41,435 nucleotides of DNA from positions 1 to 41,435 of the forward strand of contig JAGHSG010000055.1 in assembly GCA_018066005.1 (NCBI GenBank), written 5' to 3'. Position numbers and translations under genes: made by a program. Numbering within the stretch: the first letter of the stretch is position 1; each line of letters begins with the position of its first letter. Under the pieces are notes generated by a model. The model was given only the letters and a program-made list of their open reading frames with translations, made no database searches and was not told the origin of the DNA. Shown here one piece after another: positions 1-41,435 of the stretch. This DNA comes from Bacteroidales bacterium (GTDB lineage: Bacteria; Bacteroidota; Bacteroidia; Bacteroidales; Paludibacteraceae).

Positions 1-141
1 TATGGACAGATTGCACACCTGTTACGCACCCGTGCGCCGGTCGCCGCCAACGGTATTGCTACCATCGCGCTGCCCCTCGACTTGCATGTGTTAGGCCTGT
101 CGCTAGCGTTCATCCTGAGCCAGGATCAAACTCTTCGTTGT
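1..141 (-). rRNA. rrs: 16S rRNA gene, 5' end only (continues past the left window edge)
   Basis: The reverse complement of about 60-134 reads AGAGTTTGATCCTGGCTCAGGATGAACGCTAGCGACAGGCCTAACACATGCAAGTCGAGGGGCAGC. This is the universal 27F site plus a Bacteroidota-type 5' domain. The mature 5' end is placed by analogy, about 7 nt upstream of AGAGTTTG. Confidence 0.95.
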
Positions 142-335
142 AAAATAATTATAATCTCGCTCAGAATAATCGATTTATTAAATAAGTGTACTTGACAGGG
201 AACTTATTTTTTCCCAAATTACTTGTACTACATCTATTGTTTCAATCTTTCAAAGGTCACTTTTTCAAGCGGATTTCTATTCGAAATCATTGTGTATTTT
301 CGTAGGCCGAAGCGTTTTCGGCGCGAAATCGGATG

Positions 336-367
336 CAAAATTACAACAAATTTTTGACATGACCAAA
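336..367 (-). promoter_or_regulatory. Proximal rRNA promoter (Bacteroides-type -33 TTTG / -7 TAnnTTTG)
   Basis: On the minus strand, TAATTTTG lies at 343-336 and TTTG at 367-364, with 20 nt between them. It is oriented toward the 16S gene. Confidence 0.55.
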
Positions 368-482
368 TTTTTTTGCATTTTTTTTGAAAAAAGTTTGTAA
401 GTCATTGATTATCAGTATGCATCTTTTTCACTCTTTTCGGGCACTTTTTCGGGACGCTTCCCGTAGTGGGCGAAAAGGACTG

Positions 483-514
483 CAAAGGTACTGCTTTTTT
501 TGGAACTGACCAAA
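483..514 (-). promoter_or_regulatory. Distal rRNA promoter (Bacteroides-type -33/-7) with an A/T-rich upstream tract
   Basis: On the minus strand, TACCTTTG lies at 490-483 and TTTG at 514-511, with 20-nt spacing. Long T-runs on the minus strand at 517-540 resemble an UP element. Confidence 0.6.
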
Positions 515-646
515 TAAAAAGATAAAAAACGTAAAAAAAAGTTAGACACCTTTATATATAATATACGCGCGCACGCGTACGCGTATGGGTATGTCACGAA
601 AATTCTTTAGTAATATTACACAAATACCATACAGATGGTATAGAAA

Positions 647-686
647 GAACCCGTAGGGAACCCGCTATGAACCCGCTATGAACCCG
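647..686. repeat. Four GAACCCG heptamers spaced exactly 11 bp apart
   Basis: GAACCCG starts at 647, 658, 669 and 680. Two units (GAACCCGCTAT) are identical. A hairpin, ATACCAT-ACAG-ATGGTAT, lies next to it at 624-641. Confidence 0.9.
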
Positions 687-696
687 TTAAATCCCC

Positions 697-735
697 GAAA
701 AAAATCCGGACCGCTAAGCAGTCCGGATTTTTGGG
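697..735 (-). terminator. Intrinsic terminator downstream of rpoD (could act in both directions)
   Basis: A 12-bp stem AAAAATCCGGAC / GTCCGGATTTTT (700-711 and 721-732) has a 9-nt loop. The minus-strand RNA ends in a U-run. It sits immediately 3' of the rpoD stop at 739. Confidence 0.8.
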
Positions 736-738
736 GTC

Positions 739-1602
739 TTAACCTAAATACGTTTTGAGAATTCTGGATTTAGATGAAGAGTGCAGTTTTTTAATTGCTT
801 TTTCCTTAATCTGGCGAACACGCTCGCGTGTGAGGTGCAAGTCATCGCCAATCTCTTCAAGCGTTTTTTCCGGCATTCCGATGCCAAAGAACTTGCGCAG
901 GATGTCTGCTTCACGCGCGGTAAGTGTGTTCAGCGCACGGTCTATCTCGCGGGACAAAGACTCATTAATCAGTCCGCGGTCAGCGTTGGGGCTGTCCTCG
1001 TTAACCATAACGTCGATTAGGCAGTTATCCTCACCCTCAACAACAAAAGGAGCGTCCACCGATACGTGACGGCCGGACATTTTGAGAGTGTCAGCGATTT
1101 TATCTACCGGGATGTCCAGCACTTCGGCCAGTTCTTCGGCAGACGGTTTGCGCTCGTGCTCTTGCTCAAAGCGCTGATAAGCTTTGTTGATTTTGTTCAG
1201 CGAGCCGACTTGGTTAAGCGGCAGGCGGACGATACGAGACTGTTCGGCCAAAGCTTGAAGGATAGATTGACGTATCCACCAAACAGCGTAGGAAATGAAC
1301 TTAAAGCCGCGCGTTTCATCGAATTTCTCAGCTGCTTTAATAAGCCCTAAATTGCCTTCATTAATCAAGTCAGGTAAACTAAGTCCTTGATTCTGATACT
1401 GTTTTGCTACAGAAACGACGAAACGGAGGTTAGCTCTGGTCAGGCGTTCGAGTGCGGCGCGGTCGCCGTTACGAATACGTCCTGCCAATTCCACTTCCTC
1501 TTCAACCGTGACGAGGTCTTCACGACCAATCTCCTGGAGATACTTATCCAGAGACGCCGACTCACGGTTGGTGATTGATTTAGTAATTTTAAGTTGACGC
1601 AT
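739..1602 (-). CDS. rpoD: Primary RNA polymerase sigma factor (sigma-70 family, Bacteroidota 287-aa type)
   Basis: Full ORF. It carries region 2 ([18 protein letters not shown]...[11 protein letters not shown]) and region 4 (TLEEIG...[17 protein letters not shown]). Confidence 0.96.
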
Positions 1603-1623
1603 AATAAAATATTGTGTCTTTTG

Positions 1624-1697
1624 TGATCCGGCCGGGAGTCGAACCCGGGACCCACAGCTTAGAAGGCTGTTGCTCTATCCAACTGAGCTACCGGACC
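1624..1697 (-). tRNA. tRNA-Arg (anticodon TCT)
   Basis: A 74-nt cloverleaf read by hand: acceptor GGTCCGG/CCGGATC, D-arm GCTC-AGTTGGATA-GAGC, anticodon stem ACAGC/GCTGT with loop CTTCTAA, and T-arm CCGGG-TTCGACT-CCCGG. The discriminator is A and no CCA is encoded. Confidence 0.93.
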
Positions 1698-1859
1698 CTC
1701 GCGTTCGGCAAACGGGCGCTTTTGTCGATACCGTCCACTAAATCGACGGGCGCACCATTGCCTCCGCTCTCCGAAAAAATCAAGATTTTTTCGGGTTTTT
1801 ATTTTCCTAATCTTAACCTTATAATGCAATTTAAACCATTATACGGCAAAATAGGGCTG

Positions 1860-1891
1860 CAAAGGTACACTTTTTTTATGACATTTGCAAA
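1860..1891 (-). promoter_or_regulatory. Bacteroides-type promoter facing tRNA-Arg and rpoD
   Basis: On the minus strand, TACCTTTG lies at 1867-1860 and TTTG at 1891-1888, with 20-nt spacing. It begins 18 nt past the thioredoxin stop. Confidence 0.6.
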
Positions 1892-1908
1892 TTTTTCGTC
1901 AAAAAACT

Positions 1909-2223
1909 TTACAAAAGTGTATCCAGAGCTTTTTCCAAGTCAGGTTTGCGGGCGGCACCGACGTGGCGGTCCACCAACTCACCATTCTTAAACATCAGCA
2001 TCGTGGGGATGTTCATAATGCCAAATTCCTCACACGTATCCGGATTATCATCCACGTTCAGTTTGCCGACGCGGATACGTCCTTCATACTCGGTTGCTAA
2101 CTCATCCACAATGGGAAGCATCATCTTGCAAGGCCCACACCACGGAGCCCAAAAATCTACCACGAGGGGAGTGCCCTCGCCTACCAACTCCTTTAAGTTG
2201 GCATCTGTTACTTCTAAAGTCAT
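1909..2223 (-). CDS. trxA: Thioredoxin
   Basis: 104 aa with the WCGPC active site and typical thioredoxin length and fold pattern. Its start overlaps the upstream stop by 4 nt (ATGA). Confidence 0.95.
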   Translation of the reverse strand: MTLEVTDANLKELVGEGTPLVVDFWAPWCGPCKMMLPIVDELATEYEGRIRVGKLNVDDNPDTCEEFGIMNIPTMLMFKNGELVDRHVGAARKPDLEKALDTLL

Positions 2224-4583
2224 AATGTATTTATTTTTATATTTTTTATTTCAGGATCACGCATCAGTTGGTCGGTAATCTGGTCTTCCAGACCCGCTTG
2301 CACCGCCCTTTTGACGGGTCGGGCACCCATCTTGGGGTTATACGCTTTTTCCAACAGTTGCTTCTTGGCAGCAGCCGAAACAGACAGACGATGTCCCTGT
2401 TCAAGCAGTCGTTTTTGCAGCAACGACACCTCTATATCTATTATGCGCGCGATGTGCTCACGCGTAAGCGGCGCAAAGGTGATAATGTCGTCAATACGGT
2501 TCACAAACTCCGGCGGGAAGGTCTTCTCCAACGCTTTCTTCATCGTCTGTTCGGCAACCGTTTGTGTCACCTCGCCGGACTCAAAGCCCACGCCGGCACC
2601 AAAATCGTTCAACTGCCTTGTTCCTACATTAGATGTCAGGATAATAATCGTATTGCGGAAATCAACCGAACGTCCCTGACGGTCTGTCATCCGACCCTCA
2701 TCCAGCACCTGCAAAAGGACATTGAAAATGTCCGGATGGGCTTTCTCTATCTCATCAAACAGCACAATCGAATAGGGGCGACGGCGAACAGCCTCGGTCA
2801 GTTTACCGCCCTCCTCGTGTGCTATATACCCCGGAGGCGCTCCCACCAACAGCGAGACGGTATGTTTCTCCATATATTCCGACATATCAAAGCGGATGAC
2901 AGCATCCCGCGAGCCGAACATCTCTTCTGCCAAGCACTGTGCCAAGTAGGTCTTGCCGACACCTGTCGGACCCAGGAAGAAGAAAGTCCCTATCGGACGG
3001 CGGGGGTCACGCAACCCCAGACGCGAACGGCGAATAGCCCGTACGACGCGGTCGATGGCCTGGTCCTGACCCATAATACGACGGTGCAGCGCCTCCGGCA
3101 GAGCCATTAACTGCTCATTTTCCTTGCGAGCCACCCGCTGAACAGGCACGCCCGACATGACGCTGACCACACGCGCTATATCTTCCGCCGTCACCACTTT
3201 GGACGTGCATCGCGCACCTGCCTCGTCCATAGCGTCGATGGCTTTGTCGGGCAGAGCACGGTCGGTGATGTAACGCTCCGTGAGCACAGCACAGGCCTGC
3301 AAAGCTTCGTCGGTGTAAATCTTGCGGTGATGGTCGCTGTACGAAGACCTCAAACCGTGCAGTATTTGAACGGTCTCATCAATCGTTGTGGGCCGAACGG
3401 TCACTTTTTGGAAACGCCGTTCCAAAGCGGCATCTTTCTCGATGGACAGACGATATTCAGCCGTCGTGGTGGCACCAATGCACTGCACTTCGCCCCGCGA
3501 CAGAGCCGGTTTGAGTATATTGGCGGCATCCAACGAACCGGACGCGTTGCCGGCACCTATGATGGTGTGTATTTCGTCGATGAACAGGATGATTTCGGGA
3601 TGGTTGAACAGTTCGTCCACAATATCTTTCATCCGCTCCTCAAACTGTCCGCGGTAAGTCGTACCTGCCACAATAGAAGCCATATCCAACGCCACAACAC
3701 GCAATTTATTCAGGTGTTTGGACTTGGACTTGACCCATTTCAGTGCCAGCCCTTCCACAATAGCCGTCTTACCCACGCCGGCGTCGCCTATCAGGATAGG
3801 GTTATTCTTCTTGCGACGCGCCAGAATCTGCTCCAACCTGTTTATCTCCGCACGGCGACCGATGACGGGGTCCAATAAGCCCTCGCGTGCCATCTGTGTC
3901 AAGTCGCGACTGAAATAATCCAAGGCGGGCGTATCCGACTCGGGTTCTTTGGGCGGCTCGTTATTGCCGTTATCTTCGGGCACATCGGGCGTCGGCATAT
4001 CCGACTTGCGTCCCGGGCGCGAGTTGAGCAACAGGAAACCAGCACCTGCTATGTGCGAGAATAAACTATTTGCCATACGCTCTGCCTCCTTGGCAAACTC
4101 TTTCTCTTCCTCCTCATCGGGACGGGGCTTCTCCACCGCCGAATCCAGACGTTCGGCAGGGTGCGGATACAGCCGCTCTATCGAGTTATAATTGATATTA
4201 TAATCCCTGTTCAGCAACATAGCCGGGTAGTTAGCCCGCTCTTGCAGCAGCGCCAACAGGATGTGCACCGACCCGCACGCGTTCGCCTGGTAAGCCTCAC
4301 GCTCCAACATAGCCATCCGCAGAATAAGAGATGTCGTGTCCGTGAAATCGGGATGAATAGGCGGATTAGGAGTCAGCGTTCTCAGTTGGAGATTCTCCTC
4401 CAAGTTTTGTTTGAGTTCGGTGAACATCACCCCACTGCGGCAAAGCAACTCAAACGCCTTGCCCTCTTGCAAACGCAATATGCCCAGCATCAGATGCTCC
4501 GGCCCCAGCAGCACGTTGTGCAGACGGCCGACCTCCTCCGAGGCGTATTGCATAATCTTATTAAAATTTTGTGTATAGTTCAT
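2220..4583 (-). CDS. Class I AAA+ Clp/Hsp100 ATPase, ClpC-type (ATP-dependent Clp protease ATP-binding subunit)
   Basis: 787 aa with an N-terminal Clp repeat domain and two Walker A motifs ([15 protein letters not shown] and [15 protein letters not shown]). There is no long ClpB-type middle domain. A VGF tripeptide follows TSNVG in the second ATPase domain, at the position of the ClpP-docking loop in ClpC. Confidence 0.9.
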
Positions 4584-6604
4584 TACTTATAAAAATGGAA
4601 TGCCAGTCCGGCACGAAAAACATCAGGGTTATTAGGATATGTCGGCATCGAGAAATAGTAGCGCGACATAAACGTCGTATTGAAATGCTCATACATCGCG
4701 AAGAAACGCAGGTGCAACAAGCGCACATAGAAATTGACATACACGTTCAGCGTCGGATAGTTACCCACTTTCTCCTCCGTCTGTGCGCAGAACTGACCCA
4801 GAGCAGGGTCCCAAATGGGCGCATAATACGTGGTGTTATACTTCAAATCCACACCTATCTGCGCATCCAACGCCTTGAACCACGTGCCGTGATAATACAG
4901 GTTGGAGTAGAGCGCTATCATAGGAACGGCTATGTATTCCGACGATGAATACTGGTAAATAACGTGGTTATCCCAGTTAATCCAAGGTGTCGTCAGGTTG
5001 AGTTGCATATCTACCGCCAGCAACGAGATAGAACCTTTGGTCATCTGTTGCGGGCCCGGAGCCCCGTGCTCAAAATAGATATACTTGGATATATTTTCAT
5101 AATCCACTTTGACACGCGGCGTCACCCACTGGGTCGGATAAGCCACCTGACCGCCGATGTGCAGTTTATATGATTTAGCAAAGTCGTTCTGCTTATCCGT
5201 CACCTTGTTATATCCCCAGCGGTAGTGGTTGCTGTTGTAGTGCAGCAGGTAATAATTAGGTGTCTCGTTGCGGAAAGACGCCTCGGCACGAAGGGTCAGC
5301 GTGTCCTTGCCCAACTGAAAACGGCCGTCCAGATGACCGTACACGTCAAACTGACCTATCTTGTACCCGTACAGGCACACCTCACCGCCAAAACCGTAAT
5401 ACACGTACTTACCCCTGTTCTTGTACAACTCACCGCCGACAAAGATATTGTTTTGCCACGTGTAATTATACTTATTGTCCGCCATGTGGTGCAGCGGTTG
5501 CGACAAGTAAGCATTGTAATCCAATCCAACCTGCGAAAAATCGTTATACTCCGTCGTGGCATTCAGGAATCGCTGCGCCTCGTGAGTAGCAAAGACCGTT
5601 GCACCGAATTTGAGTTTGGTGTTGAACTCCTCCTCAAAGGTCGCCGACAGTGTGTTACGAATAGTCAGCGTAGCCGCCGAGTCCAACGTCGAAGTCAGGT
5701 TGCGGTAACAATTCGGATAGAACTCCTGCCTACTCTGCTCCTTATACCGACGGGTCTGCTCATTCGTCTCAAAGACGTGACGGAAAGTCATCACGGGCAC
5801 ATAAACAACCTTCGTCGAGTCCAACTCGACCCACTTGCCGCGTTTGTCGCGCTCCTTGTAATGAACGGTCTCCTCACGCTCCACGCAGATGCTGTAATAG
5901 TGGTTCAGATACCCCGCCAGATAGCGATACCCCGTCATACCCTCCATATTGGTGGCAATATCTTCCGTCTTCATCTCCTTGTCCCTAATCTGCGACGGGT
6001 CGACCAGACCGCCGTTCTCGAAGGTACTCATCCTATTGAACGTGAACGCCGCTTGCAGACTGTAATGGTTGCCGTTATACGACGTGAACGCCGTGCCGTT
6101 GAACGTCTTTCCCGCCTGCGACTTGTAATGACCCACCGCGTTGGTGAAGTTCAACGTCGTACCGAAATTCCAACGGGGCGTGATATTGCCCGTGAACAGG
6201 AACTTCAACTCGTCATCCTCGTGGTACGTCTTGAAACCGCGCTTGTAGGATATATACGAATAAGGTGTCGTCGTGTTGTAGAAATGAACGGTCTGCGGGG
6301 TCGGCGTATAGATATCATACGCGTCGCCGAACAGGAAATCCGTGCGGTGCGTGCGGTCAAAATAAATAGCCGACATAGCAGGGGAAATGAGGTTGCCGTT
6401 GAATAAGTTGCATATACTCAAATCATACAACTCGTTACGCATGGCAAAGTTCATAAACGAACTATCCACAGGCACCGTATCCGCCAATTCCAACGGACGC
6501 GGCAACTCCCACGAACGGATAACCGTCTTAGGGAGTTTATTCTTGGCCGTCAAGGGCACACACACCATCAACAGCAACAGACCATATATCCTACTCCTGC
6601 GCAC
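4583..6604 (-). CDS. Outer-membrane beta-barrel protein (putative porin family of Bacteroidota)
   Basis: 673 aa with a signal peptide (MRRSRIYGLLLLMVCVPLTA) and an aromatic-rich alternating strand pattern throughout. The family assignment is from memory only. Its stop shares 1 nt with the next start (TAATG). Confidence 0.7.
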   Translation of the reverse strand: MRRSRIYGLLLLMVCVPLTAKNKLPKTVIRSWELPRPLELADTVPVDSSFMNFAMRNELYDLSICNLFNGNLISPAMSAIYFDRTHRTDFLFGDAYDIYTPTPQTVHFYNTTTPYSYISYKRGFKTYHEDDELKFLFTGNITPRWNFGTTLNFTNAVGHYKSQAGKTFNGTAFTSYNGNHYSLQAAFTFNRMSTFENGGLVDPSQIRDKEMKTEDIATNMEGMTGYRYLAGYLNHYYSICVEREETVHYKERDKRGKWVELDSTKVVYVPVMTFRHVFETNEQTRRYKEQSRQEFYPNCYRNLTSTLDSAATLTIRNTLSATFEEEFNTKLKFGATVFATHEAQRFLNATTEYNDFSQVGLDYNAYLSQPLHHMADNKYNYTWQNNIFVGGELYKNRGKYVYYGFGGEVCLYGYKIGQFDVYGHLDGRFQLGKDTLTLRAEASFRNETPNYYLLHYNSNHYRWGYNKVTDKQNDFAKSYKLHIGGQVAYPTQWVTPRVKVDYENISKYIYFEHGAPGPQQMTKGSISLLAVDMQLNLTTPWINWDNHVIYQYSSSEYIAVPMIALYSNLYYHGTWFKALDAQIGVDLKYNTTYYAPIWDPALGQFCAQTEEKVGNYPTLNVYVNFYVRLLHLRFFAMYEHFNTTFMSRYYFSMPTYPNNPDVFRAGLAFHFYK

Positions 6605-7879
6605 CTACTTCTTTTTCCTCAACTTGCGAATCTCCGCATTCAGGTCTGCTATCTCTTTCTCTTGATTGGTAATCGTTTTCAGCAGCGAGTTCAGTTCCTC
6701 GTTCTCGATGGTCGTCGGGTACTGCTCGTCCACGCGCTGCAAGAAATCGCTCAGCACGTTCATATAGTTAATGAACGCGTCGTATGCCGACTCAAACGTC
6801 GATGACCCTTGGTCGATATGGTTCATATAATGCAGGAAATTGGCATCCTGCAACAGGGTCCAGTCACGTTTCAAACCCTTGTCCTGACACAGGTGAACAC
6901 GCTCCGTCACGGCGTAGAACTTATTCGTTGCCTCCTGCTGCAAATCGTTACCTAAGAACGTGCTCAAATCCTTGCCCTCGCCCGTCCACGTCAGCGGATA
7001 CGGCGACACGATAGGTTCGGTAACTGTCATCTTCTTGGCGGCCTCGGCGGGGGTCAGGAACGTCATACCCTGCTCAATGGCATAGTAAGGCAACGCTTTC
7101 ATAAACTCAAAGATACCCGTACCCTCCGTCTGCATGATACCAAACGTCTCAGCACCCATCCACAGGTTAACCAACTGCTCCGACTCGGGAGTGGAAGCCA
7201 ACTTATTCACAAATTTCTCTGCATCCATCGGGAAATCTGCCCAATTGGGGTCGCTGAAATGGAAACTCAACGCATCACTCAAACCCGCATTGCGCAGCAG
7301 CAACGACTGCTTATTCGATATGCAGGTCGAATACAGATAATTGGCCGACTTGTACGACAAGATATGCTTGGCACCTTCGCTCATAATCGTCTTGTAACCC
7401 CATTTCAACGCCTGCTCGGCTATCTCGTCCGAATAGAGCAACTCGGTGTTCCACAACGTGTTAGACGTAACGCCCAACACATCGCTCACCTTGTCGGCGT
7501 GCTGCTTCAACTGCTCCTCGAACTCCGACGGGTTGCACTGTGCCGCCAAGGAATACGAATAAGGAACACGGACGAACTCCACACATTTGGTGGCTGCCAG
7601 GTCCTTCAGCACGTCTATCATCTCCGGCACAAACTGCTCAAACAATTCCAGCATAGTACCACTAACCGCCAAACCGCAGTGGAACTTGTTCTTACTCAAC
7701 CTAATCATCTCGCGAATGGTCTTGCACAAAGGCATATACGACGTGTTAGTCAACCACGTTATATACTCCTCCGTGGCCATATCATCGTAATAATAATGGT
7801 CTTGCCCTATCTCAAAAAAACGGTATCTTTTCAACCGATACGGGGCATGCATTTGAAAACAAAAACAGATATTCTTCAT
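6605..7879 (-). CDS. Glycoside hydrolase family 57 alpha-glucan-active enzyme
   Basis: 424 aa. The N-terminus (ICFCFQMHAPYRLKRYRFF...) is typical of GH57 proteins found in Bacteroidota glycogen clusters. The C-terminus has a coiled-coil tail. Confidence 0.85.
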   Translation of the reverse strand: MKNICFCFQMHAPYRLKRYRFFEIGQDHYYYDDMATEEYITWLTNTSYMPLCKTIREMIRLSKNKFHCGLAVSGTMLELFEQFVPEMIDVLKDLAATKCVEFVRVPYSYSLAAQCNPSEFEEQLKQHADKVSDVLGVTSNTLWNTELLYSDEIAEQALKWGYKTIMSEGAKHILSYKSANYLYSTCISNKQSLLLRNAGLSDALSFHFSDPNWADFPMDAEKFVNKLASTPESEQLVNLWMGAETFGIMQTEGTGIFEFMKALPYYAIEQGMTFLTPAEAAKKMTVTEPIVSPYPLTWTGEGKDLSTFLGNDLQQEATNKFYAVTERVHLCQDKGLKRDWTLLQDANFLHYMNHIDQGSSTFESAYDAFINYMNVLSDFLQRVDEQYPTTIENEELNSLLKTITNQEKEIADLNAEIRKLRKKK

Positions 7880-7895
7880 ATTTCTTAATTATTTA

Positions 7896-7994
7896 TTCTA
7901 TTAGGCGACCTCGTCGCCGTTCTATTAGCAAGCTCTGCTTGCGTTCTATTAGGCAGCTTGCTGCCGTTCTATTAGGGCTCTGCCCGTTCTATTC
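7896..7994 (-). repeat. Tandem array of a constant linker plus four variable GC-rich mini-hairpins (intergenic, within the operon)
   Basis: On the plus strand, TTCTATTA starts at 7896, 7920, 7944 and 7967, and TTCTATTC at 7987. Between them lie GGCGAC-CTC-GTCGCC, GCAAGC-TCT-GCTTGC, GGCAGC-TT-GCTGCC and GGGC-TCT-GCCC. The sense (minus) strand linker is UAAUAGAAC. Confidence 0.92.
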
Positions 7995-9133
7995 TACCAT
8001 CCTAACACGCGATCATAAATCGCTCTCACTTTCAGTCCGGCGTCGTACCAGCGGATATTATTCACTTCTTCCCGACCCAACTCGCTCAGCGACTTGTACA
8101 TGGCGGGGTACTTGACAATAGCATAGATAGCGTCCGCCATCGCGTCTATATCCCAGTAATCGGTCTTGATAGCATGACTCAAAATCTCCGCACAACCCGA
8201 CTGATAACTGATAATACTCGGACAACCTACCTGCATAGCCTCCAACGGAGAGATACCGAAAGGCTCACTCACACTCGGCATAATATAGACATCCGAGTCC
8301 GCCAATATCTGCTGAACCTGACTGCCGCGCATAAAGCCCGGGAAATGGAATTTGTCCGCTATACCGCGTTTAGCCACCAAATCAATCATCTCAGCCATCT
8401 TGTCGCCGCTACCCGCCATAACAAAACGCACGCCGTCCGTCTTCTCCAACACGCGAGCCGCAGCCTCCACAAAGTACTCCGGACCTTTCTGCATCGTGAT
8501 ACGGCCTAAAAAAGTAACTAACTTATCCTTCCTCGGATGCTTCTTAAAATCTTCCGGATTGGGCAAAGGTTCCACGGCATTGTGCACCGTACTCACCTTG
8601 TCCGGATGCTGACCGTATTTCTCAATCACCGTCCGGCGCGTCAGGTTGCTCACGCACATAATATGGTCCGCCTCGTCCATACCCCGACGCTCAATAGCAT
8701 ATACCGTGGGGTTGACATTACCGCGACTGCGGTCAAAATCCGTGGCATGAACGTGGATAACCAACGGCTTACCCGTGATATGCTTGACGGCTACGCCTGC
8801 CGGATAAGTCAACCAGTCGTGACTGTGAATAATATCAAACTGCTCCCGATAAGCCAACTGAGCCGCTACGGCCTCGTAGTTGCCTATCTCCTCCACCAAA
8901 TTATCCGGATAGCGACCCGAGAACTCGATACATCCCCTGCCCGGCACATCCACACTGTTGGCACCTATGATACGCAGGAAAGACTGGTCCTCGTCGCCCC
9001 ACGGACGGGGCAACACAAACGTAATATCCATATCCGGCTGCTGCGCCATACCGCGCGTCAAACCGTAACTGGCGGTGCCGAGACCGCCCAAGATATGCGG
9101 GGGAAACTCCCAACCAAACATCAATGCTCTCAT
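7994..9133 (-). CDS. GT4-family (GT-B) glycosyltransferase, probable alpha-glucan synthase
   Basis: 379 aa with the EX7E-type motif SEPFGISPLEAMQVGCP. It sits between the GH57 and debranching-type genes, and the upstream stop overlaps its start by 4 nt. Confidence 0.85.
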   Translation of the reverse strand: MRALMFGWEFPPHILGGLGTASYGLTRGMAQQPDMDITFVLPRPWGDEDQSFLRIIGANSVDVPGRGCIEFSGRYPDNLVEEIGNYEAVAAQLAYREQFDIIHSHDWLTYPAGVAVKHITGKPLVIHVHATDFDRSRGNVNPTVYAIERRGMDEADHIMCVSNLTRRTVIEKYGQHPDKVSTVHNAVEPLPNPEDFKKHPRKDKLVTFLGRITMQKGPEYFVEAAARVLEKTDGVRFVMAGSGDKMAEMIDLVAKRGIADKFHFPGFMRGSQVQQILADSDVYIMPSVSEPFGISPLEAMQVGCPSIISYQSGCAEILSHAIKTDYWDIDAMADAIYAIVKYPAMYKSLSELGREEVNNIRWYDAGLKVRAIYDRVLGW

Positions 9134-11082
9134 ACGTTCTGCTGTGTTTCAAAATGGTTCATCGTATCAATTACCGAAATAGCCGCAGCCACCGAAGGCG
9201 CGTAAGACATACCGCCGTGACCCTTGTAAGGAGGGTTACCGTCGTATAACTCGTTCAGCGTACCTATGCACAACTCACTCATCTCCTGCTCATAACCTAC
9301 CAGCAGACGCTGCATAAAACTGATGCCGCTGTGCTTGTACACGTTCATATAGGCACGCGCGTATGCCGCTATCGTGTAGGGCCATACGGGACCGTTATGG
9401 AAATTGCGGTCACGCTCCAACTGACCGCCTATATAGACCGGTCTGTAACCGCCGCTCTTGGGCGACAACGTACGCAGACCGCGAGGCGTCAGCAACTCCT
9501 TCGTGCATATATCGACCACCGCTTTCTGCTGCTTTCTGTCCAACGGCGAATAAGGCAAGGCGGCCGCCCAAATCATATTCGGACGAACTTCCTTGTCGTG
9601 GTAAGCGTCTATCACGTAGTCATCCAGATAAACACCGTTCCAGAAAGTGCCCACAAAAGCGTCTTTCATCAACTCCGCCTGATAATCCATCAGGTCCGCC
9701 AGGTTATCCTTACCTATCGCACGCATCATCTCCGCCGTGAAGCACATAGCATTGTACCACAACGCGTTTATCTCCACCACATAACCCGTTCGCGGCGTGA
9801 TAGGCCGTCCGTTCTCAACCGCATTCATCCACGTGGCAGGACGGTCACGACCCTCAACCCATACCAGACCGTTACGGTGAACTTGTGCACGGGGATGACG
9901 GTTCTTGCGGTAATAATCCACAATCTGCTTACTGATATCCGCGTACTTACCGGCCGCATCTGCCACCGAGTACTTATGGGCGTATTTCTGGAAAGCCCGC
10001 ACCAACCACAGCAGCGCATCCGGCTCGTCCATACCGTATAACTCGCCATCTACGCGACCCGTCTCCATAAACGTCCGAACCATAGGAACAGCCGTCTCGT
10101 CAATGATGGCCTGCCAGTACTCGGGACGGTCTATGTCTAACGTGCAACTCGGGGTGGCAAAGAACTCGTCACGCGCCGAAGCACCAAACCACGGATAACC
10201 CGCCAACAGATAACACTTGTCCCCGACACGCTTATAGAACTGCGCCGCACTGTTCTTCAGGCACGCAAACATATCCTGTCTCGGCTGACGGCGTAACATC
10301 TCCTTGTCCCACACGGCTTTCAACGTCGTCGGCTTAATCTCACTGATACCCGCACTGAAAATGACACTCTCGCCTTTTTTCATCGGCACTTCAAAATACC
10401 CGGGCACCATCTGGTCCTCCTTGTAGGCAAAGCCACGCTCCTGCTCTTTCTGATACTCGATATCTTTGTACCACTGCGGGTTATGCGTATATGTCACTTT
10501 CTTCGAGAACTGCATAAACAACTCCGGAAACTGCGCATACATCCTGTTCTTCCTGCCGTTAGCCACCTCGTCCATATCCGTGTTGGCATCCCCGTTGGCG
10601 TGCGTCAACTCGTTCACGCTGCGGAAAGCCAGGAAAGGCTGAAAACGCAACACACACGGACTGCCAGCCTCTACCAACGTGTAACGAATCAGTACACGCG
10701 GCTCAAAACTGACCAGCAGACGCTCCTTGGTCAGGATAACACCGCCCACGCGGTAAGTCGTCTTGGCTATCACTTCGCAGTTGAACTCGCGGATATACTT
10801 ATGCCCGTTCGGCATAAACATATTGTTGCCGTACTTGTGCAGACCTAAGTTAAACGCGGCACCATGCTGAATAACCGTCTCGTCCAACGAAGATAACAGC
10901 ACGTAGTTATCTTCACCCAACTCAGGCAAAGGCAATACCAACTGACCGTGGTACTTGCGCGTGTTGCAATCTACCAGCGTCGTCGAGTTATACGTGCCCG
11001 CACGGTTCGTGCGAATCATCTCCTTACTCAGACTACGCTCCAGATTAACCAACAATGTCTTGTCAAAATTCAAATAACTCAT
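9130..11082 (-). CDS. Glycogen debranching enzyme family protein (amylo-alpha-1,6-glucosidase type, GDE_N/GDE_C)
   Basis: 650 aa. The N-terminus (MSYLNFDK...NRAGTYNSTTLVDCNTRKYHGQLV) and an (alpha/alpha)6-like C-terminal half are typical of this family. Confidence 0.85.
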   Translation of the reverse strand: MSYLNFDKTLLVNLERSLSKEMIRTNRAGTYNSTTLVDCNTRKYHGQLVLPLPELGEDNYVLLSSLDETVIQHGAAFNLGLHKYGNNMFMPNGHKYIREFNCEVIAKTTYRVGGVILTKERLLVSFEPRVLIRYTLVEAGSPCVLRFQPFLAFRSVNELTHANGDANTDMDEVANGRKNRMYAQFPELFMQFSKKVTYTHNPQWYKDIEYQKEQERGFAYKEDQMVPGYFEVPMKKGESVIFSAGISEIKPTTLKAVWDKEMLRRQPRQDMFACLKNSAAQFYKRVGDKCYLLAGYPWFGASARDEFFATPSCTLDIDRPEYWQAIIDETAVPMVRTFMETGRVDGELYGMDEPDALLWLVRAFQKYAHKYSVADAAGKYADISKQIVDYYRKNRHPRAQVHRNGLVWVEGRDRPATWMNAVENGRPITPRTGYVVEINALWYNAMCFTAEMMRAIGKDNLADLMDYQAELMKDAFVGTFWNGVYLDDYVIDAYHDKEVRPNMIWAAALPYSPLDRKQQKAVVDICTKELLTPRGLRTLSPKSGGYRPVYIGGQLERDRNFHNGPVWPYTIAAYARAYMNVYKHSGISFMQRLLVGYEQEMSELCIGTLNELYDGNPPYKGHGGMSYAPSVAAAISVIDTMNHFETQQNV

Positions 11083-11097
11083 ATCGTTTTTTACTAA

Positions 11098-11988
11098 CTA
11101 TCTTCCTAAATCCGACCAACCGAAATCCGACATCATAACATACACCGACTTGGCCTTCTCCATCACGCCGTAGTCGATACTTATATTCGGGCAGGTCGGG
11201 AACATATCCTGTATGAACGCCTCCTCCTTATCCGTACCCATACACCACGCACCCTGCTTGAACTTGTCCGCTATCTCCGGCAGGCTACGCGCTATCTCGT
11301 TACCTATCGTGCGCAGGTTCCACAGAAAAATACCCGAGTTCCACAAGAACTCGCCACTCTGATAGAACACCTTGGCCAAGTCGCTATCCGGCTTCTCCGT
11401 AAAAGTCTTCACCTTACGCAATGTCCCATCGCCCTGCTCCATCTGGATATAGCCATAACCCGTCGCGGGACGCGTCGGTTGCATACCTAAGGTCAGTAAC
11501 GTGTCGTGCTCACCCACAAAAGCCAACCCCTCACGTATCACGTTCTTAAAAACATCTTCCTGCATAATCCGGTGATCCGACGGCGTCACTACCATACTCA
11601 CGTTCAACCGCTCGTCGTTCCAATCCACCTCTTCACCTTCACGCATCGGACGACCGAAGACTTGCTCAAACACCATACTCCGTATCCGGGCCACCGCATA
11701 CGCTATGCACGGTGCCGTGTTGCGACGGGTCGGCTCCCATAATATCTGATGCGGCGACAGGTCCGGCAGTTGCTCCATAATAATATCCTTGTATAGCACA
11801 TTCGTCACCAGCAGCAGATGCTCTTCCGGTACAACCTCGCGAAAAAGGTCCACCGTCATCTGCAAGGGCGAACGACCCGTTCCGAATACATCCAAGAACT
11901 GCTTGGGACGCTCGATTCGGCTGAATGGCCAAAAACGTCTCCCCGCTCCCCCGGCCATAATAACGCAATAATTGTCTGTCTTTTTCAT
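11098..11988 (-). CDS. Sugar-1-phosphate nucleotidyltransferase (mannose-1-phosphate guanylyltransferase-like, N-terminal domain only)
   Basis: It carries the MAGGAGRRFWPFSR nucleotide-binding motif. I moved the start to MKKTDNY at 11988, because the longer ORF (to 12018) would cover the promoter box. The protein ends right after ...GWSDLGR. Confidence 0.8.
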   Translation of the reverse strand: MKKTDNYCVIMAGGAGRRFWPFSRIERPKQFLDVFGTGRSPLQMTVDLFREVVPEEHLLLVTNVLYKDIIMEQLPDLSPHQILWEPTRRNTAPCIAYAVARIRSMVFEQVFGRPMREGEEVDWNDERLNVSMVVTPSDHRIMQEDVFKNVIREGLAFVGEHDTLLTLGMQPTRPATGYGYIQMEQGDGTLRKVKTFTEKPDSDLAKVFYQSGEFLWNSGIFLWNLRTIGNEIARSLPEIADKFKQGAWCMGTDKEEAFIQDMFPTCPNISIDYGVMEKAKSVYVMMSDFGWSDLGR

Positions 11989-12007
11989 GATTTTTCGAAT
12001 TAGCGTG

Positions 12008-12015
12008 CAAATATA
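12008..12015 (-). promoter_or_regulatory. Candidate -7 box for the 11988-1909 operon
   Basis: The minus strand reads TATATTTG, which matches TAnnTTTG. The -33 position is only CTTG. Confidence 0.4.
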
Positions 12016-12075
12016 CAACTTTTATTTCATATATGCAAGCGCGCGCGTGATTTTTTTCATTTAGTACCCAAAAAA

Positions 12076-12107
12076 TTTGCACAAAAAATATATTTTCCTT
12101 ACCTTTG
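12076..12107 (+). promoter_or_regulatory. Bacteroides-type promoter for the GldD-like / pcrB / tadA / dusB block
   Basis: TTTG lies at 12076-12079 and TACCTTTG at 12100-12107, with 20-nt spacing. Confidence 0.65.
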
Positions 12108-12113
12108 CACAAC

Positions 12114-12172
12114 CATCAATGCGCAAAGCGCACATCAATTGCCGTCAGGCAACCATCCATGCGCAAAGCGCA
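12114..12172 (+). repeat. Three tandem mini-hairpins with CAUCAA-type linkers filling the 5' UTR
   Basis: The hairpins are TGCGC-AAA-GCGCA (12120-12132), TTGCC-GTCA-GGCAA (12139-12152) and TGCGC-AAA-GCGCA (12160-12172). Each is preceded by CATCAA or CATCCA. CCAACAATG with the start codon follows. Confidence 0.9.
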
Positions 12173-12178
12173 CCAACA

Positions 12179-12769
12179 ATGAAAAAACTTGTTTTTTCAA
12201 TATCAATCCTCGCCCTGCTGCTCTCCTGCACCCGTCCCGCTACGCCCAAGGAGTACGGCTACTTCCGCATCGCCCTCCCCCCACACGAATACATCAATTC
12301 GCAAAGCGAACCAACAATGCGCAGAGCGCAACAACAATTGCCAAAGGCAAGCATCAATTATCAACTGTCAACTGCCGCGCAGTTGCAGCCGCTGGACTCC
12401 CCCGGCTGGTTCAACATCCACTACCCCACTCTCAACGCCACCATACACTGCTCATATATGCCTGTGCATAACAACCTCAAAAGTCTTATCGACGACTCCG
12501 AAGAGTTCGTCTATTCACATACCGTCAAGGCGTCCGCCATACCCGAACAGGCGTACAGCGACCCCGTCAACCGCGTCTATGGCGTCTATTACGAACTTGA
12601 AGGCAACACGGCTACACCCGCCCAGTTCTGGGTAACCGACTCCACACGCCATTTTTTCCGCGCGTCCGTCTATATAGACTGCATACCCAATCAGGACTCT
12701 CTCGCACCCGTCATCGACTACCTGCAAACGGACTGCCGGGTACTCATCGAATCACTACGCTGGCAATGA
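12179..12769 (+). CDS. Lipoprotein, tentatively GldD-like
   Basis: A lipobox (ILALLLSC) follows MKKLVFS. The PKEYGYFRIALPPHEY segment resembles my recollection of the GldD N-terminus. I placed the start at 12179 because the ORF-track start at 12077 lies upstream of the -7 box. Confidence 0.6.
   Translation: MKKLVFSISILALLLSCTRPATPKEYGYFRIALPPHEYINSQSEPTMRRAQQQLPKASINYQLSTAAQLQPLDSPGWFNIHYPTLNATIHCSYMPVHNNLKSLIDDSEEFVYSHTVKASAIPEQAYSDPVNRVYGVYYELEGNTATPAQFWVTDSTRHFFRASVYIDCIPNQDSLAPVIDYLQTDCRVLIESLRWQ
12292..12385 (+). repeat. A second mini-hairpin array of the same design, in frame inside the GldD-like CDS
   Basis: The hairpins are TTCGC-AAA-GCGAA (12298-12310), TGCGC-AGA-GCGCA (12318-12330) and TTGCC-AAA-GGCAA (12338-12350), at a 20-nt period with CATCAA/CAACAA linkers. 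CAACTG-CCGCG-CAGTTG follows at 12369-12385. The array encodes INSQSEPTMRRAQQQLPKASIN... Confidence 0.9.
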
Positions 12770-13461
12770 ACATCCTTGAATACATACGGACCAAACAACA
12801 GATGCACCAACACATGCTCGCCGTCTTACTCGACCCCGAGCATCCTATTCCTTTTCCCAAAGGCGAACTCGACGCGGCCGACCTCATCCTCGTCGGGGGC
12901 AGCACAGGCGGCATTTCCCCTGATTTCATCGGACAAATACGCAGTCTGACCCGCCGCCCTGTCGTCCTCTTCCCGGGCAACCCGCAGCAGTTCACGCCGC
13001 AGGCGGATGCGCTCCTCTTCCTCTCCGTCCTCTCGTCCCGCAATGCCGACTTACTCGTCGGGCAGCAGATAGCCGCAGCAGCCACCATCCAAGCGTCCGG
13101 CATAGAGACTATCCCTATGGGTTATATACTTATCGACGGCGGCAAGGACACCGCTGTCCTGCGCGCCTCGCACTCCACACCCCTGTCCCAGTCCGATATA
13201 CCAACCATCGTCAGCACCGCACTCGCGGGACAGATGATGGGTAAACAGCTTATCTATCTCGAAGCCGGATCAGGTGCCAAAACGCCTGTATCCATCGACA
13301 TAATACGTGCTGTCCGCAGCGTCCTCTCCATCCCCCTTATCGTCGGTGGCGGCATCACCACACCCGACGCTATGAAAGCCGCTTTCCGCGCCGGTGCCGA
13401 CATAGTCGTCATCGGTAACCACTTCGAGCACCACCCCGAACAACTCCCCCTTTTCTGCTAA
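12766..13461 (+). CDS. pcrB: Geranylgeranylglyceryl / heptaprenylglyceryl phosphate synthase family protein (PcrB-like)
   Basis: 231 aa with a TIM-barrel pattern and the YLEAGSGA and IVGGGI phosphate-binding motifs. It overlaps the upstream gene by 4 nt. Confidence 0.85.
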   Translation: MNILEYIRTKQQMHQHMLAVLLDPEHPIPFPKGELDAADLILVGGSTGGISPDFIGQIRSLTRRPVVLFPGNPQQFTPQADALLFLSVLSSRNADLLVGQQIAAAATIQASGIETIPMGYILIDGGKDTAVLRASHSTPLSQSDIPTIVSTALAGQMMGKQLIYLEAGSGAKTPVSIDIIRAVRSVLSIPLIVGGGITTPDAMKAAFRAGADIVVIGNHFEHHPEQLPLFC

Positions 13462-13473
13462 CCCCCTCTGTCT

Positions 13474-13908
13474 ATGACCGAAGATGAAAAATATATGACT
13501 CTCGCCCTCGCCGAAGCCGAACAGGCTCGGCAGCGCAACGAAGTACCTATCGGATGCGTCATCGTCTGCCAAGGGCAGATAGTAGGACGGGGACATAACC
13601 TCACCGAGACCCTACAGGACGTCACCGCACATGCCGAGATACAGGCTATCACGGCAGCCGCGCAGACGCTGGGCGGCAAATACCTCACCGACTGTACCCT
13701 CTATGTCACCGTCGAACCCTGTGTCATGTGTGCCAGCGCTATCGGCTGGGCACAGGTGCCGCGACTCGTCTATGGAGCACCCGACACCAAACGCGGCTAC
13801 ACGCTCTTTGCTCCGCAAGCCCTGCACCCCAAATGTACCGTCACCGCCGGCATCCTCGCCCCCGCCTGCTCCCAACTCATCTCCACCTTCTTCACCTCCA
13901 AACGCTAA
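13474..13908 (+). CDS. tadA: tRNA adenosine(34) deaminase
   Basis: 144 aa with the HAE and PCVMC zinc-binding motifs. Confidence 0.93.
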   Translation: MTEDEKYMTLALAEAEQARQRNEVPIGCVIVCQGQIVGRGHNLTETLQDVTAHAEIQAITAAAQTLGGKYLTDCTLYVTVEPCVMCASAIGWAQVPRLVYGAPDTKRGYTLFAPQALHPKCTVTAGILAPACSQLISTFFTSKR

Positions 13909-13911
13909 ACT

Positions 13912-14910
13912 ATGCTCTACCTCGCTCCCATGGAAGATGTTACGGACCCCGCTTTCCGTATGTTATGCAAACGTTTCGGTGCCGACCGTGTCTATACCGA
14001 GTTCGTCAATGCCGACGCACTCGTACGCGATGTCAACGCCGCTACGCGTAAACTTACCATATCCGATGCCGAGCGACCCGTGGCTATTCAGATATATGGA
14101 CGCGATGCCGACTCGATGGCGGAAGCGGCACGTATCGTCGAACAGGCACGGCCGGATTTTATTGATATCAACTTCGGCTGCCCCGTCAAAAAAGTCGCCG
14201 GCAAAGGTGCCGGAGCCGGACTCCTACGCGACGTGCCGCGTATGCTTGACATAACACGCGCCGTAGTCAATGCCGTCTCTATACCCGTCACCGCCAAGAC
14301 ACGACTCGGATGGGATGCCGACCACCTCATCATCGTCGATCTCGCCGAAGCGCTCCAGGACTGCGGCATACGCGAGTTGGCTATACACGGACGGACACGC
14401 GCACAGATGTACACAGGCGAAGCCGACTGGACACTCATCGGAGCCGTTAAGAACAACCCCCGCATGCACATCCCTATCATCGGCAACGGCGATGTCACCA
14501 CACCCCAACGCGCCAAGGAGTGCTTCGACCGCTACGGCGTCGATGCCATCATGATCGGACGCGCCACCTTCGGCTGCCCCTGGATCTTCTCCGACATAAA
14601 GTCCTACCTCACCGGTTCCCCGATTCACCGATTCACCGATTCACCGATTCCACGCACAATGCAATGGTGCGTCTCCATCCTCAAAGAGCATGTCGAGCGT
14701 TCCATCGAGTGGATAGGTGATGAGCGGAAAGGTATCGTGCATAGTCGCCGCCACTTTGCCAACAGTCCCGTCTTCAAAGGGTTGTACGACTTCAAGCAGA
14801 CCCGCATAGCCCTCCTCCGCGCCGAGACCAAAGACGAAGTCTTCTCCATCATGGATGACATCGTCTCCCGCTGGTCCCCCGCCTACAACGAGAATCTAAA
14901 CAACAGATGA
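13912..14910 (+). CDS. dusB: tRNA dihydrouridine synthase
   Basis: 332 aa with Dus motifs LAPMEDVTD, DINFGCP, IHGRTR and GNGD. An octamer-repeat insertion lies between the barrel and the C-terminal domain. Confidence 0.92.
   Translation: MLYLAPMEDVTDPAFRMLCKRFGADRVYTEFVNADALVRDVNAATRKLTISDAERPVAIQIYGRDADSMAEAARIVEQARPDFIDINFGCPVKKVAGKGAGAGLLRDVPRMLDITRAVVNAVSIPVTAKTRLGWDADHLIIVDLAEALQDCGIRELAIHGRTRAQMYTGEADWTLIGAVKNNPRMHIPIIGNGDVTTPQRAKECFDRYGVDAIMIGRATFGCPWIFSDIKSYLTGSPIHRFTDSPIPRTMQWCVSILKEHVERSIEWIGDERKGIVHSRRHFANSPVFKGLYDFKQTRIALLRAETKDEVFSIMDDIVSRWSPAYNENLNNR
14612..14651 (+). repeat. Octanucleotide tandem repeat (CCGATTCA) inside dusB
   Basis: The units are CCGGTTCC (degenerate), CCGATTCA three times (14620-14643) and CCGATTCC. 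Together they encode SPIHRFTDSPIP. Confidence 0.95.
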
Positions 14911-16694
14911 ACATCTGTCCGATTGCGTTGTTGGCTTTCCCATTGCGGATGATAAACGACTTCACTAACTTTCAAATAAACAGATAACCAGTCTTTTATT
15001 TTATATCTCATATTGAGATAACATAATCCTCCACGGCCATAGACGGCCCGATTAGTGGAAGCATAGAGGACATCGTTTTCATACACATATACGCGATTAT
15101 CCCAATTACGAATATCAAATCCTTGCAGACGCAGTTGCAGGGTAATTGGCACTTGATTGAACGTATAACAGATATCTTGATATACACTCACGCCCCATGT
15201 CAGTGCCGTTGAATCACCTTTTACCAACGAACCGTCCACTTGCGTGCGCAAATGCCATCCGGCATCTTCCCAAGTATATTGATAACGAAGCGAATAGGTA
15301 TTTTTTTCACCTTTACGTTTAGCACGGAATTTCCAAAGCATATTCATTTGGGAAGTCGTTTCATATTCCGCTTGCGCAAAAACGTCCCATCCTGTGCTCG
15401 GGTGATGAATTCCATACTTAACATCGGCAAAACGGAAACCGTCGGCATAAAGGGAGAATATCCATTTAGGTACTAAACGAATCTCTGTACCAATGAATAG
15501 ACCATTTTCATCATTCACCTTGGTTGATTCGGCAAAAGCATACGCGTAACGATTGTGATACGTAGGCGAGAAATAGCGATATTGTACCAAAAAAGATAAA
15601 TCCTGAATAGGTGTAACACGCAGTCCCAGCAACGTGGCAACGCCCCAACGGGAAGCGGAAGTCTGCCGATTTGTCCCTGCATCATACGAGGCTGCCACCT
15701 CACCAAAGACATCCCATTTGCCTTTTACGAATCGACCATTCACGCCAAAAGATGTATAAGTAGAATCGGTGTGATAAATATCTTCCAACACGGTCAAGCC
15801 AACCTGAAAACAATGCCCGCGATAAGTGGTGTTCAGTCCTGCCACGTGATGCCATAAGGTCTTCTCTTTACGCAGTGAATACAATGTCGTTATATCCACC
15901 GGGCCAAAATTAAGCGTCGCTGCCACGCCATGCAAATAATCGTAGGAAGGACTGACTGATGAATATTTTTTAACACCTTCTGTCCCGTTGGACGTTGTCA
16001 AGAAATAAGCGCTCTTGCCGCGATGAACGGTTTGACCAAGGACTAACCCCTGCCCAAACTGCCCCTCAAAATTACCCAAAACCAGTGTTTTAACATGAGG
16101 TATCAAATCACGCACCTGAATATATCCGCCGTAATTCAATTCTTTCCAGGGTTGATTGGGTGCACGCAAGACAGTAAAGCCGGCTTGCACCTTGTTCCGA
16201 TAATTAAAACGATAACGCCAATTGGCATAAACAGGATCACCCGTAAAATTCTCCGCATTGCGCACATCGGTTCGGAGTGTTAATTCATGATTGGCATAAC
16301 GAAATATATCTTTCGGGTAAAAAGTGTCCTTTTCATCGGACTTCTCGGCTACTAAGAAGTACGATAAATTACGAATTTCATAATCCCGCAAAGAAGAGAT
16401 TAACTGCAATTCGCAAATATCTGCCATCGGGTGCTTGTCCACATAATACAGAATGTCATCAATCTGCATAGGCGACAGGAAGCGTAAGCGTTGCAAATCT
16501 TCAACGGATACGGTGTTTATATTCATTTTATGCTGATGCAATTCATATAAATCTTGCGATAAATCTTCCCAGTCGGTAGTTATTCCTTCTTCCGCCAACG
16601 ATTCATAAATATCTGCAAGAATATCTTCTACCGATTGAGCATACAGCACTACCGGTAAACAACAAAGCAATATGAATAGGGTTATTTTTTTCAC
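14883..16694 (-). CDS. Outer-membrane beta-barrel protein with an N-terminal ComEA-like helix-hairpin-helix domain
   Basis: 603 aa with a signal peptide. The segment NINTVSVEDLQRLRFLSPMQIDDILYYV matches the HhH pattern N-I-N-T-A-s-x-E-x-L. The rest is an aromatic-rich strand pattern. Its 3' end overlaps the dusB 3' end by 28 nt (convergent). Confidence 0.8.
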   Translation of the reverse strand: MKKITLFILLCCLPVVLYAQSVEDILADIYESLAEEGITTDWEDLSQDLYELHQHKMNINTVSVEDLQRLRFLSPMQIDDILYYVDKHPMADICELQLISSLRDYEIRNLSYFLVAEKSDEKDTFYPKDIFRYANHELTLRTDVRNAENFTGDPVYANWRYRFNYRNKVQAGFTVLRAPNQPWKELNYGGYIQVRDLIPHVKTLVLGNFEGQFGQGLVLGQTVHRGKSAYFLTTSNGTEGVKKYSSVSPSYDYLHGVAATLNFGPVDITTLYSLRKEKTLWHHVAGLNTTYRGHCFQVGLTVLEDIYHTDSTYTSFGVNGRFVKGKWDVFGEVAASYDAGTNRQTSASRWGVATLLGLRVTPIQDLSFLVQYRYFSPTYHNRYAYAFAESTKVNDENGLFIGTEIRLVPKWIFSLYADGFRFADVKYGIHHPSTGWDVFAQAEYETTSQMNMLWKFRAKRKGEKNTYSLRYQYTWEDAGWHLRTQVDGSLVKGDSTALTWGVSVYQDICYTFNQVPITLQLRLQGFDIRNWDNRVYVYENDVLYASTNRAVYGRGGLCYLNMRYKIKDWLSVYLKVSEVVYHPQWESQQRNRTDVHLLFRFSL

Positions 16695-17458
16695 GGAATC
16701 ATATATCCGATGCGCGCTTTAAGAATAAGTCCCAAACGCGGATTGAATTCAAAATTAGTATCTATTTGCAAGTTATCAAAACGCATTCCTACACCTAAAC
16801 AGGCTACTACCTGCTCCCTATAATAGCAACCTATTTTAAGAATGAGTTGGTCTATACACTGCCATTCAACGGATGTGGCTATACGCCATGTGGTAACCGG
16901 GTCATAATCGCCCTGCAAAGACCAATGGAATCCTTTATAAAAACGGTAATCCGTACCTAACGAATATACCGATGAAACGGAGCGTTTTTCATCATCCGTG
17001 ATACGTATTTTCTGCATAAAGGGGTTATAGGAGAAAGCACCTATCGTAAAGTTTTCCGTCACGTCTATCGTAACCCCCAATTCGGGTATAAAAGTGCCTT
17101 TATATTTCAAATCGTCCCCCGCATAGATAGTATAGTAATTGGCACCTATACCTATACTGAAACGCCCGAAACGACGAGCCAGAGTCAGTCCCACCTGCAT
17201 CTCCTGATACTTACTGTAACCGTAAAAAGAAAATCCTACACCTATATTTATATATGGATTGCAATATCCCATTTGAATGGTGGCTGTATTGAGAGCCGCA
17301 AGGAGATATTCATTTTCATATTGGGCGGCGAATTGAAAACGGGCAGGCTGAACCAGACAGGCAGGATTCTGAAAGGTCGTCCAACTATCCGTCCGCGACG
17401 TCTGAATATTGCCTATATGCATCGCCGATGTTAATATAATGCAGATAATTTCAAGCAT
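16691..17458 (-). CDS. Outer-membrane beta-barrel protein, possibly PorP/SprF-like
   Basis: It has a strand-like pattern and an FQNPA motif near the N-terminus. Its stop overlaps the downstream start by 4 nt. I chose the start at MLEIICI (17458) because the longer ORF (to 17548) crosses both divergent promoters. The start remains uncertain; 17422 is an alternative. Confidence 0.55.
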   Translation of the reverse strand: MLEIICIILTSAMHIGNIQTSRTDSWTTFQNPACLVQPARFQFAAQYENEYLLAALNTATIQMGYCNPYINIGVGFSFYGYSKYQEMQVGLTLARRFGRFSIGIGANYYTIYAGDDLKYKGTFIPELGVTIDVTENFTIGAFSYNPFMQKIRITDDEKRSVSSVYSLGTDYRFYKGFHWSLQGDYDPVTTWRIATSVEWQCIDQLILKIGCYYREQVVACLGVGMRFDNLQIDTNFEFNPRLGLILKARIGYMIP

Positions 17459-17466
17459 ACTGACCG

Positions 17467-17497
17467 CAAAGATATAAAAAAAATTGTATATATCAAA
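17467..17497 (-). promoter_or_regulatory. Bacteroides-type promoter for the barrel gene pair
   Basis: On the minus strand, TATCTTTG lies at 17474-17467 and TTTG at 17497-17494, with 19-nt spacing. Confidence 0.5.
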
Positions 17498-17514
17498 AAA
17501 AAAGTGTACCTTTG
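17484..17514 (+). promoter_or_regulatory. Divergent promoter for the 17527 membrane-protein gene
   Basis: TACCTTTG lies at 17507-17514, and a partial -33 (ATTG) sits 20 nt upstream. Confidence 0.5.
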
Positions 17515-17526
17515 TAGCGCATAACA

Positions 17527-18261
17527 ATGACTTCTCGGTGGAAAACATATTATAACTCGTGGAAGAAATACCTCCGGTGGATCAGTTGGGGTATGAGTGC
17601 TGCCGCACTGGCATACCTCGTCTATAAACTATATACCTACCCCGACTACCGACAACTCAACCTCTACCTCCACGCTGCCGGCACAACCGATTGGTACTGC
17701 CTGACCGTTGCCGTCCTGCTCATACCAGTCCAACTGCTCGCCGAAGCACGACGATGGCAATGGACCCTGCGCGGATGGAAAAAAATATCCCTCCATACGA
17801 GTTGGCAACACGTCCTCACCGGACTTATCGCCGGATTCATAACACCCTATAGAGCCGGAGACATACCCGCACGACTCCTCGCCGCAGGAATAGACTCCAC
17901 ACACAACGACAACGACAACTGGCACACATGGCTGCACGACTGGAAAAAATGGTTCCCCGTACTCCTGTGGACCGTCATCCGATACCTCATCTGGGGACTC
18001 CAACTGTGGGCGGTACTGACCTTCGTCCATATACACCTGTCACCCCTGCAAGCACTCTCCTCTATCGCCCTCTACTACCTCGTCATCAGCATCATGCCCG
18101 GACTGCCCGCTGCCGATGTCGCACTCAAAGGAGGATGGGCGGTTATCATCTTTGAACAATATACTGACAATATACCTGCCATCGCTATCGCCGTCAGCAT
18201 AATTTGGCTTATCAATACGATTTTACCCGTTTTATTTGCAAGTATCAAAAAGTTTTTGTAA
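17527..18261 (+). CDS. Integral membrane protein (possibly UPF0104 / LPG-synthase-TM-like)
   Basis: 244 aa with several hydrophobic helices. The family assignment is a guess. Confidence 0.6.
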   Translation: MTSRWKTYYNSWKKYLRWISWGMSAAALAYLVYKLYTYPDYRQLNLYLHAAGTTDWYCLTVAVLLIPVQLLAEARRWQWTLRGWKKISLHTSWQHVLTGLIAGFITPYRAGDIPARLLAAGIDSTHNDNDNWHTWLHDWKKWFPVLLWTVIRYLIWGLQLWAVLTFVHIHLSPLQALSSIALYYLVISIMPGLPAADVALKGGWAVIIFEQYTDNIPAIAIAVSIIWLINTILPVLFASIKKFL

Positions 18262-18266
18262 TTTTG
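18235..18266 (+). promoter_or_regulatory. Strong Bacteroides-type promoter overlapping the preceding stop codon
   Basis: TTTG lies at 18235-18238 and TAATTTTG at 18259-18266, with 20-nt spacing. I found no other TAnnTTTG box before the malQ ATG. Confidence 0.6.
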
Positions 18267-18588
18267 CAGTCAGTTTTTCGAAGTGTTGAAAACAAAATAA
18301 AACTCTATTTTAATCACAAGCGGGCTTTTTAGCCTTTTATCAGACATAAGAACGACACGTCGTCGGTGTCCATAAAAGCCTTATATCGCCCGCCACAAAG
18401 GAACAAAGAACACGAAAAATATGCTTTGTGAACTTCGTATCTTCGTGTTGGCGGCATACGTGTGGAGAGCCCTATCGGCAAGTAGCGGAGCGGAGTGCCC
18501 AACAGGGCGAAACGCACAAAGCAGACAGTTGTGATAAAAAAACAGTTATATAGAAGTGAAATTAGTAAGCTAACTAAATCAATCTAAT
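18267..18588 (+). promoter_or_regulatory. Long structured 5' leader, or an independent small RNA, upstream of malQ
   Basis: A ~320-nt non-coding gap has a GC-rich core (18320-18535). It contains mutually exclusive complementary segments and a 37-codon sORF (18421-18534). Confidence 0.4.
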
Positions 18589-21174
18589 ATGAATGCACAT
18601 TTTCAAATCAATTACCGGACCGAATTTGGTCAACAACTATGTATTATTCAATTCGGTGACAAACCCAAATACACCGAACAACAACCCCTCTACCTGTCTT
18701 GCGTAGGACAAGACTGCTGGATGACCGACATCGACCTCCCTGCCGGCACCTTCCAATATAAATACGCTATCCCCGTTCCCGGCGGCTTCCTGTACGAAGC
18801 GGGTGCCGTACGCAACATCGAGATGCGCTCTGCCGACAAAAACGTCTCCATCCACGACTACTGGCAAGCCATTGTCTACGAAAAAGCCTTCTACACCACC
18901 GCCTTCCTCAAATCGCTCTTCCGTCGCCAAGGCAACGAGAAAACACTCAAAAAAACAGCCAACGCTGCCAAAGGTAACGTACGCTTCACCATCGACCTGC
19001 CCCAGATACTCCCCTGCCAAGGCGTAGCCATCATGGGTAATATCAAGGAATTAGGCAACTGGGACGCAGCCAAAAAAGTCGTCATGGATGACTCCGACTT
19101 CCCCGTCTGGAATGCCGCCATTTCCGTTAAAGCAAACGAGATATTCGAATATAAATATGTCGTCTTCGACAAGACAACCAACCAAATCGTTGATATGGAA
19201 TGGGGCGAGAACCGCCACGTCTGGGGCGTACAGAAAGGCGTCGTCATCATGCAGAACGACCGCAATTTCCGCCGCACACACCCCCGCTGGAAAGGTGCCG
19301 GCGTAGCCGTACCCGTCTTCTCACTCCGCACCAACGAAGGTTTCGGCATAGGTGAGTTCCAAGACCTCAAAAAAATGGCAGACTGGGCCGTGATGACAGG
19401 TATGAAGATGATTCAGACACTGCCTATCAACGACACCACCCTCACCCATACCAACCGCGACAGTTACCCTTACAGCCCCGTCAGCGTCTTCGCCCTGCAC
19501 CCCATCTACATCAACATCGAGAAAATGGGTAAACTCACACCCGCACAACTCAAAAAATACAACGCCACCAAAGCCGAGTTCAACGCCAAGACCATAGCCG
19601 ACTACCAAGTCGTCTATGACGAGAAGATGAAGTACTTCAAAGCCCTGTACAAACAGGACAAAGAAACCCTCTTCGCTTCCGATGAATACAAGGATTTCTA
19701 CAAGAAGAGCAAAGGCTGGCTGGCTCCCTACGCCGACTTTATGGCCAAACGCGACAAGCAACCCAAAGACTTCTACTGCTTCCTGCAATTCCATGCCGAC
19801 AAGCAACTCAGCGAAGCCGTCGCTTACGCACACAGCATAGGCGTAGCTATGAAAGGGGATATACCTATCGGAATCAATCCCGACAGCGTGGATGCTTACC
19901 AAAACCCCGAACTGTTCAACCTCAAAGCCAGTGCCGGCGCTCCGCCTGATGACTTCGATGCTCGCGGACAGAACTGGGGCTTCCCGACCTATAACTGGGA
20001 TGTCATGGCTAAAGATAACTACGCCTGGTGGCAACAACGCTTCCAAAAAATGGCGGACTACTTCGACGCTTACCGTATCGACCATATCCTCGGTATGTTC
20101 CGTATATGGCAGATGCGCAAGACGGATGTTTGGGGACTGTGCGGACATTTCTGCCCCGCCCTGCCCTACAGCCTGCAAGACCTGTGGAACATGGGTGTCA
20201 AACTGGACGAAGACCGCATGACCAAACCCTATATTCGCAGCAACTTCCTCGGCGACGTCTTCGGCTACGATACCGACTACGCCAAAGAGCATTTCCTGCT
20301 TACCAACGACGGTTATGTCTATTATTTCCGTCCCGAATTTGATACGCAAGTCAAAGTACAGGAATATTTTGAACAAGGCGAAGGTCAGCAACTGCCCGAA
20401 GGACAGCGCATCAACCTTATGAACGGACTTATCTACCTGCACTGCGAAGTGCTCTTTGTCCGCGACCAAAAGAACGAGTTCATGCTCCACCCGCGTATCT
20501 CCATCTACCAGAGTCACAGTTTCAACGAACTGTACCAAGACCAGAAAGATGTTATCATGGGTATCTATAACGACTATTTCTTCCGTCGTCACACCGAGTT
20601 CTGGCGCAACAGTGCCATGAGCAAGATACCAACCCTTATCAACTCCACCGGTATGCTCTGCTGCGGTGAAGACTTAGGTATGGTACCCGAGTGCGTACCG
20701 CAAGTGATGCACGAACTGCAAATACTCTCCCTGGAGATTCAACGTATGCCCAAAGACCCGACTATCAAGTTTGCCCACCCTGCCGACGCACCTTATCTGA
20801 GTGTCTGCACCACGGGTACACACGACACCAACCCGCTCCGCGCCTGGTGGGAAGAAGACCGCAACACAACCCAACGCTTCTACAACGAGCAGATGGGCTG
20901 GTGGGGTGAAGCACCTGCCGAGATGACGCCCGAGATAGCCGAGTTCATCGTCAACCAACACATGTTCAGCCCCGCTATGTGGGTTATCCTCCCTCTGCAA
21001 GACTGGTTAGCCGTAGATGGTAACGTACGCATCCAAGACGCGCATGCCGACCGTATCAACCTGCCCAGCAACCCGCGGCATTTCTGGAACTACCGCATGC
21101 ACCTGAGCATAGAAGACCTGATGAAGAAGAAAGACCTCAACGCCAAGATTCGTCAACTTACTTCCGTACGATAA
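18589..21174 (+). CDS. malQ: 4-alpha-glucanotransferase (GH77) with N-terminal CBM20-type starch-binding modules
   Basis: 861 aa with GH77 motifs DAYRIDHILGMFRIW, CGEDLGMVP and THDT. The N-terminal ~230 aa show two beta-sandwich modules with W/Y patterns typical of CBM20. Confidence 0.92.
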   Translation: MNAHFQINYRTEFGQQLCIIQFGDKPKYTEQQPLYLSCVGQDCWMTDIDLPAGTFQYKYAIPVPGGFLYEAGAVRNIEMRSADKNVSIHDYWQAIVYEKAFYTTAFLKSLFRRQGNEKTLKKTANAAKGNVRFTIDLPQILPCQGVAIMGNIKELGNWDAAKKVVMDDSDFPVWNAAISVKANEIFEYKYVVFDKTTNQIVDMEWGENRHVWGVQKGVVIMQNDRNFRRTHPRWKGAGVAVPVFSLRTNEGFGIGEFQDLKKMADWAVMTGMKMIQTLPINDTTLTHTNRDSYPYSPVSVFALHPIYINIEKMGKLTPAQLKKYNATKAEFNAKTIADYQVVYDEKMKYFKALYKQDKETLFASDEYKDFYKKSKGWLAPYADFMAKRDKQPKDFYCFLQFHADKQLSEAVAYAHSIGVAMKGDIPIGINPDSVDAYQNPELFNLKASAGAPPDDFDARGQNWGFPTYNWDVMAKDNYAWWQQRFQKMADYFDAYRIDHILGMFRIWQMRKTDVWGLCGHFCPALPYSLQDLWNMGVKLDEDRMTKPYIRSNFLGDVFGYDTDYAKEHFLLTNDGYVYYFRPEFDTQVKVQEYFEQGEGQQLPEGQRINLMNGLIYLHCEVLFVRDQKNEFMLHPRISIYQSHSFNELYQDQKDVIMGIYNDYFFRRHTEFWRNSAMSKIPTLINSTGMLCCGEDLGMVPECVPQVMHELQILSLEIQRMPKDPTIKFAHPADAPYLSVCTTGTHDTNPLRAWWEEDRNTTQRFYNEQMGWWGEAPAEMTPEIAEFIVNQHMFSPAMWVILPLQDWLAVDGNVRIQDAHADRINLPSNPRHFWNYRMHLSIEDLMKKKDLNAKIRQLTSVR

Positions 21175-21995
21175 TGAAAAAACATCTTATGTATATCATG
21201 AGCATCCTGCCGGCCCTCGCGCTGGTGGGATGTTCTACTTCCGACAAGAAGTCACCCGCTACCTGCAACGACATCGTAGCGCATCCCTCGCAAGTTATCC
21301 TCACCTCCGCCGCCGTCAGCAGCGGCACCGACACCATATCTATGGGTGTCTGTGTCTATCTGCCGCAGGACTACACCGAAGCACAAACCTACCCCGTCCT
21401 CTACCTCTTGCACGGTAGCGGAGACGACGAGACAGGTTGGGTTGTCAAGGGTAATATGCAAGCCATCATGGACTCGCTCATCACGTCCGGCAGCACCATT
21501 CCTATGGTCGTTATTATGCCTAACGGCTATGCCGAGCACTACAACACATGGTTTGGTACGGACATTCCAGAACCCGAACAACGCCATTGGATGGACGGAT
21601 ATTTTGAGACGTTCTTTCCTTCGCTTATGGACTGGACAGCCGAACATTACTCCGTCTATACGGACAAAGCGCACACGGCTATTGCCGGACTCAGCATGGG
21701 CGGCTACCACACCATACACGTGGCAGGACTGCTGCAAGGGCGGTTTGACTACGTAGGACCGTTTTCGGCGGTGGAGAAAGTGCTGCCGCAATTGGATACG
21801 GTTATGATGGGCAACCCCCGTCTGTTCTGGATGGCGATAGGTGAAGATGATTTCCTGTATAGGAATAATGTACAGATGCGTGCGTATATGGACGAGCGCG
21901 GATACACGTACACGTACCACGAGTCCCAAGGCGGTCATGACTGGCCCAACTGGATGGACTACCTCCGCCTCTTCACCCCGCAACTATTTCACTAA
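21174..21995 (+). CDS. Lipoprotein esterase (alpha/beta hydrolase, esterase-D / CE1-like)
   Basis: It has a lipobox (LALVGCS), an LLHGSGDDE oxyanion region and a GLSMGG nucleophile elbow. Its start shares 1 nt with the malQ stop (TAATG). Confidence 0.85.
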   Translation: MKKHLMYIMSILPALALVGCSTSDKKSPATCNDIVAHPSQVILTSAAVSSGTDTISMGVCVYLPQDYTEAQTYPVLYLLHGSGDDETGWVVKGNMQAIMDSLITSGSTIPMVVIMPNGYAEHYNTWFGTDIPEPEQRHWMDGYFETFFPSLMDWTAEHYSVYTDKAHTAIAGLSMGGYHTIHVAGLLQGRFDYVGPFSAVEKVLPQLDTVMMGNPRLFWMAIGEDDFLYRNNVQMRAYMDERGYTYTYHESQGGHDWPNWMDYLRLFTPQLFH

Positions 21996-22017
21996 ATTGT
22001 TGTAGCGCCTGACGGCG

Positions 22018-23673
22018 TTAGAACCGGTACTGAACGAATGCTTCAATAGCTTCGTAGTCTGCCAGACCGAGTTTGGCATAGAGTTCGGCTGTGGCATGAT
22101 TACGGTCTTCGGCACGCTGCCAGAATAGGCGCTCATCATCGCCCATAAACGGCGCTGACTCCATCTGAGATTGGTGACGCAGAATTGTATTACGCTTGGA
22201 GCGCAGTTCTTCCGGTGACATAGGTACTGCCATCTCAATCAAATCCACATCCCACTCCATCCAAGCACCACGATACATCCAGACACGGCACTCACGCAGC
22301 CAAGGTTCGTGGTCTTTGAGTTCATCTATGGCTGCTAACACAGCATCCAGACACACTTTATGTGTTCCGTGCGGGTCGGCAAGGTCGCCTGCAACAAACA
22401 TCTCCTGGGGACGGATTTCCAAAAGCAGTTTTTTGACAATCTCTACATCGCGTTGCGACAGGTCACCCTTCTTGATTGTGCCGGTCTCGTAAAAAGGCAG
22501 ATTGAGGAAGTGTATATGCGACGTGTCCAATCCCATATACCGACAAGCTGCCGTAGCTTCACCGCGACGAATGAGAGCTTTGAGATCAAGAATTTCACGG
22601 GAAGAGAAATCTTGAACGGATAAAGGTTTATCGCTTGTGGATATTTTCTTATTGTTTAAAACTTGTGGAAGACCATTATTGAAGTCAAGGAAGTATTGTA
22701 AGTTTTCATCAGCGACAGCGATGCAGCCGCTGGTCTCGTAAGCAATATGTACGTTATGTCCTTGCTTAATAAGGCGTGCGAATGTTCCTCCCATAGAGAT
22801 GACGTCGTCATCCGGATGGGGCGAGAAGATAAGGATATCCTTGGGGTAAGGATTAGCCCGTTCGGGACGGTTGCTGTCATCGGCGTTGGGCTTACCTCCG
22901 GGCCATCCTGTAATGGTGTGCTGAATGTCATTAAAGACTTTTATATTGCAATTATAAGCAGAACCATACAAAACAACCAATTCGTTAAGACCGTTATTGT
23001 CATAATCTTTATTGGTGAGCTTAAGAATAGGTTTGCCCGTTTGTTGGCATAGCCAGACGATGGCACGTCGCGAGAGTTGGTCATCCCAATCACATCGTGT
23101 CACCAACCAAGGCCGTTGAATACGGGTTAGCAGAGCCGCAGCATTCAAATCACACACAATCTGCACACTTTTGTGATATTGCAGTTTAGAAGCCGGACTA
23201 CTATCTTTTACCTCGCCTTCAATAGCATCCAGAAGGGCTTGTGCTTTATGTTCACCCCATGCCACTAAAATAACCTCTTTGGCGTTCAGCATCGAACGTA
23301 TTCCCTGACCGCCTATCTGTCCGAGTGAACCAAGTCCGATAACCAACAGGTCCAGGGGTTCGTCATTACTGAGCAAACCATCCTGCCAATCAATAAAATG
23401 AACTTGCGTTTGCAAGGATGCTATGGCCTGGCGTATATCAACAAGTGATTTACCTGTGGATAACGCTATGGTAAACGATTTAGAAGATGCCTGTTGAACA
23501 CGCTCCGTAATCAATTTAGACACCAACGTACAGCCCTCATCGGCATTTTCAACGATGGTCGTCTGAATCTTCTCCCGTCGTGTAAGACGGGATAACTCCA
23601 ACGGATCTGTTGTTCGATAGAGTTTACTCGGGACGCGAGAAAGCACTATTTGTGAAGATAGATTATTTTTCAT
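22018..23673 (-). CDS. LmbE/PIG-L family de-N-acetylase fused to a reduced NagB-like (glucosamine-6-phosphate deaminase-like) N-terminal domain
   Basis: 551 aa. The PHPDDDVISMGGT and DPHGTH zinc motifs are present. The N-terminal half aligns by eye with NagB but lacks large segments. Confidence 0.8.
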   Translation of the reverse strand: MKNNLSSQIVLSRVPSKLYRTTDPLELSRLTRREKIQTTIVENADEGCTLVSKLITERVQQASSKSFTIALSTGKSLVDIRQAIASLQTQVHFIDWQDGLLSNDEPLDLLVIGLGSLGQIGGQGIRSMLNAKEVILVAWGEHKAQALLDAIEGEVKDSSPASKLQYHKSVQIVCDLNAAALLTRIQRPWLVTRCDWDDQLSRRAIVWLCQQTGKPILKLTNKDYDNNGLNELVVLYGSAYNCNIKVFNDIQHTITGWPGGKPNADDSNRPERANPYPKDILIFSPHPDDDVISMGGTFARLIKQGHNVHIAYETSGCIAVADENLQYFLDFNNGLPQVLNNKKISTSDKPLSVQDFSSREILDLKALIRRGEATAACRYMGLDTSHIHFLNLPFYETGTIKKGDLSQRDVEIVKKLLLEIRPQEMFVAGDLADPHGTHKVCLDAVLAAIDELKDHEPWLRECRVWMYRGAWMEWDVDLIEMAVPMSPEELRSKRNTILRHQSQMESAPFMGDDERLFWQRAEDRNHATAELYAKLGLADYEAIEAFVQYRF

Positions 23674-25067
23674 TTTTGCTTTTTCTTATTTTTTGATGCT
23701 TTATGCCAAACGATGCACACCAATAATACGGATAACGAAGCCGCAGCAATCCAGAAAAGTAAAGCGGGAGTGAAATTATACACACTCTTTTCAACCCCAT
23801 CCACTATCTCGATTGTCTTGTTGCCATCCAGCAAAACACCCGATACAATATCTTGCAAACCGGCTGCCGCATACGAGGCCATACCTACGATACCCAAGGC
23901 AGCGCCACTGACCTCACGCGGTACAATATCCACAGCCATCAATCCGCCTACAAAGCAAATAAGAATACCTATCGCTATACCGAACAGGACCATGGCCAAT
24001 ATATTCATCCACACAGCATTGCCGCCAAAAGCAAAGAGTGTCAGGGCAATGACCTCAATCACACCCGAAGAAACCGCCAAAACATATCGGTTGCCACGAA
24101 ACAGTTTATCACTAATCCATCCGCTGAACACCGTACCTATCACACCCAATAAAGCATTAATAGAGATAATCTGCGTGGCATCCACCAACGTAAATCCTTT
24201 GGTTTCTTGCAAGAAGAGCACGCCCCATCCGTTGACTGCATAGCGGCTGACATACATAAAAGCGGAAGCAAAAGCCAATACCCACACGTAGGGGTTTTTC
24301 ACCACCTGCCACTGCATACCTCCAACGGATTTTTTTTCTTCCTTTTGCGGTTCTTCTTCGCCCGCATACACGGCGATAGGTGGCAATCCCTTGCTCTCAG
24401 GCGAGTCATGCAACATCAATAGTACAATGAGTATGCCTACCCCGCCGGCCACAGCGGCTCCTACAAAACCGAACTGCCAACCGAACAGGCTAACTAATCC
24501 TCCTACCAATAGGAATGAGAAGAACTCGCCCAAGTTATGACTAAGAGACCAGAATCCATAGAAAGTGCCACGTCTCGACAATGGGAACCAACGCGACAAG
24601 CCTACTACACAAGGAGGAGCGCCCATTGACTGAGCAGCGCCGTTAATAGCCCACATAATAGCGAAGATGACATAGAACAGACTCATGGAAATGAGAGTCT
24701 GTTGCAGCGTAAGAAAGCCCATCACCCCCACAACGATATTGGCGATAGTGGAAAGCAATAAACCAGTAGCCATAAAACGTTTGATATTGCTATGGTCAGC
24801 CAAGAATCCGCTTATTAACTTACCTATCGCATAGGCGAACAATAGACAAGAAGATATTACACCTAATTGAGTGGCATCCAATAAGCCGCCATCCAAGATA
24901 GGTTTTTTCACCACATTGAGCGTAGTGCGGCACACATAATACATCGAATAGCCCAACGTGACAGAGATAATCGTAGACCACTGGAGCCTACGATACCTCT
25001 TTTTGATATCAGCGTCCGTTCCCTGGAAAGGAGCGGACGCCGGAGATTTCTTAAAAAAGTCAAGCAT
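23670..25067 (-). CDS. MFS transporter, organophosphate:Pi antiporter (UhpC/GlpT-like sugar-phosphate permease)
   Basis: 465 aa with about 12 TM segments. The N-terminal YRRLQWSTIISVTLGYSMYYVCR pattern is typical of the OPA family. Confidence 0.85.
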   Translation of the reverse strand: MLDFFKKSPASAPFQGTDADIKKRYRRLQWSTIISVTLGYSMYYVCRTTLNVVKKPILDGGLLDATQLGVISSCLLFAYAIGKLISGFLADHSNIKRFMATGLLLSTIANIVVGVMGFLTLQQTLISMSLFYVIFAIMWAINGAAQSMGAPPCVVGLSRWFPLSRRGTFYGFWSLSHNLGEFFSFLLVGGLVSLFGWQFGFVGAAVAGGVGILIVLLMLHDSPESKGLPPIAVYAGEEEPQKEEKKSVGGMQWQVVKNPYVWVLAFASAFMYVSRYAVNGWGVLFLQETKGFTLVDATQIISINALLGVIGTVFSGWISDKLFRGNRYVLAVSSGVIEVIALTLFAFGGNAVWMNILAMVLFGIAIGILICFVGGLMAVDIVPREVSGAALGIVGMASYAAAGLQDIVSGVLLDGNKTIEIVDGVEKSVYNFTPALLFWIAAASLSVLLVCIVWHKASKNKKKQK

Positions 25068-26749
25068 TATCGGAGCATGTATTTTTGACCCTTAATAATC
25101 ATCATACCATTGTAGTTAGGAGCCACGGGTTGTCCCAATACATTATATATGGTGTTATTGATATCAAAATGCGGGGTGGCAGTAACACCTTCCAAAGCCA
25201 TCGGTTCGGTAGCATTAGGATCTGCTGCACCTACGCAAGTAGCACTCGGAACACGGGTCATACCGCGTTGGTCAAGTGAAGCATCCACTTTTGTCCAATT
25301 GGGGAACCAAGCGTCAGCCAATTCCTGCAAGTGAGCCACGTTGTCACCGGATTGATAAGTCAAGGGGTAGAGGGTCTTGGAGCAACCGCCATTATCTTTG
25401 AAGTTATCAATGGTGCCGAAATGTTTCGAGAAAGGTTGTGCATACTCTGCAGAACCGCCATTATAGATAGAATGAAGGTCGGTGGGCTGCCATACATTTA
25501 CAGTATCCACATTGGCATCAGGATAATAGCAAATAGTACCTAATACATTATATCCACCGGATATAATGCACTCGCTCATCATCTTGTTGTTACCATCTTG
25601 GTAAATAGGAGAATATTGTTTTTTCGAATTATCCTTTACGTCTGTAACATAGGTGTTGGCAATCTTGATGATACCATCGCTCTCCATACGCAAAGAGGAA
25701 CCATAGCAGCAATTCTTAGGAGAACTGGCTTGATCGTGATCATCACGTATGCCTTCGTTATTGCCAATCGTAGAAGAGATAATAAAGAATCCAGCTACGT
25801 TACCGGAAATACCACCGCCATTAGAATAGTTCTTGTTGCTCAGAACGGATGAGTTAATCATATATAATGCTCCGGAAGAGATCTGCAAACCTCCGCCGTA
25901 AGTACCGGTAGCCAGAGATGGATCTTTAGCAGCAATACGAGCATCCAAACTCATACTGGGGTCATCCGCATTCAAGCCGAGAGCGCTACCATTATAGAAG
26001 CAGCAACGCTCAAGAACGGTAGAAGGAAGTTGGTAATTTTCTTTATCTCCACCAATAAAGTAACTACGGGCACGAAGTAAGCCTCCACGGGAAAGTGCTA
26101 TACCATCATGCACTTCACAATCCATCATGTGCAGTTTGGCACCTACATTAGTAACACATTGCGAACCTTTGTTGTTGGGAGTAACGTGCTCGTAGATATG
26201 GCAGTTTTTGATATATGTTGTTCCGCAAATCAAGCGAATAGCAGAGCACTCTTCCAAATAAGAATCAATATCAGCATCTGCACCTTGGGCATCGTTGTAG
26301 GTATATGCCATATCAATACCTTGAATCGTGCATACTTTAGCATCATCACCCGAGTAATCTACACGGAAAAGAGCCACAGCATCGCCCTTGGAAGCCTTAC
26401 CGTCCTGATTGATGTCACCGGAGAAAACAGTCGGTGTAGCGGATGGGTAAGTTGGCATAGCGGTTACCTTACCCGTTGCAGCAGGGTCAAAACCACCGAT
26501 AAAAGTCATGGATTTGGTAACACCCCAATAACTACCTGTAGAAGTCATAGTAACGGTACCACCCTTGATAAAGATGGTATCACCATCGGTCATTTTGCTT
26601 AAACTTCCACGAATAATTTCAGGAGCCAAAGCCTTTTCCCACGAATCTCCGCCTTTTTTGTTTTCAGAAGCGGGATCGCAATAATACGTGTTGGCAGATG
26701 CACTCATCGCTGCTAAAACAAGAGCAGCAAAAGAAATAATTTTTTTCAT
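25067..26749 (-). CDS. Secreted right-handed beta-helix (PbH1-repeat) protein with a short C-terminal beta-strand motif
   Basis: 560 aa with an SPI-type signal (AAMSASA-N). Repetitive G/N/I-rich turns (GGGLQISSGALYMINSSVLS...GGGISGNVAGFFIISSTIGNN) are present. It ends ...IYNVLGQPVAPNYNGMMIIKGQKYMLR. Confidence 0.7.
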   Translation of the reverse strand: MKKIISFAALVLAAMSASANTYYCDPASENKKGGDSWEKALAPEIIRGSLSKMTDGDTIFIKGGTVTMTSTGSYWGVTKSMTFIGGFDPAATGKVTAMPTYPSATPTVFSGDINQDGKASKGDAVALFRVDYSGDDAKVCTIQGIDMAYTYNDAQGADADIDSYLEECSAIRLICGTTYIKNCHIYEHVTPNNKGSQCVTNVGAKLHMMDCEVHDGIALSRGGLLRARSYFIGGDKENYQLPSTVLERCCFYNGSALGLNADDPSMSLDARIAAKDPSLATGTYGGGLQISSGALYMINSSVLSNKNYSNGGGISGNVAGFFIISSTIGNNEGIRDDHDQASSPKNCCYGSSLRMESDGIIKIANTYVTDVKDNSKKQYSPIYQDGNNKMMSECIISGGYNVLGTICYYPDANVDTVNVWQPTDLHSIYNGGSAEYAQPFSKHFGTIDNFKDNGGCSKTLYPLTYQSGDNVAHLQELADAWFPNWTKVDASLDQRGMTRVPSATCVGAADPNATEPMALEGVTATPHFDINNTIYNVLGQPVAPNYNGMMIIKGQKYMLR

Positions 26750-26775
26750 AAATAAAACATTTTAATTGATTATAA

Positions 26776-28608
26776 TTAGAAACTCAATCCGTCATCCCAA
26801 CCCGGGTTTTGCGTCAGTTTACCACCTGACAAAACACGTTCACGAATTGGAATAGGGAACAAATAGTCTTTTTCTTCATCAAACTTACGACCATTATTCA
26901 GATTACCCGGTTGACCGTTGGATAAGATATATCCTCCATTCATACCATTGCTGAGGATAGCTTCTTTTCCTTCACCGACCTCCAAATAAATGGCGCCATC
27001 AAACAAGCCGCCCGGGTGTGAACCACTAAACGCACATCCGTCTGTTTCGCTACTTACAGAGATATAACCGGAATAATCTGATTCGTTCTTGCTGACACCG
27101 GGGAAATAAACGCCTAACATCGGTTGCTCTAATGCCTTACCTTCTTTCCAACGCATCAAATCCCAATAGCGGAAGCCTTCCTGAACCAATTCAATATCGC
27201 GTTCACGACGTATTTCCAGAATAATACCTTCGTTGGCAGGATCTACGTTAGGATACAGCATTTTCATATAAGCACACGGGGTGTTCGTGGCTGCAGCCAC
27301 ATCCATAGCGGGCATACCTACACGTTTGCGCAATAAATCAATGGTTTTAGCGGCAACCGTTTTATCAAACTCACCTAATTCGGCTTTGGCTTCGGCATAG
27401 TTGAGCAGCACTTCCGCATAGCGGAACAGAGGCATATCACAATCCGATTGGTTGTACGCATCCGTATTCAATCCCATGACATACTTAATCAACTGATACC
27501 CCGTAGCCGAACCTGAGAATTGGTAACCGGCAACCACATCAGAGCCAATCCGCTTGTAAACGTCCGGGCGCAAAACAGTCTGCTCCATACGGGGGTCACG
27601 GAACTGCATTTCATCACCCATGTCCATCGTAGCATAGTTAGCATCATCCGTGAAACGCGTACCGTCAGCATTGAGATACTGGTTCATAAAACGTTTGGTA
27701 AAACCGGGCTTACCCGTTGTAGCCGACATGGTATAACTGGTAGCATTGTGGTTTAACTTGAGGTCCATATTATAGCAGCGAGCCAAAATATACTCACATG
27801 CCACAGGAGAACCATCCACCGTTCCTTGCGTGAACAAATCGCGATAAGGTTCACCGGATTTGGGGTCGTACAATTGGTATGCGTTTGATGCCATCAGCAT
27901 TTCTGCTGCCGAAGCAGCTTCCGTCAACATATACTGCCAATAGGGTTTACCGCTAACATCGGCTGCTGCAACATTGTGGTATTTACAGAACGTACCTTCA
28001 AACAAGCAAATACGCGATTTGAGCGCCATGGCAGCGTATGCATTGGCACGATAAACATTGCCCTTGTCCTTAGACATCAACTGGATGGCATCATTCAAAT
28101 CTTGCACGACGTTCTGCATCACAACGTTTCGTTTATCACGCTCGGCATACAATTTTTCATCAGCACTACCAATGACTTTATCCACCCAAGGCACATCTCC
28201 GTAATGGCGCACTTTGTCATAATAGAAATAGGCACGGAAGAAATATGCCAAGCCTTTGTATTGATTGGCTGCTTCAACATCGCTGCATTGATCAGCATGT
28301 TCCAACAGATAGTTGATATGACGGAGCATAGACCAGTTCCAGTCCGTACCATCAGCATCTGCGGGAATAGACCGTGTTCCGCGTACCTCATCCGGCAGTA
28401 CGGTAACGGCTATCTCATCACTTACCTCTCCGTACAAATCAGCAGCAGTGGGGAAAATGGTATAAAACTGGTTGGAATATTGTTCCAATTGAGAAGCATT
28501 CTTAAAATATATGGCAGAACTGATGGAATCGCGAGGATATTTATCCAAGTCCTTACAAGCAGTCATGAACGCCATCAAGGGTACTATGATATATATAATC
28601 TTTTTCAT
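26776..28608 (-). CDS. susD: SusD/RagB-family outer-membrane lipoprotein
   Basis: 610 aa with a lipobox (AFMTAC) and TPR-like helical content. It lies immediately downstream of the SusC-type gene. Confidence 0.92.
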   Translation of the reverse strand: MKKIIYIIVPLMAFMTACKDLDKYPRDSISSAIYFKNASQLEQYSNQFYTIFPTAADLYGEVSDEIAVTVLPDEVRGTRSIPADADGTDWNWSMLRHINYLLEHADQCSDVEAANQYKGLAYFFRAYFYYDKVRHYGDVPWVDKVIGSADEKLYAERDKRNVVMQNVVQDLNDAIQLMSKDKGNVYRANAYAAMALKSRICLFEGTFCKYHNVAAADVSGKPYWQYMLTEAASAAEMLMASNAYQLYDPKSGEPYRDLFTQGTVDGSPVACEYILARCYNMDLKLNHNATSYTMSATTGKPGFTKRFMNQYLNADGTRFTDDANYATMDMGDEMQFRDPRMEQTVLRPDVYKRIGSDVVAGYQFSGSATGYQLIKYVMGLNTDAYNQSDCDMPLFRYAEVLLNYAEAKAELGEFDKTVAAKTIDLLRKRVGMPAMDVAAATNTPCAYMKMLYPNVDPANEGIILEIRRERDIELVQEGFRYWDLMRWKEGKALEQPMLGVYFPGVSKNESDYSGYISVSSETDGCAFSGSHPGGLFDGAIYLEVGEGKEAILSNGMNGGYILSNGQPGNLNNGRKFDEEKDYLFPIPIRERVLSGGKLTQNPGWDDGLSF

Positions 28609-28626
28609 ATTCTGATCCTTTCTTTA

Positions 28627-31600
28627 TTAGAATGTAATATTAAGTCCGACAGAGAATGTTCTGGAGAAGTTATAAGCGACACCTGTATTGGGGCTTGCCG
28701 TATTGGAAGATGTAGCCTGCTCGGGGTCGATGTATTTCGTGTGTTTCTTCAATGGCGAGAAGTAGAACAGGTTCTCTCCGCTGAAGTAAATACGCATACT
28801 CTCCACGACTTTGTTGGCAGGGATGGGGAATGTATAACCTACTGTCAAGTTCTTCAAGCGGAAGTAGGCTACGTTTTGCAAGTAACGGTCATTAACAGAA
28901 CCCAAAGGTCCATTGGCAGCGTATGCTATATATCCACGAGGACGCGGGAAATAGGCATCCGTATTCGTTTCACTCCAAACATTATTCATAAAGTTGGAAG
29001 GAATGAATGAGCAGTACGGGCGAGCATAAGGTCCCCAGAAAGCAAGCGACTCATTACCCGGGTACCAATCCTGATGACCTATACCTTGGAAGAACATCGA
29101 GATGTCCACACCATACCAGTTAAAGCCAAACTTGAAGTTATAACTGAAACGAGGTAAGGCATTACCAATAACTTTCAAGTCACCATGATTATCCTTGGTA
29201 CCTGCTCCCATATTGACGGCACCGTCTCCGTTGACATCCACAAATTTCAAGTCACCGGCTTTCCATCCGGGTTCACCGGCGGAATTGATTAGACGGTCAT
29301 CCACCATCGAAGTATTGAGATTGGCAGTATAAGCAGCGGCTTCTTCATCCGATGCAAATAATCCGTCCACACTATAACCCCAAATCTCACCCAAGGTCTG
29401 TCCCTCGTAGTAGATATTCGTTCCGTCAGACAAGTTCGTATCCAAAATCTTGTCGGGGTTATTAAAGCGAGTTACTTTGGTTGTGTAGTCGCCTATACCG
29501 AAACTGACACTATATTCCAAAGGTTTGCCGCAAGCCATAACCCGGTCATTCCATCCGATAGCCAATTCCCAACCTATGGTGCGCATGTCGGATATATTGG
29601 ATTTAGGAACGCTGGCGCCATACAAAGCCGGTAGAGCCATACCGTCCACCAACATATTCTTGGTATCACGCACATAGAAATCACCGGTCAACGTGAGTCG
29701 ATTCTTAAAGAAACCGAGGTCCCAACCCACATCATAAGTTACGGTCGTTTCCCATGTCAAATCACTGGATTTAGGATCATCTTCGCGAGAATAGTAAGCG
29801 AACGAATTATTATCAAAGACATAACTGAGTCCCTGATTCAGATTCATCGTCTCTATATAGGTGTAATAATCGCTGATGGATTGGTTTCCAAGAGCACCGG
29901 CAGAGAAACGCAGTTTACTATTCGTCCAAACACCGGCTACGGGAGCCCACCAACTTTCCTCTGACATACGCCATCCTACACTTCCTGAAGGGAAGAAACC
30001 CCAACGGTTTTTAGGAGCAAAACGTGAAGAAGCGTCTCCACGAGCAGAGAACTCAAACAAATAACGGCCTTTGTAGTCATAGTTAATACGTCCAAAGAAG
30101 CCCAGCGTAGACCAATCGGCAATGGAACCATCGGAAACCGTCACCTCACCCGATGCCAAGTTAAAGGCATCCAGATCCTCGGTAGCGAGATCCAATTTAC
30201 GCATCTTCATGCTCTTGTTTTCCCATGTTTCGAACTGACCACCGACCATAACAGTGAGGTGGTGTGCATCTTTGAATGTATCTTCGTATGTAGCGTAGAT
30301 GTTCAAGTTGTGGTCATTGACGCGGTAATGCTGCTCCTGATAGTAATCTGCCTGACTACCGGTGGTGAGCCATTCCACAACGCCGGGCGATTGTGAATAG
30401 GGCACATTAACCTGACGGTTATTATACTCACGATAACGGAACGAATACGTATATTCGGCATCTATTTTGAGTTGCTTAATAGGCGCAATCTCCAACTTCT
30501 GTGTAGTACGGAACTCACGATCATAGTTGATGTTCCGGTGCTTGTTATAGTTGAGCGTAGCGGAGTGACCGTCCATAACCGTGGAAGATGTATTGGAGTT
30601 GGGGTTGATATAAGTAGAAGTACCATCCGGATTATACGCGGGCACATTCGGCAAAGCATGTACATACGATTTTTTTAATGTATTGGCCAAGTTGCTGGTT
30701 CCCGGATATTCACGTTTGGAATAATAGAAACTGGTGTTGTTGCTGAAACTCAACCATTTGGTAATCTTAGCATTCAGTTTGGTACGGAATGAAATATTGT
30801 CGTACGGATCGGGAGCAACAGACAAGACACCGTCTTGGTGATAGTAACGACCGGACACATAGAAATTGACCTTGTCATTTCCTCCGCGAACGGTCACGTT
30901 ATGCTCATGCTGGAAACGTGTTTTCTTATACAAATGATTATACCAATCATAGTTGGCATAGTATTTATACGTTCCATTGGGCTGTACAACAACCCATGGG
31001 CGTGCCGGATTCTCTGTTTTATCGTTGACACGCGCCAACAACTCTTCATAATCTTCCTCGGTATAGTTGGTGTAACCAACACCCTGATAAGAGGTCATGA
31101 ACATGTCATTTATCTTAGCGCCCCAATAACCGGTCGTGATATAGTCGGTAGAGGTAGTGTTTTGCGACCAACCTACACGTCCGTCATACGAAACGGTTAT
31201 CTTACCTTCCTTACCGTTTTTAGTGGTAATCAATACAACACCGGCAGAAGCGCGGGCACCATATACGGCAGCAGCGGAAGCATCTTTCAATATGGAAACG
31301 GATTCAATATCGTTAGCATTGAGTCGGGTAAGTGAACCCTCTACTCCGTCAATCAATACGAGAGGTGATGCACCGGAAGTCAACGAACTGGCACCACGGA
31401 TATTCATCTCATATCCGTCAGCAGGATCACCGCTGGCTTGAACGATGTTCAAACTGGGGTCGGCACCTTGCAGAGCCTGTACAGCACTTGGAACGGGACG
31501 TGCGTTGATGGTTTTTTCGTCCACGACAGAAACAGCACCGGTTAAGTTAACCTTTTTCTGCGTGCCATAACCGACCACGACAACCTCATCCAATAACTCG

Positions 31601-31887
31601 TTGTCCTCATGCATGACTACTTTCATATTGGCAGCTGCATGCATTTCAAGCGGTTGATAACCGAGGAAGGAAAACTGCAATACGGCTCCTTTTTCGGTCT
31701 CAATAGAGAACTTACCGTCAAAATCGGTAATTGTTCCGGCTGTTGTACCTTTGACTTGTACTGCAGCACCGATGACGGGTTCGTCATTGGCATCTGTAAC
31801 CACACCATCTGCGACAATGGGGGTAGCAGCCCAAGTTACTGTAGAGGACAGTAACAAGAAGAGAAAAAATAGTAATCGTTTTTTCAT
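28627..31887 (-). CDS. susC: SusC/RagA-family TonB-dependent transporter
   Basis: 1086 aa with a carboxypeptidase-regulatory-like N-domain (GVVTDANDEPVIGAAVQVKGTTAGTITDFDGKFSI), a plug (VVVGYGTQKK) and a barrel ending ...GLNITF. Confidence 0.95.
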   Translation of the reverse strand: MKKRLLFFLFLLLSSTVTWAATPIVADGVVTDANDEPVIGAAVQVKGTTAGTITDFDGKFSIETEKGAVLQFSFLGYQPLEMHAAANMKVVMHEDNELLDEVVVVGYGTQKKVNLTGAVSVVDEKTINARPVPSAVQALQGADPSLNIVQASGDPADGYEMNIRGASSLTSGASPLVLIDGVEGSLTRLNANDIESVSILKDASAAAVYGARASAGVVLITTKNGKEGKITVSYDGRVGWSQNTTSTDYITTGYWGAKINDMFMTSYQGVGYTNYTEEDYEELLARVNDKTENPARPWVVVQPNGTYKYYANYDWYNHLYKKTRFQHEHNVTVRGGNDKVNFYVSGRYYHQDGVLSVAPDPYDNISFRTKLNAKITKWLSFSNNTSFYYSKREYPGTSNLANTLKKSYVHALPNVPAYNPDGTSTYINPNSNTSSTVMDGHSATLNYNKHRNINYDREFRTTQKLEIAPIKQLKIDAEYTYSFRYREYNNRQVNVPYSQSPGVVEWLTTGSQADYYQEQHYRVNDHNLNIYATYEDTFKDAHHLTVMVGGQFETWENKSMKMRKLDLATEDLDAFNLASGEVTVSDGSIADWSTLGFFGRINYDYKGRYLFEFSARGDASSRFAPKNRWGFFPSGSVGWRMSEESWWAPVAGVWTNSKLRFSAGALGNQSISDYYTYIETMNLNQGLSYVFDNNSFAYYSREDDPKSSDLTWETTVTYDVGWDLGFFKNRLTLTGDFYVRDTKNMLVDGMALPALYGASVPKSNISDMRTIGWELAIGWNDRVMACGKPLEYSVSFGIGDYTTKVTRFNNPDKILDTNLSDGTNIYYEGQTLGEIWGYSVDGLFASDEEAAAYTANLNTSMVDDRLINSAGEPGWKAGDLKFVDVNGDGAVNMGAGTKDNHGDLKVIGNALPRFSYNFKFGFNWYGVDISMFFQGIGHQDWYPGNESLAFWGPYARPYCSFIPSNFMNNVWSETNTDAYFPRPRGYIAYAANGPLGSVNDRYLQNVAYFRLKNLTVGYTFPIPANKVVESMRIYFSGENLFYFSPLKKHTKYIDPEQATSSNTASPNTGVAYNFSRTFSVGLNITF

Positions 31888-31917
31888 TTTTGTGTTATTA
31901 TTTATTGTTAATTGGTA

Positions 31918-34900
31918 TTATCTGCCTAATACATCGTACCACTTGTGCTGGTGACGAATATACAAATTCCCGTTTATCAGCCATTTGGCATTGGGCGCAA
32001 CAAGAGCGGTATTCATCACTTGAGGTAATTCAGTAGGGGTTTGCAGTGCCTCCATAGTGCCGGGTACGGAATGTTTGGTATCACGTGTATTACCAGCCTG
32101 ATCCACGGTTAGTGTACCTGATGTAGAACCTACGTTAAGGATATCCGAGCCCACTGTGGCTGCTTCAAAATCGGAAGATTGAAGGATATTGATATCCTGA
32201 TCGGCATAGCGTGTAGAAATAGGAGAAAGGGCAATAACACCATCATAGTCGTACATGACGGGTTTATATATATTATTGTCCACATATCCGCCAAATAGAT
32301 TAACCAATTCAGAACAAGCCGTTGTGTAATCCGTTGCTTCCCAATCAAACAATCCGCTTTCAATATTCATATTATCTTCCGACGAGAACAGATTACTTAA
32401 TGAGTTCTTGAGCATATTGGGTGTAGCCATATATATATCGCCTATGCCGGATGTGGATGAATAGTTACCGGCAATGATATTATTTGCCAACAATAATTTA
32501 CCGGAGAGCACATACAATGCACTACCTTCAAAATCGTCAGCGGGTACGCCGGGTTCTTCCCAGCAAGCCGTCACATTACCGACGACGGTATTACTCATCA
32601 GTGTCAATGTACCGGTATTACTTATTTGGGCATAGATAGCAGAACCGCCAATACCCTGATTGATGAAACCGGACTCTATGTCAATGCTGTTTTTTGCAAA
32701 CGTATTATTGACGAAACGAATATCCTTGGCATTTGTAGGGCAGTTAATCGCCACAGTTCCCATATTTTCGGCCTTATTGTTTATAAAACTGTTTCCGTAG
32801 AAATATGCATCCGCTTCACTTGTCATTCCCAAAGCGGGGGCGTCATACGCCTCATTACCATCAAACAAGCTATTCGTAACGGTAACTGGGCAACGGGTAT
32901 TCCCTGTGGCATACAATACGCCCCAAGCGTTTATGGATTTATTGTAGCGAAAGACACAACTATCAACATTCAATGCACATAAATTGCTATTGATTAATCC
33001 GTTTCCCTCTGTGGTACAATTCTCTACGGTGCAACTGTTCAGTGTCAGCCAATTGCCTTTTCCTTGCACGACGGACCCTTGCATCTCAATGGTTCCGACA
33101 GCATCCCGTATGGTGATTCCGTTGATGGTAAGCGATACAAAGTCTGCCAATTGGATTAATTGACATTTTCCGGTTAAGACAGCTTTTTCGGAGCCTTCCA
33201 TAACGCACGTGTTGGCTATGGCAAGGGATGTTTCTGCCAAGTCATACTCGCCATCGGTCAAGACAATCGTATCGTTGGGTTGTACGGTGCGGGCTGCCTG
33301 ACGCAATTCCTCCACATTAGTAACTATGTGTTTGCGTTCCCGATTAGGAGACAACATAGTCATTTTACAAACCGTAGGCAGGTGGTCAGATGGCAGAAGA
33401 GAACGACCAATAGTGGAAGCTGAGACATAGTAGTCTTCAATCTCTATGCCATGAACATAAACAAAGTCAATGAGTTTGCTGGCACCAATCGGGTTCATGC
33501 CGGAAGAGAACGTATTGTACGAACCGCGTGGCTCTACCTTACATATCTGACGCGCGTTGGCGAAATAGGTTCCAAAATTGGCATGTGGGTCATGATCAAT
33601 AGGTTCGCAGTTCATATCCCCAGCCACGATACAGGGATAATCACCTGCTATTTGGCTCAGTTGCTCTGCATTGACGCGAGCGCCCTCTCGGATAGAGACA
33701 GGGTTCAGATCAAGGTGTGTAGCACCAAATACGAATATCTCTCCACTCTGTCTATCTTTGAGTTTAGCCCACACGGTCATACGTATATACTCGGCATCCC
33801 AAGATGGTTTAGAGGGTTTCTTGGACGGGTCAGGAGCAAGCCAGAACGTACCCTTGTCCAAAACCTCATATTTAGCCGTACGGTACAGCAGTTCGGCACC
33901 GCCTGCCGTTCCACTGGAAAGGAGCGTATAGGTACCACTCAGTTGGCTCTCTATATAATTATGTTGTGTTGTTGACACTTCCTGAAGTGAAACGACATCA
34001 TAAGCCATGGTATCTTTAATCATTGTGAGGACAGCGTCGCGGCGTGCCGACCACGCTTTGTCACCAGTGTCAGAACTGGCACCTGATGTACGAATATTAA
34101 ACGTTCCTATACGGTGTGTGGTCTCTATAGCCGGTGCTACGGATAGGACATAAGACGTGGACAAACCACCCCAAGAAGCAGTGATGGTAGTCGTTCCTTC
34201 TTGGATAGTCGTTACTTGACCGTTCGCATCCACCGTAGCCACAGCCGGATTGGAAGACTTGTATTGGACGGGATTTTGGTCGTTGTGGTTATCAATGAGC
34301 GACTCATTGGTGTATTGTTGTCCGACGGTTAACTGAACTTCTTTCTCCGTATAGAGCAGATAGGGTGTGATCGTAATAGGTCCCACTAACATACGTCCAT
34401 ACGTATAGGTTGTAGGATTGTCCCTGGGATAAGACAGATTGGCAACCGTTATCTTAGCCTTTGTTTTCACGTTCAGTTCCTTAGAGGTGTAGATAGAAGT
34501 GACTCTGCTCAATTCTTTTTGAGCATCAAACTGAACAGAATCAACCGCCTTATCGTTTATTTTAACGGCTAACACGAGGTGGGCTTTGTCATCTCCTTTG
34601 TTCGGATCATATCCAAACTGGCAGTACGGAAACGAGATGGTTTTAACGCCACCTTCAAACTTTATTTCCAACCTGCCTTCTCCTTTATTTTCGTCTTGTC
34701 CTATTTCGACATAAGAATTATATTTCTTGGCTTCGCCTACCACACGGCATAACCACATAGCCTGGATTTTACGACCATCCACACTTATTGAATCATCCGT
34801 GCCCCGACGCGCATTACGATAAATCAAAGGCAATTGACTATCGAAACTACAAATGGACCGTGAATAGGACGATGTGGCAGTAGGTTGATTAATGTTCTTA

Positions 34901-34980
34901 TAATCTTCTGTCACGGTAGAAGCGGCATGAAGACTAACGATCATAGTCAAAGCGACTATACTCAATACCAATTTTTTCAT
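31918..34980 (-). CDS. Secreted multidomain protein: uncharacterised N-module, Big_2-like domain, EEP (endonuclease/exonuclease/phosphatase) domain and beta-helix
   Basis: 1020 aa. The EEP motifs FNIRT, SLQEV, GDMN and PSDHLP fall at about residues 290-541 (nt 33358-34113). PbH1-like repeats follow at nt ~32101-33327. Confidence 0.8.
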   Translation of the reverse strand: MKKLVLSIVALTMIVSLHAASTVTEDYKNINQPTATSSYSRSICSFDSQLPLIYRNARRGTDDSISVDGRKIQAMWLCRVVGEAKKYNSYVEIGQDENKGEGRLEIKFEGGVKTISFPYCQFGYDPNKGDDKAHLVLAVKINDKAVDSVQFDAQKELSRVTSIYTSKELNVKTKAKITVANLSYPRDNPTTYTYGRMLVGPITITPYLLYTEKEVQLTVGQQYTNESLIDNHNDQNPVQYKSSNPAVATVDANGQVTTIQEGTTTITASWGGLSTSYVLSVAPAIETTHRIGTFNIRTSGASSDTGDKAWSARRDAVLTMIKDTMAYDVVSLQEVSTTQHNYIESQLSGTYTLLSSGTAGGAELLYRTAKYEVLDKGTFWLAPDPSKKPSKPSWDAEYIRMTVWAKLKDRQSGEIFVFGATHLDLNPVSIREGARVNAEQLSQIAGDYPCIVAGDMNCEPIDHDPHANFGTYFANARQICKVEPRGSYNTFSSGMNPIGASKLIDFVYVHGIEIEDYYVSASTIGRSLLPSDHLPTVCKMTMLSPNRERKHIVTNVEELRQAARTVQPNDTIVLTDGEYDLAETSLAIANTCVMEGSEKAVLTGKCQLIQLADFVSLTINGITIRDAVGTIEMQGSVVQGKGNWLTLNSCTVENCTTEGNGLINSNLCALNVDSCVFRYNKSINAWGVLYATGNTRCPVTVTNSLFDGNEAYDAPALGMTSEADAYFYGNSFINNKAENMGTVAINCPTNAKDIRFVNNTFAKNSIDIESGFINQGIGGSAIYAQISNTGTLTLMSNTVVGNVTACWEEPGVPADDFEGSALYVLSGKLLLANNIIAGNYSSTSGIGDIYMATPNMLKNSLSNLFSSEDNMNIESGLFDWEATDYTTACSELVNLFGGYVDNNIYKPVMYDYDGVIALSPISTRYADQDINILQSSDFEAATVGSDILNVGSTSGTLTVDQAGNTRDTKHSVPGTMEALQTPTELPQVMNTALVAPNAKWLINGNLYIRHQHKWYDVLGR

Positions 34981-34998
34981 ATTCGTTTTGTTGTTAAC

Positions 34999-35820
34999 TT
35001 ATTTAACAGTAAAAAGAACTTGTATAGGACGGTGGTCGCTTAAGAAAGGCACGGATGTAGTGTCCTTGATAACTTCAAATTTTTCGGCTTTGGCATTGCG
35101 GTAAAAGATGAAGTCGATAATCTTGTCCTTATCAGGGTTGTGTCTAAAACCTGTGAAGGTTTTTTCCTGAGTTGTTTTCTTAGCCTCGGCCTGTGACCAG
35201 TGCATATAGTCGTACATCGGAATCAGGGCACTGTCCTCGGGCTCCACATTCATGTCTCCCATAACGAACAGAGCCATAGTGTCACCACTCAGGGCACGCA
35301 GGGTGTCTGCTATTTGGCGCAGAGATTCCTGACGGGCGATAGCTCCCTTATGATCCAAGTGCGTGTTGAACACAATCATTTCATGTCCTGTTTTTTTGCT
35401 ACGCAACAGGATATAGGTAGCTATGCGTTCGTATTTGGCATCCCATCCTTTGGACTGTACGTTAGGTGTTTCGCTGAGCCAGAAAGTTCGGCTTTGAACG
35501 AGGTCGTATTTATCGGTACGCCAATAGAGCGGGCAACTCTCGTCACTCCACACCCCGGGTGTGCGTCCTTGTACAACGTGTTGGTATTGCGGCAGATGTT
35601 CGGATATATAAGCATCCGATTCATCCACCACTTCCTGCATTCCGAACACATCGGGTTGCAGTCTATTTAACATATCCACGCACGCGTCGCGACGGAATTG
35701 CCACGAGTTGGTACCGTCATCTTTGTGCGCATCACGGATGTTAAACGACATGATGGTGGTCTTTTCAGAAGCGCACCCCATCAATAAAAGGGTCATTACG
35801 GCCAATAAACTTTTTTTCAT
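34999..35820 (-). CDS. EEP-family (endonuclease/exonuclease/phosphatase) lipoprotein
   Basis: 273 aa with a lipobox (LLMGCAS) and the motifs FNIRDA, GMQEV, GDMN and LSDHRP. Confidence 0.88.
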   Translation of the reverse strand: MKKSLLAVMTLLLMGCASEKTTIMSFNIRDAHKDDGTNSWQFRRDACVDMLNRLQPDVFGMQEVVDESDAYISEHLPQYQHVVQGRTPGVWSDESCPLYWRTDKYDLVQSRTFWLSETPNVQSKGWDAKYERIATYILLRSKKTGHEMIVFNTHLDHKGAIARQESLRQIADTLRALSGDTMALFVMGDMNVEPEDSALIPMYDYMHWSQAEAKKTTQEKTFTGFRHNPDKDKIIDFIFYRNAKAEKFEVIKDTTSVPFLSDHRPIQVLFTVK

Positions 35821-35846
35821 TATTCAATACTTTTTATAGAATTTGT

Positions 35847-38800
35847 TTATTGCAGACGTTGTCCTACGGCATTGTAGGTTCCAAACGGAGTAACGAGGAT
35901 GATTTGTCGGTTAGACCAATATTTCTTGGTTTTTCCGCTTTCTTCCCAAGGACGAATTACATCCATTTCCGTTGGCGTAGGGGATTTTTTAATCAGAACG
36001 GGATAGCTGGCCCCTTGCTCAAATTCGGAACCTAATTTGGTTGCAACCGTTCCGTCCTTCATTTGTGTGTCGGTAGCGGAGGTAACCTCTGCAGCAGCAG
36101 GAGTACCGCTTCCGTAAGCGTTGGTGCAAGATGTTTCAAGGTAGTAGCAGTTGATTAATTGCACTTTTGTACCGTCTGCATTTCCAGCAATCGCACCCAA
36201 AGCACATGCAGCGGTTGTTGCCTGTCCTTGAGCAGCGCGGTCATCTTTGATGGCACCGTAGTTATAGCAGTTCTTCACAGTAATAGCGCGGTCTGTAGAA
36301 GATGATTTAGCATATCCCACGATACCGCCCATGCGAGCAGCAAAGTCTCGTTGCAGACCCATCGTGCAAAGGCTATAGCAGTTGGTTATGCGGGTGTTGA
36401 AACCATAACCGAGAATACCTCCGTATATACCGTTTCGGCGGATACGCCATGTACCGGAAGCATAGCAGCGGTTGATGATATTCACATCCTCGCTGGAATT
36501 ATCGCGTCCGCAAATCAGTCCTACAGCACCTGTTTCCGTGTTGGTAAAGAGGTTCATATTAACGGAACAATCTTCGATAAGCGACCCCATCATACCTCCG
36601 CAAAGGATACCGCATCCAAGAGTAACAGGAGCAGGCGTTCCCTCTCGGTTATAGTGACACTCTTCTGTACCGCTCAGGCGGATATTGCGCAGCGTAGCAT
36701 GGTCGATTAATCCGAACAGCCCCACAAACGTCATTTGACCTAAGACAGGATCTTCTTCGCTATAGATGCAGAAGCCGGAAATCTTGTAGTCTTGGCCATT
36801 GTATGTGCCCTTAAAAGGAGTTGTCTCCGAACCAATCGGTGTTTTCCAACTAAGCGATTTAGTATGGTTCATATCAATATCTGCCGTCTGAATGGCACTA
36901 ATTGTATTCGAGCCGCGATTGACAGCCGCAGCGAACTCCTCTAAGTCAGCACGCGAAGCGATGGTATAGGTGATATCCTTCGCCTCGGCGGTATTGAGTA
37001 TGAGGGTGTAGTTGCCTTCGTGTATTTTATCCTCAGCTACCACTTTGATGCGTATCTCGGTGGATGTACCGGCTTCGGGGGCAGCGACTTCATAGTATCC
37101 GCGGATATCGGTGTCAGGTATGTCGGCTTTGCCTTGATACAAGAACGGAGATGCCTTGGTAGAGGTCGGCAATACCCATAATTGCATCGTTGACATGTCT
37201 TGATCTACGGGGCATGTGTATTCCTTTTGTCCTTCTACCAGCGGTATATTCATACCATTGACACGCAGCGTAACTAATGTTGAATCATCATCGCTGACCA
37301 CAGGAACGAGCGGTTCCTTATAATCGGTCAATTCGGTCACGTTGAAGGGGTGCTCTATAGCAGCCTGTGCAGCAGCGCGGCACATATTGGAGCAATAGTC
37401 ATCCAACGTAGTTGGTTGATAGATAATGTCCTTAGGTTCAGTGCCAAAGATGCGATTATACCAGCACAACGATGCTATATAGCGTCCGTAGTTATAATCC
37501 AGATGATAGCCGTCACGGTTGAGCGTATGTCCTACATAAGAAGTACGGGCATTCTGTATGGCTGTTCCGGCAGGAATGACCATGATGGTATCTATACCGG
37601 TGTATTTCATAATGGCTTTGGTAGCATTAACGATGCTGTCATACATGACTTGTGTGTCCTTGCCATACAGATCGAAAGCCTTATAGGTAGATGTTGAGTC
37701 GTATGCCCACGTCATATACATACCTATCTTGACATACGGATTGGAGCAAGATGCTTTAATATCAGCAATCAGGGTCTTGATATGGGGTATATACGACTTA
37801 ACGATACCGGCACTATCATGGTCGGATTGGATGTAGACGTAATCCCACGGTTCGTCCTCAATAGCGCCACGCAGGGTAGCGGAGTTGGAACCGGTGGAAG
37901 ACATATTGCCTTCGGGGTCAAACTTGTAGTAGTTATACTTCTTGGCGTTGGTCTCATAGAACGTAGCGTGCTCGCTCTGCCATGTACCACCACGGTAAGG
38001 ATAACCCACAATGGCTTTCTTGCCTTGACCGATGACAATAGGCATCATGTGTTGCTGCAAAGCATCCATCGTGAAACTATTTCCGATACCCAAGATACGA
38101 ACGGTATCACTCGGAACCCATTTTTCCAGGACTCTCAAACTATACGTTGTGGTGACATCTCCCCAAGCGGCTTGGACGGTAACATTACCGGCTTTCAGAC
38201 CGGTCACTTCACCGGTAGCAGCATCGATAGTAGCCACACCGTCGTTCGCACCTACGATGCTATAAACGATAGCCGTTGCGTCATCACGGTTGTCAATGAG
38301 TTGGTCATTGGTAAAGGTGGTGGCTTGAGTCAAATCAAGCGTAGCATACTTTTGGGTGTAGTACAAATAAGGTACTATCTCAAAGGCATCAAAGGTGATA
38401 CGGCCGTTTGCAGTCAGCGGTGTACCAGATTCGGTAGTGTACGATTTATTCTCTAACTTGATAGCGGTGTTCTTCTTGGCAGATACATTTTGAGCGAAGA
38501 AGAAATGCTCCAAGGTAGTTGCTCCACTGGGGTCTGTAACCACGTATTCCATCGGATATTCGGTATCGTTGATGGTGGCCACGAGTTTCAGCGTTGCACC
38601 TTTCTCGCTTGCCCATTGTTTCCAATTGAACGAGAAGTATTTGATACCGCCTTCAAGTGTCGTTTTGGAATCAATAAATCCTGTAGCAAAGATATTATTT
38701 CCTTGAACACCTGTTCCGCCGATGGTATCGTTATCGCCACGACGAGCATAATAAGTTTGCCAAGTAATATCTATATCGCCCTTCACGGCTTCGCCTCCTG

Positions 38801-41297
38801 CGGTTGAAATCAAACCCTTAGGCATTTGAGTGAAGTGCTCTACAAGTTTTTTGTCGGTTGCTATACCGGTACGAACAATCAACGTATAAGAATCTTGCCA
38901 TGCCAAGTATTTCTGTGTTTCTTCCATGGTGGCAGTGATTACAGCCGTACCGATACCTTTAATCGTTACCTTACCATCAGCATCCACTTCTGCCACGGAG
39001 GTATTATCACTCGTGTAAGCAGGAGTAGCATCGCCGGCAGTAATGACTACTGCATTGGTAAAGGAACCATCGGCAAGAACTTTCTCCACTTTGCCTTCGG
39101 TAGCAAACTTAGCATCTACATTTCCCTTGGAGTTGATGGTTAATGTATAGGTAGTCTTTGCCTCGCCGTATGCGGCTTGAACGGTAACGGTACCGGTTTT
39201 CTGGCAAGTTACCTCACCGGTGGAAGCATCGATAGAAGCCACACCGTCGTTATCACCTACTATGCTATAAACGATAGCCGTTGCGTCATCGCGGTTGTCA
39301 ATGAGTTGGTCATTGGTAAAGGTGGCGGCTTTGGTCATATCTATCGTAGTATCTTTTGCGGTATAGAAGATATACGGAGTAATGGAGATAGGACCAATCT
39401 GCAAGGCAGTCGTGCTTTGCGGATTAGCAATCTTCAGTTTTGTATTGCTCTTTATACCAAAGTTACTATTGAATACAAGGTCGGGGTCGTTTTGGTTATA
39501 GGCCTCACCCGTTTGAACCTCCTTTGTAAGTGTACGTTCTACACCTCCTGCTATTACGCTGACGGAAACAGGAGTAGCAGTTTTGTTAAACTTATTCCAC
39601 AGGAATCCTACACGTTTAATACCACCTTCGATGGTAGTCTCCATCGAAGCGCCTCCGTTACCGGCCAGCCAGATAGAAGGTGTTTTATTAAAGAGTATAT
39701 CCGATTCTTTCGTGCGAACACCGGTAGTGATTGTCCAAGTGTAGTATGCACCTACCCGATCAGCCGCGGACGCACCTCCGGAGTTTCTCTCAAACGTCTC
39801 AACGTAAGCATCTTCTTTGGGGTCGGTAATGGTTAATGCATAACTTGCCTCAGCAGCCGCATACGTCTTGCAAGCGGCAATCTTAGCCGTGATGGTGGTT
39901 GCACCTTCGCCAATAATGGTAATCACGCCTTCGGCATTTACGGTAGCCACCGTCTCGTCGCTACTTGTGTATGTGATTGCACCGTCACCGTCTTTCGTTA
40001 AGGTGTTAACATAACCGATGACATTCATATCTTTTTCCACAGCGTCTCCGTCTGCAAAACTAACAGTAGGAACAGGCAAGGTATTGATATGTAAACTCAT
40101 CGTTGTATAGGCATCTTCGTATGTTGCCTTAACCGTAATATCTTCAGCGGTTGTTACTTTGGACATATCAACAACACCCGTCGTTGCATCAATTGTTGCT
40201 TGGGCACCCTCGGTAACGATGCTGTATGTCACCACTCCGCCCAAGGTGTTGTTAATCAACCCAGTCGTTGCATCGTAGGTTTTATCCGCAGCATTCGCGG
40301 TTTGAGCCTTTTGGGTGTAACGGATATAAGGAATGATGGTGATAGGACCAACAACGATACGATTACCATTTACTCCCTCTAAGCGCAAGGTAGCATTGGA
40401 TTTAACCTCCGGAGAGAACATGAATGTTCTATCGGCAGGTCGGCTTGCTGTTGTGGTACCGGTAAAAGTGTCATCCTGGGTTTTGTCACCAACTGTGACG
40501 GTGATTTTCTCGGTTTTATCGGTTTCTTTTGCAGTAGCACCCTGATTCCATAAGAATGAAAGAGCTTTGACACCACCTTCAGCCGTGGTTTGCATGTGCG
40601 GATTAGCCGCCCATCCTATACCTACACCGGGAGTGTTATTGGTTTTTAGTTTATCCATATCATTGGACGGATTCGTATGTCTGATTCCTTCCATCTCCCA
40701 TTCTCCGTAGGTACCTAATTTGGTCGTTGCGGCTGTATTGTGATTCCACAACGTATCTCCAACAGGATCTCTGAACTCCTCTATTAAGGATTGTTCTACT
40801 AATTCATACGTAACTGTGAATTGGGTAATACGGGCATTAATATTGGTAGAAGAACTACTTGCAGCGGTACAACCTACATACAAAGTGGCGGATTGTTTAT
40901 CCACAGTTACAGAAGAGCCACTTGCTATTTGGTCTGCTTCAGCAATGCCAAACCCTGACTTAAAACTCAGTATTCCGCTGTTTTGGGGGCTATAAGTGAT
41001 TTTGATGGTTTTAATTATATACCCCAGAGCAGCACTAATGGTAAATTCGCCATTAGAATCACCTTGGTACATATACCATTTACTGCTGGTATAATAACCA
41101 TTCGGGTAAACACATATCTTGTCCGAAGATGTTTTAGCGGCTACTGAGATGACATCATTCATGGTGAATGACTGATAAGCCGTAGCATTTGCCCAACCAT
41201 GCATGGTTGCTAATTGGTCAACGGTTTTCGTTACTGTCTCACCCCATGCCAACATTGTAGCGCAGAGGGCGAGGGTTAATAATACTTGTTTTTTCAT
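35847..41297 (-). CDS. Giant secreted surface protein: three copies of an uncharacterised module with Big_2 domains, plus a DUF4886/SGNH-like domain, a cadherin-like sandwich and a GLUG-repeat domain
   Basis: 1816 aa with an SPI signal. The DUF4886-like segment RILGIGNSFTMDA lies at nt 37338-38105. The cadherin-like segment lies at nt 36990-37286. GLUG-type repeats (GGILGYG...ITNCY, GGIVGYA...VKNCYNYG) lie at nt 36108-36965. Confidence 0.85.
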   Translation of the reverse strand: MKKQVLLTLALCATMLAWGETVTKTVDQLATMHGWANATAYQSFTMNDVISVAAKTSSDKICVYPNGYYTSSKWYMYQGDSNGEFTISAALGYIIKTIKITYSPQNSGILSFKSGFGIAEADQIASGSSVTVDKQSATLYVGCTAASSSSTNINARITQFTVTYELVEQSLIEEFRDPVGDTLWNHNTAATTKLGTYGEWEMEGIRHTNPSNDMDKLKTNNTPGVGIGWAANPHMQTTAEGGVKALSFLWNQGATAKETDKTEKITVTVGDKTQDDTFTGTTTASRPADRTFMFSPEVKSNATLRLEGVNGNRIVVGPITIIPYIRYTQKAQTANAADKTYDATTGLINNTLGGVVTYSIVTEGAQATIDATTGVVDMSKVTTAEDITVKATYEDAYTTMSLHINTLPVPTVSFADGDAVEKDMNVIGYVNTLTKDGDGAITYTSSDETVATVNAEGVITIIGEGATTITAKIAACKTYAAAEASYALTITDPKEDAYVETFERNSGGASAADRVGAYYTWTITTGVRTKESDILFNKTPSIWLAGNGGASMETTIEGGIKRVGFLWNKFNKTATPVSVSVIAGGVERTLTKEVQTGEAYNQNDPDLVFNSNFGIKSNTKLKIANPQSTTALQIGPISITPYIFYTAKDTTIDMTKAATFTNDQLIDNRDDATAIVYSIVGDNDGVASIDASTGEVTCQKTGTVTVQAAYGEAKTTYTLTINSKGNVDAKFATEGKVEKVLADGSFTNAVVITAGDATPAYTSDNTSVAEVDADGKVTIKGIGTAVITATMEETQKYLAWQDSYTLIVRTGIATDKKLVEHFTQMPKGLISTAGGEAVKGDIDITWQTYYARRGDNDTIGGTGVQGNNIFATGFIDSKTTLEGGIKYFSFNWKQWASEKGATLKLVATINDTEYPMEYVVTDPSGATTLEHFFFAQNVSAKKNTAIKLENKSYTTESGTPLTANGRITFDAFEIVPYLYYTQKYATLDLTQATTFTNDQLIDNRDDATAIVYSIVGANDGVATIDAATGEVTGLKAGNVTVQAAWGDVTTTYSLRVLEKWVPSDTVRILGIGNSFTMDALQQHMMPIVIGQGKKAIVGYPYRGGTWQSEHATFYETNAKKYNYYKFDPEGNMSSTGSNSATLRGAIEDEPWDYVYIQSDHDSAGIVKSYIPHIKTLIADIKASCSNPYVKIGMYMTWAYDSTSTYKAFDLYGKDTQVMYDSIVNATKAIMKYTGIDTIMVIPAGTAIQNARTSYVGHTLNRDGYHLDYNYGRYIASLCWYNRIFGTEPKDIIYQPTTLDDYCSNMCRAAAQAAIEHPFNVTELTDYKEPLVPVVSDDDSTLVTLRVNGMNIPLVEGQKEYTCPVDQDMSTMQLWVLPTSTKASPFLYQGKADIPDTDIRGYYEVAAPEAGTSTEIRIKVVAEDKIHEGNYTLILNTAEAKDITYTIASRADLEEFAAAVNRGSNTISAIQTADIDMNHTKSLSWKTPIGSETTPFKGTYNGQDYKISGFCIYSEEDPVLGQMTFVGLFGLIDHATLRNIRLSGTEECHYNREGTPAPVTLGCGILCGGMMGSLIEDCSVNMNLFTNTETGAVGLICGRDNSSEDVNIINRCYASGTWRIRRNGIYGGILGYGFNTRITNCYSLCTMGLQRDFAARMGGIVGYAKSSSTDRAITVKNCYNYGAIKDDRAAQGQATTAACALGAIAGNADGTKVQLINCYYLETSCTNAYGSGTPAAAEVTSATDTQMKDGTVATKLGSEFEQGASYPVLIKKSPTPTEMDVIRPWEESGKTKKYWSNRQIILVTPFGTYNAVGQRLQ
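38168..38336 (-). repeat. Intragenic direct repeat, copy 2 (in the giant gene)
   Basis: It aligns without gaps to 39173-39341. A 62-nt core (38259-38320) differs from 39264-39325 at a single position. Confidence 0.95.
39173..39341 (-). repeat. Intragenic direct repeat, copy 1 (in the giant gene)
   Basis: It lies exactly 1005 nt (335 codons) from copy 2. It encodes ATFTNDQLIDNRDDATAIVYSIVG..., against TTFTNDQLIDNRDDATAIVYSIVG... in copy 2. Confidence 0.95.
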
Positions 41298-41334
41298 TAC
41301 GAATAATAATTAATGCCTTAAAACTATTTTGCAA

Positions 41335-41435
41335 TTATTCTGTTGGAATGGGGCTAAACTCTTTGCCATTAACCGGCGAGCCACCAATAACTACTCCAAG
41401 CACATCTGTGCACGGGAGCAACATAATCTCTAAAC
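41335..41435 (-). CDS. 3' end of an unidentified upstream gene (partial, runs off the window)
   Basis: An open frame runs from the right edge and reads ...LEIMLLPCTDVLGVVIGGSPVNGKEFSPIPTE, with the stop at 41337-41335. This is 37 nt before the giant gene's ATG. The function cannot be determined. Confidence 0.35.
   Translation of the reverse strand, partial: LEIMLLPCTDVLGVVIGGSPVNGKEFSPIPTE

Follow-up and report, generated by a model that had tools for sequence, protein, structure and literature searches.

The spacer between the GT4 and GH57 genes holds a strain-variable DNA repeat and not a conserved regulatory RNA. We put at about one half the probability that this repeat, array A, is one allele of a hypervariable patch, a "hairpin minisatellite" whose palindromes arise and persist at the DNA level through slippage and template switching. 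The array is a member of what appears to be an undescribed class of tandem repeat, a constant linker plus a variable mini-palindrome, which Paludibacteraceae gut bacteria carry in spacers, in 5′ leaders and within genes.

Array A lies on the minus strand of the window (the whole stretch of DNA analysed, 41,435 nt) and reaches from the GT4 stop to the GH57 start. Four different, perfectly self-complementary hairpins are parted by five copies of a 9-nt linker (D-AATAGAA-Y), three exact and two with one mismatch, all in direct orientation, with periods of 20, 23, 24 and 24 nt. Each linker contains the stop codons TAA and TAG. Read along the minus strand from 7996 to 7877, the GT4 side is TAG(stop)-AATAGAAC / GGGC-AGA-GCCC / TAATAGAAC / GGCAGC-AA-GCTGCC / TAATAGAAC and the GH57 side is GCAAGC-AGA-GCTTGC / TAATAGAAC / GGCGAC-GAG-GTCGCC / TAATAGAAT-AAATAATTAAGAAAT-ATG. 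The linker reads GTTCTATTA on the plus strand, where the wider family has GGTCTTACA. One AATTAAG heptamer, the repeat unit of an alternative allele, is retained in the A/T-rich leader of GH57. The positions of array A and of its sister sites in the window are:

7994..7996, minus strand: GT4 stop codon TAG, its G the first base of linker 1 (Pfam Glycos_transf_1 / Glyco_transf_4)
7986..7994, minus strand: linker 1, GAATAGAAC (sequence)
7975..7985, minus strand: hairpin 1, GGGC-AGA-GCCC (sequence and folds; also in contig L231)
7966..7974, minus strand: linker 2, TAATAGAAC (sequence)
7952..7965, minus strand: hairpin 2, GGCAGC-AA-GCTGCC (the fold pairs 5 bp around a CAAG loop)
7943..7951, minus strand: linker 3, TAATAGAAC (sequence)
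7928..7942, minus strand: hairpin 3, GCAAGC-AGA-GCTTGC (sequence and fold)
7919..7927, minus strand: linker 4, TAATAGAAC (sequence)
7904..7918, minus strand: hairpin 4, GGCGAC-GAG-GTCGCC (sequence and fold; identical unit in contig L238)
7895..7903, minus strand: linker 5, TAATAGAAT (sequence)
7877..7894, minus strand: A/T-rich leader AAATAATTAAGAAAT, then the GH57 ATG (Pfam Glyco_hydro_57)
12113..12178, plus strand: array B, the entire gldD 5′ leader (sequence, compared across strains)
12292..12358, plus strand: array C, in frame within gldD (sequence, compared across strains)
14609..14650, plus strand: octamer repeat (TCACCGAT)x5 within dus (a B-type hairpin array lies exactly here in sister strain L081)

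The initial annotation had described four mini-hairpins with a constant linker and with stems that all differ yet pair perfectly. This pattern is confirmed and far exceeds chance expectation. Watson-Crick pairs occupy every one of the 22 stem positions, and simple arithmetic (not a tool output) gives a chance probability of about 4^-22 for 22 matching bases. The minimum-energy RNA fold of the array was exactly the four hairpins (z = -2.8), and DNA folds of both strands, equally good, returned the same four (z = -4.7 and -3.6; 0 of 200 shuffles as good). A scan of 1.56 Mb (the window and related loci) that required at least three tandem hairpins, stems of at least 4 bp and a common linker word recovered array A and two simple-repeat tracts. 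The annotation was also right that the operon has no sizeable gap but this spacer, the other junctions overlapping or measuring at most 15 nt, and that the element fits no described family: Rfam gave no gathering-score match in the window and nothing relevant at E<=1 in 7700-12500, and neither a published description of such repeats nor a paper containing the unit sequences was found.

Several known kinds of element were rejected. A CRISPR array does not fit, the constant part being only 9 nt, against 24-48 nt for CRISPR repeats, and the variable parts palindromic, unlike CRISPR spacers, with no cas genes in the window. Nor does an intrinsic terminator, as the sense strand has no GC hairpin followed by a U run. 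A sigma-70 promoter and terminator scan detected no terminator-like site on the sense (minus) strand, three weak ones on the antisense strand (tail GTTCTATTAG) and no convincing promoter within the array, where no Bacteroidetes -7 motif (TAnnTTTG) was seen by eye. Footprints of hairpin-forming transposon excision (P-nucleotide-like) and snap-back repair of local sequence were set aside, since the GC-rich stems bear no relation to flanks that are A/T-rich. Readings as integron attC, DNA-uptake-sequence or KOPS-like sites were ruled out on anatomy.

Array A was absent from all 80 of the related Paludibacteraceae GT4-GH57 spacers. In sister strains, with 97-98% nucleotide identity and an identical GT4 protein, it is replaced by (AATTAAG)4-5 or (TGAATCGG)4, and the array A allele was present in two further samples (L231 and L238). 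The runs with the two alleles come from horse gut, examples being SRR21150881 and SRR28771868 on the one side and SRR21151033 and SRR28408146 on the other. Hairpin arrays and hairpin-free repeats of 7-8 nt swap between strains at the same sites, in both directions. Seven was the commonest tandem-repeat period detected with TRF (169 of 580 arrays); we make no claim of excess tandem-repeat density, because the 14-locus metagenome control for TRF was picked by a repeat-like pattern and is not clean. Several other species (L025, L033, L046 and L068) carry GC hairpins immediately behind the GT4 stop, with A/T-rich repeats between these and the ATG.

The A-type linker family was found at two sites, the window spacer and a position upstream of an NTP-transferase gene in L085, and the B-type family at three. 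Array B reads CCATCAA-TGCGC-AAA-GCGCA / CATCAA-TTGCC-GTCA-GGCAA / CCATCCA-TGCGC-AAA-GCGCA / CCAACA-ATG and has one unit in L085 and three, with loop variants, in the other strains. Array C reads CATCAA-TTCGC-AAA-GCGAA / CCAACAA-TGCGC-AGA-GCGCA / ACAACAA-TTGCC-AAA-GGCAA / GCATCAAT, and its alleles have 0, 3 or 5 units. The arrays behave like minisatellites: L226 has an exact duplicate unit, L231 has reordered units and one imperfect hybrid hairpin (TTCGC/GCGCA), and new modules with new stems appear between alleles (e.g. TGCACC-TTT-GGTGCA in L226). The five hairpin sites of the species fall within 6.8 kb of 41 kb (P ~0.004). No hairpin patches were found in 22 kb of other strain-compared sequence, and among about 50 kb of this species the other 34 kb had none. 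GC skew in the 6.8-kb stretch was -0.2 to -0.29 regardless of gene strand; replication direction was judged from GC skew only. The species was found in Logan, ENA and NCBI data, whereas JGI gave no match above ~84% GH57 identity, and exact-protein look-ups for GH57 and the esterase returned no match.

Twelve stems, six A-type and six B-type, were tabulated. Pairs were counted on a foot-anchored alignment, since the MAFFT alignment of the six A-type units was structurally inconsistent. Every one of the 65 base pairs was Watson-Crick, with no G:T, and both sides had changed at 4 of 6 pair positions in the A-type and 5 of 7 in the B-type stems. When the 3′ arms were dealt out at random, full pairing was reached in 0.13% of trials. 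Between alleles, position-matched stems stay stable and the loops change, mostly by A<->G (AAA, GAA, GGA, AGA; GTCA, ATCA). Loops were also seen as reverse complements (TTT, TCT and CTC versus AAA, AGA and GAG). On the sense strand, the loops of arrays A, B and C are purine-rich. Arm homogenisation and spacer inversion are known signatures of template switching (PMC8604942, PMC8794818).

In other species, a GGTCTKWCA linker with mini-hairpins of the GC-GAA-GC type forms arrays at 31 sites. The scan described above had missed this family because most of its stems are only 2-3 bp; it was recovered by a linker-anchored scan. All 31 sites share one chromosomal strand, the C-rich one, and 26 are within ORFs; none is in plus-strand genes, though the plus strand holds 63% of coding length. 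In this family, array orientation tracks the chromosomal strand and not the transcript, and in six GT4-GH57 spacers its copies run antisense to the operon. This linker type occurs at nine or more sites per region, in many species. In-gene arrays were found in dus, pcrB and an RNase R-like ORF, and the dus arrays pass at their 3′ end into native codons (GCCGC-GGTCT-ATG = P-R-S-M). In viral contigs, 158 sites had two TAATAGAAC copies 10-16 nt apart, none with a GC-rich palindrome between them; a stricter linker-pair pattern matched 14 sites in the metagenome, none palindromic; and unit scans of the viral collection for the B and GGTCT types gave chance matches or ordinary tandem or coding repeats and no palindromic arrays.

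We infer slippage and template switching to be the cause of these patterns. The modules of array A, 20-24 nt long, each combine a 9-nt A-rich linker bearing TAA and TAG with a perfect palindrome that is short and GC-rich. Where DNA is single-stranded at the replication fork, these palindromes would extrude as very stable mini-hairpins and promote slipped-strand gain or loss of whole modules. Intrastrand template switching between the arms would copy a change in one arm to the other; the proposed switching would account for stems that are perfectly Watson-Crick yet different between modules, and for inverted loops. Turnover of the array would keep the linkers uniform. Selection would act as a filter only: modules with stops in both orientations, like those of array A, would survive only in non-coding spacers, and stop-free modules in frame within genes too. 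Once transcribed, array A would form four stable stem-loops, with the GT4 stop on one side and the A/U-rich leader of GH57 on the other. The transcript may incidentally block 3′-exonucleases or alter GH57 translation, as a strain-variable side effect and not a conserved function.

Some observations sit uneasily with a hairpin minisatellite. Slippage cannot seed new sites, so the presence of the same linker family at separate sites calls for an extra step, for example true mobility, conversion or ectopic template switching. Under simple concerted evolution the stems would be expected to become uniform along with the linkers; linkers that are uniform beside stems that differ do not follow naturally. 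In several species hairpins arose directly behind the GT4 stop, which could reflect selection on mRNA. The loops of arrays A, B and C are purine-rich on the sense strand.

True mobility is possible, though unlikely, as the whole explanation. The modules would then be ultra-small REP-like non-autonomous mobile elements, inserted next to existing linkers on one replication strand by a ssDNA-hairpin enzyme, either a Y1 HUH transposase (RAYT or IS200-IS605 type) or something unknown, that reads hairpin shape and linker sequence. Such an enzyme would account for linkers that stay constant beside stems that are free yet always paired, and for tandem growth, dispersal and the bias to one strand. The recurrence of linker families at separate sites (two for the A-type, three for the B-type, many in many species for the GGTCT type) and the new-stem module of L226 are consistent with it. 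The confinement of all 31 GGTCT sites to one strand parallels the strand-specific insertion of IS200/IS605 elements into the lagging-strand template (PMC5027513), and REPs too can provide a TAG stop codon, lie within ORFs and cluster head to tail (PMC3733652). However, the window ORFs scanned with Pfam include no transposase gene, RAYT (Y1 HUH transposase) among them, and the GTAG/CGTC tag adjoining the stem in REPs is absent. Modules of 16-24 nt are below the size of any known REP, and neither target duplication nor a clean insertion boundary is visible; at the dus arrays the 3′ end runs straight into native codons. The clustering of this species' sites within 7 kb, with none in 34 kb of other sequence, and the alternation of arrays with hairpin-free 7-8-nt repeats at the same sites also speak against mobility. 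A more specific version of mobility, which we regard as doubtful, is that Paludibacteraceae genomes carry undescribed 16-24-nt "nano-REP" modules, each joining a sequence-specific 9-nt linker to a mini-hairpin defined by shape only. A strand-specific, replication-coupled ssDNA enzyme would copy them side by side on one replication strand, and they would colonise leaders, intercistronic spacers and in-frame loops of housekeeping proteins, array A being a divergent local member.

The initial annotation had read the pattern as fitting selection on structure or a generating mechanism, and had likened the position to that of REP/BIME elements that set differential mRNA stability. The generating mechanism is the better option of the two; a selected RNA element is not supported, and we consider it improbable that array A protects the upstream mRNA or sets the GT4:GH57 ratio as a REP does in malEFG, with linkers that serve as stop codons or putative single-stranded protein-binding sites beside the GH57 start. 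Its position in the sole sizeable gap of the operon, the match between the four hairpins and the minimum-energy RNA fold, the purine-rich loops and the independent gain of GC hairpins after the GT4 stop in L025, L033, L046 and L068 would all suit such an element, and heptamer repeats close before start codons are proposed sites of translational regulation, in Paludibacter among others (PMC4679880). By the refuting condition that the annotation itself named, however, the orthologous spacers speak against a conserved element: the array is missing from 80 of 80 related species and from sister strains with 7-8-nt repeats. The same architecture stands in frame within coding sequences, where a role in operon stability makes no sense. 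Pairing is strictly Watson-Crick on both strands, with no G:U among 65 bp, loops flip, and the GGTCT family follows the chromosomal strand even where this places it antisense to the operon in the same spacer, all of which argues against selection at the RNA level. The lack of a terminator-like tail on the sense strand and of an Rfam match points the same way.

An artefact of assembly or amplification, a possibility raised in the initial annotation and suggested by Logan contigs that break in or at the edge of array A, is effectively refuted, since both array ends are matched base for base in independent samples (contig L231, from SRR28771868, ends with the 5′ end, i.e. stop, linker, GGGC-AGA-GCCC and linker; contig L238, from SRR21150881, starts with the 3′ end, ATAGAAC-GGCGAC-GAG-GTCGCC-TAATAGAATAAATAATTAAGAAAT-ATG) and arrays B and C recur in at least ten contigs from different runs.

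If the hairpin minisatellite is indeed made at the DNA level, replication-driven processes create perfectly paired hairpins and apparently "compensatory" changes without RNA selection, and these arrays would be a natural example, which calls for caution when structured RNAs are sought by covariation. Between strains sharing 97-98% identity, very short hairpin modules can remodel 5′ leaders, intercistronic spacers and the loops of proteins, namely GldD, Dus, PcrB and an RNase R-like protein. The arrays would thus make expression and proteins vary rapidly among gut Bacteroidales. They also cause contigs to break when short reads are assembled. Should the modules be mobile, no smaller palindromic mobile unit would be known, and their strict strand bias would offer a direct handle on the responsible enzyme.

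The likeness to REP/BIME elements drawn in the initial annotation stands in part. Like REPs (PMC3733652), the units are short GC-rich repeated palindromes in species-specific families, with strain variation, head-to-tail clusters, a TAG stop supplied by unit termini, some in-frame copies in ORFs and transcription between co-directional genes. They differ in length and pairing, being units of 16-24 nt with perfect stems of 2-8 bp, whereas REPs are imperfect palindromes of 20-40 nt with family-wide conserved sequence; the palindromes of array A (11-15 nt) are perfect and unlike between neighbours while the linker is constant. The bases adjoining the stem are GAAC (A-type) or CAA(T) (B-type) and not GTAG/CGTC, with ATAG or GTAG 3 nt from the stem in some linkers only. 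Unlike BIMEs, which alternate in orientation, the units are always in direct tandem; in this species their sites are locally clustered, and many copies lie in coding regions.

Similarity to VNTRs or minisatellites, for example the mycobacterial MIRUs, lies in direct tandem arrangement, location in intercistronic operon spacers and strain-variable copy number and content: array A is present or absent, array B has one or three units and array C 0, 3 or 5. The units are shorter than those of MIRUs (20-24 versus 40-100 nt) and each has a different perfect palindrome; the module families also occur in genes, and one site can have repeat types that are unrelated between alleles. In MIRUs, small ORFs overlap both the stop and the start codon at the flanks, whereas array A overlaps the upstream stop only. 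Rickettsia palindromic elements (RPE) are single insertions of 100-150 bp with conserved sequence, in frame in genes. They resemble the present repeats in that palindromic repeats are tolerated in frame, and differ from them in that the latter are tandem modules of 16-24 nt.

The STRR heptamers of cyanobacteria are comparable heptamer repeats. TAACTGA heptamers occur as direct repeats upstream of start codons, with Paludibacter a reported host (PMC4679880). The alternative alleles (AATTAAG)4-5 are likewise uninterrupted 7-mers just upstream of the ATG, as in many spacers of the family, and the linker of array A (TAATAGA-AC) resembles stop-rich heptamers. Its short motif is, however, interrupted by GC hairpins, and the repeats vary by site and strain instead of being a single heptamer.

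Quasipalindrome correction by template switching (PMC8794818, PMC8604942) likewise yields perfect stems that look compensatory in one step and inverted loops, but it is described for isolated inverted repeats and is not known from dispersed families or from tandem arrays that share a linker. The "extraordinarily stable mini-hairpin DNA" motif GCGAAGC / GCGNAGC or GCGNNAGC (PMC13037366) denotes a structure, not a family of genomic repeats, and the loops of array A (AGA, (C)AA(G), AGA and GAG) are unlike its G-N-A or G-N-N-A, which two G:C pairs close. It is present exactly in B-type alleles (GC-GAA-GC, GC-GGA-GC) and in most GGTCT units (GC-GAA-GC, GC-GCA-GC), and all the units described here are, like it, mini-hairpins with C:G-closed tri- or tetraloops.

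Array A occupies the minus-strand spacer between the GT4 and GH57 genes, and consists of four mini-hairpins and five 9-nt linkers in these positions:

7994-9133, minus strand: GT4 glycosyltransferase, the upstream flank of array A
7986-7994, 7966-7974, 7943-7951, 7919-7927 and 7895-7903, minus strand: the five linkers of array A
6605-7879, minus strand: GH57 enzyme, the downstream flank of array A

In minus-strand order the spacer reads TAG-AATAGAAC, GGGC-AGA-GCCC, TAATAGAAC, GGCAGC-AA-GCTGCC, TAATAGAAC, GCAAGC-AGA-GCTTGC, TAATAGAAC, GGCGAC-GAG-GTCGCC, TAATAGAAT and AAATAATTAAGAAAT-ATG, with periods of 20, 23, 24 and 24 nt. The initial annotation had described constant linkers between different but perfectly paired stems, and this was confirmed in all details of sequence, linker position and predicted fold. 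The four hairpins are the exact predicted fold, both as RNA and as DNA of either strand, and none of 200 shuffles gave DNA folds as good. No Rfam match to array A was found. GT4 and GH57 belong to a glycogen-type minus-strand cluster with an NTP-transferase, a debranching enzyme, a porin and a ClpB-like ATPase, in which their spacer is, as had been claimed, the sole sizeable gap, the remaining junctions overlapping or measuring at most 15 nt. The array A unit has stop codons in either orientation, which fits its confinement to non-coding sites. On the antisense (plus) strand at 7904-7974, GTTCTATTAG follows three of the four hairpins, which were flagged as terminator-like (3 found, 0.4 expected) and could block antisense transcription entering the operon.

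A GH57 query of the genome collection recovered 80 loci, nearly all from Paludibacteraceae or Bacteroidales gut MAGs, the nearest with 89% protein identity. Array A was absent from all 80 GT4-GH57 spacers. The closest relatives had short plain spacers, most others carried 7-8-nt A/T-rich tandem repeats (AGTTTAA, GTTGATA, AATTAAA etc.), and a few had one to three GC hairpins directly after the stop codon. Sister-strain contigs of the same species complex were retrieved via exact-protein look-ups. In one of these, L081, the GT4 protein is identical and the DNA 97-98% identical to the window, and the sequence 3′ of GT4 is TGA-ATTAAG AATTATG AATTAAG AATTAAG, not array A. The entire spacer is (AATTAAG)4 or 5 in L082, L083, L084 and L237, and (TGAATCGG)x4 in L085. 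Two contigs from independent runs match array A, L231 ending in ...TAG-AATAGAAC-GGGC-AGA-GCCC-TAATAGAAC-GG and L238 beginning with ATAGAAC-GGCGAC-GAG-GTCGCC-TAATAGAATAAATAATTAAGAAAT-ATG. As both ends were found again in independent runs, an assembly artefact is ruled out, and since other sister strains carry other repeats, array A is real and segregates as one allele of a hypervariable spacer. The earlier suggestion of a conserved operon-RNA element is not supported, given the absence of array A from the 80 related spacers and the heptamer repeats at the same spot in sister strains. Short-read contigs from NCBI MAGs and from Logan, a public collection of contigs assembled from sequencing runs, repeatedly end in or beside repeat patches (L081, L083-L087, L231, L238). 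Repeat patches break assemblies, and these breaks may hide within-sample array variation.

A tandem-hairpin scan of the window found two further arrays, B and C, which share a second linker family (B-type):

12113-12178, plus strand: array B, the whole gldD 5′ leader
12292-12358, plus strand: array C, in frame within gldD (Pfam GldD_lipo)
12369-12385, plus strand: conserved 7-bp hairpin CAACTGC-CGC-GCAGTTG in native gldD codons (YQLSTAAQLQ), just 3′ of array C

Array B reads CCATCAA-TGCGC-AAA-GCGCA / CATCAA-TTGCC-GTCA-GGCAA / CCATCCA-TGCGC-AAA-GCGCA / CCAACA-ATG, downstream of a Bacteroidetes-type promoter motif read by eye (TTTG...TAccTTTG). In-frame ATGs in its linkers give rise to a 20-residue N-terminal GldD extension in gene calls (MREAHINCRQATINAQSAPT-MKK...). 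Other strains also have three array B units; L085 has one, whose upstream ATG opens a 7-codon uORF with its TGA overlapping the real gldD ATG. Array C reads CATCAA-TTCGC-AAA-GCGAA / CCAACAA-TGCGC-AGA-GCGCA / ACAACAA-TTGCC-AAA-GGCAA. In an allele series built from a GldD homologue search with recovery of the corresponding DNA, site C held 0, 3 or 5 hairpin units. The extra units in L226 are ACAACAA-TGCACC-TTT-GGTGCA and an exact second copy of the TTGCC-AAA unit, and L231 has a changed unit order and an imperfect hybrid hairpin (5′ arm TTCGC, 3′ arm GCGCA). In L081 the hairpins are replaced by (TCAACGC)x5. The native hairpin is preceded by TATCAAC-TGTCAAC, and the (TCAACGC)n allele appears to have been seeded from this region. 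In some strains (L085, P0141, P0143, P0146, P0147) the part of gldD that encodes the signal peptide has (CTGTTNT)n heptamers (ITCYLLSVLCCLFS...). In Logan, L085 gldD is called at just 103 aa, although by eye its repeat region reads without a stop or frameshift.

A comparable exchange of repeat types was seen in dus:

14609-14650, plus strand: (TCACCGAT)x5 octamer repeat inside the dus coding sequence

At the same site L081 (about 4520-4570) has CAACAA-TTGCGCC-CTC-GGCGCAA-CCAACAAT-GCGCC-TCT-GGCGC, and L231 has a third repeat type, CCTACTA heptamers with CCCCCT-TT-AGGGGG. The ancestral Dus loop is YL-D/S-TGELLPPRSM, so the repeats take the place of native codons with the reading frame kept. Throughout the family this loop (YL-TGELLP-PRSM) is a hot spot for repeats, holding octamers, B-type hairpins, heptamers or long GGTCT-type arrays, always in frame. 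The dus leader (13906-13912), directly 5′ of the ATG, has 0, 3 or 5 heptamers (TAAACTC / TAATCTC / TACACTC) depending on the strain, including L085, L231 and L232, and GGTCT-type hairpin units in other species. Upstream of its NTP-transferase gene L085 carries an array with the linker family of array A (A-type), GAATAGAAC-GGCAC-AAA-GTGCC-TAGTAGAAC-GCAGC-AGA-GCTGC, whereas the window has no array there.

The Dus loop of other Paludibacteraceae species contains the same array design with the linker GGTCT[G/T][T/A]CA, for example in L030:

420-472: GGTCT-type array, GGTCTTTCA-GTCC-GAA-GGAC / GGTCTTTCA-GT-GAA-AC / GGTCTTTCA-GC-GAA-GC / GGTCTTTCA-GCGGC-TCC-GCCGC

A linker-anchored scan of one syntenic region of the relatives found 31 such sites in 18 loci, which are not independent because sites of different species are partly orthologous. 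All 31 lay on the minus strand (loci oriented with GH57 as plus), and none in plus-strand genes, though these make up 63% of the coding length. Long open frames contained 26 of the 31 (two Dus loops, PcrB, an RNase R-like gene, the dus leader and the pcrB-tadA spacer), a count inflated by the stop-free unit, on whose account the leader and spacer are included. The reverse complement (ACC-GCTTCGC..., TGACAGACC) occurs in the GT4-GH57 spacers of L015, L051, L025, L055, L075 and L046; these six copies lie on the same chromosomal strand as elsewhere, antisense to the operon. The forward unit has no stop codon in three frames and its reverse complement has stops in each; given a fixed chromosomal orientation, this confines the unit to genes on one strand. 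Of the two strands, the arrays lie on the C-rich one. The hairpins GC-GAA-GC and GC-GCA-GC exactly match the motif published as "extraordinarily stable mini-hairpin DNA" (PMC13037366). In plus-strand orientation the array A linker is GTTCTATTA, equal in length to GGTCTTACA with 5 of 9 bases in common, and homology to the GGTCT-family linker is possible.

Among 12 tabulated stems (6 A-type, 6 B-type) every one of the 65 pairs was Watson-Crick, with no G:T pair or mismatch, and two-sided changes affected 4 of 6 (A-type) and 5 of 7 (B-type) pair positions. When their 3′ arms were re-dealt, full pairing arose in just 0.13-0.14% of trials. At a given position stems were unchanged among alleles and loops varied (AAA, GAA, GGA, AGA, ACA; GTCA, ATCA, GTA), with reverse-complement loops also seen (TTT, TCT, CTC).

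The distribution in the window species, known from about 50 kb of data, is uneven: five hairpin sites fall inside 6.8 kb (P about 0.004 for random placement in 41 kb), and no hairpin patches occurred in 22 kb of other window sequence compared with sister strains at 97-98% identity. This cluster coincides with a stretch of extreme GC skew (7-15 kb, -0.2 to -0.29 in 2-kb windows, irrespective of gene direction), the remaining window being near 0 to -0.15. At the window edge lie the 16S rRNA gene 5′ end (1-141, minus strand), short tandem repeats upstream of it (429-453 and 658-686) and a tRNA gene (1624-1697, minus strand). In L081, positions 1-1648 are part of a gene for a 3092-aa Laminin_G_3-like protein and the window beyond 17521 has different ORFs, a structural difference at the junction. 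Among tandem repeats of the 80 related loci (1.52 Mb) period 7 dominates (169 of 580), with 64 and 41 at its multiples 14 and 21; these period-7-type repeats often lie directly 5′ of start codons or promoters, and repeat sequences vary by site and by species. No arrays were detected with A-, B- and GGTCT-type patterns in viral contigs, or with the A-type pattern in the metagenome collection.

We favour a hairpin minisatellite maintained by slippage and template switching, at a probability of about one half. The process would work on DNA hairpins, not on RNA. The initial annotation had named a generating mechanism acting on structure as one of two options, beside selection, and perfect strand-symmetric pairing, loop flips and the gain or loss of whole units support it. 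These features, together with the imperfect hybrid hairpin, the alternation of arrays and simple repeats at shared sites, the occurrence in coding DNA and the tie of GGTCT-family orientation to the chromosomal strand, point to the DNA level. Other hairpin-forming repeats are known to expand in an orientation-dependent way, namely when the nascent lagging strand carries the more stable hairpin. The strand bias would follow if the C-rich strand were the lagging strand, with replication direction read from GC skew. Template switching between inverted-repeat arms homogenises them and produces one-step, seemingly compensatory changes and spacer inversion (PMC8794818, PMC8604942).

Dispersal is the main weakness of the minisatellite reading: a linker that recurs at many separate sites must have been seeded there, through ectopic copying or true mobility. 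Mobile, REP-like modules, handled by an enzyme that recognises the sequence of the linker but the shape of the hairpin, would give exactly the uniform linkers beside non-uniform stems. Strand-specific action at the fork is described for IS200/IS605-type enzymes (PMC5027513). We regard such mobility as unlikely, though it is the main rival.

A role in RNA is improbable. Array A should be transcribed within the operon and form four stable stem-loops in the mRNA, its sense strand has no U-tract, and it could plausibly have an incidental effect on decay by 3′-exonucleases or on translation of GH57 from its A/U-rich leader. Hairpins recur after the GT4 stop codon in several species, which leaves some probability to an RNA role; however, sister strains have an unstructured heptamer repeat in place of array A, and thus any such role is not conserved.

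The unit sequences were not found in any published description in our literature search, and array A is apparently part of a wider Paludibacteraceae class undescribed so far. It is best filed among the short palindromic or VNTR-type bacterial repeats. REPs have several habits in common with these modules (PMC3733652), a likeness that also speaks for mobility.

Follow-up and report, generated by a model that had tools for sequence, protein, structure and literature searches.

Rickettsia palindromic elements (RPEs), attributed to Ogata et al. in 2000, reportedly occur in frame within protein-coding genes and also in non-coding DNA. Each RPE is a single element of 100–150 bp whose sequence is conserved throughout its family. 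Bacterial minisatellites, or VNTRs, include the mycobacterial MIRUs and the variable tandem repeats of Ehrlichia ruminantium; for this class, we know of no description of a site at which one repeat family gives way to another, unrelated family. The cyanobacterial STRRs, attributed to Mazel et al. in 1990, are said to be dispersed tandem heptamers, such as CAACAGT, falling into several families. REP/BIME sequences are extragenic, occur in alternating orientation and are linked to RAYT transposases. REP is described as an imperfect palindrome with conserved stems that carries a GTAG or CGTC tag at its 5′ end (PMC3733652). Within the Bacteroidales, BrickBuilt of Porphyromonas gingivalis is a minisatellite-MITE with a 23-nt tandem unit made of a conserved and a variable half, present in ∼19 dispersed copies near promoters with a copy number of 1–22.8 (PMC4596501). 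It is always intergenic; terminal inverted repeats accompany its leader and tail segments, and it is without a spacer/palindrome architecture (PMC4596501).

Here, we describe tandem hairpin repeats in the 5′ leader and the coding sequence of a gldD-like lipoprotein gene in the window, the whole 41,435-nt stretch of Paludibacteraceae DNA that was analysed (Table 1). The coding array is one of the interchangeable alleles that a short-repeat cassette shows among strains, and is not a regulatory device specific to gldD. It is similar to RPEs in being made of palindromic hairpin repeats that lie in frame where an extra surface segment is tolerated, at a permissive, non-conserved position of the protein, and that are found in non-coding DNA too. 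The comparison with RPEs drawn in the first-pass annotation is apt as an analogy, but the arrays do not appear to belong to the RPE family: they consist of 20-nt tandem units (1–5 copies) with a conserved 7–8-nt spacer and covarying stems, turn over between near-identical strains and are interchangeable with non-palindromic repeats. Their host is one of the Bacteroidales, not of the Rickettsiales. With minisatellites they share dispersed tandem units in leaders and intercistronic spacers, copy-number polymorphism and, in some cases, open frames, whereas MIRU units are 46–101 bp, have no variable-stem hairpins and are not found in enzyme loops. BrickBuilt comes from the same order and likewise has a dispersed, copy-number-variable tandem unit of similar size, part conserved and part variable, that lies close to promoters. 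The arrays described here differ from it in having coding copies and in abutting the −7 box and the ATG, which leaves no room for end segments: the leader array begins ∼4 nt past the −7 box and reaches the ATG, nothing but the array distinguishes the null allele, and neither terminal inverted repeats nor leader or tail segments were found around the gldD arrays. The families of heptamers and octamers found in place of the hairpins (CAACGCT, CCGATTCA, CTAATCTC and CTACTACC) are STRR-like, but STRRs are described as intergenic and non-palindromic, and the 20-nt hairpin unit and the in-frame copies fall outside that description. As in REP/BIME, short palindromes with a short conserved tag at one end form strain-polymorphic clusters; unlike in REP, the tag is CAAT in family 1 and TTAG in family 2, seven or more different stems occur, the repeats are direct and some are coding.

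Table 1. Positions in the window of the gldD gene, its repeat arrays and the other cassette sites
Feature	Position	Strand	Details
Family-2 hairpin array	7896–7993	+	Between GT4/5 gene stop (7994) and GH57 gene start (7879)
Putative Bacteroidetes-type gldD promoter	12076–12107	+	−33 TTTG 12076–12079; −7 TAnnTTTG (TACCTTTG) 12100–12107
Leader hairpin array, family 1, three units	12111–12178	+	Palindromes 12120–12132 (TGCGC-AAA-GCGCA), 12139–12152 (TTGCC-GTCA-GGCAA), 12160–12172 (TGCGC-AAA-GCGCA)
gldD-like lipoprotein gene, 196 aa	12179–12769	+	Signal peptide and lipobox Cys17 at 12179–12229
In-frame family-1 hairpin array	12289–12358	+	Encodes residues 39–58, INSQSEPTMRRAQQQLPKAS
Unit 1 of gldD CDS array	12292–12310	+	CATCAA-TTCGC-AAA-GCGAA
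Unit 2 of gldD CDS array	12311–12330	+	CCAACAA-TGCGC-AGA-GCGCA
Unit 3 of gldD CDS array	12331–12350	+	ACAACAA-TTGCC-AAA-GGCAA
Terminal spacer of gldD CDS array	12351–12358	+	GCATCAAT
Internal in-frame ATG (M47)	12317–12319	+	By-product of unit sequence CAATGCGC
7-bp hairpin, 3-nt loop	12369–12385	+	CAACTGC-CGC-GCAGTTG; directly 3′ of cassette, in STAAQL codons
Cassette site in dus 5′ leader	13905–13911	+	Empty in window
Octamer cassette in frame within dus	14609–14650	+	(TCACCGAT/CCGATTCA)x5

Hairpin arrays in the gldD leader and coding sequence

The encoded protein matches the Pfam family GldD_lipo (PF25593; E = 7.7e-55, profile positions 4–170 of 170), and its N-terminus, MKKLVFSISILALLLSC, reads as a lipoprotein signal peptide with its Cys. 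Three phased units at a 20-nt period had been noted in the coding sequence at first pass, and the sequence reads as described; the hairpin that follows them is also present, but has a 7-bp stem and a 3-nt loop, not 6 bp, and equally strong, different hairpins occupy its place in strains L010, L011 and L156. Each family-1 unit of 20 nt consists of a C/A-rich spacer ending in CAAT and a perfect, GC-rich palindrome, which in the three gldD coding units has a 5-bp stem and a 3-nt loop. The units run head to tail, three in the leader and three in the coding sequence, and the 7–8-nt spacer and the palindromic form are their only conserved parts. They contain no stops in any sense frame, and across 12189–12471 all three frames are open and overlap. 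A search of the 41 kb with the unit pattern (≤1 mismatch) gave six matches, which are the leader and coding units only.

Controls by shuffling, codon permutation and comparison with unrelated loci confirm that the array is real and exclude chance. Runs of at least three phased perfect hairpins form three arrays in the window, against a mean of 0.12 and a maximum of 1 in 50 dinucleotide shuffles. The gldD gene has six perfect hairpins, compared with a mean of 0.87 in 5000 codon permutations, none of which produced a phased chain of three, and three hairpins were obtained in 0/20000 permutations of the cassette's own 25 codons. The proposal that shuffled controls might reproduce the pairing is thus answered, as neither codon nor dinucleotide shuffles ever gave the pattern. 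Among ∼827 kb of unrelated prokaryotic loci, six such clusters were found, none with a constant spacer.

The first-pass suggestion that the coding array is a copy of the leader array is borne out: leader and coding units are 80–87% identical over 30-nt registers, the coding array of L004/L132 is almost a direct copy of leader units 2–3, and a TTTGC-AAA-GCAAA unit is common to both arrays in L011. The leader and coding arrays are paralogous and change in concert. Upstream of the leader lie two boxes which, following the Bacteroides promoter consensus, we take to be the gldD promoter; the putative box is conserved in L001, L004, L007, L010, L011 and L156. Judged from these boxes, transcription would start near 12113–12116, and the leader array would then be essentially the whole 5′ UTR. 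The last leader spacer, CCAACAAT, continues into the gldD start codon. Leader copy number is three in the window and in close strains, one in L156 and zero in X22, where 12112 is joined to 12177 with TTT; in L009 the hairpin units give way to (CCGATTCA)6.

The palindromes covary. Paired states account for 98.3% of cells, double compensatory changes occur in 3/5 pairs, and the observed covariation score was reached by 0/500 shuffles, while the loops vary freely among family-1 units. It is possible, but rather unlikely, that the hairpins act in cis as RNA, the leader setting mRNA stability or translation initiation and the coding array pausing ribosomes; a pause at codons 38–58, just after the signal peptide emerges, would aid targeting, and the position of the array suits such a model. 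Consistent with this, both arrays fold more strongly than shuffles (z = −4.16 for the leader and −2.27 for the coding sequence), stem changes are compensatory where loops are free, all three directly observed family-1 arrays lie on the sense strand of their gene, the two directly read family-2 arrays lie on one strand relative to adjoining genes, and the leader is seen in RNA, a metatranscriptome contig covering 12127–12280. However, close strains carry non-pairing heptamers or octamers, or no leader array, with the gene otherwise intact, and family-1 units also occur in dus, whose product is a cytoplasmic enzyme without a signal peptide, at a point 700 nt into the gene. Nor are there any G-U (G-T) pairs or intermediates among the variant stems, family 2 apparently occurs in both orientations, and curated Rfam covariance models gave no match at gathering score in the whole window and none at E ≤ 1 in 11950–12500. 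The constant tag together with covarying palindromes free of G-T intermediates implies that either DNA-level copying or selection maintains the palindromes.

Three other candidates were rejected. A terminator or attenuator is excluded because the sense strand reads without a U-tract after the hairpins. Half-sites that vary with compensation, and an asymmetric spacer, point to structure or copying and not to sequence-specific dimer binding, which removes an operator array for a transcription factor. A CRISPR-like array would have the reverse architecture, since here a 7-nt spacer is constant and a 13-nt palindrome variable, and the period is far too short.

The variable protein loop and its alleles

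In the AlphaFold model of GldD (mean pLDDT 88.6), the cassette residues map between strands E38–40 and E62–64, with a pLDDT of 71–79 versus >90 in the core; a PDB sequence search with GldD found nothing. A homologue search found 690 proteins, and in the family alignment the cassette falls in the only segment of variable length: distant proteins have ∼10 unrelated residues at this position and close strains have 6 to 34 residues derived from differing repeats. The alignment with distant and close GldD proteins thus supports the claim of the first-pass annotation that the segment behaves as an insert, in a loop of variable length. Conservation of the peptide without the hairpins would have pointed to ancestral protein sequence; the reverse was observed, with the nucleotide pattern conserved and the peptide not.

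The duplicated start context also holds, since CCAACAATG is found at 12173–12181, the true start, and again at 12311–12319, where the ATG lies 138 nt (46 codons) past the start and in frame. Initiation at this AUG to give a signal-less cytoplasmic isoform of GldD, as had been proposed, is nevertheless highly improbable. In its favour, CCAACAAUG duplicates the true-start context and, in the window, its AUG shares the gldD reading frame. Against it, the ATG is part of CAATGCGC and is not conserved, as in 6 of the allele types it is either out of frame (L004/L132) or absent (the heptamer, octamer and CTAC alleles of L007, L009, L010 and L156); its U and G are paired within the hairpin stem, and a GldD without a lipobox would be mislocalised.

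Among strains that are otherwise 97–98% identical, the block between PPHEY and LSTAA is hypervariable. At this site the coding sequence contains three or five hairpin units, rearranged units in another frame (in P0006/L004 the family-1 units are read in a different frame), (CAACGCT)4–5, CCGATTCA-type octamers (as in L010) or CTAC-rich repeats (as in L009). Several alleles occur together in single metagenomes, where contigs break at 12291 and 12361–12368. The signal-peptide region is also repeat-built in L009, L011 and L156. Protein-level diversifying selection on a surface loop, for instance for phage or host escape, with the repeats as variant generator, could be invoked here, as strains living together have entirely different loop sequences, GldD is a lipoprotein of the cell envelope and the repeats extend to the signal-peptide region. 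We regard this as improbable, because dus, which encodes a tRNA-modifying enzyme, and untranslated leaders behave in the same way, and because it is the nucleotide pattern, not the peptide, that is kept across frames.

Neither the 20-nt family-1 unit nor the 7- and 8-nt repeats that replace it are divisible by three, yet all lie inside a reading frame. Together with the strain-variable copy number, this would suit a phase-variable contingency locus in which gain or loss of one unit (20 nt or 7–8 nt) toggles the gldD frame, a reading we consider very improbable. At least 10 distinct coding alleles were found, with anchor-to-anchor distances of 120, 129, 159, 168 and 201 nt, all multiples of 3. 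No out-of-frame allele occurs among these, although they were mostly ascertained through intact proteins and from contigs that drop rare variants. Most alleles were retrieved via full-length protein matches, which biases against frameshifted alleles, and older runs consist of assembled contigs, which hide rare variants. Two alleles taken from contigs without protein-based ascertainment nevertheless also differ by multiples of 3 (−39 and +42 nt). High-identity protein matches all cover 100% of the query and so include no truncated GldD forms, and a single-allele sample (X2) shows one clean contig.

Related cassettes at other loci

Strongly divergent blocks in the shared sequence (9.7 kb versus L131, 6.9 kb versus L132) are all repeat cassettes, at 7967–7993, 12292–12384, 13905 and 14597–14664. 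One further block, 17501–17592 (L131), is the end of shared gene order. Across strains, Dus is essentially identical save for a 13–18-aa cassette with three unrelated alleles: the octamers of the window, CTAC-rich repeats or family-1 hairpin units, which in L131 read CAACAAT-TGCGCC-CTC-GGCGCA and CCAACAAT-GCGCC-TCT-GGCGC. The octamer array has a depth ∼3.5 times that of its flanks and many loose ends, which indicates that it is multi-copy. At the site in the dus leader, CTAATCTC/TACACTCT octamers extend over 35–38 nt in L132, X2, X3 and X5.

A second hairpin family, with the constant spacer GTTCTATTAG, varies in its palindromes (GGCGAC-CTC-GTCGCC, GCAAGC-TCT-GCTTGC, GGCAGC-TTG-CTGCC and GGGC-TCT-GCCC). 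Its array is multi-copy, with a depth 4–5 times that of the flanks. Deletions of units and a null allele occur, and contig joints connect the array with other loci and suggest both orientations; L131 has (CTTAATTC)n at the same site, and in L156 family 2 is also found in the NTP_transferase leader. Non-palindromic, unrelated 7–8-nt repeat families replace the hairpin array at identical sites and recur from one locus to another: CCGATTCA is present in dus (window and L156), the gldD leader (L009) and the gldD coding sequence (L010), and CTAC repeats are common to dus (L132) and gldD (L009). Family 1 was seen at three sites, namely the leader and the loop of gldD and, in L131, the loop of dus, and is not high-copy, its depth not being raised. 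All arrays whose gene position was read directly lie in a 5′ leader, an intercistronic spacer or a coding sequence. The same kind of cassette at dus and at several leaders is at odds with an event specific to gldD; the gldD array is one allele of a hotspot.

In GTDB genomes, no relative was seen among the matches listed (at least 119 loci) for three CAAT spacers at a 20-nt period; these are simple 10/20-nt tandem repeats from many phyla and have no bearing on dispersal. A stem-constrained two-unit pattern gave 23 loci in JGI metagenomes, none of them related (satellites that look eukaryotic, marine 20-mers whose stems have 4 bp, and one high-GC array of 21-mers). Searching proteins with the array peptides in all frames returned four candidates, both matches being GldD, and missed the query's own Dus allele, which makes this search too insensitive for conclusions.

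Origin and spread of the arrays

Taken together, the gldD array probably represents a single allele of a dispersed hairpin minisatellite, specific to the lineage and tolerated in permissive loops. As in minisatellites, whose head-to-tail units measure some 10–100 nt, there are tandem 20-nt units, copy-number polymorphism among strains and a unit family at several loci. Arrays would gain and lose units when replication slips between the spacers, which are direct repeats. CAAT/CAAC microhomology, which is present in the native flanks (...ACATCAAT|TATCAACTG in the gldD coding sequence and CACAA...CAATG at the start codon), may allow template switching or ectopic gene conversion to seed arrays or exchange them between sites. 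Quasi-palindrome correction, in which the template is switched within a strand, could preserve the complementarity of the palindrome arms, as could selection for a hairpin in DNA or RNA. Selection would otherwise act as a filter only, coding arrays surviving if stop-free, in frame and within a structurally permissive excursion. The resulting GldD would have a low-complexity loop of 20 residues without a specific function, and if the hairpins influenced mRNA stability or translation at all, this would be a secondary effect. The mechanism of spread is inferred, not directly observed. Perfect stems with free loops are also the signature of a selected functional hairpin, and the placement of arrays in leaders, spacers and coding sequences could reflect function, not tolerance. 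That family 1 was seen at three sites only, at unraised depth, likewise does not favour a minisatellite.

Small mobile elements moved by an enzyme in the manner of RPEs, REPs or MITEs, inserting as selfish DNA in leaders and permissive loops, offer a different and unlikely origin, in which a HUH/RAYT-type single-strand transposase might recognise the hairpin beside CAAT (family 1) or TTAG (family 2). Both families are dispersed with clean presence/absence alleles, family 2 is multi-copy with contig joints in what seem to be both orientations, a constant short tag lies beside each hairpin, and a stop-free in-frame insertion in a surface loop resembles RPEs. The stems, however, are variable and not copied, and the 20–24-nt units are always tandem and direct, without terminal inverted repeats or target-site duplications. 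The 41-kb window encodes no transposase, RAYT (Y1 HUH) or other HUH protein, or reverse transcriptase, and a hairpin-specific enzyme leaves the non-palindromic 7–8-mers at identical sites unexplained. Equally doubtful is the broader view that gut Paludibacteraceae possess undescribed repeat-cassette hotspots at which modules are written, erased and exchanged by dedicated machinery and not by ordinary slippage. The sites may then be 5′ leaders and permissive loops, even in housekeeping enzymes, and the modules constant-tag hairpin 20–24-mers with freshly generated palindromes, alongside telomere-like repeats of 7–8 nt. Examples of such machinery would be a single-strand transposase directed by hairpins and a templated polymerase that adds repeats.

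A conserved secretion/motility lipoprotein and a tRNA-modifying enzyme of an uncultured gut Bacteroidales lineage bear interchangeable loops built of the repeats that also build the 5′ leaders of genes. This constitutes a natural experiment in the amount of low-complexity sequence that can be absorbed by a protein loop and by a leader lacking a Shine-Dalgarno sequence. The cassette sites, at which assemblies break, are high-resolution strain markers. Gene callers run open reading frames through the leader array, which yields spurious N-termini (216–230 aa). The one suspected frameshifted allele (P0123, 103 aa) proved to be a mere alternative gene call, since contig L156 has an intact 193/214-aa ORF.

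Hairpin arrays in the gldD leader and coding sequence

The first-pass annotation had described three 20-nt hairpin units within the gldD-like coding sequence (CDS) as a copy of an array in the 5′ untranslated region. Its observation is confirmed, with the units exactly as it gave them and the copy real, non-random and in frame, while its interpretation is partly supported; the hairpin following the units is present, although with seven base pairs rather than the six proposed. The two arrays are paralogous, lie 178 nt apart and have undergone concerted evolution. Their unit (family 1) joins a C/A-rich spacer ending in CAAT to a 5-bp palindrome. A degenerate pattern for this unit matches six units in 41 kb, all in these two arrays. 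The window has three arrays of at least three phased perfect hairpins; dinucleotide shuffles average 0.12, and ∼827 kb of unrelated genomes has six, with a constant spacer in 0/6. A chain of three hairpins arose in none of 5000 codon permutations of gldD, and three hairpins in none of 20000 permutations of the cassette's own codons (the cassette being the repeat block between PPHEY and LSTAA of GldD). The pattern thus exceeds chance, and codon composition, which the annotation had raised as a possible cause, is rejected.

In a set of 12 distinct family-1 units of equal length, neither the spacer nor the closing T-A and C-G pairs vary, double compensatory changes occur at three of the five stem pairs, and 98.3% of cells are paired, with a covariation score reached by no shuffle. 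These stems contain no G-U/G-T intermediates, and the loops are free to vary (AAA, GAA, GGA, AGA, ACA, GTA, TTT, CTC, TCT, GTCA, ATCA, GCCA). RNA folding is better than in shuffles for the leader (z = -4.16) and modestly so for the CDS segment (z = -2.27); Rfam gave no match to the window or array region. Family-1 units are stop-free in all sense frames, a precondition for a 20-nt unit residing in coding sequence, and the region is crossed by three overlapping ORFs. A second hairpin family (family 2, sense CTAATAGAAC) and CTAATCTC contain stops and were seen only in non-coding DNA.

What we take, from the published consensus, to be a Bacteroidetes-type promoter of gldD (TTTG at 12076 and TACCTTTG at 12100) would place the entire leader array within the 5′ UTR; a metatranscriptome contig covers 12127-12280. 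Since the leader array is open in frame, gene callers place the GldD start at ATGs (12119, 12159) or a TTG in or upstream of it, giving models of 203-230 aa in relatives (P0001-P0011) with a spurious MREAHINCRQATINAQSAPT extension. At 12180-12199 an 8-bp A/U hairpin (UGAAAAAA-CUUG-UUUUUUCA) spans the start codon and MKKLVF codons; it is kept in close strains and missing from L011 and L156. The signal-peptide h-region of sister-lineage GldD is made of 8-nt repeats, CACCTGYC/TACCTGTT (L009 52-150, L011 254-350, L156 2733-2815), yielding odd N-termini such as MKKLCHLSPATCHLLSVLCYLFPVPCLLSSC.

Features of the gldD, dus and related repeat sites (window coordinates; L numbers are DNA loci of relatives or other strains)
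Feature	Position	Strand	Details
GldD-family lipoprotein ORF	12179-12769	+	Pfam PF25593, E = 7.7e-55; N-terminus MKKLVFSISILALLLSC
Leader array, three family-1 units	12111-12178	+	80-87% identity to CDS units in 30-nt registers
CDS array, three 20-nt family-1 units	12292-12350	+	read from sequence
Spacer remnant 3′ of CDS array	12351-12358	+	read from sequence
7-bp hairpin CAACTGC-CGC-GCAGTTG	12369-12385	+	read from sequence
gldD cassette, window and L011			3 hairpin units; anchor-to-anchor 159 nt
gldD cassette, L001-3			5 units incl. new TGCACC-TTT-GGTGCA; anchor-to-anchor 201 nt
gldD cassette, L004-6			rearranged units, other reading frame, peptide SPQRTNNSTIAVGNQQCAQRT; anchor-to-anchor 168 nt
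gldD cassette, L007-8 and L156			(CAACGCT)4-5, hairpin-free; anchor-to-anchor 120 nt (L007-8)
gldD cassette, L010			CCGATTCA-type octamers; anchor-to-anchor 129 nt
gldD cassette, L009			CTAC-rich repeats; anchor-to-anchor 129 nt
dus cassette, window	14609-14650		(CCGATTCA)5, in frame, tRNA-dihydrouridine synthase gene
dus cassette, L131			two family-1 units: CAACAAT-TGCGCC-CTC-GGCGCA + CCAACAAT-GCGCC-TCT-GGCGC
dus cassette, L132			CTAC-rich repeats
Family-2 hairpin array	7896-7993		between GT4/5 gene stop and GH57 gene start; period 23-24 nt; constant spacer GTTCTATTAG
Divergent block	7967-7993		intergenic array
Divergent block			gldD loop
Divergent block	13905		just upstream of dus start codon
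Divergent block	14597-14664		dus loop

Alleles of the repeat cassettes

The window is a complete MAG contig of 41,435 bp; its proteins cluster with proteins named Paludibacteraceae bacterium (Bacteroidales), and its sequence is found again in gut and faecal metagenomes. The suggestion that the array segment is an insertion is borne out by a 30-protein alignment, where the PPHEY-LSTAA segment is the sole length-variable part of mature GldD, with 6 to 34 residues in 13 close relatives (75-99% identity) and ∼10 unrelated residues in distant GldDs (50-60% identity). In the AlphaFold model the cassette, residues 39-58, forms an excursion lying between strand 38-40 and strand 62-64, with pLDDT of 71-79 against >90 for the core. 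The predicted fold (model m4a1b29da0b53) is nearest to PsbP/Mog1-type alpha-beta sandwiches (PDB 9grx, 2vu4, 5yfg; TM 0.4-0.56), no solved GldD structure being retrieved by sequence search. Diversifying selection on this loop is a very unlikely source of its variation. The annotation had also considered that orthologues might keep the peptide independently of the hairpins, as ancestral protein sequence. They do not, and because the relatives' DNA carries unlike repeats or another frame at this site, the peptide is not ancestral and what is conserved is the nucleotide pattern.

All gldD cassette alleles seen are multiples of three, as are two (-39 and +42 nt) obtained from contig graphs, bypassing proteins; phase variation at the cassette is highly improbable. 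Single metagenomes hold several alleles, with contig breaks at 12291 and 12361-12368. In every allele the codons for TAAxxxPL 3′ of the cassette (12369-12400; L010, L011, L156) pair into a strong hairpin, with differing pairings (7-9 bp), and this could be a slippage-promoting structure. The leader array is likewise polymorphic: it is absent in one allele (12112 joined to 12177 via TTT), has one unit in L156 and three in the window and close strains, and is replaced by (CCGATTCA)6 in L009.

As reported earlier, the start context CCAACAATG is present both at the true gldD start and at 12311-12319, the second copy with an in-frame ATG. A signal-less isoform initiated there is, of all the readings, the one we find hardest to credit, because the ATG is merely CAATGCGC of the unit and is not retained in frame across alleles, being out of frame in L004/L132 and missing from four other allele types.

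When two other strains, 97-98% identical, were aligned to the window over 9.7 kb (L131) and 6.9 kb (L132), the strongly divergent blocks were all short repeat cassettes except 17501-17592, the end of the gene order common with L131. Dus proteins are near-identical across strains outside a cassette of 13-18 residues, for which three unrelated alleles were seen, and in other strains the dus leader site (13905-13911) is longer by 35-38 nt of CTAATCTC-type octamers. Repeats are common to several sites: CCGATTCA to dus, the gldD leader (L009) and the gldD loop (L010), and CTAC repeats to dus (L132) and gldD (L009). The dus octamer array has ∼3.5x the depth of its flanks and many differing continuations, and is therefore multi-copy; family 1 is documented at three sites only.

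Family 2 has the same architecture as family 1, with another spacer and variable GC-rich palindromes (GGCGAC/GTCGCC, GCAAGC/GCTTGC, GGCAGC/CTGCC and GGGC/GCCC). Its array has alleles with deleted units and a null allele, reaches 4-5 times flank depth, is multi-copy in metagenomes, and in other strains is joined to intergenic sites elsewhere (near 332, 515, 689 and 1881), in two cases in inverted orientation. L131 carries (CTTAATTC)n at this site instead, and family 2 also occurs in the NTP_transferase 5′ leader of L156, where the window has nothing. The L131 and L132 contigs begin exactly at the family-2 array.

Origin of the arrays

The array is most plausibly a single allele within a hypervariable repeat-cassette phenomenon that extends across the lineage, and we consider it a passive minisatellite with a fair degree of probability. 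The gldD cassette site is a turnover hotspot, repeat families are common to several sites, presence/absence alleles exist, and genic copies are seen only in frame, stop-free and loop-located. Copy number may change by slippage between the direct-repeat spacers. Microhomology at CAAT/CAAC may allow arrays to be seeded or swapped through template switching or through ectopic conversion: stripped of its array, the gldD CDS reads GAA TAC ATC AAT TAT CAA CTG, CAATG forms the start context, and CACAATG flanks the dus site. Complementarity of the palindrome arms would be kept up by intrastrand template switching or hairpin selection. Two features incline us, short of proof, towards a DNA-level process: G-T intermediates are absent, and loops come in purine/pyrimidine pairs (AAA/TTT, AGA/TCT). 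Transfer of the arrays as a mobile element by a dedicated enzyme is unlikely, the 41,435-bp window encoding no transposase-like protein. An RNA function in cis, including pausing after the signal peptide, is unlikely too: intact genes occur with hairpin-free cassettes or without the leader array, family-1 units are also present in dus, and both orientations are seen for family 2. The read evidence consists entirely of assembled contigs, in which rare variants are hidden. A JGI scan and a peptide-based search, both insensitive to variable stems, returned no relatives of the array.

The Rickettsia palindromic element is in-frame selfish palindromic DNA within permissive protein segments. The parallel drawn with it in the annotation holds as a functional analogy, for which it appears to be the nearest case, but membership does not follow, the array failing to match it in size, in its tandem arrangement and in how far the stems are conserved. 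The array does qualify as a dispersed bacterial minisatellite/VNTR in the generic sense, and the heptamers and octamers that partner it are similar to cyanobacterial STRRs. The closest described element in Bacteroidales is BrickBuilt of P. gingivalis, an always intergenic array of a 23-nt unit, half conserved and half variable, with leader and tail ends bearing inverted repeats (PMC4596501); our array lacks such ends and also lies in coding DNA. It falls outside REP/BIME by its tag, its stem conservation and the extragenic rule.

Other variable sites

At 11993-12056 the divergent NTP_transferase gene has a promoter/leader segment (GCGTGCAAATATAC; in reverse complement TATATTTG, a -7-like box) whose depth reaches 25 times that of its flanks, with many differing flanking continuations; it is apparently a promoter-like segment that is dispersed. 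Two intergenic regions with promoters contain alternating CG tracts, at 12037-12049 (AAGCGCGCGCGTG) and 566-590 (ACGCGCGCACGCGTACGCGT). An (ACAACG)n hexamer tract at 17903-17919, in ORF 17527-18261, is longer by 12 and 24 nt, in frame, in other strains. Among metagenome samples, X5 and X9 have 28 nt where the window has 303 nt (18268-18572) upstream of its GH77 gene, and X2 and X3 have a ∼1.6 kb insertion at 23679 and one unit fewer of (GAACCCGCTAT)x2.6 at 658-686, in the spacer that separates the sigma-70 gene from the rRNA operon. In the sister lineage, pcrB and the cytidine deaminase gene are separated by a YafQ-type toxin gene with a small partner upstream of it (L156 4150-4661); the toxin gene and its partner are not in the window.
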